Below are positions 1-64,000 of a DNA stretch of 64,000 bases, in pieces. The stretch comes from Neoconidiobolus thromboides FSU 785 (Eukaryota; Fungi; Entomophthoromycota). Numbering within the stretch: the stretch's first letter is position 1; every line of letters starts with the position of its first letter. The notes beneath the pieces were generated by a model. It saw nothing but the letters and a program-made list of their open reading frames with translations. It was not told the origin of the DNA and made no database searches. Both the position numbers and the translations under genes were made by a program. Location of the stretch: contig MU626270.1 in the NCBI GenBank assembly GCA_025603075.1, positions 1 through 64,000 of the forward strand, read 5' to 3'.

Positions 1-265
1 ATTATGAGGAATAGCACGTAATAGGTTACAAGCTATATAAGACAAATAGAATAGACAATACTAATGTAAAATCTATGTAAAATAATATTAAGAAAACTTA
101 GTGGCTTTATTAAATGTTCGAGATATCAGGGATTAATTCAGTTAAAAAGCCTCGAACTATTATACTCTGTAAACTCTTTTATACTCTGAAAAGTATAAGT
201 ATCAAAATGAGAAGATAATATTCTTTTGGGTGGAACTAGAAATTCTCATAACAAATCAAAATAAT
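1..265 (+). mobile_element. Decayed repeat copy B1, probable LTR-retrotransposon integrase core fragment; truncated by window start
   Basis: Aligns by eye to the reverse complement of ~7704-7970 and, over 1-160, to the reverse complement of ~318-480. All frames are interrupted by stops. Confidence 0.5.
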
Positions 266-317
266 TAACCATGGGACTGACGAAGCGATATTTCACAAAG
301 TATAAGAGGGATTCTAG

Positions 318-602
318 AATATAGTAGCTCGAGGCTTTTTAACTGAATTATTCCTTGATATCTCGTACCTTTAGTAAAGCCAGTAAATCTTTTTAATAGT
401 ATTTTACATAGATTTTACAGTAGTATTGTCTATTCTATTTATTTTGCATAATCTGTAGTATACTACGTGATATTCTTCATAATCCAAGTCTACTTTAGTC
501 ATATAAACTAAGACCTTTGGACTTACGGCTAGCCAATCAATCAAGAATTGCTTTTGACTCCAACCACTCAGTACTAAATTCCACACAAGTAATAGAAATA
601 TT
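318..602 (-). mobile_element. Decayed repeat copy B2, probable gypsy integrase core fragment
   Basis: Near-identical to 7812-8085 on the same strand. Minus-strand translation pieces (GTEWLESKA; YMTKVDLDYEEYHVVYYRLCKINRID; YQGIIQLKSLELL) resemble rve-type 'W.E.KA' and 'SP.ELL' segments. Explains most of ORF 404..700. Confidence 0.5.
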
Positions 603-606
603 AAAT

Positions 607-698
607 GGGGATGTATTTTTGTGTTTAAGAATTTTACTATTTTTCCGCTTAAATAGCGCTTAAAAATGGAAAAAATAATGAAGTCAAAAAACACTCCC
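607..698 (+). mobile_element. MITE family A copy 1
   Basis: GGGGATGTATTTTT...TTTTCCGCTTAAATAGCGCTTAAAAATGGAAAA...AAAAAACACTCCC; flanks AAAT/ATAT. Confidence 0.85.
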
Positions 699-1401
699 AT
701 ATACTAATAATATAGTTTTGATATTAAAACAATTAAACTATTATTTATATAATTTACAAAAGCTTTTTAAATGAAACTTTAGTTTTTTAATTTATTTATT
801 TAGAATAATTATTAAGACAAAAACATGCATATAACTAAAATAAATATTTTTAACAAGATTTTATAAAATTATATAGTTATTTATATAATCTAATTTCTAT
901 TATCAATAATATAGATTAAATTACTTAATTATTGTGTAACTGGTATCTTCATTTCAATTTGATAAATTATATTATATTCTTTTTTAATAAAAAGCATCTT
1001 TTTAAAAAATCTAAGTTTTAAAGTATAGATAATTAGATTAGGGTTTTTTCTAACAGTATTTTATTGTTCACTTAATTTATAATTCATAGTTTAAAAATTA
1101 GACGAAAAAACGAAACTAATTCTGGAGATTTTATATTTTTTTCTAGAATAATTAAAGTTAGAAAATTTAAAAAATAAGTCAAAAACCAAACGTTGTTTAA
1201 AGTTCAAATAGGAACTAAAAATGCTCATTTCGAAATAAAATTTAGATTTCAAGCTATAAATAGTGCAATAGTACAGATTATTAATAGGAAAAATGGTTGC
1301 TAGTTAATGATTATTTAAGCTTAAATGTTGTTTAGTTTTAGCTTTTTGTATTTCTGGCTTAATCATTTTAGAAAAAAGATAGATCAAGTGAATTTATAAA
1401 A

Positions 1402-1482
1402 TCAGGTTAGGATTAGGGTTACAATTGATGTTAGGACTAGGTTAAGGCTAGAATTAGTGTTGATATTAATCTTAGTGTTAAT
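1402..1482 (+). repeat. Degenerate TTAGGG-like 6-bp periodic repeat, probably a remnant of TIR element family C
   Basis: ttagga ttaggg ttacaa ttgatg ttagga ctagg ttaagg ctagaa ttagtg..., followed by GAAAGTAC.TTAAAA as at ~38020. Confidence 0.55.
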
Positions 1483-1552
1483 GTGAAAGTACTTTAAAAT
1501 ATTTATAGATTTTAATATAATTAGCAATTTCTATTACTACAAAAGGCGATTT

Positions 1553-2340
1553 TTTTACAGGGAGCATACCTGTAAGTATACTCCTATACCATAGTCCTCT
1601 TTATTGGTAAATCAATAGTTCTTGCCCTCCAATCAAAAGAAAGGATTCCCAAATATGGCCTAGAATGGGACGTTAAATACAAAGAGGGAAATAAATCAAG
1701 AGCCAAAAGATCAAGAAGCTTCAAAAAAACAGTATGGGAAGAATAGGTGAAATTTTTCCAAGATATTGTGCTTTAAGGTTATACAATTACTTCAATGGAA
1801 ATTCCTGCTATATAACGGTGGGCAAAGAAATAGAAGGGGGTATGATCGATGGTTTATAAGAATAGAATAATCATTTATATAAAAAAAATTCAAAAAGATC
1901 TGGAAAGGTTTAGACAGCATCCCATCAAACTATCGGATTCTGAAAAAGCCATGGAAGATCGCAACGTAGATACAGTCAGTATTACTGGCTTATCCCTCTA
2001 TCATGTTAACATATCAATCCTTTACGAGAATAATAACTATCACGAAACTATCGAGAATATAGATCAACTTGTACATGTGTTTAAGGATATAATATCAATG
2101 AAAAAAACGATCATTATTCAATACCACATTTCAAACCTAAGATATTTAGAGCAATATTGAAAGATCTCAGAAATACAGCTTTCTCTAACCCAGCATTTTG
2201 CCATTGCTATCTAAACCATAAATCTTTTGCCTTAAACGACAATAAGCTAATGGGTATTACAAGCTGGTAGTACACTGACTACTATCCCCCTGAGTTGGAA
2301 CAAGTCATTGCCAAATACTTTGGTTTGCTTTAAATAACTA
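1553..2340 (+). mobile_element. Decayed Ty3/gypsy pol remnant (RNase H end to integrase zinc finger)
   Basis: Broken frames read FFTGSIPVSILLYHSPLYW (cf. YL.G..F.V.TDH..L.W), LEWDVKYKEGNKSRA (cf. EYD..I.YK.G..N..AD) and H...SHG....QYYW (H2C2 integrase zinc-binding region), in gypsy order. Multiple stops and frameshifts. Confidence 0.55.
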
Positions 2341-3671
2341 AGTAGACAATACCCATGTATAGTCAAATTTTCAAAAAGAACAATGATCAATTTTACCAAT
2401 TGTGTTTTAACATAATATTAATAAATGCTCTAAACGTAATTTTTAAGAAACACTATATTGCATTATTTGTTTCAATGTCTTAAATTAAAAACAATTAAAG
2501 TAGAGAATAAATTTAATTAAATTTCCTTGTAAAGACAAATATATTCAAGTATAATAATTAATGCGTTCTTTTGATTACTTATCATTGTGGAAGTGCTTGC
2601 TTTTATTTGAGAATTTGAAGGTTTTAAAGAATACAAATACAGAATATCAGAAGAAGATTTGAAAATTAGAGGAATACTTTAACAGACAATTCAAATTTTA
2701 ATGTCTCTAACAAGCCAGTTCTCCTTAACAGGTAATTTATTTTTTATTTCCTCTTGCCAAAGCTTGACTTTGGTTGCTGAATAGAGGAAACCAGGAATTA
2801 AAACAAAACAACACAAAAACAGCCAAAATAATTAATCTTTTGTCTATAAGTTCTGTTGTTTTATAAAGCTTGCTTTAATATAACTAACTGAAGTGCTTAC
2901 ACTAAGATTATTTCGATTCTATAAATAGAAAATTGATTTATTTACTAAATGAATAATAAAAAATATTATAACATTTAAAAAATTGACTTTTCATATAATT
3001 TAGCATGAGGATAAGAAATCCAATAATGGTCTTTTAAAAATTAAAAATTATAAAAACTATCAATTATCGTGCCTGATGCTATTTGAAAAATTGTTAAAAA
3101 TAGCATAAATAGACAACTTTTAAATGTTTATTTAAATCCACAAATCTTTATTTTACCTTAAACCAACTTAATATGGGTATTAATAACTATGCATTTGAAA
3201 ACCCGCTTATTATTCATAAGAACGTATAGACTTCTAGATGCTCATGCTACATTTACCAATGTTTAATTTTGAACCCTCAGGTTAGAGAATAATTCATTAT
3301 TATAAAAACTTTCGACTTTGAGCTTAAGTGCGCAAGCTTGCTTTAACAAGTACCGAGACTAGAAAAAAGTGATAGAGCCATTCTTTGGTAAAATTTTATC
3401 AAGAATAATGAAATAAAGTTATGCCATACATCTTTATTTATAAAAAAAGGCCAGAGCATAATGATGATGGGTTGTATTATTTTTACAAATTGATCAAAAA
3501 TTGCGAGTAATTTCTTGAGATTCCCGAAGTTAGTCATAACATTTTTTTAAATAAGGGTCATTTTGCGGAAAATGGGGTTATGTTCAAAAAATAATAATTT
3601 GGAGTAATTTTATTTGAAAAAATGCCAAATTTATTAAGATATATTTATTAAACGAATCGTATAATATTAAA

Positions 3672-4934
3672 TCATAAAGCTTTTGTTAACTCATTGAACT
3701 GTTCATCTTCAGATTGGAAAATAAAATGCTTGGTAGAAGCGTGCTCCAATTCCGAAGAGTTATTAAATGTCATTAGGTTAGGTTTATTTTGTCCCATCTC
3801 AATATTGTTAACGTCTTCTAAATAAAAAATTATTATCAATTCTCTACGATAAAAACAAAAACCTACCAATTTTGGTTGGATATTCTCTTTGTTTTTTGGC
3901 TTTGTTGTATATCCTTTTAAATACTTTTTTAATTGCAGTGTGGACAGTAGGATCTAAAAAGAAAGCAACAAAATTGAGAGCTCCTACTAAACCAGTACAT
4001 ATATAAGATAGTTGACGAAGAACAGGTATTGTTTGCTCAGTGAAATCATAATAGAGTTGATTAGTAATAGTGAACGTTTGGGAAATGATGACAATGATAG
4101 GGTATAATATACTAAGAACTAAATTAGTATCAATATTGAAACTTTGATGATAAGCTTACACTCTATAAGTTAACATTTTAATACTCCTAATAGCCTTTTG
4201 GGATACTTGTGCATTTTGAAACATCCGGGATCTTTTAATATGATTTGATTCTCGATTGATATGAATCATTACTAATACCACTATAATTATAATGTATAAT
4301 ATCCCAAGTATTGTCCATAAACTACAAGCAAATAAATCTATCATTCTTCCTACAAACTCATCTTCTCCACTAGTATAACATCCATCATGTTTACTATAAC
4401 CTAAACCTCCGGCAGCTATGAATAAAATTAGCATATAACTCAATAACAAGTAACAATAGTCTACCTAGTGGTACAGTAGCCAAGATAAAGGCGAGAAGGA
4501 TGGGACCAATCCAATAAGCAGCTTCAATCCTATTGGTGATCTTAATATTATGCAAAAAAACTAATTGAAGATTAACAGCAACAACGACATTATAAAAGAT
4601 ATACAATAATGGGAAAAAGATGAGAGACCAACCAATGAAAGTACACATTGGACCTTCATAATCAAATAGTCGCATCCACATGTATGCAGTATGCGTCCAT
4701 ATATCAATTAATGAGATCATTGTTTGTAATCTTAAGGAAATACGATTAACTAATTTATGGTCATAGATTACTATAAAAATATTAATATAATGTTGACATC
4801 AAGGGTGAATAGTTACCTAAAGAAACCATAGTAATTACCACAACGGCAGCTAAAATAGCAGAAACCTGAGCCATTATCGGGTAAACTACCCCAGTAATGT
4901 AGTCATCATTTAGTGACGTAGCTTCTTCTTCCAT
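3672..4934 (-). CDS. 7-transmembrane GPCR-like protein (cAMP-receptor/Git3-like), multi-exon
   Basis: Spliced product: MEEEATSLNDDYITGVVYPIMAQVSAILAAVVVITMVSL|VIYDHKLVNRISLRLQTMISLID...SLYPIIVII...GLVGALNFVAFFLDPTVH...; GT-AG introns join ORFs 4394..4720, 4156..4449 and 3672..3869; seven hydrophobic segments plausible. Confidence 0.75.
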
Positions 4935-6170
4935 GTTGAACTGGATGAATTAAAAGATGGAGGTGATATAAAATAAACAAAAATATCAAAGTTTTTAAAA
5001 AATAAGGCATGGCTTATTTATATAGTGATTTTTTATTGACTCAATAGCATTATTTATAATTAGTATAAATTTTTCTTTAATTGTTCACACCTTCTTTTGT
5101 TCCCTGACTTCATTATTCCTTGGACTAATTTTGTTGCTTTTAGACCCTTATTTTGTTATTAATTAATTTTCGTAGTACTTTTCTGTTCTAACTTTTTATT
5201 TGGCAAAACCATTGTCGGAAAATAGAATTCGACAATTTTAATGCTTATTGGTTAATTTAATTTAATCGAACCCTACCGTTTCTTTTATTGGATTTAAAAT
5301 TATTATTTTTATATCACAACTTTGATGGCAATCGCTATAATCTTAGTCACCAAAATGTTATAACTAGCTTAAATGGTTTATTATCTAATTAAATATAAAA
5401 ATATTCAAAAAATATATGTTCCTTGAATATATAAAGCCTATTATTTTAATTAATTTATGCCTATCTTATTTTTTAATAATGTGGTGTTGTGATATGCTTC
5501 AAATTAACTTTTACTAATTTAATAAATGCTTCCGATATTTAATAAATGATGACTATTAATTTAGTAGAAATGTAATCTGCGAATAGTTCCTTATCAAACA
5601 TAGAATGTAATAGGAATAGAATTCGAGCTTTCTCACCTTTTATAATGCTTAGCTTTATTTTTATTTGATGGACTCTTTAAGTCCGGGTCTTAAGTTTTTA
5701 TAATTTTGTCTCTTAGCTCTACCACTTGGGACTCAAATGAGTTTATTTAAGTAATAGAGACTTGGGACTGTATGCTTTTAAGAATTATGAATAAGGTGAA
5801 TAAATAATGCTTTGAAAATAAAAATGTGATAATTAATATATTTGTATATTTGAAATTGTTTATTATGCTACTAAATTTATGTATAGATTGTTTAATATCA
5901 ATCTAATAGATATTTTCGAGTTGATTTTCGAGTTGATTTTCGATTAATAATGGGAGCAATTGTTATTGATCATAACCTTATTTCAAAATAAATCCTCAAT
6001 TCAGTCTATTATTATCAAGCTAATAAAAATTGAGCAAAATTAAAATCAAAATACTATATTTGGATAATTTGTAAATACAAACATGTCTATCCCATTAGCT
6101 GGTTTTAAATTGGAATACTAATATTTCGATAAAGTTTGAGGCGATATTATACACTATATTTTATACATTG

Positions 6171-6247
6171 TATTTTATATTTTATATTTTATATTTTATA
6201 TTTTATATTTTATATTTTATATTTTATATTTTATATTTTATATTTTA
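6171..6247. repeat. (TATTTTA)n microsatellite, ~11 units
   Basis: Direct reading. Confidence 0.9.
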
Positions 6248-6518
6248 AAATTCAATATACAAACAAAATGATAGGTGTAGTTTAATTTAGTGGTTGAAAT
6301 TTATAATAAAGTAATTTTAAACCAACTTTTTAAAATAACAATTTAACCTTTGACTGCACGATTAGTTTTTTGATTAAATACAAACTTTGTACACAGCAGT
6401 AAATGACGATTGCTTGTAGCATTAAGTTATTCTTTAAGAAACAAAAGCATCCTCCTTTACATGTATACTATTTCGTACAACTACTACTATACATTTTGTA
6501 GCCTTTAAATCGTTATAT

Positions 6519-6616
6519 GGGGATGTGTTTTTTAGTTTCATTACTTTTCCATTTTTCAAACATTATTTAAGTGGAAAAACTGCTAGTAAAATTCTTAAAC
6601 GAAAAAATACATTCTC
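6519..6616 (-). mobile_element. MITE family A copy 2
   Basis: Reverse-complement copy; flanks ATAT/ATAT. Confidence 0.85.
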
Positions 6617-6948
6617 ATATGAAGATGTTCAAATTGATTTCAGGATTTAGTTGTAAACTCGAATCCTAACTTTTTAAATTTATAAGTGCTTAAATGTATG
6701 ATTAGTTAAGTTTAAAAAGCTTAAAATTAAATTCAAAAATTTATTATTTATTATTTATAATGATAAATTTAATCAAACAATATATAGAACTAATGCCTTG
6801 AAAGCTTCAGTATATTTTCTTAATGAATATAAAAGTTATGGATTTAATATAAGAAGAGATTACTATAATTGTCTAAAAATAATTAATAATAATAAAATAC
6901 TAATACTGTAACCCGTTATTAAAAATAAGTAAATCAAAATTACTATAT

Positions 6949-7036
6949 GGGAGTGTTTTTTTTGACTTCATTATTTTTTCCACTTAAATAGCGCTGTAAA
7001 AATGAAAAAAGTGATGAAACCAAAAAAAACATCCTC
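6949..7036. mobile_element. MITE family A copy 3 (recombinant, two right-type arms)
   Basis: GGGAGTGTTTTTTTGACTTCATTATTTTTTCC-ACTTAAATAGCGCT-...GAAAAAAGTGATGAAACCAAAAAAAACATCCTC; flanks ATAT/ATAT. Confidence 0.8.
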
Positions 7037-7114
7037 ATATAATATTTACTAAATGATTCAACTATTTTACTAAGATTGAATAAAAAAATAATAATAATAA
7101 ACATTAATCAAACA

Positions 7115-7212
7115 GGGATGTATTTTTGTATTTAAGGATTTTACTAACAATTTTTCTGCTCAAATAGCGCTTAAAAAGTAGAAAAGGTAATGAAGTCAAA
7201 AAAAACAGCCCC
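7115..7212 (+). mobile_element. MITE family A copy 4
   Basis: GGGATGTATTTTTGTATTTAAGGATTTTACTAAC...CAAATAGCGCTTAAAA...ACAGCCCC. Confidence 0.85.
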
Positions 7213-7368
7213 ATATACTAAATAAAAATGGGAAAATAATATATAGTAAATATTTTAAAAATGAAACAGTAACTAGGTTAATATTTAAATACATATTAAA
7301 TACATATTAAATAATTTTAAAAATCTACTAAAAAAACAGATTTATATAATATATGTGCCCCAGTATAT

Positions 7369-7466
7369 GGGAATATTTTTTTAGCTTCAGCATTTTTTCC
7401 ATCTTTTAAGCGCTATTTGAGTGGAAAAATTGTTAGTAAAATTCTTAAATACAAAAATACATCCCC
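7369..7466 (-). mobile_element. MITE family A copy 5
   Basis: Reverse-complement copy; flanks ATAT/ATAT. Confidence 0.85.
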
Positions 7467-7689
7467 ATATAATTAAAAAGAGTTGTTTGAAACAAAACAA
7501 ATGTGTTAATAAAAAATACAACAAAGATAAAAAAATCTTTTAATAAAAAAAATTATATAAATCCTATGAATTTTATGTTGATACTCAAAAAATTGTGTTT
7601 AATAAAACCGTGAAATATCGCTTTGTCAGCTTTATGATTGACTATAACATAACAATCACTTAAGTTGTTATGTTCTCGAGTTCAGGCGC

Positions 7690-8085
7690 AATTAGTCTCA
7701 AGCTCTTATTTTGATTTGTTATGAGGATTTCTGTCATATGATTCCAAAGGACATTATCCCCCTGTTTTGATATTCATACTTGTTGAAGTGTAAAACAGAT
7801 TTAAGAAATAGTAACTTGGGGCTTTTTGACTGAATTATTCCTTGATACTGTACCCTTAATAAAGCCACTAAATTATCCTTTTAGTATTTTACGTAGATTT
7901 TAAGTAGTACTGTCTATTCTATTTGTCTTACATAGTCTGTAATATATTACGTGCTATTCTTCATAATCCAAGTCTACCTTAGTCACATAAACTAAGACTT
8001 TTCGACTTACGGCTAGTCAATCAATAACTGCTTTTGACTCCAACTACTCAGTACCAGATTCTACAGCTATTAAGAAATTAAATAA
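7690..8085 (-). mobile_element. Decayed repeat copy B3, probable gypsy integrase core fragment
   Basis: Longest copy. Minus-strand translation: FLIAVESGTE*LESKAVID*LAVSRKVLVYVTKVDLDYEE*HVIYYRLCKTNRIDSTT*NLRKILKG...QYQGIIQSKSPKLLF. Confidence 0.5.
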
Positions 8086-8436
8086 TAAAAGTTATATAAT
8101 AACTTTAAACTTTAAATAAAATATAGATATAAAAACAAAACCAAATCTAACAGATTTGAGTTATTGTAATAAACGAACTATATTGGTGTTAATATTTAGT
8201 ATTTCGTATTTAAAAAATAATATATATAAAGTTTGTTCTGATTATCTATCTAAAATATTAAATTATAATTCAGTATAAATAAGAAACTCTTTGGTTAATT
8301 TAGTATATAAAAAGCTTTTATTTAATAATTTTATAAAACTTAATATATAGGTAGATACAGGAAGTTATTTTAAATCCTAGAAGCTTTTATAATATATATT
8401 ATATATTATATATTTAAAAAAATTTATAAAGTAAAT

Positions 8437-8534
8437 GGGAGTGTTTTTTTAATTCTATTATTTTTTCCATTTTTTAAGCGCTATTTAAGCGGAAATTTTG
8501 TTAGTAAAATCCTTGAACACAAAAATACATCCTC
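8437..8534 (-). mobile_element. MITE family A copy 6
   Basis: Reverse-complement copy; flanks AAAT/AAAT (matched non-ATAT duplication). Confidence 0.85.
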
Positions 8535-9359
8535 AAATAGTAGTTTGAATATTGACTTTAATTTTTTTGCTAAGTGTTATAGAAAAAGTATAGTTAATGG
8601 ACATTTTGGAAATCTTTTATAATAGAAAAATATTTTCAAAGCATTAAGCAAAATAAAAAATATGACTCAATTAATTTTAAATTCTGAAGTTTTTATTTAT
8701 TTAGTAGTAAACCCGCAATGTTGGCTATAAAGCAGTCAATAATAAATATTTTTTAATAAAGTTTTACAAAAATGTATACTTGTTTACATACTACAACTTT
8801 AATTAATATCACTATATATGTTATATTAATAAAAGGCTCCCTAATCTAGGAATCTTCATTAAATTTAATAGAAATTCTACTAATTTGTAATAGAAATTAT
8901 AATAAAATAATTTAAAACTAATATATTTTTTTAATAAAGAATTTATTTTTATACAATTTTAAGCAAAGTTCTTAAAATACAAAATTTTTAGAAATCGGGT
9001 AAAAAAAAGAACTTAATTTGGACATCGCACATGCTATATCTATTGTGGACAAATTTTTGCTTATTCATAAGGGTTGTTCTAAGATTTACCACTTTGTTGG
9101 TTTTTTAATTATTAACTTATTATCTAAATAAAAACACAAGGTCTTTTGATCTTCGTATTCTTTAAAAATCATATTGTATTTAAATTTAATTATCATCAAA
9201 TTGTAATAAGCACATAGTAAAGACAATATGATAAAATGGAATTTTGTTTGTTAAATCTATTATAAAGAATTCTCAAAAGTAATAAGTATCATTTGATATT
9301 TGGATTGAAAAATATTGGATTATTATAATGAGTTCAAAAATTATTCTCAAATATGTAAT

Positions 9360-9459
9360 GGGGAATGTATTTTTGTGTTTATGAATTTTACTAAGAATTT
9401 TTCCGCTCAAATAGAATGATTGAAAGATCGAAAAAGCAATGGAGCTAAAAAATGCGCCC
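9360..9459 (+). mobile_element. MITE family A copy 7 (diverged)
   Basis: GGGGAATGTATTTTTGTGTTTATGAATTTTACTAAG...TTCCGCTCAAATAG...GCGCCC. Confidence 0.75.
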
Positions 9460-9632
9460 TAATTAAAAAATTAAAGTAGATTTAAAAGTAAAATTTATCA
9501 TATCCCGAGTCTATAAAAATCCCTTTACTTTACTTTTATGAAATTTTAGCATATTTGAAAAAAACATAAAAAATGAAAATTTATTCATATCATAACCCAA
9601 ATAATATTTATTTAAAATGTACGTTACTTTTA

Positions 9633-14485
<4,853 letters not shown>

Positions 14486-15756
14486 GATATAAAAAGATTC
14501 TTTTTAATTTGGATGATTTTTTTATAAAAAATCAATAGCATCCCTTTGATCTCGTCACTTGAGCCAATCATATACAGGTTTCAATGATATGCTTTGTTGT
14601 AGTAAAAAATCATTTTTAATGCTTTCTTGTTTGTTATTGATGCTTATTAATAATATAGTTTAATAAAATGTCTATATAGTTATTTTGTTATCATTTATAT
14701 GATTAAAACTAGTATTATGAGATAGCATATCAATAATTAGAATAATATTTTTACTTTTATCTAGTAAAATTTTGCTTATGAGTTAACTTTTTACTAGAAT
14801 ATGAATCTTTTTAAATTTTATAGTATTGAACGATTAAAATCGATACATACCAGACTAGATAGCTCAAAGAACCAGTTTTAAAAAATATGCCTAATATTAC
14901 AATGAATATATCAACAGCTCAATGTTTTATAGATTCTATGTTTTTAGTTATATTTTCAATACAATAGGAGTAAGTAAATAAAATTAATAAGATCAATCAA
15001 AGCCTCAACCAGATGCTGAATTTTATTCAACGAAAACCAATTTTACTAGAAATTCATTCATTAAATACTATTTAAAGTCTTATATAATATTTAAACTATT
15101 TACAGGACAATAAATTAAAATTTTTTATAGTTGAATCGTTGTCAAATTCGAATGAAAAATGTTATAATACTATTTACAACTTTAAATAGATCTAAATTAA
15201 CTTTTTAAGGAGCTTGATTTTTATTTAGTAATTTAATAATGCTTAAAAATATCTATTTAATCGTATTATTTTGTTTCATTTATTCTTATTTCATCAAATA
15301 TAGAACTAAAAGTGTGAAACTTACAGAACATTTCAACGACTATATATTCATTGTAGGTATTTTCTTGAGCACTTTCACATTCTTTTGTAAAAAGCATGTA
15401 AGGAATATACAATTGCAATAGGTAAATTTCTACATTAAAGAATTTATGTTTGTAGGCAAAATAAATAGAATTTTTTCTATTAAACAGCTCAAAAATGAAA
15501 ATCTCTATTGTAACTAATATCCTTTTTTAAAAAAAGATGAGATTATTTATGAATATATTTAATATTAATCTCACTTGTTTTGTTTTTAACTAAAGATTAT
15601 TTATAAAGTAAAAATTATTTTAAACTAGAAATATACTTATCAATATGTTTAGCTAATAATTCAATTCACTTTGTTTAATAAAGGTTAGGAAAGTACATAC
15701 TAAATGGACAATCGACTTAGAGATTATTATTATTTGACTATAAATGATTAATATAT

Positions 15757-15855
15757 AGAAGTGTTTTTTTTGGTTTCATTACTTTCTCTATTTTTTAAGC
15801 GCTATTTGAGTAAGAAAGTTATTAGTAAAATTTTAAAACAAAAAAACATATCCCC
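15757..15855 (-). mobile_element. MITE family A copy 8
   Basis: Reverse-complement copy ending ...CATATCCCC-ATAT. Confidence 0.8.
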
Positions 15856-16483
15856 ATATAATGAACATTTATGTATTATGCGGCTTTTATAATGTATAAA
15901 GGTATAATTAACTTTTTATCCTTACTTCTTTATTATAATAGAACGTGTTAGAACTTTATTATTGTCAAATTAAATACTGTGTTTGTAACTTCATATTTAG
16001 TTTAATAGAGAAGCCAGTTCAAGCACTTTGTAAAAATAAAGATAAATGTAAAAACTCTAATGACTTATATACAAATGTTAAAACCTACTGACAATATTTT
16101 TGAAACCTAAAATTGGGATAAATAGAATAAAGGTATAATTTTAATTCAAGCAATCTTCTTGCTAAATATCAACAAATAGTACAGTAAGACAAGTTAGTTT
16201 TAATTTGAGGTCCATTTTTCCTTACTTTGATTTATTGTAAAAGGTAGATCAAGCATAAATATTAAAAATTAAAGTGTATGTTTTTTTATTTAAAGAAATT
16301 GATTAAGTTAAATTAAACTTAGATTCTTTTGAAAAATAAAAAATAAAAAATAAAAACACCATCCCTGTTTTTTTGCTAGTTTTACAAATTATGGTTTTAA
16401 TATACAGTATTTTTATTACATTACGGCTATAGCAAGAAATTTTTAATCAAATAGGGAATTTTTTCTTTTTGTAACTATGATTT

Positions 16484-16581
16484 GGGAATGTATTTTTATA
16501 TTTAAGAATTTTACTAACAATTTTTCCACTCAAATAGCGCTTAAAGATAGAAAAAGTGATAAAGTCAAAAAAAACATCCTC
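16484..16581 (+). mobile_element. MITE family A copy 9
   Basis: Full copy; flanks ATTT/ATTT. Confidence 0.85.
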
Positions 16582-16620
16582 ATTTAATGAAAATGTTATA
16601 TATCGAAACAAACTAAAAAT

Positions 16621-16654
16621 GGGGATGTATTCTTAAACAAAAAAATACATCCCC
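16621..16654. mobile_element. MITE family A copy 10, 34-bp mini derivative (two left ends)
   Basis: GGGGATGTATT-CTTAAACAAAAA-AATACATCCCC; flanks AAAT/ATAT. Confidence 0.75.
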
Positions 16655-17154
16655 ATATGCTTATTTAATGTCTAGATTTAATATAGTATTGTAAAAAATA
16701 ACTGGGTGTTATGTTTATTATTTGACTTTTAAAAAAAACAATTTATAATTTTACTTTAAATATTAAATTTATAACTTTTTATATCCATATTACTTTTATC
16801 AGGCGCTTAAGCGGATATCTATTTAAATTTAAAACAAAATCTTAATAATCTATTTATTATATTGAAACCATTTATTAATTTCATCAAAGTTAAATAAAAT
16901 GAGTCAAAGAATCCAGGTTTAAACTTGAACAGGCTCCAAATAATCTTAAGTAATGTGGCAAAGTGTGCAAAATCTCTTTAAAGCATTTTCAAAATTAGTA
17001 TTCATTAAACACAACCTTTAATGTCATAATATTTGCACCTTCTTTTATCACTTATATAATATTTTCATCTCAAAATTTTAATCTGGAAAAGGAAAGGTTT
17101 AAGACAAAAACTCGATGAGTGAAATTTTGGGCAAAGATGTTATATGCAACATAT

Positions 17155-17248
17155 GATGATATTTTTTGATTTCATTACTTTTCCCATTTTTTGAGCGCTA
17201 TTTGAGCAGAAAGATTGTTATTAAAATTCTTAAGCAAAATACATTCCC
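17155..17248 (-). mobile_element. MITE family A copy 11
   Basis: Reverse-complement copy; flanks ATAT/ATAT. Confidence 0.8.
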
Positions 17249-17444
17249 ATATTGTGAAAAAAATTCGGAGGATTTAAATCATTATTTTAGTACTTATCTC
17301 CGCACCCACCATACAGAAACCTAGACTAATTAAGCATTCATAAATTAATTTATTCCCTCTTTTTTGCTATAATGTTCTACTTTCACATACAGCATTTGAT
17401 CTGTCAGTGAAACTCTAATTTAACACATTAATTAAATAGCATAT

Positions 17445-17543
17445 GGGGATGTATTTTTGCGTTTAAGAATTTTGTTAGCAAATTTTCCGCTTAGATAGCG
17501 CTTAAAAAATGGAAGAAATAATGAAGTTAAAAAAGACACTCCC
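17445..17543 (+). mobile_element. MITE family A copy 12
   Basis: Full copy; flanks ATAT/ATAT. Confidence 0.85.
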
Positions 17544-19085
17544 ATATACTGAAATAAATATATCAAGTTTTAAGGTTTAAAATTTATGGGATAATATATA
17601 TCAATAGTCAAAAATTAAATAGTTTAAAAAATATTATACTTAAGCAATATATATCACATAAGCACAAAGAAGCAAGGGTTTAAAAATTAGCTTGTTCAAC
17701 TTTTATTGCTTTTCAATGAGCCAATGGATACTTCATTAGTGTTGTTTTTTGTATAGGAATTTATTAAATTGAATTATTTATCTAAATTGTCAAACTAAAG
17801 CTTTACTGAGCCAAATCAAGTGCTATAAAAATCTGTATCATTATTATGGATTAATATTAAGTAGGTTTTTATATGCTCAGATTTTTATGCAATTTCTATA
17901 AATTGTAGCCATTTATAACTGGAATGGCTACACGTTATTGAATCTTCAAAAACCATAGAATATAAAAATCTACCTGATACTATAACTGAATCAAAGATTC
18001 AATACAGCTGTTGCAACTATTTTACGACTTTTTTAGCAATAACTTTTATGATAAAACTCTTTGTTTGGCCAATTTTTTAGTGTGTGATCGGTATAATTTT
18101 TGAGCTAATTTTAACACAAAGTGTTTTCTTTAATGAATAGTTAATTAGATCGAAAAAGAGCTGGAATAGCTATAGAATATTTGAGGGGTTATACCCTTTT
18201 AAGCTTTTTTTTATAACAAAAATCTAAAAGGTAATTTCGATGACGTAACATAGATTATAACTTAAGCCCATGATCAATATGATTTACAAATAAAATGATC
18301 ACTAAAACAAAATAAATTTTGAAATAAAAAAAATGAAATAGTAAAGCTTATTAAAATCCCGAAACCATTACTTGGACAATTATAGTTTAAATATCACTAT
18401 TAAAAATTAAAGTGCAAAAGCTTAAAACAGGGCTTAATTTTACGATCATTTATGTTGAAAAGAAGATAGGTTTTGGTATAATGGTGGCTTAATATTGTTT
18501 GTAAACTTTGTATATTTGTTAGAATTAAGAATAATCTATGAATGAGACGTATCAAGAATAGAGGATTTAGAATGCTACTGTTGGGGTGAGTATATTTTGA
18601 AATGAGGATATATCATTTACTTTAACTACAGTTCAATATTATATACTTTTATTGGCCTTATTGCAATTTATTATTTTTGTTTAAAATGATGCATTTATAC
18701 TATATAGTTTTAGCGATATCCTGCCATAAACTATTAAAATCTACTATTTCAAATCACTTATAAAATATGAATAAACTTAATTTAGTAGTTCTACTTAAAT
18801 TAGCATTATTACCAAAGATATAAAAGGTCTAGTTTAAGTTGTTTATAACTTGTATCTCCATTTAAATATTAAAAAACAAATATTTAATAACTTCTTGACT
18901 CATTTACCACTATCAAATTTATTTAATTTTAGAGCTTAGTATCTACCTCAACTACTAAAATTCATGTTATTTTCATAATCTTTTCTGATTTTTTACTTGA
19001 TTTACCAATCTTAAAATCTCTTAACTGCCAAACTCATAGCCAACCAAAAAGTATAAAATCAACTTGAAGTACAAATTTAAATAGC

Positions 19086-21167
19086 ATGGATCCAACTGTT
19101 CAACCTTCAAATTATAATCAACCATGCGATTTGTGTCGTACTCGTAGAGTCAAATGTGATCGACAGTTCCCATGTAACCGATGCTCAAAGAGGAACAGTA
19201 CATGTAGCTATGACTACATCATTAAAAAGAGAGGCAGGATCAAGAGAGTGGTGGAAAATAATCTTGAAGAAATTCCAATGACTTTGGCGGGTAACACTAA
19301 GTTGATATTTTTATTAGTAGTTTGATTAATTTATTGTTTAGCTAGGAAAATAAAAAAGGGCTCGAAGTTAAGGATAAAGGATATGACCTCCTCTGTTAAG
19401 TTAAAAGCGCATCCAAAACTGATGCCAATGGGGTATGAGCTTGGAACGATGAATAGCTTAGAGGGTAAACTAGGTAATACAAAGATGACAATATCTAAAG
19501 ATAATAGTGACATGATTACAATGCATAACCGGTTAGCTCCACAGCTAAATTCACTAAACAAGAAGCCTAGTGGGTTTGATTTTTTTAGAATACCAATAAC
19601 AAAATGGATTGAGTTTACAAACTACATGAACACCCCGATACGTGCAGACACAGAACTAAGGGTCTTGAAGTCAATTTCACGCACCCATTTTAATCACTTT
19701 TTTACAAACTCGTTGCTCAAATTGGATTTAAAAAATAAGGGGCTTCAAAAGACGATAAAGCAACAACTAGTACTTGAAAGAAATGCCAGCAATTCTCAAG
19801 GGTTTTTACATACAGTACAAACCTCAATATATTTGAATAGTATTAAAAAAAGGATAAATACAAGTTCTAAAGAGGATATTTTAGATTTAAATGAAAAAGT
19901 GGAAGTGAATAGATTTCAATACTATCAAGTCTATTTGAATTCTTACTTTGAACATATACATCCTTACTTTCCAGTCATTTCAAAGAAAGACCTATTAGAC
20001 CCTAAAACCCCACCTTCTTTGATTTTGGTCACTGCTGTCTGTTATGGTGGGGCTGTGTTTTTGAAAGGATGCTCAAATACCACGATTAAATATTTTGAAA
20101 CTCGTACTATGAATTACGTTAAGCAGTGCTATAATATAAATCGTTTGGATATTATCTGTGCTATTTTAATCCTGGTTTATCTGGAGTATGATTTAAAATA
20201 TTATGCTAGAGGATGGATCTATTTAGGCATTGCTACTAGAATGGGCTATACTTTAGGGCTCAACATAAAACCGAGTAAATATCTACCGCCTGATACTATT
20301 GAGAAGAGATCGAGAATCTGGTGGTGGATATACATCCTTAACAAACTATTTGCTTTCGGGTTATATCGACCTTGGTGTATAGAATTCGCCCATTGTTCTT
20401 CACCTTTCCCAAAAGATACCAGGGGAGATATTATGTGTGATAGGTGCAATCCAAGCCTATTGTTTCAGAGTCAATTGCTGCTAATGTTTACTAAACATAT
20501 GGCTATATTGTTTCATAAACTTTCATTTATATATACATTACAACGTGGGCTTATTTATCGTATTGAGGAGATCGACATCAATATGATTAATTATATCAAG
20601 GATATGGTTGATGTTCAGTATAAGCGTTGGGATAAACGGATGACCAGGGACTTTTATAATATTTATGAAAAGTACGGTAGTGAGCTTCCATTGCTGAAAA
20701 ATTATGTCATAAATTTAAGAGTGTTGTTCCTTGGCTCTTGGATAGAAATGATACGTACCTTTGTTAAGTCGAATTCAACACAACCCTGCTTAGATCTAAT
20801 TAATAAACTATCAGAAAGTACCTCTTCGTCTATTATCTCCCAAGTAGAAAAAGGAGGTAAAATGTTTTTAAGGTACGGTAACCAGTATAGAGTTTATTGC
20901 TTAAGTAATGCAACTGCTACCCAACTGGCAATCTGTTTTTCATACAACACAAAAGAGATTCATTTACAACCTTCATTTGGCTGGTTTAAGTCTGGATTTT
21001 TATTGCTTGGACAGGCAGCGGTAGCTAACCGTTTACCTAAGTTTCTATGTAGATTGATTGTCTCTATGGCGACAGACAAAAGCATTGATATCTTTGATCA
21101 TTTGCCTAAAGAGGCGGTTAGTAAAATTAAACTTCTCCTAGAGAGTAATCATGGAGATGAAACTTAA
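19086..21167 (+). CDS. Zn(II)2Cys6 transcription factor with fungal-specific TF middle homology domain
   Basis: CDLCRTRRVKCDRQFPCNRCSKRNSTC cluster in exon 1; intron from ~19291 (gtaacac...ttgtttag); exon 2 has YFEHIHPYFPVI and EKRSRIWWWIYILNK motifs. Confidence 0.92.
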
Positions 21168-21418
21168 ATTGTATTGCTTGCTATTTATAAAATTAATTTA
21201 GATTTTATTTATTAGATATATTTTTGAATTGCTTTACCAAAAAAACAAATTAAATCTTTAATCAAGTACTCTTTGATTTATTCAAACTGTAGAATATGTT
21301 TTTGAAAGTAATTAGCGGTGCATTAAGTTTTAATGCAAATAAACTAGTTTTAACTATTATTAATTTATATTTTATTTTATTAAATTATTTATAAATTTAT
21401 TATACTACAAAATAAGTG

Positions 21419-22303
21419 TTAAGCTAGGCCACTGTCTGCTTCTTTGCTATAGTGTAAGTCTTCCTTAAGTTTAGCCAAAGGAATATGATTTGTTCTATAA
21501 TCCCAAATTGACCTATAAAACATACGATAAGCGATTATTGAATAGATAGCACCAATGATCGACCCTGCTAAAATATCATACCAATTATGGGTAAAGTCTA
21601 GTAAACGAGTAAGAGAAATCACTGATGCAATAAGGATAGGTGAAGTAACTAATAGCAACTTCCAATAAGGAACTTGTCGATCAGAGTACAGTTTTAATTT
21701 ACCATTCAAGTAAAAGAACAAAAATAGTAAGCCAGCCCATGCTGCATTAGAATGACCACTTGGAAAACTTTGTAAAGCATCTGAGATATCTCTATAATCC
21801 CCAGTGCAAATTGAACGATCGAAATAAATATGATTGAATCCTTGACCTTGAACTTTGGACATGTCTGGTTTACACATCTCTAGAAAGAATGGACGTACAC
21901 CACCAATAAGCCATTTAAGTACTACTTGGAAAAAAGAGGAACCAGCTAATGAAAAGAATAAGCCCATCAAGCCAGCCATAAAATCAGCAGCACAACGTTT
22001 TTTGATAAAGATACCAGCGAAAGCGACAAGAGAGAAAATAAAGGAAAGCAAAGCACTTAACCAAAGGGGAACAATTTCAGTCTTAATAGGGTAGGCAGTA
22101 TTCTCATTCAATGGCAAAGGGGAATTAGTGTTTGGATCAGTTACTGTAAATAGCCTTGTTCCAGCGGGTGGAGCAACATACATGCCTATGGATAAAGCAC
22201 CGAAGATAACTAGGATTATATAATCCTTCCAGTATGATTTTACTAGTCTCCACCATCTTCCACAATTACATCTTTCCAAGCCATTAGAGTGATCCATTTT
22301 CAA
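21419..22303 (-). CDS. PAP2-family lipid phosphate/diacylglycerol pyrophosphate phosphatase
   Basis: KWLIGGVRP (C1), SFPSGHS (C2), SLTRLLDFTHNWYDILAG (C3); six TM segments. Confidence 0.92.
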   Translation of the reverse strand: MKMDHSNGLERCNCGRWWRLVKSYWKDYIILVIFGALSIGMYVAPPAGTRLFTVTDPNTNSPLPLNENTAYPIKTEIVPLWLSALLSFIFSLVAFAGIFIKKRCAADFMAGLMGLFFSLAGSSFFQVVLKWLIGGVRPFFLEMCKPDMSKVQGQGFNHIYFDRSICTGDYRDISDALQSFPSGHSNAAWAGLLFLFFYLNGKLKLYSDRQVPYWKLLLVTSPILIASVISLTRLLDFTHNWYDILAGSIIGAIYSIIAYRMFYRSIWDYRTNHIPLAKLKEDLHYSKEADSGLA

Positions 22304-22632
22304 ACTTGATTTAATAAATTTTTATGAATTTTCACCACTTTTATAGAGTTTTCTTGTAGTTAGGTAAAAATGACGGAATCTTAATAAAAGCAAATCAAAT
22401 CTACCGAGGTTGGCCATCATCTTGAAATCATAAAATTTACTATTTTAAGTTAGACTTTAACTAAAATTAATTGGTCAAACTTTTAATTCCCTTTTTTTAA
22501 ACTAAATTTAATTTATTATGTAATTCATACAAGCTAATTTGTGTATTGACTGTAATATTCGAAAATAAAATAAACTGCATTGTTATGATTTAATTTAACA
22601 CTTAATTAAATTAATTAAAATCAATATTCATT

Positions 22633-23960
22633 TTATTTAATACTAAATGATTCACTGTTCAACTCTTCTTCAACACTGGCTGGACTAGGGATCCACTCAC
22701 TACTATTATTGTTCCTATTACTAACTACATCCAGCATAATAAAAGTATATGCCACTACCATGCCTCCCAAAAATCCAATAGCATCCGATTTAAATCCTAA
22801 CTGCAATGCGGACGTAACCAAAAGCACAGTAAAATCTCTATCTTTTCTTTCCTTCTCCTCATGTCTACTAAAATTCTTGGCTGCTGCACTTAATTCTAAC
22901 CCACATACAAATAGCAATACTGCTAGGATCGAGGTGGGATAATTGGAGATACTTGATAATAGACTATCTCCTAATATTAATCCTAATAATAGCTTAATAA
23001 CCCCCAGAACAATGATGCTAACTTCAGAGCGGGCGCCGAATCGATATTGTCCAGCTAAACCACCAGAGCCATGACAATAAGGCACTGACCCAAAAAAACA
23101 GCCGATTAAGTTCATGGCGCCCACACTGATGGCAATGTGATTGATCGAGTGAGGTGCTTTATTGGGGAACAAGTCATCAGCTAAAGCGGCTAAAGCAATT
23201 ACTGAGTTCAACAAGGTTAAAGGCAGTTGACCTAAACCTGCTTTAATAATACCATTTTTGAATTCAGTGCTAGATGGTACAGTAACAGCAGGATTGAATA
23301 AAGAAAAATAAGGACCTTGAATATGGTTTAAAGCCATGTATAATATTGTTAAAAATAGACCTAGGGTGAATAAGATAAAGGCGGAGGGGATTCTTAAGTT
23401 AAAGTAAAACAGAAAAACCAAAAAGAAACAAACGATGAAATAATAATAGTTATTGGCCCATGATAGTGGTGGTACAAAGGATAAAGTTTGAGTCATTTCA
23501 CATGCTTTTATACTTAATAATAACCCAGCACCTAACTGAATACCCCTGATCACTGGTAATGGAATGAATTTGTTAAGGTAGCCTAAGGTTCGACTCAGGC
23601 CTAAAAAAGCTACCACACTCGATACGAATAGCCCAGCTGACATCACTTCAGGTAATGTTAGTTTATTAGTCAATGCAGAAGCAGCAATGGCTAGAAATTG
23701 TAAGTAAAGATATAAAAGTTAAAAGTAAGATTACCTTTCATGGGCTGAACACACATAGGAATCTTAAATATCAATCCGGTCAGGATATTCCATAGGCCTC
23801 CGAAGAATAGGGAGGAGGATAAAGAGATCTGGTTGCTTTTTGAAAGTGTGATAAGAATCGGGATCAGGGTACCTAAATCCCCTAAACTACCGCTTAGCTC
23901 TAACCAGCTGATATGGCTCTTTAGATGAAGGAAATAGAGTTTTAGTGAGGTTAGATTCAT
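22633..23960 (-). CDS. Molybdate transporter (MOT1/MOT2 family), one intron
   Basis: ELSGSLGDLGTLIP, IPMCVQPMK and PYCHGSGGLAGQYRFGARS family motifs. Confidence 0.9.
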
Positions 23961-24516
23961 TTTCTTTCCGTTTTAAAAGTTAAGGAAGGGGGATTTTATA
24001 CATGTCAAAGGTGAGATTTTATTCTTTAGCTGTAAAATATTCTTGCTTTATTTAGACAACTATTTTGGGTATGAATTTCGGAATTTTTCGACTTGTTTTT
24101 TTTTTTTTTTGGCAGTGATTGTGTTAATCTATAAAATTAAAATAAAATATATGAATGTGTAATAATCTATTATTATGGTTAAAATGATTATGCTTTAAAC
24201 AAATATTTCTTATACCATATCTCTTAACTTTATTGATTTAAATTTTGTAAAATCAACTAAAATACCAAACTTGGAATTTTAAGGTAATATAAATGGATTC
24301 GTTAGTCATTCTAATTTAAATGATTATATTTAAATAGAATAGAATAGAACTATAAAAAAGCGAAGAATAAAAATATCAAAAAGAAACACCAATTGATACA
24401 AGTATAAAAAAAATATTTTTTATTAGTGACAGCCAAAGACAAATAAACTTTTAGCTTTTTTAAAGTTGGATTAAACAAGTTTCTAACATAAAACCTAACA
24501 TAAAACATGGCAGATC

Positions 24517-26964
24517 CTAAAAGTGAATACCAAGCTTTTGGGCTTGTTGAATAGCAGACGGATATCCAAGGGAGGCAGACTTGATAAGCATTTCCCTTGC
24601 TAAAAGAGGATTGCGTGATGTACCTCTACCAGCCGCATACGCTGCAAACAGATGGTAATATCCCTTACGATTCCCAAGCTCAGCCGACCTTTTAAAATAG
24701 CTGAATGCTTTTACCAGATCTAAATTAGGATTATCACTATCTCTATAAACCAAACCGAGTAAATCCAAAGCATCAGAGTCATCTGCTGCAGCAGCCCTCT
24801 CAAGGTGAAAGGTAGCTAAGGGTATATTCTTTTCAACTACTTTTTCTTGACCCCAAAAGTAATAGTAACCTAAAAAGTAATCCGCACGGGTATAGCCATA
24901 TCTTTGTAATTCCGTAAACTTATCAAACGCCTCTTGATTTCTTCTTTCATTATGATCAATCACTGCTTGTTCCATTAGTTCTAATGGATCCTGAAGAAGG
25001 GATGCTATATTTTCTCCTTCTAATATGTCCGTACGATCCGTCTCATGTTCTCCAAATTGTGAATTTTCCAAGGATCGCAAGCCTCTTGCTCGAAAAGAGG
25101 TATTTGGAGATGTATCTGCTGGTGGGCTGATAGGGTAATCAAAGGTACCATTTGAGTTGTTATTTATCATGGGCGACTGGTTATATTGACTATGTACGCT
25201 CCTATATTCAGTGGCGCTTCCAGGGGGTGATTGTAAAGGAGTAGTTGCTCTAGGTTGATTGTTGATATTCGTTTGATCATTTGAATTGTTATGAAATGGA
25301 TAACTATAAGAACTAGTAGCTCTATATTCACTATTTATATTACTAGAATGTGGTTGTGTAAAATATCCACTATCAACCTGATAGTTTGAATTTCTAGTAT
25401 CAACAGAACCATTAGATGAAGGAACATGGTGGACATTGGCAGAAGTTCCAATTTTTACATGCTGTATTTGGTTAGTAATTTTAGTAACCTCATCATTTGT
25501 GTGGTTGTTTTTATTTTCTAAATATGAGGTTTGTGTGCTCATTAAAGAACCTGGAGGAGTTTTTTCCATTGTGGATTCTCTATCAAATTCTTTTGATACA
25601 GTTTGATCAATATCGTTGATAAGTTGTGCAGAAGTCGGTCTTTTATTTGTATCTTCATGAAAACATAATTTAATAATGGGCAAAATTAATGGATTTACAA
25701 TTGTCATATCCTCTCTTCCTCCATTAAGAACATATTCTTCAACAGCTTGTCTATCTTTAAAAGATTGATAAGGATAACGCCCAGTCCATAAGGACCATAA
25801 TACCATCCCCACACTATACACATCACCTCCTTGTGTAGAAGCAGCATAAGACCTAATTTTCTCTGGAGGAATCCAACGATGCCTGTCAGAACCCAAATCA
25901 ACTACAGGTACTGTGTATATATCTACATCTGTTTCACGACTGAATTCAAACCCTGATATTTTTGCTTTGTATTCTGAAGTAACCATGATACTACTGGTCT
26001 TAATATTTTTATGAAGAATACCAAGATTATGCAAAAAAGCCACCCCTTCAACAATATTTGTGGTCATATTAATCATGACTGGAGTTTCTAAAGTTTGTCC
26101 GGAGGCCAAAACTTCTTTAAGGTTCCCTAGGCTTGCATATTCTGTAATCAAACCAAAGGAAGTGGACTTTTTATGGGTACCGTAAAATTTGATAATAAAT
26201 GGACAAACTTCAAGTTTCTTTAGAATAGCAACTTGCTTATAAATTTGTGTGAGTACTTTCTTATCATTTAATGAGCCACGGTAGACTTTTTCTGCTACCT
26301 CTACTGATTTATATATACGCTTGTGTACTGCAAAATTCCTTCCTTGCCTTGGTGATTCTCCCGGTATAACCTTGATTTGTCGGTCAGGTAACTCTAGGCC
26401 CTCTAGATTCATATTTGTAGAAGAATTTACCTCTTGAATTTGACTTAAAAGCTGAGTTCTATCAGCATCGGTGCCATTAACATTTCCTTTCATATCATCA
26501 ATATTGTTGGTAGATAGATTTAGTGCATTTTCAGTACTAATAAGGGCTTTATCAGATTCTGGACCAGCTGAAAAATTAGCAGAAAGGCTATGTTTCAGTG
26601 CAGATAACGATTTTTCAATTTCTTGTGATAGCAATAAAAGGGACTTTTTGTAAGTATCCCTTTGAATAAAACGCATAAACATACCCTTACTAGCAAATTC
26701 GGTAAGAAATCCAAGGATAGAATCCAAAAGCCTTAAATAATTCGAAAAAGTTAAATAGTAACGTTTATTTTCGAAATAAATGATATTGGATTCATAAGAA
26801 TTAATTAAGTCTTCGACGTATTTATGACTTTGTAATATTTTCCCTTCTAACGTTTTACAAGCTACTTTACTATGTTTATATCCTTTAAGCATAAGCGTTA
26901 TACGCCCTTGTAGATTTTGAGCTTTAAAAAGCAACAGTTTTGTCTCAAACCTTTTATCATTCAT
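24517..26964 (-). CDS. MLKL-like protein: N-terminal helical domain + TKL-type pseudokinase + low-complexity linker + Sel1 repeats
   Basis: Intronless 815 aa ORF; VAEK, HKNIKTSS (HRD replaced), KISGFEFSR (DFG replaced by GFE), RWIPPE; C-terminal Sel1-like repeats (ADYFLGYYY..G, ALDLLGLVY, GYYHLFAAYAAGRG). Confidence 0.85.
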   Translation of the reverse strand: MNDKRFETKLLLFKAQNLQGRITLMLKGYKHSKVACKTLEGKILQSHKYVEDLINSYESNIIYFENKRYYLTFSNYLRLLDSILGFLTEFASKGMFMRFIQRDTYKKSLLLLSQEIEKSLSALKHSLSANFSAGPESDKALISTENALNLSTNNIDDMKGNVNGTDADRTQLLSQIQEVNSSTNMNLEGLELPDRQIKVIPGESPRQGRNFAVHKRIYKSVEVAEKVYRGSLNDKKVLTQIYKQVAILKKLEVCPFIIKFYGTHKKSTSFGLITEYASLGNLKEVLASGQTLETPVMINMTTNIVEGVAFLHNLGILHKNIKTSSIMVTSEYKAKISGFEFSRETDVDIYTVPVVDLGSDRHRWIPPEKIRSYAASTQGGDVYSVGMVLWSLWTGRYPYQSFKDRQAVEEYVLNGGREDMTIVNPLILPIIKLCFHEDTNKRPTSAQLINDIDQTVSKEFDRESTMEKTPPGSLMSTQTSYLENKNNHTNDEVTKITNQIQHVKIGTSANVHHVPSSNGSVDTRNSNYQVDSGYFTQPHSSNINSEYRATSSYSYPFHNNSNDQTNINNQPRATTPLQSPPGSATEYRSVHSQYNQSPMINNNSNGTFDYPISPPADTSPNTSFRARGLRSLENSQFGEHETDRTDILEGENIASLLQDPLELMEQAVIDHNERRNQEAFDKFTELQRYGYTRADYFLGYYYFWGQEKVVEKNIPLATFHLERAAAADDSDALDLLGLVYRDSDNPNLDLVKAFSYFKRSAELGNRKGYYHLFAAYAAGRGTSRNPLLAREMLIKSASLGYPSAIQQAQKLGIHF

Positions 26965-27733
26965 TTTATCTAATCAATTTAGTTAGCTGAGTTAACTTTG
27001 ATATCAGTACTATATGAGATTTATAATGATGAATTGAATTACCTTTAAATTGACAAAAGAAATGTAAATTTTAGATATGATATATAAAAAGAAAGGTCCA
27101 CTTTACTAAAAAATAAGAAAAAAATAAAGAGCGCTCTCAGAGTTAAAACTAAAAAGCAACATTTTAAATTGTCATGATTTATATTTAAGTCTCTCAAATA
27201 ATTTTCGTACGATTGGTTGGAAAATGTTCTGTCTAAACCCCAAACTTAGCATTTTAATGTTCTTTTGTTGAATATTTTATAAGTATTTTACTTATTACCC
27301 TTTTTAATTTCATTGGCTTAAAAAACAGAATTTCACCAATTGTTTAATAACATCACAAAAATGCCCTTCAACTTTAGCGATATTAAAGTTTACATTGCTA
27401 GTTGAGATTATAGTATAAGTTCATTAAATATATATATAATAGATCATAAATAGTTAAATACAAAATATTAACATAAATCAAAATTTACAAAAATAAAGTC
27501 AGCAAATATTTGCATTAAAAAATTCTAAGATACAGTGTTCTTATTGAAAATTTAGAATTGTTTATCCCTTATTCATATTAAATAAAGAAGTAACAATGAG
27601 ATTTAAGATTAAAATAATGACATTATGTCGGATAATAATCTACAATTCATAATGTATTTTGTATTTTATACATATCTGTAATTCATTGGTTTTATTTTTA
27701 GGTAGACGAATTTAATTTACTAAAGATCTATTA

Positions 27734-29103
27734 TTAACATTTGATAAAAATAGAATGATATAAATTCCATTTTAAAATTAAGAAAATCAACACTCCACAA
27801 AAGCTCGAAAAGGCAGTAAATAAAATCATTGGTGTAAATGGATTAGTAAAATTCTGACTATTTTCTAAACTCATCAATGCTGCTGCTATCGGTGGTCCAC
27901 ATAAGTTAGCAATACCACATGATGTGTAAGCTAATCCCATAATACTTGCAATGTTTTCGGTACCTAGGAACAGAATTAATAAAATCTACAAATAAAAAGC
28001 AAGCTATAGGTACCAAATATATCTGGAACAATAGATGGTATCAATGAAGAATAAACACCTGAAACTAAACCAAACAAAACCGAGAATGTAATAATAGAGG
28101 CCAAATTAAAAGCAAATAGCCAGATAAATAAAGAAAAGAAAGTGATTAAAAAAGTAGCTATAGTGAATATGTTTAGTTTGCCAAATTTATCAGCCAATTG
28201 ACCTAACAAAATACGTCCAATGGCAGATGTACCGTTTAATAAACCAACAATGATTGAGGCTGTCGAACGAGATAACCCATAATACTCACAATAAATAGGC
28301 ATCAAAAATATCGGAACTAAGAATCCCAAGTTCTGTATCAATCCATCAAGCCAAAGTAAACAAAATTTAATATCTAAGCATAACTTAGCAATGTTTAATT
28401 TAGCATCATCTGTACTCCCTTTATCCTTACTTTTATCAACCCTTAATTTTATAAATGAAGTAAAGACAATACACGTAACAAATGAAAAGATACCAATGAT
28501 TCTTAAACTTACTGCCAATCCATAGTTAATAATAAATAACTCAATTATTGGACTTAATACTAAACCTCCGATCCCACTTCCAGATACTGCTATTCCTGTT
28601 GCTAAGCCTCTTTTTTTATCAAACCAATTTGATATTATACTTAAACATGGTATATAGGCTATTGATGAACCTATCCCACTTAAAATACCTTGGGTCAAAT
28701 ATAAATGCCATAGCTAATAATTTTATTAATGACTGCTGCTACTAATTGTTAATGTTAAAATTACTTTTGTTGAAAACGAGGCCAAAATTAAAGCAATAGA
28801 AAACAAAGTAGATCCTAGATAGACCATAGGACGATAGCCAAATTTATCAGTTAGTTTACCAGATACAAAGCCTAAGCCAGCTAATAAAGATAAGCTTATT
28901 GAACCTACTAGGGCAAATCTACTTTTATCTTCTACATTGTCAAACTTTTGTTTCATATATTCATTTAAAAAAATGCCATAACTAAACTGAATGCCTACTA
29001 ATATAAAATGTAATATAAAACTAGCTAATACTATCAGCCATCCATAGCCACCATCTACTTTATATTGAAGATTGCTTTTTAAGTTAAACATTATAGTGTT
29101 CAT
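27734..29103 (-). CDS. MFS monocarboxylate transporter (MCT/MCH family), two introns
   Basis: VDGGYGWLIVLASF, SNWFDKKRGLATGIAVSGSGIGG and GRILLGQLADKFG motifs across three ORFs. Confidence 0.92.
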
Positions 29104-29771
29104 TTTTTAACAAAAAGGAGATTTTATTTTAGTGTTATGGAATATATTCAATAATTTTATAGTTCACTTATTTTGTTATTCAGGCTGTTTGCCTTTCAAT
29201 AATAACTTGTTCTTAACTTTTTCTTTTAGATCTAAATAAGCCGAGATTAAATCAAACTTATAAAGAATGATCTTATATTGATTAGTAATGTTACTTTCAT
29301 AATACATCAAAAGTATATACTGTTTTTGATTTTAATCAAAATTAATATTAATTAGTAGTACTTATTATAGGCTTTTGTATATAACGCTAGATTTAGGTAT
29401 TTGAGCTTTCAATCTTTTGAATCTGTTATCCGGTACTTCTGGTGTTTAAACCAACAAATTTAATTTTTCCCTTAAAAGACAAATTAAACACATGTGCTAA
29501 AAACAAATCCTTTGAGTCATTGATTTCCTTCAATGAAAGGAGACATTAGAGGTAAAAGTCAAATACTATGGACTTTACTATTTTATTGAAATAAACCTAC
29601 AATTTTACCATAAACTCCTTTTACCATAAGAATAATTTTGTTAAACTATCTCTCACTTTTTACTTTTAAGTTCAAAAATTACATAATCAACTAGCACCTT
29701 TATGTGAATTTAACTAGTAGTTTGAAATAAATAAAAGTACTTCAAAGAATAAAAGGTATTTTACAATATAT

Positions 29772-29970
29772 GAGGGTGTTTTTTGGTTTCATCATTTTTT
29801 CCACCTTTAAGCGCTGTTTGAGTGAAAAAATTGTTAGTAAAGTTCTTAAACAAAAAAAGCATCCTACATATGGAAGTGTTTATTTTGACTTCATTACTTT
29901 TTCCGTTTTTTAAACACTACTTAAGTGGGAAATTTGTTAGTAAAATTCTTAAACACAAAAATATATCCCC
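29772..29970 (-). mobile_element. MITE family A copies 13+14, tandem pair
   Basis: 29772-29867 and 29872-29970 joined by a single ATAT; outer flanks ATAT. Confidence 0.85.
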
Positions 29971-30454
29971 ATATAGTAATATATTATATTTTTTCATTTA
30001 TAAAATAAAACTTTCGATTTAAAAGTATAGAATGTACTTTTTTTCTAAGTATAGCTTTTATTTTTGCCATTTTTAAACTTGGAACTTAAAAGCATAAGAC
30101 TTAGTATTTTTATCAAAGCCTTACACTATAAAACATTTTGTAATTTTTTCTTATATTGACGCAACTTTTTCACTCTAAATATTTACATATCTTTAATGAT
30201 TACATGTATAATATTTTTTAGACATTAAAAGGTTTATAACTCTTTTGTTTTGATTGTATTTTTTTAATTTTAGCAAGATATTTAAAACTTGATTTTTGAA
30301 ATACCAAAACAAATTTACTGCTTACAATAATATAGTTTATAATATTTCTTGTTAAATTGTAATAAAAGGTAAAAGATTTTTAATATTTGATTATTTTCTA
30401 TCCACTCTGTTTTATTTTCTTAGTTAAAAATTAATATTGATATCTATCATTATT

Positions 30455-30803
30455 ATTGGCTTAATGCAATACTCTCATAAAGTTTAACCTATTTTTTATA
30501 CGTCAACTCACAAACATAAACAGACTGAAGTTCAATTTCAAAATTGAGATTAGAGTAAAAAATGTTGATTTTATTGGCTAAAATTAGCTGAATTGAGTTA
30601 TCAATTGAGTTCAACTTTAAGCCAATTTTACTTTGGTAAGTCATACATAATCCTTAAGGATTTCTATCTACCAATGAAATTGCTATAATTTGTTTTCTGT
30701 TGGCAATTATTATTAGCTTATTTTCACGTGAAACAAGCGATTGCTTGTTGATAAAAGTTCTAATTTCAGTTATTATTGGCTGTAAGGGCTGAATTAAACC
30801 AAT
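30455..30803. promoter_or_regulatory. Cluster of CCAAT boxes upstream of NHP6
   Basis: ATTGGCT at ~30455, ~30573 and ~30775; AGCCAAT at ~30620; further CCAAT at ~30671 and ~30799. Confidence 0.45.
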
Positions 30804-31087
30804 TATTGTTTCAGGTTTGGCTGATTATTAAGCTTAGACCAGTTAATTGAGTGGGTAAGGAATTTAAAGCGTGAAAATGACAGCTTACAAAGTTACTTCA
30901 GTAAAGCAGAGAAATTTATAAAGGTAAGTGAGTCTTAGATAAAGGACTAAAAATGGTTATTTTAGGCTTTACGAATTTATAGCCTTGCAATTCTGTAGCA
31001 GACGAATTTTATTAATCGTTATTTTGATGAAAGCTTAAGATGTCTAATGAATACAAGCTAATATGAAAAATATTATTAGAAGCAACT

Positions 31088-31533
31088 ATGGCCAAAATAC
31101 CAACGACTAAAACCTTCCGCCAAAGTGATGGAAAAGAAACCAAGAAAAGAACAAAGAAAGACCCAAATAAGCCTAAACGTGGCCTTTCAGCTTACATGTT
31201 CTTCTCACAATCTGAAAGAGAGAACGTCATCAAGGAGAACCCTAACATCTCATTCGGTACTCATTACATTTAACTAAATTTAATCAAACTAAATTTTACT
31301 AAGGTGAAATTGGAAAAATCCTTGGACAGAAATGGAAGGGGATGACTCCTGAGGACAAGAAAGTAAGTTGATATATCTATGTGATAAATAATCTAACCGC
31401 TGTATTAGCCCTTCGAAGACAAGGCAAAGGAGGATAAAGTACGTTACGAGAAAGAGAAGAAGACATATGATGTAAGTATTTTTAAATTAGTTTAGATATT
31501 TTTATTAATTATTAGTCTACCACCACTGCTTAA
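31088..31533 (+). CDS. NHP6: HMG-box non-histone chromatin protein, three introns
   Basis: [35 protein letters not shown]|[19 protein letters not shown]|[17 protein letters not shown]. Confidence 0.93.
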
Positions 31534-32494
31534 ACCTTTACCAGGTGACGCTACAAAGTTTCAACCTTACTATCAGTTCAACTACACCCGTACTTCATTT
31601 GAAAGCCTCTAAATGATTAATTTTTATTATTAAGAATAAACACTTCAAGCTTTTAACTACTTTGTCAAGTTATACAACTTTAAATATAATTATCACGTAA
31701 TTCTTGCATATCTTATACAACTAATACTGTATATGCACTATTAAATTATAAAGAATTAAAATTAAAATTCCTTTAACACTTCTAATAAACATATAGATTT
31801 TATGCAACCTAGTTTGATAATGAACAAATCCATACTAAAACTTTAGTAGATATTATTAAGAATCTAAAGTTGATTTTACTTTGCCAAGCCATATATTATA
31901 TTGAACATATATCTGGTCGATTTAACGCTATTGTGTTTATACTTTGATGTATCAATTTACCAATATCATCAATTTTTTGAGGTTTTTTGCCCAATATACA
32001 TACAATGAATTTTGTACTACAAAGCTTATACTTACACCAATGCAAAAATACAAAAACATACATATATTTACAAACAAATATCAAAATTTAATACAGTTTT
32101 GATTGATTTCTAATCATATAAATCCCAATATTTGGCTGTTTTAGAGTTATAATGATAATAGATTAATAAAGCTAAACTTAAAATATTATCTAAGAATGAG
32201 TTTTTCTAGTAATTATATATATATATACTGTCATACATTTTATATACCCCTTTTAAGGAGCTTGTTTTCACTATTTATAATGCAATCAAAATCTCACTAA
32301 TTTAATATAATTAATGTCTTTCATGCTTTCAGCACTAAAGGTTAATAAAATATATAGTATTTATCATATTGAAGATATAATAAATATACAACAACGGATG
32401 TTATCTAGTTTTTCTCTTGTAGAGTGGCATACTATCAAAACAAAATGTAAAAATGAAGCTTACATAATTAAAGAAATTATTAAATTACAAGACA

Positions 32495-32590
32495 GAGAGA
32501 TATTTTTTTGAGGATTTTACTAATAATCTTTCCGCTCAAATAGCACTTAAAAGATCGAAAAAGTAATGAAATCAAAAAAATCATCCCGAC
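32495..32590 (+). mobile_element. MITE family A copy 15 (degenerate left end)
   Basis: ...GATTTTACTAATAATCTTTCCGCTCAAATAGCACTTAAAAGATCGAAAAAGTAATGAAATCAAAAAAATCATCCC. Confidence 0.75.
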
Positions 32591-33110
32591 ATACTCAATA
32601 TCTCTTAGTTTAAAAGTCTACTCTCTTTATAAGCTTAGCTTTAATTATTAATAAATATTGTATATGGTATATTTGGCGAATTTACAAAGTATAATTTGAA
32701 TAATCATAAAAAAATAGCTAATGCATTTTTAAATAAAAGTGGAAAACATTTTGATACTATCTATAAATATTGTAAAAGTTTGAAGATAGTATATACTTAA
32801 ATGCTACATTACTAGTTATAAGTTAGTTAGGGAAGATAAAACATCAAAGGCTGTAAATATTTTTTAGAAACGTTTTAAGTAGTATCTTCTATGATTCATT
32901 TTTTTATGAACAATCCTCCTTCTAAATAAAAGGCAGTAAAAGGAGATGCTTATTTTTGAGAAGTCATTTTGTTTTATAATCAATACTAAATTTCCTATTT
33001 TGGAAATTTTGACAAAAATAAAAGCAAAACTACTACTTTTTAAAATTTTAACATCTTTGTTAAAGAAATTTATTTTTTTCGACTGTCACAAAGTTCGTAC
33101 TATAATCACA

Positions 33111-33467
33111 ATGACAAAAGATAAACTATTGAATCAAGATGATTTTTATTTACCATATCCTAAAATTGTACTTTTATTAATTGGGTTAATGTTTCAGTTA
33201 GTAACTCAAGTTTTCCCTACATTAACTCCGAGTATTATGGTGCCCTTAAGGGATTCTTTAGGGCAAGAAATTATTCATGTCATAGTATTTTTGACCGTCT
33301 TTATACATGCTCTTGAAGCTATATATGCTTTTTATTTAGCATTAAATTACGGTAACCGCTCATCTATTTGTATCTTTAAGTGGACCATATCTACTTTAAT
33401 CATAGGGTTCCCTTTCCTTTTAGGTTTACGTGAGTCGAATTCCAAATATATCAATAAAAAGAAATAA
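33111..33467 (+). CDS. TMEM254/DUF4499-like small membrane protein
   Basis: FIHALEAIYAFYLA and KWTISTLIIGFPFL motifs; the ATG at 33111 is more plausible than the upstream start in the ORF track. Confidence 0.7.
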   Translation: MTKDKLLNQDDFYLPYPKIVLLLIGLMFQLVTQVFPTLTPSIMVPLRDSLGQEIIHVIVFLTVFIHALEAIYAFYLALNYGNRSSICIFKWTISTLIIGFPFLLGLRESNSKYINKKK

Positions 33468-33598
33468 AAGCCTTAATATTAAAATAGTTTTCTTATTAAT
33501 CTTAATTTAAAAACAAAAATTAATTTTGACCAATCAAAAATATAGTACATATATAAGATAATAGCTATAATCAAGAATTTACTTTTGGTAAAATTAAA

Positions 33599-35001
33599 AT
33601 GCGTCTTACACCAGCTATATTATCTTCCTTTATAAGTGAGTCATTACAGGATGTTAAAAAGATTGAGTTGAAGGATAAAGAAATTAATCATGTTGACGAT
33701 ATTTCTTGTTGTATTAAGTTAAATCGTATCGACTTATCATCCAACCAATTTAGAACTGGTCAACAATTAATAGGTCTTCAATATTGCGAGTCACTTACTT
33801 TCTTAAACTTATCTAATAATCAACTCGAAGATTTATCATTTCTTCCGAAACTTAAGAATTTAGTTACATTGAATTTAGGTAACAATAGGTTGAGGATATT
33901 ATCACAACATGTAACGAATTGCGTTGAGCTAAAAGCTCTAATTCTTAATAATAATCAACTAAAGACAATTGATAACATCTTAAGCTTAAAGAATTTAAAT
34001 AGTTTAGGTACTTTTTTTGCTTTTTATTTTCATTCTTATTCTTATTTTATCAATGGTTTAGTTTTATCTCATAATGATCTCGAAGTTATTCCGAATCTTT
34101 CAACATTGCCTAATCTTACTAAGCTATCAATCTCAAATAACAAACTGAGGGAATTTCCACCATTAGAGGGTTTAACTCAATTGAAGGATCTTCGCTTAAA
34201 CAATAACAAAATAGTTTCAGTACCATCTGAGCTAATCAATTGCCCATCCTTGGCTATGGTAGGCCTATCAAACAATTTAATTAAAGACTTTAGGTAATAT
34301 TATTCCTATTAATTAATATGCCATTTTAAAAAAGGAAAAAGTTGTTTAGAAACGCTCAAAGAGCTATTGAATTTAAAAGAATTAACGTTATCTGGGAATC
34401 CTGTTGAAAAAGAGGAAAGATATGAGGATAAGGTAAATTGAAATAAGATTATAAAATTAGTAGCTAATTTTTTATATAGGTTAAACAAGAGCTTCGTAAT
34501 TTAAGAATCCTTGATAATAAACGATATGATCCAAAATTTTTAGAAAGAAAAGAAAAGATGAATCGTAAAAAAGAGATTGCTAAAAGAGAACTAGAAGAAA
34601 AGCTAGAAAATACTGGATCCAATTTAAACTCTGAATCATCAGAAGTTGAAGGCTCAGATAACGATGAAAAGAAGCCTGTAAATAAGAGGCCTGTAAATAA
34701 GAAGCTTAATACTGAAGCTACAGAGAAAAGTGGTTTGAGGAAATCAATGAGTTTAAGAAATAACCCTAGCGCTTTCAAAAAAGCTAGATATAATAACAAT
34801 AGAGAAAAAGAAGGTAACAAAAACGAAAATAGAATAAACCATAGAGGAAAACCAGCACCATTTAAAAATAGAAATAATAATCAGGACTTTAAAAAGAGAG
34901 ATGGTAAGTCAACTCAAGGAAATAATTTCTCTAAACCTAAGCCAAAATTGGATAAAAGTAAGGGAGCAAAGTCAGATCCTTTCTTCGAGCCAACACTATA
35001 A
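33599..35001 (+). CDS. Leucine-rich-repeat protein (SDS22-like LRRs) with Lys/Asn-rich C-terminal tail, three introns
   Basis: Repeated LxxLxLSxNxL units; LTLSGNPV and LRILDNKRYD LRR cap. Confidence 0.85.
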
Positions 35002-35162
35002 TTTTTTCAGATTCCGAGATTACTTATTGTTATAGAAATAGACCTTTACAATAGATTTTAGTTATTATTATTAAATTTATTAAAATTTGAATATTCAAGA
35101 GTATAATAAATATGATTATATTAAACTAAATTTATAACAGTATTTTTGTAGAATCAAGATAT

Positions 35163-35363
35163 GGGGATGTATTTTTGTGTTTAAGAATTTTATTAACAAT
35201 CTTTCCGCTCAAGTAGCGCTTAAAAACGGAAAAAGTAATGAAATCAAAAAAAAACATCACCATATGGAGGATGTATTTTTATGTTTAAGAATTTTACTAA
35301 TAATTTTTCCACTCAAATAGCGCTTAAAGATAGAAAAAGTAATGAAGCCAAAAAAACACCTCT
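35163..35363 (+). mobile_element. MITE family A copies 16+17, tandem pair
   Basis: 35163-35261 and 35266-35363 joined by a single ATAT; lies between convergent 3' ends. Confidence 0.85.
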
Positions 35364-35525
35364 ATATAGTTTTTTTAATAATCTAGTAAAATTAACAAAC
35401 TATAAGAGTTGACACTTTTAATTAAAAGCTTTATTAAACCTAAAAGTTACTTATAATATATAATATAAAAGATAATTGAAGTAATAAACATAAAACCAAG
35501 ATTGCATAAATAGACAAATAAAAAA

Positions 35526-37369
35526 TTATATCTTTAGCTTTGATAATGAAAGTGTAAGGTATTCATCTGGACTTAACGGCATATTCCCTTTTTTAGAAGG
35601 AGAGCGCTGAAAGTCGGATGGGGTTACAAATTTAGGCTTATAAACATCAAAAGAACCATCATCCTAAAATTTATTAATTTAGTATCATTATAGTAGTACT
35701 GATTACCTGTCGGATAATTGGTAAGTTGGTATCAATTGCTTTTTCGTTTTTGGAAGTAGGACTGAGGTAGATATGATCATAATCTTCCCTTTCTACACCA
35801 TTAGGTGAATCCTTAGGACCTGAAGGTAGAGGACTATTTGAACGAGAACGGGAGGGTTGAGGGGATGGAGGCATTGATCTATCTCCTTAATAAAAATATT
35901 AATAAAAAAGAAACAAATCTAAAGAAAACTTACTACTATTCATGTTATCTTCTTTTGGTGGCATGATAGTTGGAAACTTCAAAAAGTTCATAACATTTGG
36001 CATTATAGAGGATAATATGTTTCCTTTAGGACTTGATGAACTAGAATCACTAGACTCTTTTTTAACTCCATTTGGCTCAATAGAACGACTTGGAATAGAG
36101 ATTTCTTCAGGGGGTATACCTCGAGTCCTGAACCCTGGAGTGGTAAGGGTGGGTGATGTGCTCTCTGCTTTAATTCCGTTACCTAAGTTAATTTTAGCTT
36201 GATTAATTAAAAAGGTGATCTGAATACCTGGAGGCGTAATTGAGCGTGAGTTTTGTATAGACATAGAATTAATATTCATAAGATTATTATCGTAGTAATT
36301 TAACCCCATAGGATCTTGTTTCATAAAATCTTGACTTTGATAACCATATCCATTATAATTGTTGTTAGAATTAGGGGGAGTTGGGAAATTAAATAAGGGT
36401 TGTTCTTGAGACTGCAAATTTTGCTGAAGATGTTCATTTACACCAAATCCAAATCCAAAATTATTATTGTACCCCATTCCAGGGTCATTATATCCATTTA
36501 TCAAAGGTTGAGAATGATTTAAGTAACTTGTCGGATCAAAAAGATTCGGCGAAATAGAGCTTTGATTCATTTGACTATATGAATTAGCATTTGCAGTCGT
36601 TACAGATAACATTAGTGCTTGATGAAAGCTATCAATGATATATCTTCTAAGTTGTGGTTGAGGTATGTCTACAACATTCAAAGGTAAAGCAATTGATGAA
36701 AGCTGATTTTTGAAAGCTGAAAATATTAGTTTGGTTTTTAAGTTGTTATAAATTTACCTTCATCTACTTGAATAGAGCTTTTATATCCTAAACCATATTC
36801 AATTAATTGAACTAATACTTTATCAGTTCCATGATCCATTTCTGGGGTTAAGGCATTGGTATATAAGTCAGCTATTGATGTTAGTAAAAACTAAAGCATA
36901 AAATGGATTAATTACTATGTATTGGTGATTGATTTGATGAATGATTAGAGTTCATCAAAGGCGGAGTAAGTTGGTTATTTGGCGAGGTACTATTATTATT
37001 ATTGTTTCCATGTAGACGATCTTTGTGTCTTCTAATTTCGTGTTCATGCTTAAATTTACTATTACAAATCTATGTCAAATTATATTAGTGAAGAATTGAT
37101 AAAAATTATAATTTTACATCACAAGAATATGGTCTCCAATCTAAATGTGATCTTAAATGAGAGATTATATGCTTTTTCTCATTAGTTTGATAATTGCATC
37201 TATCACCCCAACGACAATCTCGGGGAAGGTTAGGTGGTTGAGCATTGATATGCATTTCCTTTAAGTGATTGAAAAGATCTTTAAACTCAAAGAACCTGGC
37301 ACCGCAATCAACCCATAAACAACATTTAATATCATTAGCTTGCGTTATCTGTTCTGTAAGACTTGACAT
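35526..37369 (-). CDS. Three-finger C2H2 transcription factor, PacC/Rim101-like finger layout, five introns
   Basis: CLWVDC...LFNHLKEMHI, CRWGDRC...HIISHLRSH, RPYSCD|ICNSKFKHEHEIRRHKDRLH; N/Q/P/S-rich C-terminus; final exon DDGSF...LSKLKI*. Confidence 0.8.
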
Positions 37370-37816
37370 TTAAATTATTATTAAAAAAAGCTTTAGATTC
37401 CAAACTTAGATTCGGTGTAATAGTTTAAAATTCAATTTATCATCTTTTTGATTGGATAAACTTTGCTTGACTAAAACTTACAGCTCATGAAATAGTGCTT
37501 CTAATTAAATGTCCAAACATTTAAAATATATATTAATTAAAGGCCATTTTTTTAAAATAGTTTGTACAATGCCTTTGTGATTGAAATCTAAAAGGACTCA
37601 AATATGGCTTTAAATTCTATTTGCCTAGCCAATAATGCCCTTAGATTATAGACAGCTCTGGGACAGGAAAAATTCCGCCTTCAGAAATAATGAAGTTAAA
37701 TTTAATCTCAGATGTTTTTATGTTACTTTCGTAAAAGCTTACAATTAAGCCTTGGGTAACTTCTGCTCTCAATGTAATTATAAAATTTTAAAATAGTTAG
37801 TTTTTGGCTATAGTAT

Positions 37817-38135
37817 GGGAGCATTGTTACACAAATTTGGTTTAATTTTTTGGTGAACAATGGGTTTTACAACATAAAATTAAGATTAATAGCAAATTTT
37901 AAGCTTAAATCTAAAATGATATATCACTTATTTTATCAATTAAATTTATAATAAATTCAAGTTAAGGTTAGGGTTAGAGCTAGTTTGGCGTTAGTCCTAA
38001 GCTAGCGTTAGCATTAGGGCGAAAGTACATTAAAAATATTTCAGCTTTTGATTTATTTGGCGATCTTTTTGAATAATCCAATATTTTTACTATAAGTGGT
38101 TTCTTTATAGGAATCCTATTTGTAACAATGTTCCC
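37817..38135. mobile_element. TIR element family C (~320 bp MITE) with internal degenerate telomere-like repeats
   Basis: Left GGGAGCATTGTTACACAAAT, right ATTTGTAACAATGTTCCC; flanks GTAT/ATAT; TTAGGG-like array at 37962-38020. Confidence 0.7.
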
Positions 38136-38439
38136 ATATTACAAACTCAAAATCTAACACTGAATTTAAAATTTAAAATTTTTATTTTTTTAAAATAGTG
38201 CTTAATTTACTTTAAATAGTATAAAATTCAATAATGTAGGGATTTTTTTATATTTCAATTTAATTTTTAACTAATAAAAAACAAAAATCTCATAAAGGTT
38301 TTGATTTTAAAAACTTTTAAAAAAGGAATTCAAAGAATTCAAAAAAGTCTACTTCAACAATAATGAATTAATTTCTTAATGTTTTTGTTAGATAAAGTTT
38401 TTTTAATAGATACTTTCTTACAAAATAATAGGAAACACA

Positions 38440-38658
38440 CTAGGGCGATTTTGGTTTAGACATGTTTTTATATGTACCATATGCTGCTTTACCAACATCG
38501 TAAGCTGTACTAGCAACCTGTAACGCTGTACTGCCCATTTGAATTGCGGCTGGTAACAATAATAATGGATTTCTTTTGCTGACTTCAGTAAGATGAAGGG
38601 TATGAGGCATAGAATAAGTTAAGGGAATTATGGAAAATAGTATGAAAGCAAACTTCAT
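38440..38658 (-). CDS. Small secreted prepro-peptide (signal peptide, KR site, 43-aa amphipathic peptide)
   Basis: MKFAFILFSIIPLTYS-MPHTLHLTEVSKR-NPLLLLPAAIQMGSTALQVASTAYDVGKAAYGTYKNMSKPKSP; GC content clearly above flanks. Confidence 0.7.
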   Translation of the reverse strand: MKFAFILFSIIPLTYSMPHTLHLTEVSKRNPLLLLPAAIQMGSTALQVASTAYDVGKAAYGTYKNMSKPKSP

Positions 38659-40227
38659 TTGATTAATGTTTAAATTGTATCAGATTAATTAATAGTAATA
38701 ATAAACAAATACGTTATTTGTAATAAAAGTAAAGTTGAATTTGAATTTGAATTTATCTATCACTCGGATTGAATTTATAGTATTTTTTGATTGTGTAAAC
38801 ATTCAGAAATAAAAGTATTTGTCAATAGATTATAGAACAATTCTTTATTAATTACATAAAATGGACTAATTCAATGTCAATACCATTTTTATCTCAATGT
38901 TAAATATTGAAGATCAACTTTAATTACATATTTTGAAAGTGGTAATTTCGAGTAATACTTAATTTTTGATGTTCAGTTATTTTATCATAATATTCTGGTG
39001 CTATGTTACTTTATTCTGTAGAAGTTTTTACTGAAGTGATTAATAATTCCAATATTTTAAGATAAATTAGAGATATAAAAGAAAAAACAAACGAATATTA
39101 AAATTTCAAATTTCAAATTTCAAATGCACTACTTATGTTTTATATTCTTAGTTCATAACATATTTTTAATAACAATAGAGTAGATTGAGGAATTTTTAAC
39201 TATTGAAAACCCATGACAAGAAATTTCTATTTTTATCTTATAAATTAAGAAATTGCATTTTTTTTAAAATATTTTAAAAATTAATAATACAAAACTGAGT
39301 ACTAATGATAATAGTAATAAAATTATATTTTCTATTTTTGTCTATACAGCATTACCTTTTTTCAATAAAAATTTTAATAATAATAAAAATTAAACTAAAA
39401 GCTTTTAGTGGAACTTCTAGTATATTAAAATAGCATTTAAAGTAAAAGTTAAAATATTAAAAAAATACTAAATATACTTAAATATACTTTAATAATAAAA
39501 TTTATTATTGTATAAATTTGTTACTTTATTACATTTATTAAGTCAACATTTGTCTATTTAAACATATTGCTTTTAAAATTATTTTTATTTATTTTATTTT
39601 ATTTTATTTTATACAAATATTTTTTAATTTTAATATTCAATTTAGTTATTAATATCTTAGTGAAATTTATTAAAGTCAATATCAAATTTTTCTCAATAAA
39701 ATGATAAAGCATATTAATACTATTTCACATATCACTCTATACTTATCAATTTTTTTAATAAGATAAAAGTGATTTAGTTTAATAAATTCCTTTTTACTTT
39801 ATTATAAAAATTATTTTTAAATGTTGTTTTAGCTTATATGAAAAAATTAATTATAAAACATTGTTGATTTTAAAAGTATTTCATGTTTATTTGTCTATCC
39901 TTATTACTGTTGCTTTTCTTTTTTATGTCTAAAAGAATGATTATAAAGTAAAACTCATTTTTTCTAAAATTTAATTTCTATTAAAATAGATAAATTGAAG
40001 TTAAATTATTTACTGATTTTATTGTTCTCTCCCTTGTCTCTTACTTTAATATTTATCTAATGTATCCTCCTATTTCTTTATATTTTATTGAATTAATAAA
40101 AAAGCTGAAATTTTCAAAATTTTTATCCCAATTTATTACTAAAAATAGGTATTGTTCCCTAATTTAACTTAATCCAAAATTTTCGAAATTTCAATCTTTC
40201 ATTTTCTTTTCAATTTTTAGCATTCAA

Positions 40228-43200
40228 ATGGCTTTAACTTTAGAAAATAAAGAAACTAATAATGTCCAAGTAATGACAAAGAAAATAAAGAATGAACCAC
40301 AACTAAATAATGCTTCTAAACTCTATCAACCTTTTAAAGCAGTTGGTTACATTTGTAATGAGGTGCCATTTTCCATTCAAACTTTAGGTGAATTTTCAGT
40401 CATTGGTACAGTGGTAGGAAATACTTTTCACTTATATGATGTAAGTCATTCTCTTTTGATTGAAATACTATTTATTAATATTATATTTTTTATAGCTTAA
40501 AAAACTTGTTGTTGTATTAGTTGGTAAGTGTTTTATTGAGTTTAAAAAAATGGAAGAGTAAATGATGTTAATTAAATTGTTTAAATAGGTCGTCAATGTG
40601 AGAAACCGATCAATGCCATTGCATTACGTAGAGAACATACTTTTGTTGCTGTTGGTAATCAAATCTTGAAATACAAAAGAACTCATCAGGTACTTAATTT
40701 ATAATCACGAAAACCTCCAATTTATCAATTAAAATTAATTTAATTTAATTTTATTTTATTAGACAAGAGTTATGAAATCCCCAACAGAAGGCGATATATT
40801 TTTATTACAAATATTTGGAGCTCATATTATGGCTTTAACGGAAGATAATTGTTTTCAACTTTGGGACATTAAAAATGGAGGTAAGTTAACGAATAAAATA
40901 GTCGTTATTTAAAATTATTAATTATGAATATTTAGAACTCTATACCTGTATTGATTTTGATTCTAATTCTTTTAGAGTCACTTCTATTTTACATCCAGAT
41001 ACTTATTTAAATAAAGTAATTTTTGGTTCCACCCAAGGTTCGATGGAATTATGGAATATTAAAACTAGGTAAACATAGTAAATATAATAACAACAATAAT
41101 AAACTAATTATTTTTATTTTAGGAAATTAATCTATAAATTTAAATCTTTTAATTCACCAATTACTTGTTTAGCTCAATCACCAATTGTTGATGTAATTGC
41201 TATTGGATTATTAGATGGACGAATTATACTGTATAATATAAAATTAGATAAAAAATTGTTTTCATTTCAACAAGAAGGTAAAGTAACATGTATTAGTTTC
41301 CGTACGGATTCATTTCATCATATGGCCACTTCGAGTATGGATGGGGACATAGCTATATGGGATTTAGAAGAAAAACGATTATTTCATGTGATGAAATATG
41401 CACATAATGGAAATATTCCGTCCATTCAATTTATGAATGGACAACCATTATTGATTTCTTCTGGTTCAGATAATACATTAAAACAATGGCTATTCGATAC
41501 ACATGATGATTTACCAAGGTTATATAAATCTAGATCAGGACATTTTGAGCCACCAACTCAAATTATTTATAATACAAATAATACTATTTTATCAGCAAGT
41601 CAAGATTTAACTTTGAGACAATTCTCTACATTTAAAGAAAATCAATCTTGTGAATTAAGTCAAGGTAAATTACAAGCTAAAGCTAAATCAATAAATAAAG
41701 ATATAAACAGTTTAAAATTACCACCAATAACTCAATTTACTTTAAATAATCAACAACAACAAAAGAGATGGGATAATATACTATCAATTCATTTAGGCCA
41801 ACCAATGGTAAGAACCTGGTCATTACAAAAAAATACATTAGGAGAACATATTTTATTACCACCTAATAACGAAATAGCCAAATCAGTAGCTATCTCTCAT
41901 TGTAACAATTTTGGATTAATTGGTACTATTCAAGGTTATGTCCATCAATTTAATTTACAATCAGGTTTATTAAGAAAATCAACTAAAGACTCTCATGAAG
42001 CTTCAATAACTTGTATATTAACTGATAATTATAATCGATTATTTAGTACAGTTTCTTTAGATGGTGTTATTAAAATCTGGGAATTTAAATCTCTAACTTT
42101 ATTACATTCAATCGATTTAAAATCATCTATTTCTTATGCTATTTCCCATAAAGAGAATTCATTAATTGCTACTGCTTGTGATGATTTTTCAATTAAAGTT
42201 GTAGATATTGAAACTCAAAAAGTTGTACGTATATTTAATGGTCATCAGCATCGTATTACTGGAATGGTAACTAATTCATTAATTTATTAATAAAATATAA
42301 TTTTATTAATTTAAATAGGCATTTTCCCCTGATGGTAGATGGCTAGTAAGTAGTAGTTTAGATAGTACTATTAGAACTTGGGATATACCTACGGGTTCAA
42401 TGATAGATATATTTGTAGTACCTAATGTAGTTACTTGTTTAAATTTTTCACCTCAAGGTGATTTTTTAGCAACAACACATGCAGGACAAGTAGGTATCTT
42501 TTTATGGTCTAATAAGTCAATGTATACGGATGTTAATTTGAAATCTATACCAATTTCATTCATACCCAATTCAGTCGAATTACCACAATCTTTAATTGAA
42601 GAAAAGCAAAATGAAAATGAAGAATTAATGGAAGATAAAGTGGAAGATGATAAAGAAAATGAGTTAGAAGATGGTAATTTATATAGATCACCTGATCAGT
42701 TAACTAGTGAAATGATTACATTATCTAATCAACCATGGTCTAAATGGCAAAAATTATTAAATCTAGAAACAATTAAACAACGAAATAAACCAATTGAACC
42801 AATTAAACAACCTGAATTAGCCCCTTTCTTTTTAACTACTACACAAGGTGTTAACCCTCAATTTATCATCAATGAAGAAAATAAGGAGAATAATCAAGAA
42901 GAAAGTAAAGTAACTACGTTTGATACAAATATTGAATCCGAATTTATTAAACTAATGAGAGAAGCAGTACAAAATCAAGAAATTGAAAGATTAATTCAAG
43001 GTATGGAAATAATGTCCCCACCTCAAATTGAAGTCGAAATGAATTTATTATCTGTGAGTAATAAATTTAATCAATTTAAAGTATTTTTAAAAGCCATTAT
43101 CTTATTGTTAAATAAAAAAGTGGGTTTTGAAATGGCTCATGCGTACTTAAATACATTCTTAAGAGTCCATGGTGATCTTGTGAATGAAAATCCATTAGAA

Positions 43201-43317
43201 TTTAATACTATCATGCATCAATTAAAACAAGTAATTAAAGAACAATGGAGTGGATTAGCGGATACATTTCGATTTAATAAATTGATGGTGAATTTTGTTA
43301 GAAATGCTAGGGTTTAA
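40228..43317 (+). CDS. UTP21: U3 snoRNA-associated WD40 protein UTP21/WDR36, multi-exon
   Basis: SKLYQPFKAVGYICNEVPF N-terminus, LYKSRSGHFEPP, and Utp21 C-terminal domain (LLNLETIKQRNKP...APFFL). Confidence 0.95.
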
Positions 43318-43508
43318 ATGAGAAAAGAATAGAGATAGAGGATGTAAAGAATTCTTTGAGTTTTATTTTTATAGAGTCTTTTTTTTAAATAAAATATATT
43401 ATTTGTACTTTTTTTGATTATTGACTTCCCTTTTTTTTCGTTACGTCAATATTCAAAATGGATTTTTGAATATTTTGAAAGTTCAAGTTAGATTCTTTTT
43501 TAGTAAAA

Positions 43509-46207
43509 ATGGTGGCTACAAATCAATTGTTCGATGTAACAAAGATTAAGTTAAATTTAAAAGAGGAATTAATTCGAATGTTAGATTCGGTAAATCAAAT
43601 TGCTCAATACTGCTTATATATGTTGATAATCGATATTTTAGATTTTAGGTAAAAAAATCTTAATCCTTGACCCTAATTTATCTGGTGCATTATCTTTAGT
43701 AACTGAGTTTACTTTTTTAAAGGTAAGTCAACTTAAATTAAAAACAGAATTAGTATATTAGACAGAATAAAACAAAATAAAAGTAACCTTTATATTATAC
43801 TAGGAACGTGGAGTTGAAAAAGTGCTATTTTTAACCAATAAACAATTTGATATTGAAGGCGATAATTTATTATATTTAACAAGAGCTAATATTCAACAAT
43901 TGAATTTAATTGCAGGTAAATGCTTGGATTTTACCTACTCACCCCACCCCTTTACTAACTTGGTCAAATTTCATTAACCATTAGAAAATATACTTTATTT
44001 CAATAGTAAGAATGTGAATAAGGAATTCCATTTATATTGTGCACCAAGTAAAAATAGCTTAATTGAAGCATATTTTGAAGAAAAGGGAGTATTGGGTTCT
44101 TTAACTCAAATTGAATCTTTTAAAATGGATTTTATACCCTTGGAGGAGGATCTGTTTTCTTTAGAAAATTCAAATACATTTAAAGAGTTATATTTGGTAA
44201 GTTGGAATTCCAATTTTATGTGGATTTTGTACATTTTTGAAAAAAGATAATTAACAAAGTTAATATAATAGGATGGAGATTTCAACTGTTTAAGTGCTGT
44301 AGCTTCTGCATTAATGAAAATACAAAATGAACATGGTTATTTTAATCGAATATTAGGCAAGGGAAAATATTCCAAGGTAATTTAGAATCCATAATTTACA
44401 TTGATTGATTTATTAATTCTTCACATCCAACTTTATAGACGTTAAAAGAGATGCTTCATCGGTTACGATTAGAAAAAGAAGTAGAAGGAGAAAGTGATAT
44501 TATTCCCTCCAATATTATCAATTCAGTTATCTTATTAGAAAGAAACAATGATTTAATTACTCCATTATTAACTCAATTAACTTATGAAGGTTTATTAGAA
44601 GAAAATTATGGTATCAAAAATACACTAATTGAAGTACCAATTCATATGTTAGAGAAAAGCAGTAGTAATAATTCAACTTCCAGCAATCCAAATAGTAGCA
44701 AAATGAGCAATAAAAAGAAAAAAGTAGCACTTAATAACGGAGATGTTATTTATAAAAAATTAAGAGATTTAAATTTTGCCAATGTTGGAAAGACACTAAA
44801 TTTAGAAGCTAAAAGATTAGATGAAGATTATAGAAAACGACATCAAGCTCAATCTGTGAAGGAAATTAGAGAATTTGTATCAAATTTATCTAATTTACAA
44901 TCCGAACATTCTGCTTTAAGATTACGTAAGCTTAATAGAATTTGAGTTGAAATTTGAGTTCTAAAACTATATCTTAATGTAGATACTTCGTTAGCAGAAA
45001 GTCTTATGGAATTAAGTTCCTCTGAAGAATTTGATAAATTATTGGAAAATGAACAGAGTATGTACCTTAAAAAAATAGCATATTTTGTTATATTATATTA
45101 TATATATTGTTTTATTTCTATTATATTTTACATTCAAAAAAAGAAAATTAATATTAAATTAATCCATTTTAGATTTAATATCCGGCGGTATTAACATAAC
45201 AAATAGTATCTTAAACAATTCCATTGAATTAGTAGAAGATTTAATTGCACAACACGCCCCTTTAGTCAAAATATTGAGATTAATTGCATTACAATGTCAA
45301 GTTAATGGTGGGTTAGGAAGTAAGATATTAAGTCAGTATAAAAAGGAGATTTGCCAGGTAACTTCCTCAACACATTGATTAATAATAACAAAAACAAATT
45401 AATTTTAATATTTTATTTATAATTTTAGAATTATGGTTATCATCATTTATTAACGTTTGAAAATTTATCTAAAGTGGAATTAATTTATGAACTCAACCCA
45501 AATAATGTTCGAAATAAATTTAGTTTGATAGCTAAAGCTTTTCGTTTATTAGTAGAAGAAGTAGATGAGCAAATGCCAAATGATATCTCTTATGTTTATT
45601 CGGGTTATGCTCCATTAAGTATTCGATTAGCTTACTGCGGTATTGGTAATTTAGATAAATTTAATGTGGGAAAATTGAACAGTCGAAGTAACACTTTTAA
45701 TTCGATTGTTAGTACTTTTTCTTCCGTTGGTGTTAACAATGGCAACACAGGAATGAAAACTCAAAATTTAGGATCGGGATGGGCTAAGTTTGAAGATGTG
45801 CTAAAAGTTATTAATGGGCCCACATTTGATATTGTACAGAAATTTAATAGCGGAAATAAGGAAGAAGGTAAGTTTTTTTTTGTGATGAAAAAGTAGATTG
45901 ATTAACTAAAATGATATTTTTTTATTTTAGCTTCTATCACTACTTCCACATCTTCACCAAAGATCATCTTGATTGTATTCTTGGCAGGTTGTACTTCTAC
46001 CGAAATTGCAGCTATTCGATATTTATCCAAAGTAGATGAAGGTATATTTTTTAGTATTAAATTGTATAGATGAAGTTTTAAATTAATTAACTTTTTTTTA
46101 TTTTTTTAGCGAATTTTAAATTTATTATATTAACTACAAATATTATCTCGGGTAATTCTATGTTGGAATCGATTATTGAGGTAGGGAATCCATTGTTGGT
46201 TAATTAA
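43509..46207 (+). CDS. VPS33: Sec1/Munc18-family vacuolar sorting protein VPS33, many introns
   Basis: GKKNLILDPNLSGALSL, ERNNDLITPLLTQLTYEGLLEE, LRDLNFANVG, DISYVYSGYAPLSIRL, IVFLAGCTSTEIAAIR. Confidence 0.95.
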
Positions 46208-46552
46208 AGATTGTTAGTGGAAGGTATCAAAAGTAAATAACTTGTTTAAACTTTATTGTTATAAAAAAATATTATGACTATAGTTTGATTTTAAATGATT
46301 TTAATAATATTTTTATATCTACTTTACTAAGTTGGATATTAAAATTTTAACACAAAAATTCTTATTTATAATTAATAATTTAACTATCAACAATGATGTC
46401 ATACTCTTAGTTGATTCTCTATATAAATGTCTCTCAACTATCACTAATTGATTATAATAAAATTATAATAAAATACAAATAAACTTAATTTAACTAATAA
46501 AGAAATTTTTTATTATATGTACTCTTTAATATAACACTAACTTTAATTCAGT

Positions 46553-48205
46553 TTATAATACTTCTTTTAAAGATTTTTTAGCTGAACCTCTTTCTTTTGG
46601 TTTTGGTTGGGAACAATCCGGTTTCCAACCAATCTAAATAAAATGATAAAATAAATAAACAATTCAATAAAATTGATAAGGTCGAATTAATAATTACCAG
46701 ATAAAGTATCTAAATAATAAAAAATTAGGTGATTAGTATTAAGAATAAATTAAATATAATTCAAATATAGAAATTACTTGAAATGTAGCTGGTATACTAC
46801 CATCTTCATTACCATGAGCAGCTAAATAATGAATGATAAATAATAAATAATAAATAATATTAGTATATAATCATTTAATAAAAATATATTTGTATACCTT
46901 GATAAATTGAATTAGCAGCTAATAGTATATCTCTTTTTAAAAATGGTTGTCTAATGATATTAAACAATTAATTAATTAATTAATTTAACTTTGAATTTCA
47001 ATTCTTCACTTTCTCAATCAGAAATTTCATTAAACATAATTCACTCGATTCAACTTACCTAGCAATCACTGCATTTGATTCTCCCATTGCATCCAAATCT
47101 TCCATTAAATGAAATATACTTGGATAATTGACTACAATTTCATCCACATCCACGGTAGTTAACGAAAATCCAGCTCGACTTAATAGATTCGAGATATCTT
47201 TAGCTTCTATAAAAGAAGAGTTAATTTATTATTATTGGTTTGTAAAATAAAGAAAAACAAGATAACATTAAAGTCAATAATAGATTATAGATCAATGGAT
47301 TTACCAGCAAAGGGCGATACCCTTGGAGATAAGCCTCCACCTCGTTCTTGCTCTGCTAATTGTAAGGAGGTACTATTAAAATCAAGGGATAAGTTAGTAT
47401 AAATATATAAAAACAGGCAATTATATCAAATTTTACCGTAATTCAAAGAGAGTATCACCACCAAACATACAAGCTAAAAATACACCATCGGGCATTAAAG
47501 CCTCTTTTATTTGGATGAAAGTACCTATCAAAGATTAATAAATTAATAAATAAAAATAAATTTTCTAATAATTATTGTTTTCTCTCACTTACCAGGTAAA
47601 TCATTAACCCAATGTAATGATAAATTGGAAATCACTGCCGGTATACTATTTTTTTCAAATTTTAATAACTCTTCATCCATTACTTGTCGTTCTATGGATA
47701 CTTCATAGTCACTATCTAAAGCTTCATCTCGATATAATAGTTTTTCTAACAAAAGAAAAAGAATTAAGATTAAAATGGTTGAAATTAAAAAATTAAGTAT
47801 GAATTCATTTATAATATATAAATGTTACCTGATATATCGCACATAATCAATTTATCAGTGCTATCTTTATCAATGTGTTTAATGATATGACCGGAACCGG
47901 AACCTAAATCAACAATAAATGGAAATTTCCTCTTAATTACCTAGTACAATAATTAATTAGTTAACTTCTAAATCCAATTGTACTATATTATAATCAAACT
48001 ATACTTCTAATCTTTCCACCATTCTAAGTCCCATCTCATCTTTTAAATAATCCGTTTCTCTATTGTGATTAATAATGCTGCGATCTCGATGCCATTTTTT
48101 AGCATCTCGGTCAAACACTTGCCATGGAGTTTGTGAGCTAACTGCTCGACGAAAATTTGGACTAATTATTGATTTTATAGTTGGTTTAAAATATTTCAAA
48201 AACAT
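46553..48205 (-). CDS. NDUFAF5: Mitochondrial complex I assembly SAM-dependent hydroxylase NDUFAF5
   Basis: [48 protein letters not shown]|ILYL|IGWKP. Confidence 0.93.
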
Positions 48206-48310
48206 TAGAAAAGTTCACTTTTTATAAAATGAGAATAATTCCAAATTAAATCAAAACTGAAAATACATTCAACTTTAGAAATTCAATTTTGATTTTTTAA
48301 ATATTTCAAA

Positions 48311-49344
48311 ATGAAAAAGACAATAAACTCAGTAAAGTAAGAAAATAAATCAAGTTGATAGTTTAAAGATTAACTAAGTTCTATCTAGTAAAGATGTGGA
48401 CCAAGAGGCATTGAATAAACTAAATGAAATGAATAGAAAATGGATGATGAATATGGGATTAGATGTAAGTCAATTCAAAAATAAAGAGGATATGGAAGAG
48501 GAAGATATAGAAATTGAAAAAGAAGAAGAAGAAGAAGAAGAAGAAGAAGAAGAAGAAGACAATGATATCGAAGAAGAAGAGTCTGATCCTGAAGAAGAAA
48601 TAAACCAGCCTAGAAAAAAAGTGGAAGTGGTAATCTACCAAGATTTATCAAAAGAGATACCAAAACCCATGGGCTCTAAAAAGTTTTTATCCTCGAATAT
48701 TAAACAACTTGATAAAAAGAAAAAAGCAGTCGAAGTAATAACAAAAGTAGAAAAAAAAGAAGAAGAAGAAAATCAATTATTTGATAAAGAATTAGAAAGT
48801 TTATTAAAAGATAGTAATTTAATTGAAAAATTAGCTACTTCGGAATTGACAGGAAAAGCTAAAAGAAAACATCAATTAAAAAAATTGGTGCAATTAGGCG
48901 CTAAGGTAAGGGTCTTGATACTCTCTTATGTTTGATTGAAGTTTTAATTTTATTTATTACTTCAAGCCTATGAAAAAAAGCCATGATCCTATTAAAACTC
49001 GACTTGAAGTAATTAGAAATAAAAAACGTAAAGTAGATGCTAAGATTGAAAGGGTAAGTTATATATAATAATAATAATAGAACATTTCAAGTTCAATTTT
49101 ATGACAATATTAAATTATTTTCTATTTTATATAGGCTAAAGAAGAAGGGAACTTTGATAAGAAATTTATTCATGAATATGAAGATGATAGTTTAAAGAAA
49201 AAGAAGAAAAAGAAAGTGGATGGATTAAAAACAAGTTTAGGTAAATTTAAAGATGGTGTATTACATATATCGAAAAATCATATCAAACGTAATACAATTA
49301 AGATTAAAAAAGATAATAAAAAGAAATCTTCATTTAGAAAATAA
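48311..49344 (+). CDS. DUF4602/C1orf131/Faf1-like small-subunit processome factor, three introns
   Basis: Poly-Glu tract, then ELTGKAKRKHQLKKLVQLGAK and GLKTSLGKFKDGVLHISKNHI. Confidence 0.75.
48520..48557 (+). repeat. (GAA)n tract encoding poly-Glu
   Basis: Direct reading; in frame in the 48311 gene. Confidence 0.9.
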
Positions 49345-49407
49345 ATATTATAATAACAACAAAATAAATAAGAAAAAAGCATATTACATTTATTATTATA
49401 TTTATAA

Positions 49408-49423
49408 AATGTTTTTATTTTTA

Positions 49424-49452
<29 letters not shown>
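49408..49452. repeat. (TTTTTA)n microsatellite between convergent 3' ends
   Basis: Direct reading. Confidence 0.85.
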
Positions 49453-49454
<2 letters not shown>

Positions 49455-49462
49455 AATATTTT

Positions 49463-50839
49463 TTAAACACGTAAATACCAACCTTTATGATCTAAAAACC
49501 AAGCTAAAGGTACAAATATTATCCAAATAAAGAATTGAGACCAAATTAAAGAACCTAAAGAATCTGGACACCATTTACCAAATATATTAAAATACAAATA
49601 AGACCATAAATCAATTATTCCTTCACTGCTACCTAGTCCATCATAATTTAATGTAATTGCAAACATTGTACCTGCTACCATTTCAGACAATGCATAAATC
49701 AATAAAGGATTACTACCAACCTATATTATTTAAATATTATATTAATAAATACGTTCTATTATTATTCTATTGTTTATAAACATTACCTTTAAAAGTGATT
49801 TAAATAGAAATCGAATAATTTTCCAAGGATGATTCAAGCAATTTAAAATATCAATAAAATACATTAAAAGAGATAACATAATAAGAGAAAAACCCCCAGC
49901 ACATAAAACAAAAGTAGGAGTCCATAACGGTTTACCCACAGGAATAATAGGATCAAAACAATAAGCAATAAACAAAAATAATAAAGCACATAACAAAAAT
50001 TGAGCCATTTTCTGATATATCATTAAATTATCATTGAAATTCTTTCTATTTTTTAAAACATTTAAACCAACCATCAAACCCAACCAACAAGAAATACAAG
50101 CTGTAAACATAGATAATACACCTTCAGGATCAAAATCTTTTTTTTGATAATTATGATTTTTACCCCAAAACAATTGATCAATATATCCTTGAGCACTGCA
50201 TTCAGCACTTAAAGAACCTCGTCCACAATCAGGTACATTTAGTCCAAAGGTAATACCTAACCAAATAATCAAGGGTATTAGTGGAAACCCTACATATAAG
50301 TAATACTTTTTTAACTTATTATTTTCAAAATCTCTACAACAAATATAAGCAATTGAAGTCACTAAATAACATAAAGCTAATCTATGAAGTACGCCAACAA
50401 AACGATATTTATCTGATAAACCTTCCCAAGTAAATGGCCAACCGTTAAGAAAGGCTCCAATACCCCATAATAATATAGAACGCTTGATAATTTTCAATAT
50501 TAATTTACCATTCAAAGGTAATTTATTCAATGCTAATGGGATAGCTAATCCCATCATAAATACAAAGGTTGGGAAGATTGAATCTGCAATGGTAAACCCA
50601 AACCATTCGGCATGGGAGATCTGTGGGAATTGATTAATTACTTGATAATTGGCCGTTATCATTAAGATAATCACCAAGCCTCTTAAGCCATCTAAAGATA
50701 ATAGACGTTTGTTTTTGATTGTTACTGGTTTTATTTCTTCTTTAATATCTCCTTCTTCAATAGCATCTTCATTTACATTGGCATTAAATTCATTGATATT
50801 CAATTCGTCTGCATTCTTTTCATTCATTTTTGTTAGCAT
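49463..50839 (-). CDS. Heparan-alpha-glucosaminide N-acetyltransferase-like (HGSNAT/NagX family) membrane acyltransferase, one intron
   Basis: RLLSLDGLRG, SHAEWFGFTIADSIFPTF, GVLHRLALCY, FDPEGVLS, KPLWTPTFVL, VGSNPLLIY. Confidence 0.9.
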
Positions 50840-52487
50840 AATATTTAGAATTATAAAAAATAATAGAGTTTATCTTGATTTTTTATTTTATCTTTATACT
50901 TTTATTGAAATTTCTTTTCTATTTATACAGTTAAGTTTATCACTTTGTATTTATTTTTAACATATTACTAAATTCAGTACAAATGTCAGCTGATAACTCA
51001 TGTTATTATTGAATGACACGATCATTCTTTTAAATAGAATTATGGTGAAAAATAATGAGTTTTTTATGTTACAAACCTATTCTTTAGTTTTAGTTCACTT
51101 ATATTAAAATAAACAATTATTATTTTTAGTTTAATATATAATTAATACAATATTGCTTATCTATAAGATAGATTAATATAATAAAATTAATAAAATTAAT
51201 AAAATTAATAAGATTAGTATATTTCAATTAACAATAAAAAAGCAGTTATAATTTCAATTTAAAATTTCACCAATTAAACTATTCAATTTAAAATGTATGA
51301 TGATATCTTAAATATCATTATATTTTACATCTCGGAATAATACAGCTAAAAAGAATTCATGAGTTTGAATTATGAAATATTTAAAGATCACTCTGTTTCT
51401 TAAATTATTTAAAAATAACTCATTAATTGACAAAAATAAATTCAATTTAACATGGTTTCTCTCTCTTGATCCTTGCCATTACTATTTTCTAATTAGAATA
51501 CTGTTTTTTATATTTTATTTTTGAATAATTTATAGACAATATTTTTTTATATCGTTCTCTTTATATTGTAATAATACATTATTACTAAGTTGTATAGTTT
51601 TATGACACTTAATCTATAAAAAAAGAAGAAATGTTTGACTTGTTGTGTAACTAATAAAAATCCTCTTTTTTAACTGTTATATAATTTTAAAAGCCGTATT
51701 AATCTAAGTTTGAATCAAATGATAAACCTATTATATTAGTGTTTAAAAACAGTAATATAAAGTTTTTTTCAACCGAGTTTTAATAAGTTTTTATTTTAGT
51801 ATAATAGGATTATTATTAATTTTTTATATTTTTATTACCATTTAAGTATTTTATAGAACAAATAATATATTACAAATATACAATCTTTGTTTTTATTTTT
51901 ATTTTTTTTATACTCAATTAATAAAATAGTACTAATAATATAACTAAACCCTATTTTGATGCTTAAACTTTTTAGAACTTCATTTGTTCATATTTTAAAT
52001 ACTATTAAGTGAAAAAACTTAATAGTAAAATTCCTCAAAAGAAATATGCTCATATCAATTTAGATTCATATTTTTAATTTAAATTTTACTTTTTAATTTC
52101 TTTTATAAATTATAAGTCTAAAAAGTAAGCAAATTAATGAAAGAATTAAATAATATTGATCGGGATTTAAATTAATAATTATTAAAATCTATTAATTTAA
52201 TATTATTTTCAAATATAATATTACTTTTTAAATCATTTATTAATTGAAGATCTTGGTCTTAAATTTGTATTGTTAAATTTGCTAATATTATTGAGAATTT
52301 CGATCGATTCTGGCTACTAATAAAACACAAACAAATTGATCAGGAGTGTATACAATGTAAAACATTTGTCTGATAAAATGGATACTACTTTCAAAAGTTC
52401 ATCATGTTTTATTTTAATGTGTTAAATTCATCTTGTAATTTACTATTTTTATTGAATTTTATTCTAGTTTGAATGAAAATATCCCAA

Positions 52488-52592
52488 ATTACTATATTAC
52501 TATATTACTATATTACTATATTACTATATTACTATATTACTATATTACTATATTACTATATTACTATATTACTATATTACTATATTACTATA
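52488..52592. repeat. (TATATTAC)n perfect minisatellite, ~13 units
   Basis: Direct reading. Confidence 0.92.
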
Positions 52593-53637
52593 ACAAAGTT
52601 TATTTGCATCCAGAAAAAATTACTCATGTAAAATGTACATCTTAAAACAATTAAAGAAATTGACTGCTCAATTGATTATCGAATATAGAAGTAAAAATAG
52701 CAAGTATATGTAATCAATCGATTTATTGTTAACAAAGTATTATTCCATAACATATTAAATATATATAAGCATTATGTTTTAGTAACTCAATAATTTATAA
52801 ATGCTATCAATAAAGCAATAAAGGTGAATCTAATAATATAAAGCCAGCTTTAAATTTATATATCAAAAATATTAAATTTTATTATCAACTTATCAATTAA
52901 TACTATCTAGTTTATGCTCTACCAAACGAAGTTCACTTTTATATTAGCTTTTATAATTACTCTAGCATCTACTATGTCTCATCAACCATATATCATGAAG
53001 TTTAAAAAAAGAGATCTACCTGTAATAGCCTACATAGCTTTATAATATAGATAATGTCATGATAGATCAATTTCAAGGAGAATGATCCCTTTTTCACGAA
53101 TCTAGTAATATAAAATAGTATTAAATAATTAAAAATTATTGTCTAGATAATCTAAGTATAAATGGTAGTTTAAATCATTTTAATAAAATATATCACAGTT
53201 GTTCTTGAGAGAATAATAAAATGAAAAAATATTTTGCTTCTAAATGTATTAAACATTGTTTTGACGAATGTCAAAATCTTAAAGAAACAAGGAAATGGAT
53301 ATATAATTCCATTTTTTTCTGAGCTTGAGACCTTCAAAATTAAATGTGATATTGACATGCTTTATTCATCACAAACATAAAAAAATAGGATATTTGTGAT
53401 CTACAAACACTACTATTAAATTAAAAAGTTAGTACTTATAACATCATTTAATTATTACGATATTATTTAGTTGATATTATTAAAGTTTGGCATTTTAAAA
53501 GATCCAAATGTATGATTATCATCAAATCAGTAGATCCATGATAATTTACTTAAAATAGAAAGCTATGTCCTAATAATAATTATAAATTAAGTATAAATAA
53601 AACCTCATTGTTTGATTTATAAAATAATTTTTTAAAC

Positions 53638-54141
53638 ATGAAAGTGACTTATTTATTATCTTTTATTGCAGTGGTAGTTAGTAGTCCAGTACTTGATTCA
53701 CCTAGTAATAATAATATTAATATACTTACACGTTCTTCTTTCTCTTTTTTTGGTAAAAGATGCGTCCATACTCGTACAAAAGATCAAGAAGATAAGTTTT
53801 GTGAATGGTTAAAAGCAAAAAACTTTTTGGTACCTGACAAAAGTATTCGACCTGTAGACTGTACTGTGGAATGCACTGGGTTCCTTGAAAAACCACATCA
53901 TGAAAAAGTTTGTCGTAATGAAGCAATATCTAGATTTGGAAATACATGTGTAGATGATTTATGTCGTTCTTGTTGGAATTATATAAGAAGAGATTGTCAT
54001 GCTCAATGTGGCTATACAAATAAAGGAGATGGATGCGCTAAAGATAATTATGGCCGTTGTTTAAATAGGGATCGTAGCCAAGATAAAGAAGTGTACTTAC
54101 CAGGGCTTGGTATGGTTAATAAAGACGCTGCCGGGCTTTAA
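53638..54141 (+). CDS. Small secreted cysteine-rich protein (12 Cys)
   Basis: Hydrophobic signal MKVTYLLSFIAVVVSSP, KR at residues 40-41, 12 Cys in the mature part, TATAAATA at ~53592. Confidence 0.8.
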   Translation: MKVTYLLSFIAVVVSSPVLDSPSNNNINILTRSSFSFFGKRCVHTRTKDQEDKFCEWLKAKNFLVPDKSIRPVDCTVECTGFLEKPHHEKVCRNEAISRFGNTCVDDLCRSCWNYIRRDCHAQCGYTNKGDGCAKDNYGRCLNRDRSQDKEVYLPGLGMVNKDAAGL

Positions 54142-54433
54142 GTACATTAAAATAATTAATTTTAGTTGTTTATATTTAATAAACATTACAGTTTAAAATT
54201 TCATTATTAAATTATTTAGCATTCCCCTATATTAAAAATAGTGTTATAACTTGTATCATAAAATCTAAAATACTTTAACATATCAATTTAGATTTAAGCA
54301 ATACCATTCAATTATTGATATCAATTTGACTAAATAAATAACTCAGCTAATTCTGTTTCTATTATATTTTAATATAAAAAAGTATAAATAAAAAAACATT
54401 ATTTTCATAAATAACCTTATTTTTTTACTATAT

Positions 54434-54530
54434 GGGAATGTATTTTTGTTTAAGAATTTTACTAACAAATTTTCCGCTCAAATAGTGCTTAAAAAATGGA
54501 AAAAGTAATGAAGTCAAAAAAAACACCCCC
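54434..54530 (+). mobile_element. MITE family A copy 18
   Basis: Full copy; flanks ATAT/GTAT; between convergent 3' ends. Confidence 0.85.
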
Positions 54531-54625
54531 GTATACACTTTTAGTTTTAATTAATACATCAATAAAAATATACAACATAATTCATAAACATAATACAAAA
54601 CGTTCTATTTTTATTAACCTTTTCT

Positions 54626-56562
54626 TCAATCTTCTATTATTTCTGCTTCCTTTGACAATTCTTCCAATGCAATAAGGTACCAATCATCAAACGTTTCTTT
54701 TTCTAGTTTAGTTTTATGAAGCATATTAGCTAGACCACGAATTGGATTGACCCTAATTAAAAAATTAACACTCATTCCTATAAAAATATTCTATAATAAC
54801 ACTTACTTAGCCATAGACTGTAACCATATAATATAATCATCCAATATAATTTTTGAATAAATATAATAAATTTCATGGTGATCAAAAGTATGTTTAATCT
54901 CTAATAATACTTTTAATAAAGCTCTTTTACCAAGTTTAAAGATATAATAACAATCATTCACTATCTTTTCACTTAATTCAAAATTACGATACAATGGGTA
55001 AGCTAATGAACGACGCCTATTACTTATTAATACTTCTTCTAATTGTTCAAATTTCTATAAAAAAATTAATTATTATAAACAATGTAATATATAATTTAAT
55101 TTACCTCAAGACAAGATATTGTAGCAGCTAATTTACCAATACACCAAGCTGATTCAACATTAGAATCGCCTTCATTGATTCTTAAATCATAACAATAAGC
55201 TAAAATTAAATCCGTTAGTCCTAAATAAATACATCTTTCTTCATTATTCTCAATAATAAATTCTCTATTTGGTAAATTTAATAAAATTTCTTTTTCTTTT
55301 TCCGTTAATTTCAAATGCTTATTTTGATTAGCTATATCATCGAGTTTTGGATTAATCATTTCAATTTTAGGTTTAATTGATAATGTTTCCATAACATCGC
55401 TTAACTCATTTGTACTGCTTGGTATTTCTTGAATTTTACTTTGAATTGGTACGTCATTATCTTTAACCACTGATGTGTGATCTATTTCTTCTATTAAAAG
55501 TAATGAATTATCATTTTTCTTTTGTTCTTTTTGTTCTTTTTCTTGAATATTAACATTATCTTTATTTTGTCCTTTATTAATCAAATTGTATTCTCTTTGT
55601 ACTTCTTTAAATATTTTCTCCCATTTAGTTTTATATTTCAATATAGATTGAAAATAAGGTTCGTTTTGATTAAGATAATCATTTCTAGTGATAAAAATGA
55701 ATAAAATTAAGCAATTAAAAATATATTTCATACTTACATATAATGATCATCATCAAATTGAGTATCTTCATTTTCAATTCGAGTCATTCTTCTTTCTTCA
55801 AAAGTACTAGCTTCTGGATCTAAAATTTCATTAACATCGTTACCACCTTCTTTAACATGGAGCAAATAACCCGTATATTTTTGATTAAACCCATATCCAT
55901 CTTTTGTAATTAAAGATGTTGTCTTTAAAGAAAATGATATAAATAAATTATTTTAAAAAAAACTCTATTACCTTTTCTTCCACCTTTTGTGGTATCTCCC
56001 AATCAATATCTTCAACTAATAGAATTAAAAATACCAAATAAATAAATTCTACTTCATTATATAATACTCACCATCTAATCTTTCACTAGGAGGTACCTCA
56101 TGGTTTGTTGAGTTAATCACTTCAATCAATGGAGTTTTGTTTTTGTTCAATTCCATTTTAGTAGCCAATAATTTTGATACTAAATCCAAGTCCTCAAATT
56201 CTTCACCAACATTTAATTTAGCTACTTTGATAATAAAATCTCCTTTCTCAATATCATATTTAGCTATTGATCGCTCATCTTCAATTACTTCCCCTGGTAA
56301 ATTTAGTCTATAAAAAGTAGAAATGTTAGTAATGAGAGAGGGATAATATATTATTTAACTGTTTGCCTTAAGAAATAGGGTGCTATATGAAAACGAAACT
56401 CTTTTCCATCAACGTAGAAATCGACGTTTTGAGCCTAAAAGTTTAGATTTGTTATGTTCATTCTTAAAATAAAAATAGAGTACTTACTTTAACATAAGGA
56501 GCATGGATTACAATGTGTAAATAATTATTGTCTTGGGTAATTTTAAATTTAGGCGTTATCAT
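54626..56562 (-). CDS. SHQ1: H/ACA snoRNP assembly factor SHQ1, multi-exon
   Basis: MITPKFKITQD N-terminus, FHIAPYFLRLNLPGEVIED, YGFNQKYTG, AYCYDLRINEGDSNVESAWCIGKL, RRSLAYPLYRNF. Confidence 0.93.
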
Positions 56563-56955
56563 TGCTATTATGTATTAATAGTGCTTTTTTTTTATATTGG
56601 TAATTGAAAATGATTTAATAATATTCAAAAAAAAAGAATAAATAAATTGATTTGAAAAAAGTTAATTTTGAATTTTGATTAAAATTTTATTTTAAAAATG
56701 GAAAATGGGCTGTTTATTCTTGAAAGAGAGGATTATAAAATTTTAACAATTCCGTCAATTTATAATAATCTATTTTAAATACATTTAGTAGTTGTACAAT
56801 AGTTTATTTTAAAATAATACTATGTGTTAAAAACATCGAAAATACAAATAACTGCTTTTTAACTTAATATAACATTATAGCTTTAATATTAAATTTTATT
56901 TATTAATCCAAAAATAGCACTTGTTTAAAAAAATCATAAATTTATTTCATCCTTA

Positions 56956-59594
56956 CTATTCTAAAGTATTTTGGATAGTAGGCTCATCTATGCTAGACTC
57001 TTCTTCTTTTTCTGGGATGATATCCTCTTCTACATTTACTTCTTCATTACTTTCAGTTGATTTTTCATCAGCTTTAGTATCTTCTTTTTTGGCATAATGA
57101 AGATCCCAAGAAGAAAGCCATTTACGTTGAATTACTTCATTACCATTCTTTAATCCAAATCCATAAGTAATAGGAGCAAAATAATAGAAACAAGCAATTT
57201 GTAACACAATAACAACAAAACTAACAATATATGCCACAGTGGAAGTTGTAACTGGTTTTGTTTGTTTAAATTGGGGAATGGTTGGTAAAGTGATTTCTTC
57301 GGCTAACTCACCTTCTTTTAAAGCAACAGTAGTATTCTTTGAAATGACTTCAACCTCATGAGTGTTATCTGGATAATCTGGTACAACTGGATCTACTTTA
57401 GAATAAAAGCCATATTGAATAGCAGCACCAACTAAGCAATATTTAAAGATTAAAGCAGGTAAATAATGATGTAAAAATAATTGACGACCCATTGGGAAAA
57501 AGGGGAAGTAATGTAAACCCCAAGCCATTAATAAAAAGAAACCTGAATTATAAATACGATTATGGAAACCTAAATAAAATTGATTAAAACATATTATAAG
57601 AATAAATAAATAGAACTAAAATTACCTAAATCACTTGTGGTATAACCACGACGTAATAAAAACTGGTCCGAAATAAAATAAGCAACAAATAATAAAATGA
57701 CTAAAGATCCTAAAAAGTAACCAAATGGATTACCAAGTAAATAAATTTGTTCTTTTTTTCCAAAAGTATCACGTGTCCAATAAGAACAGCCACGATGAGT
57801 AATTGGCCATTGCCATGGGCGAGTAGCATAAGGATGAGAAGCAGAAATTTGATTATTTTTAACTAACATTTCACGGTGCAATTCAATAAATTTTAAGAAA
57901 AAGTTACGATGTTTTGGTTCCTTATGTTGAATTTCAGTATCATTTTTACCAATAATTTCATTTACGAACCAATTATTAGTATCATCTTGTAAATTTTTAT
58001 TTCCATTCACTTCGTTATGTTTATAACCCCATTCAGGTAATTTAACTGGATGACTCCAAATTGCTACAGAAGTTTCTTGATGTAATATTTTGGTATATTG
58101 AGATCTAGATTTCCATACCTGTCCTTCATCTTCAGAATCTACGGATATTTTAAAATATGTGAACTTCATCTTTTCAGTTGAATTATTAGCAATATCAATG
58201 TCAACAGTAGTAACTTCTTCATTAGTTGGCATAGTTGGTGATGCAACATCATGAGTCATTAGTAAAGAATTAGTATTAACATGTTCAAATCGAACAATAT
58301 CTCCATTTTTAACAAAGTCTTGTTCTTCTAAACCATCATCTAAATCTTCTTTAGGAAGTACACGCCAATGATTATTGGAATCTGAATGTGGGTATCCAGT
58401 GACCTGTTGACCTTGAGAAGAAACACGTCCATCTTTATACCTAAGAGGATAACGATCGGTATGAGAATGTAAAAAGTTTTTAGTTGATTTGTGTTTAATT
58501 GTAATAACATCACCATAGCGAATTTCAAAACTGTTTAAATGAATTTCATTACCTTTTAAAGTAGATTGAAATTCTGGACTCATATAAGCATCACCAGTAC
58601 CAGAATTAGATAGGACTTTAAAATGAATCCAAAAGATAGATAAATATACTATGATTGGTACAAAAATAAGACCAACAGCTCTTGCTGCAAAATGTTTACC
58701 TACATATTTCATTGAATATCCTCTCTTAATATCTAACATTTTCCATAAATCAACAATGACACAGATACCAACAGTTAATATAACAAATAAACCAACCATC
58801 TTAACACCTAATGTTAAAGCAAGAGAAATACCAGTAGCAATTAACCAAAACCACCAACCATTTGTAAATTCACCATATTTAAATTTGTAAAATCGAATAT
58901 AACAGTAAATTGATAATGTAGCAAAAAATATAAGTTGAGAATCTAGTAAAATAAGTCTAGATTGAGTCACTAAAGAACCATCAAATAATACTAGAATTGT
59001 AGAAACAACAGAAGGTAAAATAGAATACCCAGATTCACGCATACACATGTAAACTAAAGGTACATTTAAAGCACCAAAAATAGCCGAAGTTGCACGTAAA
59101 CCAACATAAGGTACATTATAATCTGCATATACTAAACCGATTTTTTCAAATAGAAAAGAACCATCAAAGCCAATAAAATAACCTCCTAAGGCTAATACCA
59201 TCTTTGCCAATGGTGGATGCACATCAAAGAAAAATTCTCTACGTAAATAATAACTGGCAAACTTACCAAAATGGACTTCATCAAACACTACTTCCCCAGG
59301 AAATGATAAATCATAAAAACGAGTAACAAAACCTAAAAAGATAAACAATAATAACCAGTAATGAGAATACATTTCGTATGAGGTCCAGCTGCGTTTTATC
59401 TATAAGGTTTTTAATGTTAATAAAGATAATAGTTAGTAGCTGTAATGAACTATTACCTCTTGAGTTGGTTTATTTCTATCAGAAATAGTGGAGGTTGATT
59501 TTAAATCCTTAGTATCATTATTCACTTGGCCACCTCCAACTGGGCGACTCCTTAAATTTTTTTGACCCTCTGATGCAGAGAAGGAGGAACTCAT
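56956..59594 (-). CDS. PMT4: Dolichyl-phosphate-mannose protein O-mannosyltransferase, PMT4 subfamily
   Basis: VVFDEVHFGKFASYYL...FFDVHPPLAK, MIR region YPLRYKDGRVSSQGQQVTGY, MGRQLFLHHYLPA. Confidence 0.93.
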
Positions 59595-60036
59595 CTTGTA
59601 GTTATAGAATTAGTTGTATATTATTATAAGAAAAAGTTTTTTTTTGAATTTTTGAAGTTTAATTTAATATTATTATTGTAGCCAATTAAATCAAAATACA
59701 TAATCAATTAATCGTGGCAGGTTTTTATTTTTTTTAAAAGGAGTTTAAATAAAGGGTCTAAAATTAGATTTCATCATTATGTTTGTTGAATATTATAATA
59801 TCAAAAATAATGTTTGTATTAATTTATTTCTAATATTATCAAAAAGTTATGCTAAGTTGTTTTTGTGTTAAATCAATTTTTATAAAAAAAGTAAAAATAA
59901 AATATTATTCTATTTAAATATAGTAAATAACAACTTATGTTTTAAAGTTTTATTTTATACAAAAGAATAAAAGTCACGTTTAAATAATTAAATAATAATT
60001 CAATAGCATCATTTTAAAATACAAATTATTTGATAA

Positions 60037-60819
60037 TTAAACATATGGATTATCTTCCAAAACCAATTTCAAAATATCTTTATCCACCATATTCTTTAGC
60101 TTGCCTTCCTTATCCCCATCTTTAATCGCTTGTCTAACTTTCGTTGAAGAAACCTCTTCATGGCATTTTTCCAATAGTTCAAAATAAACAATTTTTTCTT
60201 TAAACCTTAATAACAACTTATCCATTTCTTTATCTACAATTTCTTCTCCTCTTTTAGTATAATAGATATTACCATTTAAAAAAAAAGGTTTTAATGTCTC
60301 TACCATACTTTCATAATTATATTCTTTCATGTAATATTTAAAATCAAGCACCCGAATTAAAGTATCATAACCCATAATAAAATGATACTTCATTTCCTTA
60401 TTCCTACTCACTTGACTCAAAACATTTATTTTATCGATAAATTTTCCTGAAGTAGTCAAAGCAATATCACTAAAAATTAACTTATCTTGGTACTGTTTGA
60501 TAAGCTTATCATGCATCAATTTCATATAATGTAGTCTTTGTTCAATACTAGCCCCAGTAAAGTTTATTTTATCCATGTTTTTATTACTTAATAATAAAAG
60601 TAAGCCTACTGAAGTTTGTGTTTTGAGTAAATGATTTAAGCTTACTTGGACTAATTGCTCATGTGCTATCGTTGGTGGGTTATATGAAGAGTCTAAGATT
60701 AATAGGTGCTTACAGGCGGTTAAAGTTTTGGTGTTGGTGTTAAAAAAACTAATGGAATTAGTCTGGTTTAATTGTTCAATTACTTGTTGAATTTGTTTTA
60801 TAATTGAGTTTTTTAGCAT
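60037..60819 (-). CDS. POF1: Cytidylyltransferase/NMNAT-like nucleotidyltransferase (Pof1-like)
   Basis: LILDSSYNPPTIAH, FIMGYDTLIRVLD, EVSSTKVR. Confidence 0.75.
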   Translation of the reverse strand: MLKNSIIKQIQQVIEQLNQTNSISFFNTNTKTLTACKHLLILDSSYNPPTIAHEQLVQVSLNHLLKTQTSVGLLLLLSNKNMDKINFTGASIEQRLHYMKLMHDKLIKQYQDKLIFSDIALTTSGKFIDKINVLSQVSRNKEMKYHFIMGYDTLIRVLDFKYYMKEYNYESMVETLKPFFLNGNIYYTKRGEEIVDKEMDKLLLRFKEKIVYFELLEKCHEEVSSTKVRQAIKDGDKEGKLKNMVDKDILKLVLEDNPYV

Positions 60820-60995
60820 TAATGATTATAGTAAACGAAAAGAGTTGCTTAGTTTTATTTTTTAAAGTTTTTTGATTGGATCAACTTTTTAATTGAGAAT
60901 AATAATCAAAAACTCAAACCAAATTTTGGCTATTTTTTCATTCCCATAAACTTCAGTTCAATTTACTTTGAAGCGAAACTCAAAAAAATAAAAGA

Positions 60996-61671
60996 ATGGC
61001 AGCCCAAGCTAAAATCAGTTTACAAAACAGTGTATTTTTATTCCGTCATATTACAAATGGTCAAGTAGTACCTTCTAGATCCAATGTATTAAAGGTAATA
61101 TAAAGCTATGATAACTCAATAAATTACTCCTACTTTAATATAGTTAGATAATGTCTGGAACCATTTAAAAGAACCTGTCCATAAATTACGTAAAGACCAT
61201 TGGAAGCCAATCGCTGTAGTCTCTGGTTTTGAAGATCTGAGAACAGCGGATATAGTATGGCATTCACTAACTACTTATCCTAACCCAATCCGTGATGAAA
61301 AGTGGATCACTTTACCAAAACGTTTACGTCGAGTCCAAGAGTTAGATCAAGCAGAACATAAACTTTCAGCATTATGTCGTATATTAACTGAGTTACCAGA
61401 ACATTCAAAGGATAATAGAGTATTTCCAGAAGGTCTTAAAGGAGATTTAAATTTAACTATTTTATGGGAAACTGAACATTTTAAAAATTTACCACAAAAA
61501 CAAGGATTGAGTTGGCCAGAATTTATTAATCATCAAAAATTAAATCTTATTAGAGGTAGAAATTTAGCAAACCAAGAACTTAATACTACTCATTCTGGTG
61601 TGGAAAAATTGATCAAATTACAAGATATGCATAAACAAAGGATTGAAAGTAAGAAGGAATTAACTCAATAA
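60996..61671 (+). CDS. MHR1: Mitochondrial Mhr1 / ribosomal protein mL67, one intron
   Basis: VFLFRHITNGQVV|...LRKDHWKPIAVV...WITLPKRLRRVQELDQAEHKLSALC...LTILWE. Confidence 0.8.
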
Positions 61672-61876
61672 TAGATAAAATACCCATTATATTATTAATG
61701 AAAATAAAATTAGATAGTTCATTTACTAATTATTGATATTATGTTATTGATTTTTAATACTATTATATCTATTGAAAATTAAATGATCATATGAAATAAT
61801 GAATATATAAACATTAAATTCAAATTTAGGTTTTTAACCTTTTTAACAGTTCAATTTATTTTAACAGCTTTAAGGA

Positions 61877-62532
61877 ATGCTAATATTGCCTAAACTTAGT
61901 TTACAATGTGGTTTAGTTATACAACATCATACTACAAATGGACAAGTGGTACTATATGTATCTAGGGTATTACAGATAAATTCGGAAGAAATCACTTTAA
62001 TTGAAGAAAATGAGTTTTCTAATAAAGTTGGACAATGCCCAAACTCATTTAAAACAACTTGTTCGCAAATTATGTTAGATCATTGGAAACCCATTGCAGT
62101 AATGTGTGGCTTTGATCATTATAAAATGAGAGATATTGTATGGTATTCTTTATTCACCTATTTGAACTCGATTTGTGATAAGAGTTAGTTAACGTTACCA
62201 AGACATTTATGTAAAGTAAAAGAGATAGATCAAACAGAACATGAACTGTTTTCATTATGGCGTATATTAACTAGCTTACCAAATTACCAAAATGACGAAA
62301 GAGCATTCTCACAAGGTCTTAAGGTGGATTAAACTTAATCATTGCTTGGGAAATAAAATGCTATAAGAACATACTTTTAAAGCAAGAACTTAACTGGCCT
62401 GAGTTTATTCATCATCAAAAATTGAATTTTATTAGAGGTGGAAATTTGGTTAGTAGAGAACTTACACTACTCATTTTGGGGTTTCTAAATTGTACAGTAT
62501 CTGATAAACACAAAAATAAAATTGAATTTTAA
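61877..62532 (+). pseudogene. Tandem decayed duplicate of MHR1
   Basis: HHTTNGQVV, DHWKPIAVMCGF, DQTEHELFSL, WPEFIHHQKLNFIRG match the upstream gene; internal stops and frameshifts; the 3' flank is also duplicated (TATTAATGAAAATAAA.TTAG at ~61692 and ~62569). Confidence 0.85.
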
Positions 62533-62792
62533 GAGTTTGGAACAAAAGTAGAATATATGTGCGTATATTATTAATGAAAATAAATTAGGTAATTCATTTA
62601 TTTTTATTATTATATTATATTATCATTAATATTATATCTAATAAAAAACAACTATACCTAAATAATTTTATTAGAAGAATGAAATAAAAAGAACTAAATT
62701 ACAAAGCTATTATTTCAATAACTTTATAACTTAATAAAAGTATAAAAATTTAAAAAAACTTTTTCTATTTATAAATTGAAAAAACCATGATT

Positions 62793-64000
62793 TTAACTAT
62801 TAACATTCCAAAATCTAAGATAACCATTTTTAGTCCCACCAATTAATAAATTGTCTCTAGTTAAATGTAAACCCCATGAAGTAGATTGTAACCCAGATAA
62901 TTGTTTCTTTTGAAAGGTAGTTCTTTGATAAACCTAAAATATGAAAAGTAAAAAAGTCTATAAAACCTTATTTTTAAAAAAAAGCTTACCTCCACCTCTT
63001 CTTTATCACAACTTGTGAATATATTTTTAGAATTAAATTGTAAATCTAGAACAATATCTTCATATTTAATACTTTCCAATTGTTTGCCTGTTCTTAAATC
63101 AAATATCTTCACTGTGTGATCCAAGGAGCCAGAGATCAAATGGAAAGTATCAAAATTTAATGAAGTAATATTATTTTGATGACCTGCCAATGATCGATGA
63201 CATTGCCCTGTTCTTAAATCCCACATACGAATGATACCATCATTTGTGCCTGATGCTAAAGCACGAGAATAAAATTTAATTGTACCAACGATACTATTTA
63301 ATATATTATAATTATTTCCTTTTGATTCTAATACACTTATTATTTTGTTTTGTTTTTGATTGATTGAGTTTAAATTCATTTGCCAAGTACAATCAAATGT
63401 ACTAATTAATTTACCATTTTCTAAATCCCATTGTTTAATTGTACCATCATTAGATCCAGATAATGCATAATTACAATCCATATCTAAACATTTGATATAA
63501 CTTTTATGACCTTTTAAAGTAAATGAAGGTAATGCTTGTGCTGGAGGTAATGAAAAAGAAGGTGGTGCTGAATAGATAGATAATTCAGATTCTGGTTTTA
63601 AACTATTTGGACTTAAACTGGGTAATAAATTAGGCGACAATAATGGTTTTTCAATTATTTCTTCTTCTTCTTCTTTATTGCAAATTTGTTCTGTTACTTC
63701 TAATAATGACCTTGTATTGTAGATTCTTAAATTACTATCTTTTCCTCCTCCTATTAAGATTCCGTCGTTGATTTTGATATCATAAACATTTCCTAAAATA
63801 AACATAATATACGTTAATGATATAAAAATAGTATTATTATAATAAAGCTTACCAAATTTTGCCGGTATTTCATATAAATTTTCATAACTATCATAAGCTT
63901 TCATATCCCAAAGTTTAATGTTACCATCAACTTCTGAAGTAGCTAATAATTGAGTTTTTTCATCCGAATGAATCGAATTTACTATAGAATCATGGGCCTT
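62793..64000 (-). CDS. MDV1: WD40 mitochondrial fission adaptor Mdv1/Caf4-like, 3' part only (5' end lies beyond window)
   Basis: ALASGTNDGIIRMWDLRTGQCHRSLAGH...LISGSLDHTVKIFDLRTG; last exon VYQRTT...YLRFWNVNS*. Confidence 0.75.

Follow-up and report, generated by a model that had tools for sequence, protein, structure and literature searches.

MLKL-type proteins have been thoroughly described as executioners of cell death in vertebrates and, of late, in plants too, and the related helical bundles of fungi have mostly been studied as HeLo/HELL domains operating under amyloid templating in Dikarya. A gene within the first 64,000 nucleotides of contig MU626270.1 of the entomophthoralean, insect-pathogen-type fungus Neoconidiobolus thromboides FSU 785 (GCA_025603075.1, forward strand; referred to as the window) raises the question of whether an early-diverging fungus may encode an MLKL-type switch of its own, and of what a C-terminal Sel1-repeat tail would contribute to it. 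The original prediction, made from the nucleotide sequence, described the product as an MLKL-like pseudokinase fused to Sel1 repeats and proposed that it combines sensor, switch and executioner of regulated cell death in a single protein.

Gene structure and genomic context

The complete coding sequence (CDS) occupies positions 24517..26964 of the minus strand (815 codons plus stop, ATG start, no intron within the CDS, according to the ORF list). A 2196-nt contig from an RNA library is colinear with positions 24626-26817, with 0 differences and 0 gaps, and transcription of this gene is seen in several unrelated RNA data sets. The gene had been described as intronless, which is correct for the CDS and incorrect for the transcript: contigs of two RNA runs (depth ~36) join position 26969 to 27043, thus defining a 73-nt GT..AG intron (26970..27042, minus strand) in the 5'UTR, 5 nt upstream of the ATG, and splicing of the gene is confined to this untranslated region. 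The assigned ORF start stands, since the spliced leader carries an in-frame TAA 9-7 nt upstream of the ATG. The exact 815-residue protein has no match in a collection of 15 billion proteins, and hence no public name or accession is attached to it.

The neighboring genes encode a Zn-cluster factor, a PAP2 phosphatase, a MOT1 transporter and an MFS transporter. The neighborhood contains no RIPK3-like activator or other candidate activating kinase, no RHIM motif, and no NLR or amyloid-motif partner; a two-gene immune cluster was ruled out, the neighbors being ordinary. We know of no RIPK3/RHIM pathway in fungi.

Homology of the N-terminal region to MLKL

The helical character predicted for the N-terminal ~130 residues is borne out by AF2 modeling, in which residues 1-132 (26569..26964, minus strand) form a four-helix bundle (helices 4-27, 33-64, 67-100 and 102-132) with pLDDT >90 over residues 10-130. 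The bundle is followed by a two-helix brace, residues 133-199 (26368..26568, minus strand), supported by AF2 helices 135-160 and 166-183 at moderate pLDDT (~52-75) and by a profile alignment to full-length mouse MLKL (4btf), which covers the brace, through chain residue 195, to the start of the kinase-like domain. The bundle is basic (pI 9.65) and lies beside an acidic brace (pI 4.18), the one indirect hint at a putative membrane permeabilization or killing by the released bundle.

A profile built from the N-termini of the entomophthoralean clade alone (9 sequences) yielded only chance helical matches in PDB (best E 0.09) and did not reach MLKL, so that the link to MLKL is transitive, via an enlarged profile. 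Searched among 1.84 billion proteins, the clade profile retrieved 140 proteins at E<=1e-3, a fern MLKL-like protein being one of the N-terminal profile matches. In a Pfam scan of 93 proteins found with the N-terminal profile, MLKL_N (PF22215) was matched by 73 (best E 8.9e-17), a kinase domain by 55 and Sel1 by 28, and hhalign aligned the entomophthoralean N-termini to those of the other profile-found proteins over 192 columns (Prob 99.7, E 5.8e-26). The seven best PDB matches of the enlarged profile were all MLKL, including mouse MLKL 4btf (E 1.9e-8 across bundle and brace) and five human MLKL N-terminal-domain sequences (E ~8e-7), the next match standing at E 0.0025. A close homologue (P0007) matches Pfam MLKL_N directly (24.4 bits), and the language-model neighbors of the N-terminus fall into clusters of MLKL_N, DUF7792 and RPW8. 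No Foldseek match in PDB or among the Swiss-Prot models reached a significant E-value, although MLKL, NRG1.1 and RPW8 were among the matches; VIA re-alignment was more informative than Foldseek, while not decisive for helical bundles. On this profile evidence, the N-terminal link to MLKL is one of homology, beyond mere resemblance.

Comparison with the MLKL four-helix bundle by profile and AF2, which had been suggested as a check, has thus given both a modeled bundle and a match to MLKL. The broader label of an MLKL-NTD/HeLo-like domain is retained in its first part, MLKL_N specifically, and dropped in its second: the 25 Pfam families with the largest numbers of matching members do not include HeLo or Helo_like_N, and the related SesA is found in 2 of the 93 proteins vs. 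73 for MLKL_N. Fungal HeLo/HELL proteins (HET-S, HELLP) and the MLKL_NTD-like N-termini of basidiomycete NLRs do belong to the same helical-bundle superfamily (PMC12881547, PMC9815663). However, the entomophthoralean protein has neither a C-terminal amyloid motif nor a neighboring NLR, and its regulation module consists of a pseudokinase with Sel1 repeats rather than prion-like templating. Membership among the amyloid-controlled HeLo/HELL executioners was accordingly rejected by Pfam domain, amyloid motif and NLR partner alike.

The kinase-like domain

Residues 200-460 (25585..26367, minus strand) form a TKL-type pseudokinase, delimited by Pfam (PK_Tyr_Ser-Thr, residues 219-451, E 3.5e-33), a motif table, invariant columns and comparison of the family profile with PDB. 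All motif states listed in the original prediction were reproduced in alignments with CTR1 and with the family. The Gly-rich loop is degenerate (RQGRNF in place of GxGxxG), the beta3 lysine is retained (VAEK, K226; 26287-26289), the alphaC Glu position is taken by Q244, HRD by H318-K319-N320 (26005-26013), the catalytic Asn by S325 (C in one homologue) and DFG by G338-F339-E340 (25945-25953; all on the minus strand). These states are invariant or nearly so among the nine closest homologues. A PPE motif is retained, and conservation along the protein is highest in the activation segment, where S342, T351 and S359 are invariant in the homologue alignment. Having lost the catalytic Asp, the catalytic Asn and the DFG Asp, the domain is predicted to be catalytically dead. 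The alternative of an active atypical kinase using unconventional catalytic residues, behind an N-terminal coiled coil unrelated to MLKL, could appeal to K226, the PPE motif and the strong conservation of the domain; we consider it highly improbable, given the replacement of all four catalytic positions (HRD Asp, catalytic Asn, DFG Asp, alphaC Glu) invariantly in the clade and the strong MLKL_N homology of the N-terminus.

Compared with PDB, the family profile of the kinase part scored highest with CTR1 (142 bits) and MLKL (139.5, 138.6 and 136.7), followed by RIPK1 (134.8) and ZAK (133.5) and then by a gap to ~121, MLKL being joint-top among single kinase domains; when the kinase part was used as query, the language model gave generic TKL clusters only. 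Vertebrate MLKL, the membrane-disrupting executioner of animal necroptosis (PDB 4btf, 6zvo, 2msv), shares with the fungal protein the order of four-helix bundle, two-helix brace and C-terminal TKL pseudokinase, as well as GFE for DFG, the kept beta3 lysine and the missing catalytic Asp. The two differ at the HRD position (HKN in the fungal protein vs. HGK in MLKL), in the alphaC Glu, which the fungal protein has lost, and in the 195-residue disordered linker and Sel1 solenoid that the fungal protein adds after the pseudokinase.

The linker and the Sel1-repeat tail

The predicted S/N-rich linker is confirmed by composition (rich in Ser, Asn, Thr and Pro) and by pLDDT <35 over residues 461-655 (25000..25584, minus strand). 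It aligns poorly among homologues with the exception of its last ~25 residues, and a short acidic motif that is conserved, F-x-E-T-R/D ... D, closes it directly before the Sel1 region. A stretch considered as a RHIM-like or amyloid motif ('IQHVKIG') was ruled out, as it is not conserved in homologues.

The C-terminal Sel1 cassette comprises residues 656-815 (24520..24999, minus strand). Where 3-4 repeats had been proposed, Pfam Sel1 (PF08238; E 6.9e-13, 49 bits vs. a cutoff of 30.7) counts three stretches and AF2 gives ~9 helices between residues 660 and 810, i.e., 4-5 tandem helix pairs (pLDDT 80-97). The cassette matches the Sel1 repeat protein 6ok3 in PDB (E 2.7e-21). It is found at the very C-terminus throughout the family, and its whole length can be aligned with the C-terminal ends of relatives, among them Glomeromycota-type proteins and a protein from a chytrid. 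The full-length AF2 model (9 sequences; pTM 0.30, kinase poorly modeled) is uninformative on Sel1 docking or interdomain contacts. Taken jointly, the MLKL homology and the architecture of the protein are assigned with high confidence.

Distribution and conservation

The protein falls into a clade with Entomophthora and Massospora proteins (100% SH-aLRT), in which orthologues are one-to-one across distant genera of Entomophthoromycotina and the branching order is species-tree-like; each entomophthoralean genome carries several paralogues of the family. Comparison with a strain or species at ~3% divergence gave 39 listed differences, of which 32 are synonymous and seven non-synonymous, five of the latter falling in the disordered linker, and none of the 18 within residues 176-440 (the end of the brace and the pseudokinase) is protein-changing. 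The gene is, judging by this substitution pattern, under purifying selection.

These observations bear on the proposed role as an allorecognition effector. A het-like or otherwise rapidly evolving non-self sensor would be in line with the work of fungal HeLo/HELL proteins in allorecognition (PMC12881547) and with the presence of several paralogues per genome. It is, nevertheless, disfavored, and we regard it as very unlikely, by the predominance of synonymous differences and the confinement of most replacements to the linker, by the retention of orthologues across genera in species-tree-like order, and by the lack of an adjacent NLR or amyloid partner.

The novelty claimed for the design was overstated. 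The combination of MLKL_N, a kinase or pseudokinase and Sel1 is also present in Glomeromycotina and Mortierella (e.g., Ambispora CAG8649536.1, Mortierella alpina KAF9282375.1), with Sel1 likewise at the extreme C-terminus, so that the three-part layout, which other early-diverging fungi also display, is not unique; a chytrid protein carries MLKL_N and Sel1 without a kinase. Sel1-bearing MLKL homologues have been mentioned in Glomeromycotina, where they are homologues of TCDB 1.A.105 (PMC8778642), and HELL-kinase/pseudokinase fusions have been noted as well (PMC12881547). The statement that the former occur "exclusively in Glomeromycotina" (PMC8778642) is contradicted by the entomophthoralean clade, from which the Glomeromycotina/Mortierellomycotina proteins form a separate clade. 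The N-terminal domains of the two groups are homologous (Prob 99.7) and both groups have lost the DFG Asp. In contrast, most Glomeromycota-type members aligned at the motifs keep an HxD..N loop (commonly HHDIRCEN) and VACK, with NF-x for DFG, and Mortierella members have HKTLRAKN at the catalytic loop, whereas the entomophthoralean clade has also lost Asp and Asn (HKN..S) and carries GFE. Many of the former proteins additionally begin with a 30-60-residue extension before the aligned bundle, which the entomophthoralean protein lacks.

Possible mode of action and significance

The best overall explanation, to which we give somewhat better than an even chance, is that of an MLKL-family protein with a putatively dead TKL pseudokinase and a Sel1 extension, acting as a switch. 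With animal and plant MLKL taken as the model, the basic bundle would be kept inactive by the pseudokinase together with the brace until a signal releases it, and release would lead to oligomerization and to membrane attack or gating. The signal would most plausibly be phosphorylation of the activation segment (S342, T351, S359), binding of a partner to the Sel1 solenoid, or the two together. The tail more probably serves regulation or recruitment through protein binding than the sensing of a small ligand. Sel1 repeats in general, as in SEL1L/Hrd3 and Skt5, form solenoids for protein binding.

Whether such a switch would kill is a separate matter, and a cell-death-executioner function, argued by analogy, falls slightly short of even odds in our estimate. 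The protein may instead belong to the MLKL family and serve as a non-lethal membrane- or cytoskeleton-associated scaffold in signaling or trafficking, in which the pseudokinase and Sel1 repeats assemble partners and the bundle tethers or gates; we deem this unlikely, although it is the most probable of the alternatives. The strong conservation across genera would fit a non-lethal housekeeping role equally well, and in favor of such a role are one-to-one orthology across distant genera, strict purifying selection in all folded domains, ordinary housekeeping neighbors, expression in several unrelated RNA data sets and the generic nature of Sel1 solenoids. On the other hand, the marked basicity of the bundle is what binding of anionic lipids would lead one to expect, and every characterized member of the MLKL_N/RPW8/HeLo superfamily that was put to the test acts by targeting membranes, in connection with cell death or immunity (PMC12881547).

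The value of the finding is limited by the fact that the family is already Pfam-annotated in relatives and mentioned in the literature. Its interest lies in early-diverging fungi retaining the full MLKL layout (bundle, brace and a presumably dead kinase), under purifying selection and with an added Sel1 module, and in this layout reaching beyond Glomeromycotina, contrary to one survey (PMC8778642). The compact single-exon CDS offers material for asking if an MLKL from a fungus is lethal and how a Sel1 solenoid affects a switch of this type. A more speculative and rather improbable extension would regard the MLKL_N bundle and Sel1 cassette as an ancient fungal death/immunity module, which zygomycete lineages combine with a kinase-like domain and the chytrid does not. 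Sel1 would in that case be a built-in receptor that clamps the bundle and lets go on binding a partner, for instance a protein of microbial, viral or damaged-self origin, and the entomophthoralean GFE pseudokinase and animal MLKL would descend from one fusion. Such shared ancestry, if true, would mean that an executioner of the necroptosis type was present in the ancestor of opisthokonts.

Plant MLKLs (AtMLKL1-3, wheat Pm13), considered together with RPW8/CC-R, likewise combine an MLKL_N-type bundle with a kinase-like domain, but they have a different C-terminal extension, with no Sel1, and their similarity to the entomophthoralean clade is marginal (E ~1e-3). According to a preprint (bioRxiv 10.1101/681015), plant MLKLs contribute to immunity in a role for which cell death activity does not fully account.

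Domain Architecture and Relationship to MLKL

The uninterrupted, ATG-initiated ORF at 24517-26964 on the minus strand of the window encodes an 815-aa protein (hereafter the window protein), whose architecture, homology, loss of catalytic residues, transcription and constraint are established by the observations described here. The original prediction of an MLKL-like pseudokinase with Sel1 repeats, proposed to act in cell death, described a real feature well, and its structural interpretation is upheld. The novelty is smaller than was claimed: MLKL-like proteins bearing Sel1 tails are an already visible family in early-diverging fungi, to which the window protein adds a new member from a more degenerate, GFE-bearing clade.

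The window protein taken alone reached no Pfam MLKL_N match, its close homologues match this domain weakly (e.g., P0007 with 24.4 bits, E = 2.3e-5, cutoff 27), and a PDB search with a profile of clade N-termini failed to retrieve MLKL. The same N-terminal profile matched 140 proteins at E ≤ 1e-3 among 1.84 billion representative proteins, including those of Diversispora (1e-20) and Ambispora (6e-12). A Pfam scan of 93 of these 140 matches revealed MLKL_N in 73 (best E = 8.9e-17), a kinase domain in 55 and Sel1 in 28. When the entomophthoralean clade and the remaining proteins were compared profile against profile, they matched with 99.7% probability (E = 5.8e-26) in an alignment of 192 columns that spans both the bundle (residues 1-132) and the brace (133-199). 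The enlarged N-terminal profile retrieved from the PDB mouse MLKL (4btf, E = 1.9e-8, residues 9-195), five human MLKL N-terminal-domain sequences (~8e-7) and full-length 6lk5 (2.5e-6), with no unrelated structure better than 0.0025. Judged from these profiles, the link of the N-terminus to MLKL is transitive. A language-model search with residues 1-200 returned the MLKL_N, DUF7792/MCAfunc and RPW8 clusters, and an AF2 model built from 65 sequences (mean pLDDT 82, > 90 across residues 10-130) displays four helices followed by the two brace helices. The anticipated MLKL-like bundle is borne out by the transitive profile matches, the 99.7% profile-profile probability and the modeled four helices.

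The C-terminal Sel1 cassette (residues 656-815) comprises three stretches of Pfam Sel1 repeats (E = 6.9e-13) and aligns end to end, over ~155 residues, with the extreme C-termini of relatives from outside the subphylum, which suggests that the association of the bundle with the Sel1 solenoid is old and recurrent. This pairing also occurs without a pseudokinase, as illustrated by the 371-aa chytrid protein P0034 (Borealophlyctis nickersoniae KAJ3275315.1), in which MLKL_N (37 bits, exceeding the cutoff of Pfam) is directly joined to Sel1/TPR repeats and a kinase domain is absent. Its existence hints at a direct action of Sel1 on the bundle, or on the bundle's behalf. Just before the cassette, an acidic motif, F-x-E-T-R/D...D...L (window 25000-25080, residues ~628-655), is conserved in both entomophthoralean subclades, while the remaining linker (from residue 461) is not alignable. 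This motif is a possible latch or docking site, and one may speculate that it is a candidate intramolecular latch for the basic bundle. In the N-terminal region, a basic bundle (pI 9.65) precedes an acidic brace (pI 4.18).

Graded Loss of Catalytic Residues

The kinase-like domain (residues 200-460) matches Pfam PK_Tyr_Ser-Thr over residues 219-451 (E = 3.5e-33). Pairwise alignment with CTR1 and family alignments confirmed every motif state originally listed: RQGRNF stands at the Gly-rich loop, the beta3 lysine (K226, within VAEK) is retained, and the alphaC Glu, HRD, catalytic Asn and DFG positions are occupied by Q244, H318-K319-N320, S325 and G338-F339-E340, respectively. These states vary little or not at all among the nine closest homologues, and the best-conserved stretch of the entire protein is the activation segment after GFE, including S342, T351, S359 and WIPPEK. 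Of the single kinase domains that the PDB contains, the clade kinase-domain profile scored highest with CTR1 (142 bits), followed by MLKL pseudokinases (139.5, 138.6 and 136.7), RIPK1 (134.8) and ZAK (133.5), with the next tier near 121 bits; on these scores, the domain groups with TKL kinases nearest MLKL and RIPK.

Across the wider fungal family, motif alignment showed catalytic decay to be graded. Most of the Glomeromycota-type members that aligned at these motifs retain VACK as well as an HxD..N loop, commonly HHDIRCEN, with NF-x replacing DFG, Mortierella members carry HKTLRAKN at the catalytic loop, and in the entomophthoralean Sel1 clade none of the three catalytic residues survives and GFE replaces DFG. 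In some Glomeromycota proteins, namely P0028 (1360 aa, Diversispora epigaea) and P0039 (1046 aa), the MLKL_N-pseudokinase unit lies behind one or two extra kinase domains in the same polypeptide, with HKD/HRD/HGD and DLG/DFG motifs, which could represent a built-in activating kinase.

A separate observation concerns P0153 (MFN7097205.1), a partial 546-aa protein labeled as from a Gammaproteobacteria MAG, which combines MLKL_N (54.7 bits) with a kinase domain in which VAVK and DFG are intact but the catalytic loop is HCEIKSEN (E at the HRD Asp position); it reflects either eukaryotic contamination of the bin or a bacterial MLKL_N-kinase.

By the proposed mechanism, the bundle would be restrained by the pseudokinase and brace, and its release, via activation-segment phosphorylation, partner binding to Sel1, or both, would lead to oligomerization and membrane attack or gating. 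In our literature search, no experiments on a fungal protein of the bundle-pseudokinase-Sel1 type came to light. Sel1-bearing homologues of the MLKL family (TCDB 1.A.105) were mentioned in one sentence as occurring "exclusively in Glomeromycotina" (PMC8778642), and MLKL_NTD-like N-termini were described in basidiomycete NLRs (PMC9815663).

Transcript and Gene Structure

The ATG lines up with the starts of full-length homologues in the family alignment and is preceded, in the spliced leader, by an in-frame TAA 9-7 nt upstream. In each of two RNA runs, from a source differing by ~3% from the window, a contig joins 26969 to 27043, which shows spliced RNA; the 73 nt removed (26970-27042, minus strand) have GT..AG ends and form an intron of the 5'UTR, 5 nt ahead of the start codon. 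Thus, the CDS is intronless, as predicted for the gene as a whole, but the gene itself is not. A 2196-nt contig from another RNA library is colinear with 24626-26817 (0 differences, 0 gaps), with the flanks uncovered. A 15-billion-protein collection lacks the exact 815-aa product, though it does contain other proteins from the presumed source genome, and a search with the window protein returned no match at ≥ 90% identity; therefore, the gene may be missing from public annotation or be modeled differently, perhaps wrongly, there.

Phylogeny, Constraint and Genomic Surroundings

In a quick ML tree built from the bundle and kinase regions together, the window protein is the first branch of a 100%-supported clade with a transcript-derived protein, P0002 of Entomophthora muscae and P0003/P0008 of Massospora cicadina, the position that an orthologue in a fungus of the Conidiobolus grade would be expected to take. 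This clade is nested in a 14-member entomophthoralean Sel1-bearing clade (99%), which also includes two Conidiobolus coronatus proteins and P0040 of Neoconidiobolus thromboides, encoded by a 2219-nt gene in GCA_025603075.1. A second entomophthoralean clade has no Sel1. Outside the subphylum, relatives are found in Glomeromycotina (Ambispora, Diversispora, Acaulospora, Dentiscutata, Rhizophagus, Entrophospora) and, with Sel1, in Mortierellomycotina (Mortierella, Modicella), and they also include the kinase-free chytrid protein of Borealophlyctis and an MLKL-like protein of a fern.

Relative to the ~3%-diverged source, 32 of the 39 listed differences are synonymous (a partial count, 29 further differences falling outside this listing), five of the seven listed replacements fall in the disordered linker, and all 18 listed changes within residues 176-440 are silent. 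A role in allorecognition, an option originally entertained, is disfavored by the one-to-one orthology and the strong purifying selection. Both would be compatible with a conserved non-lethal function of the window protein.

The gene is surrounded by those for a fungal transcription factor of the Zn-cluster type, a PAP2 phosphatase and two transporters (a MOT1 molybdate transporter and one of the MFS), with no NLR, kinase or amyloid-motif partner among these neighbors. A ~105-bp repeat family recurs in the window (605-707, 6514-6620, 7115-7470, 15748-15859, 17155-17555, 29765-29974, 35156-35372 and 54430-54535) and in adjacent copies (78-88% identity) at 8953-9285 of L001, the P0040-encoding contig, which fits the original reading of these elements as MITEs and supports the presumed assignment of the window to the Neoconidiobolus thromboides genome. 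In keeping with this assignment, the two sequences are similar in G+C content, with 27% for the window and 29% for the P0040-encoding contig.
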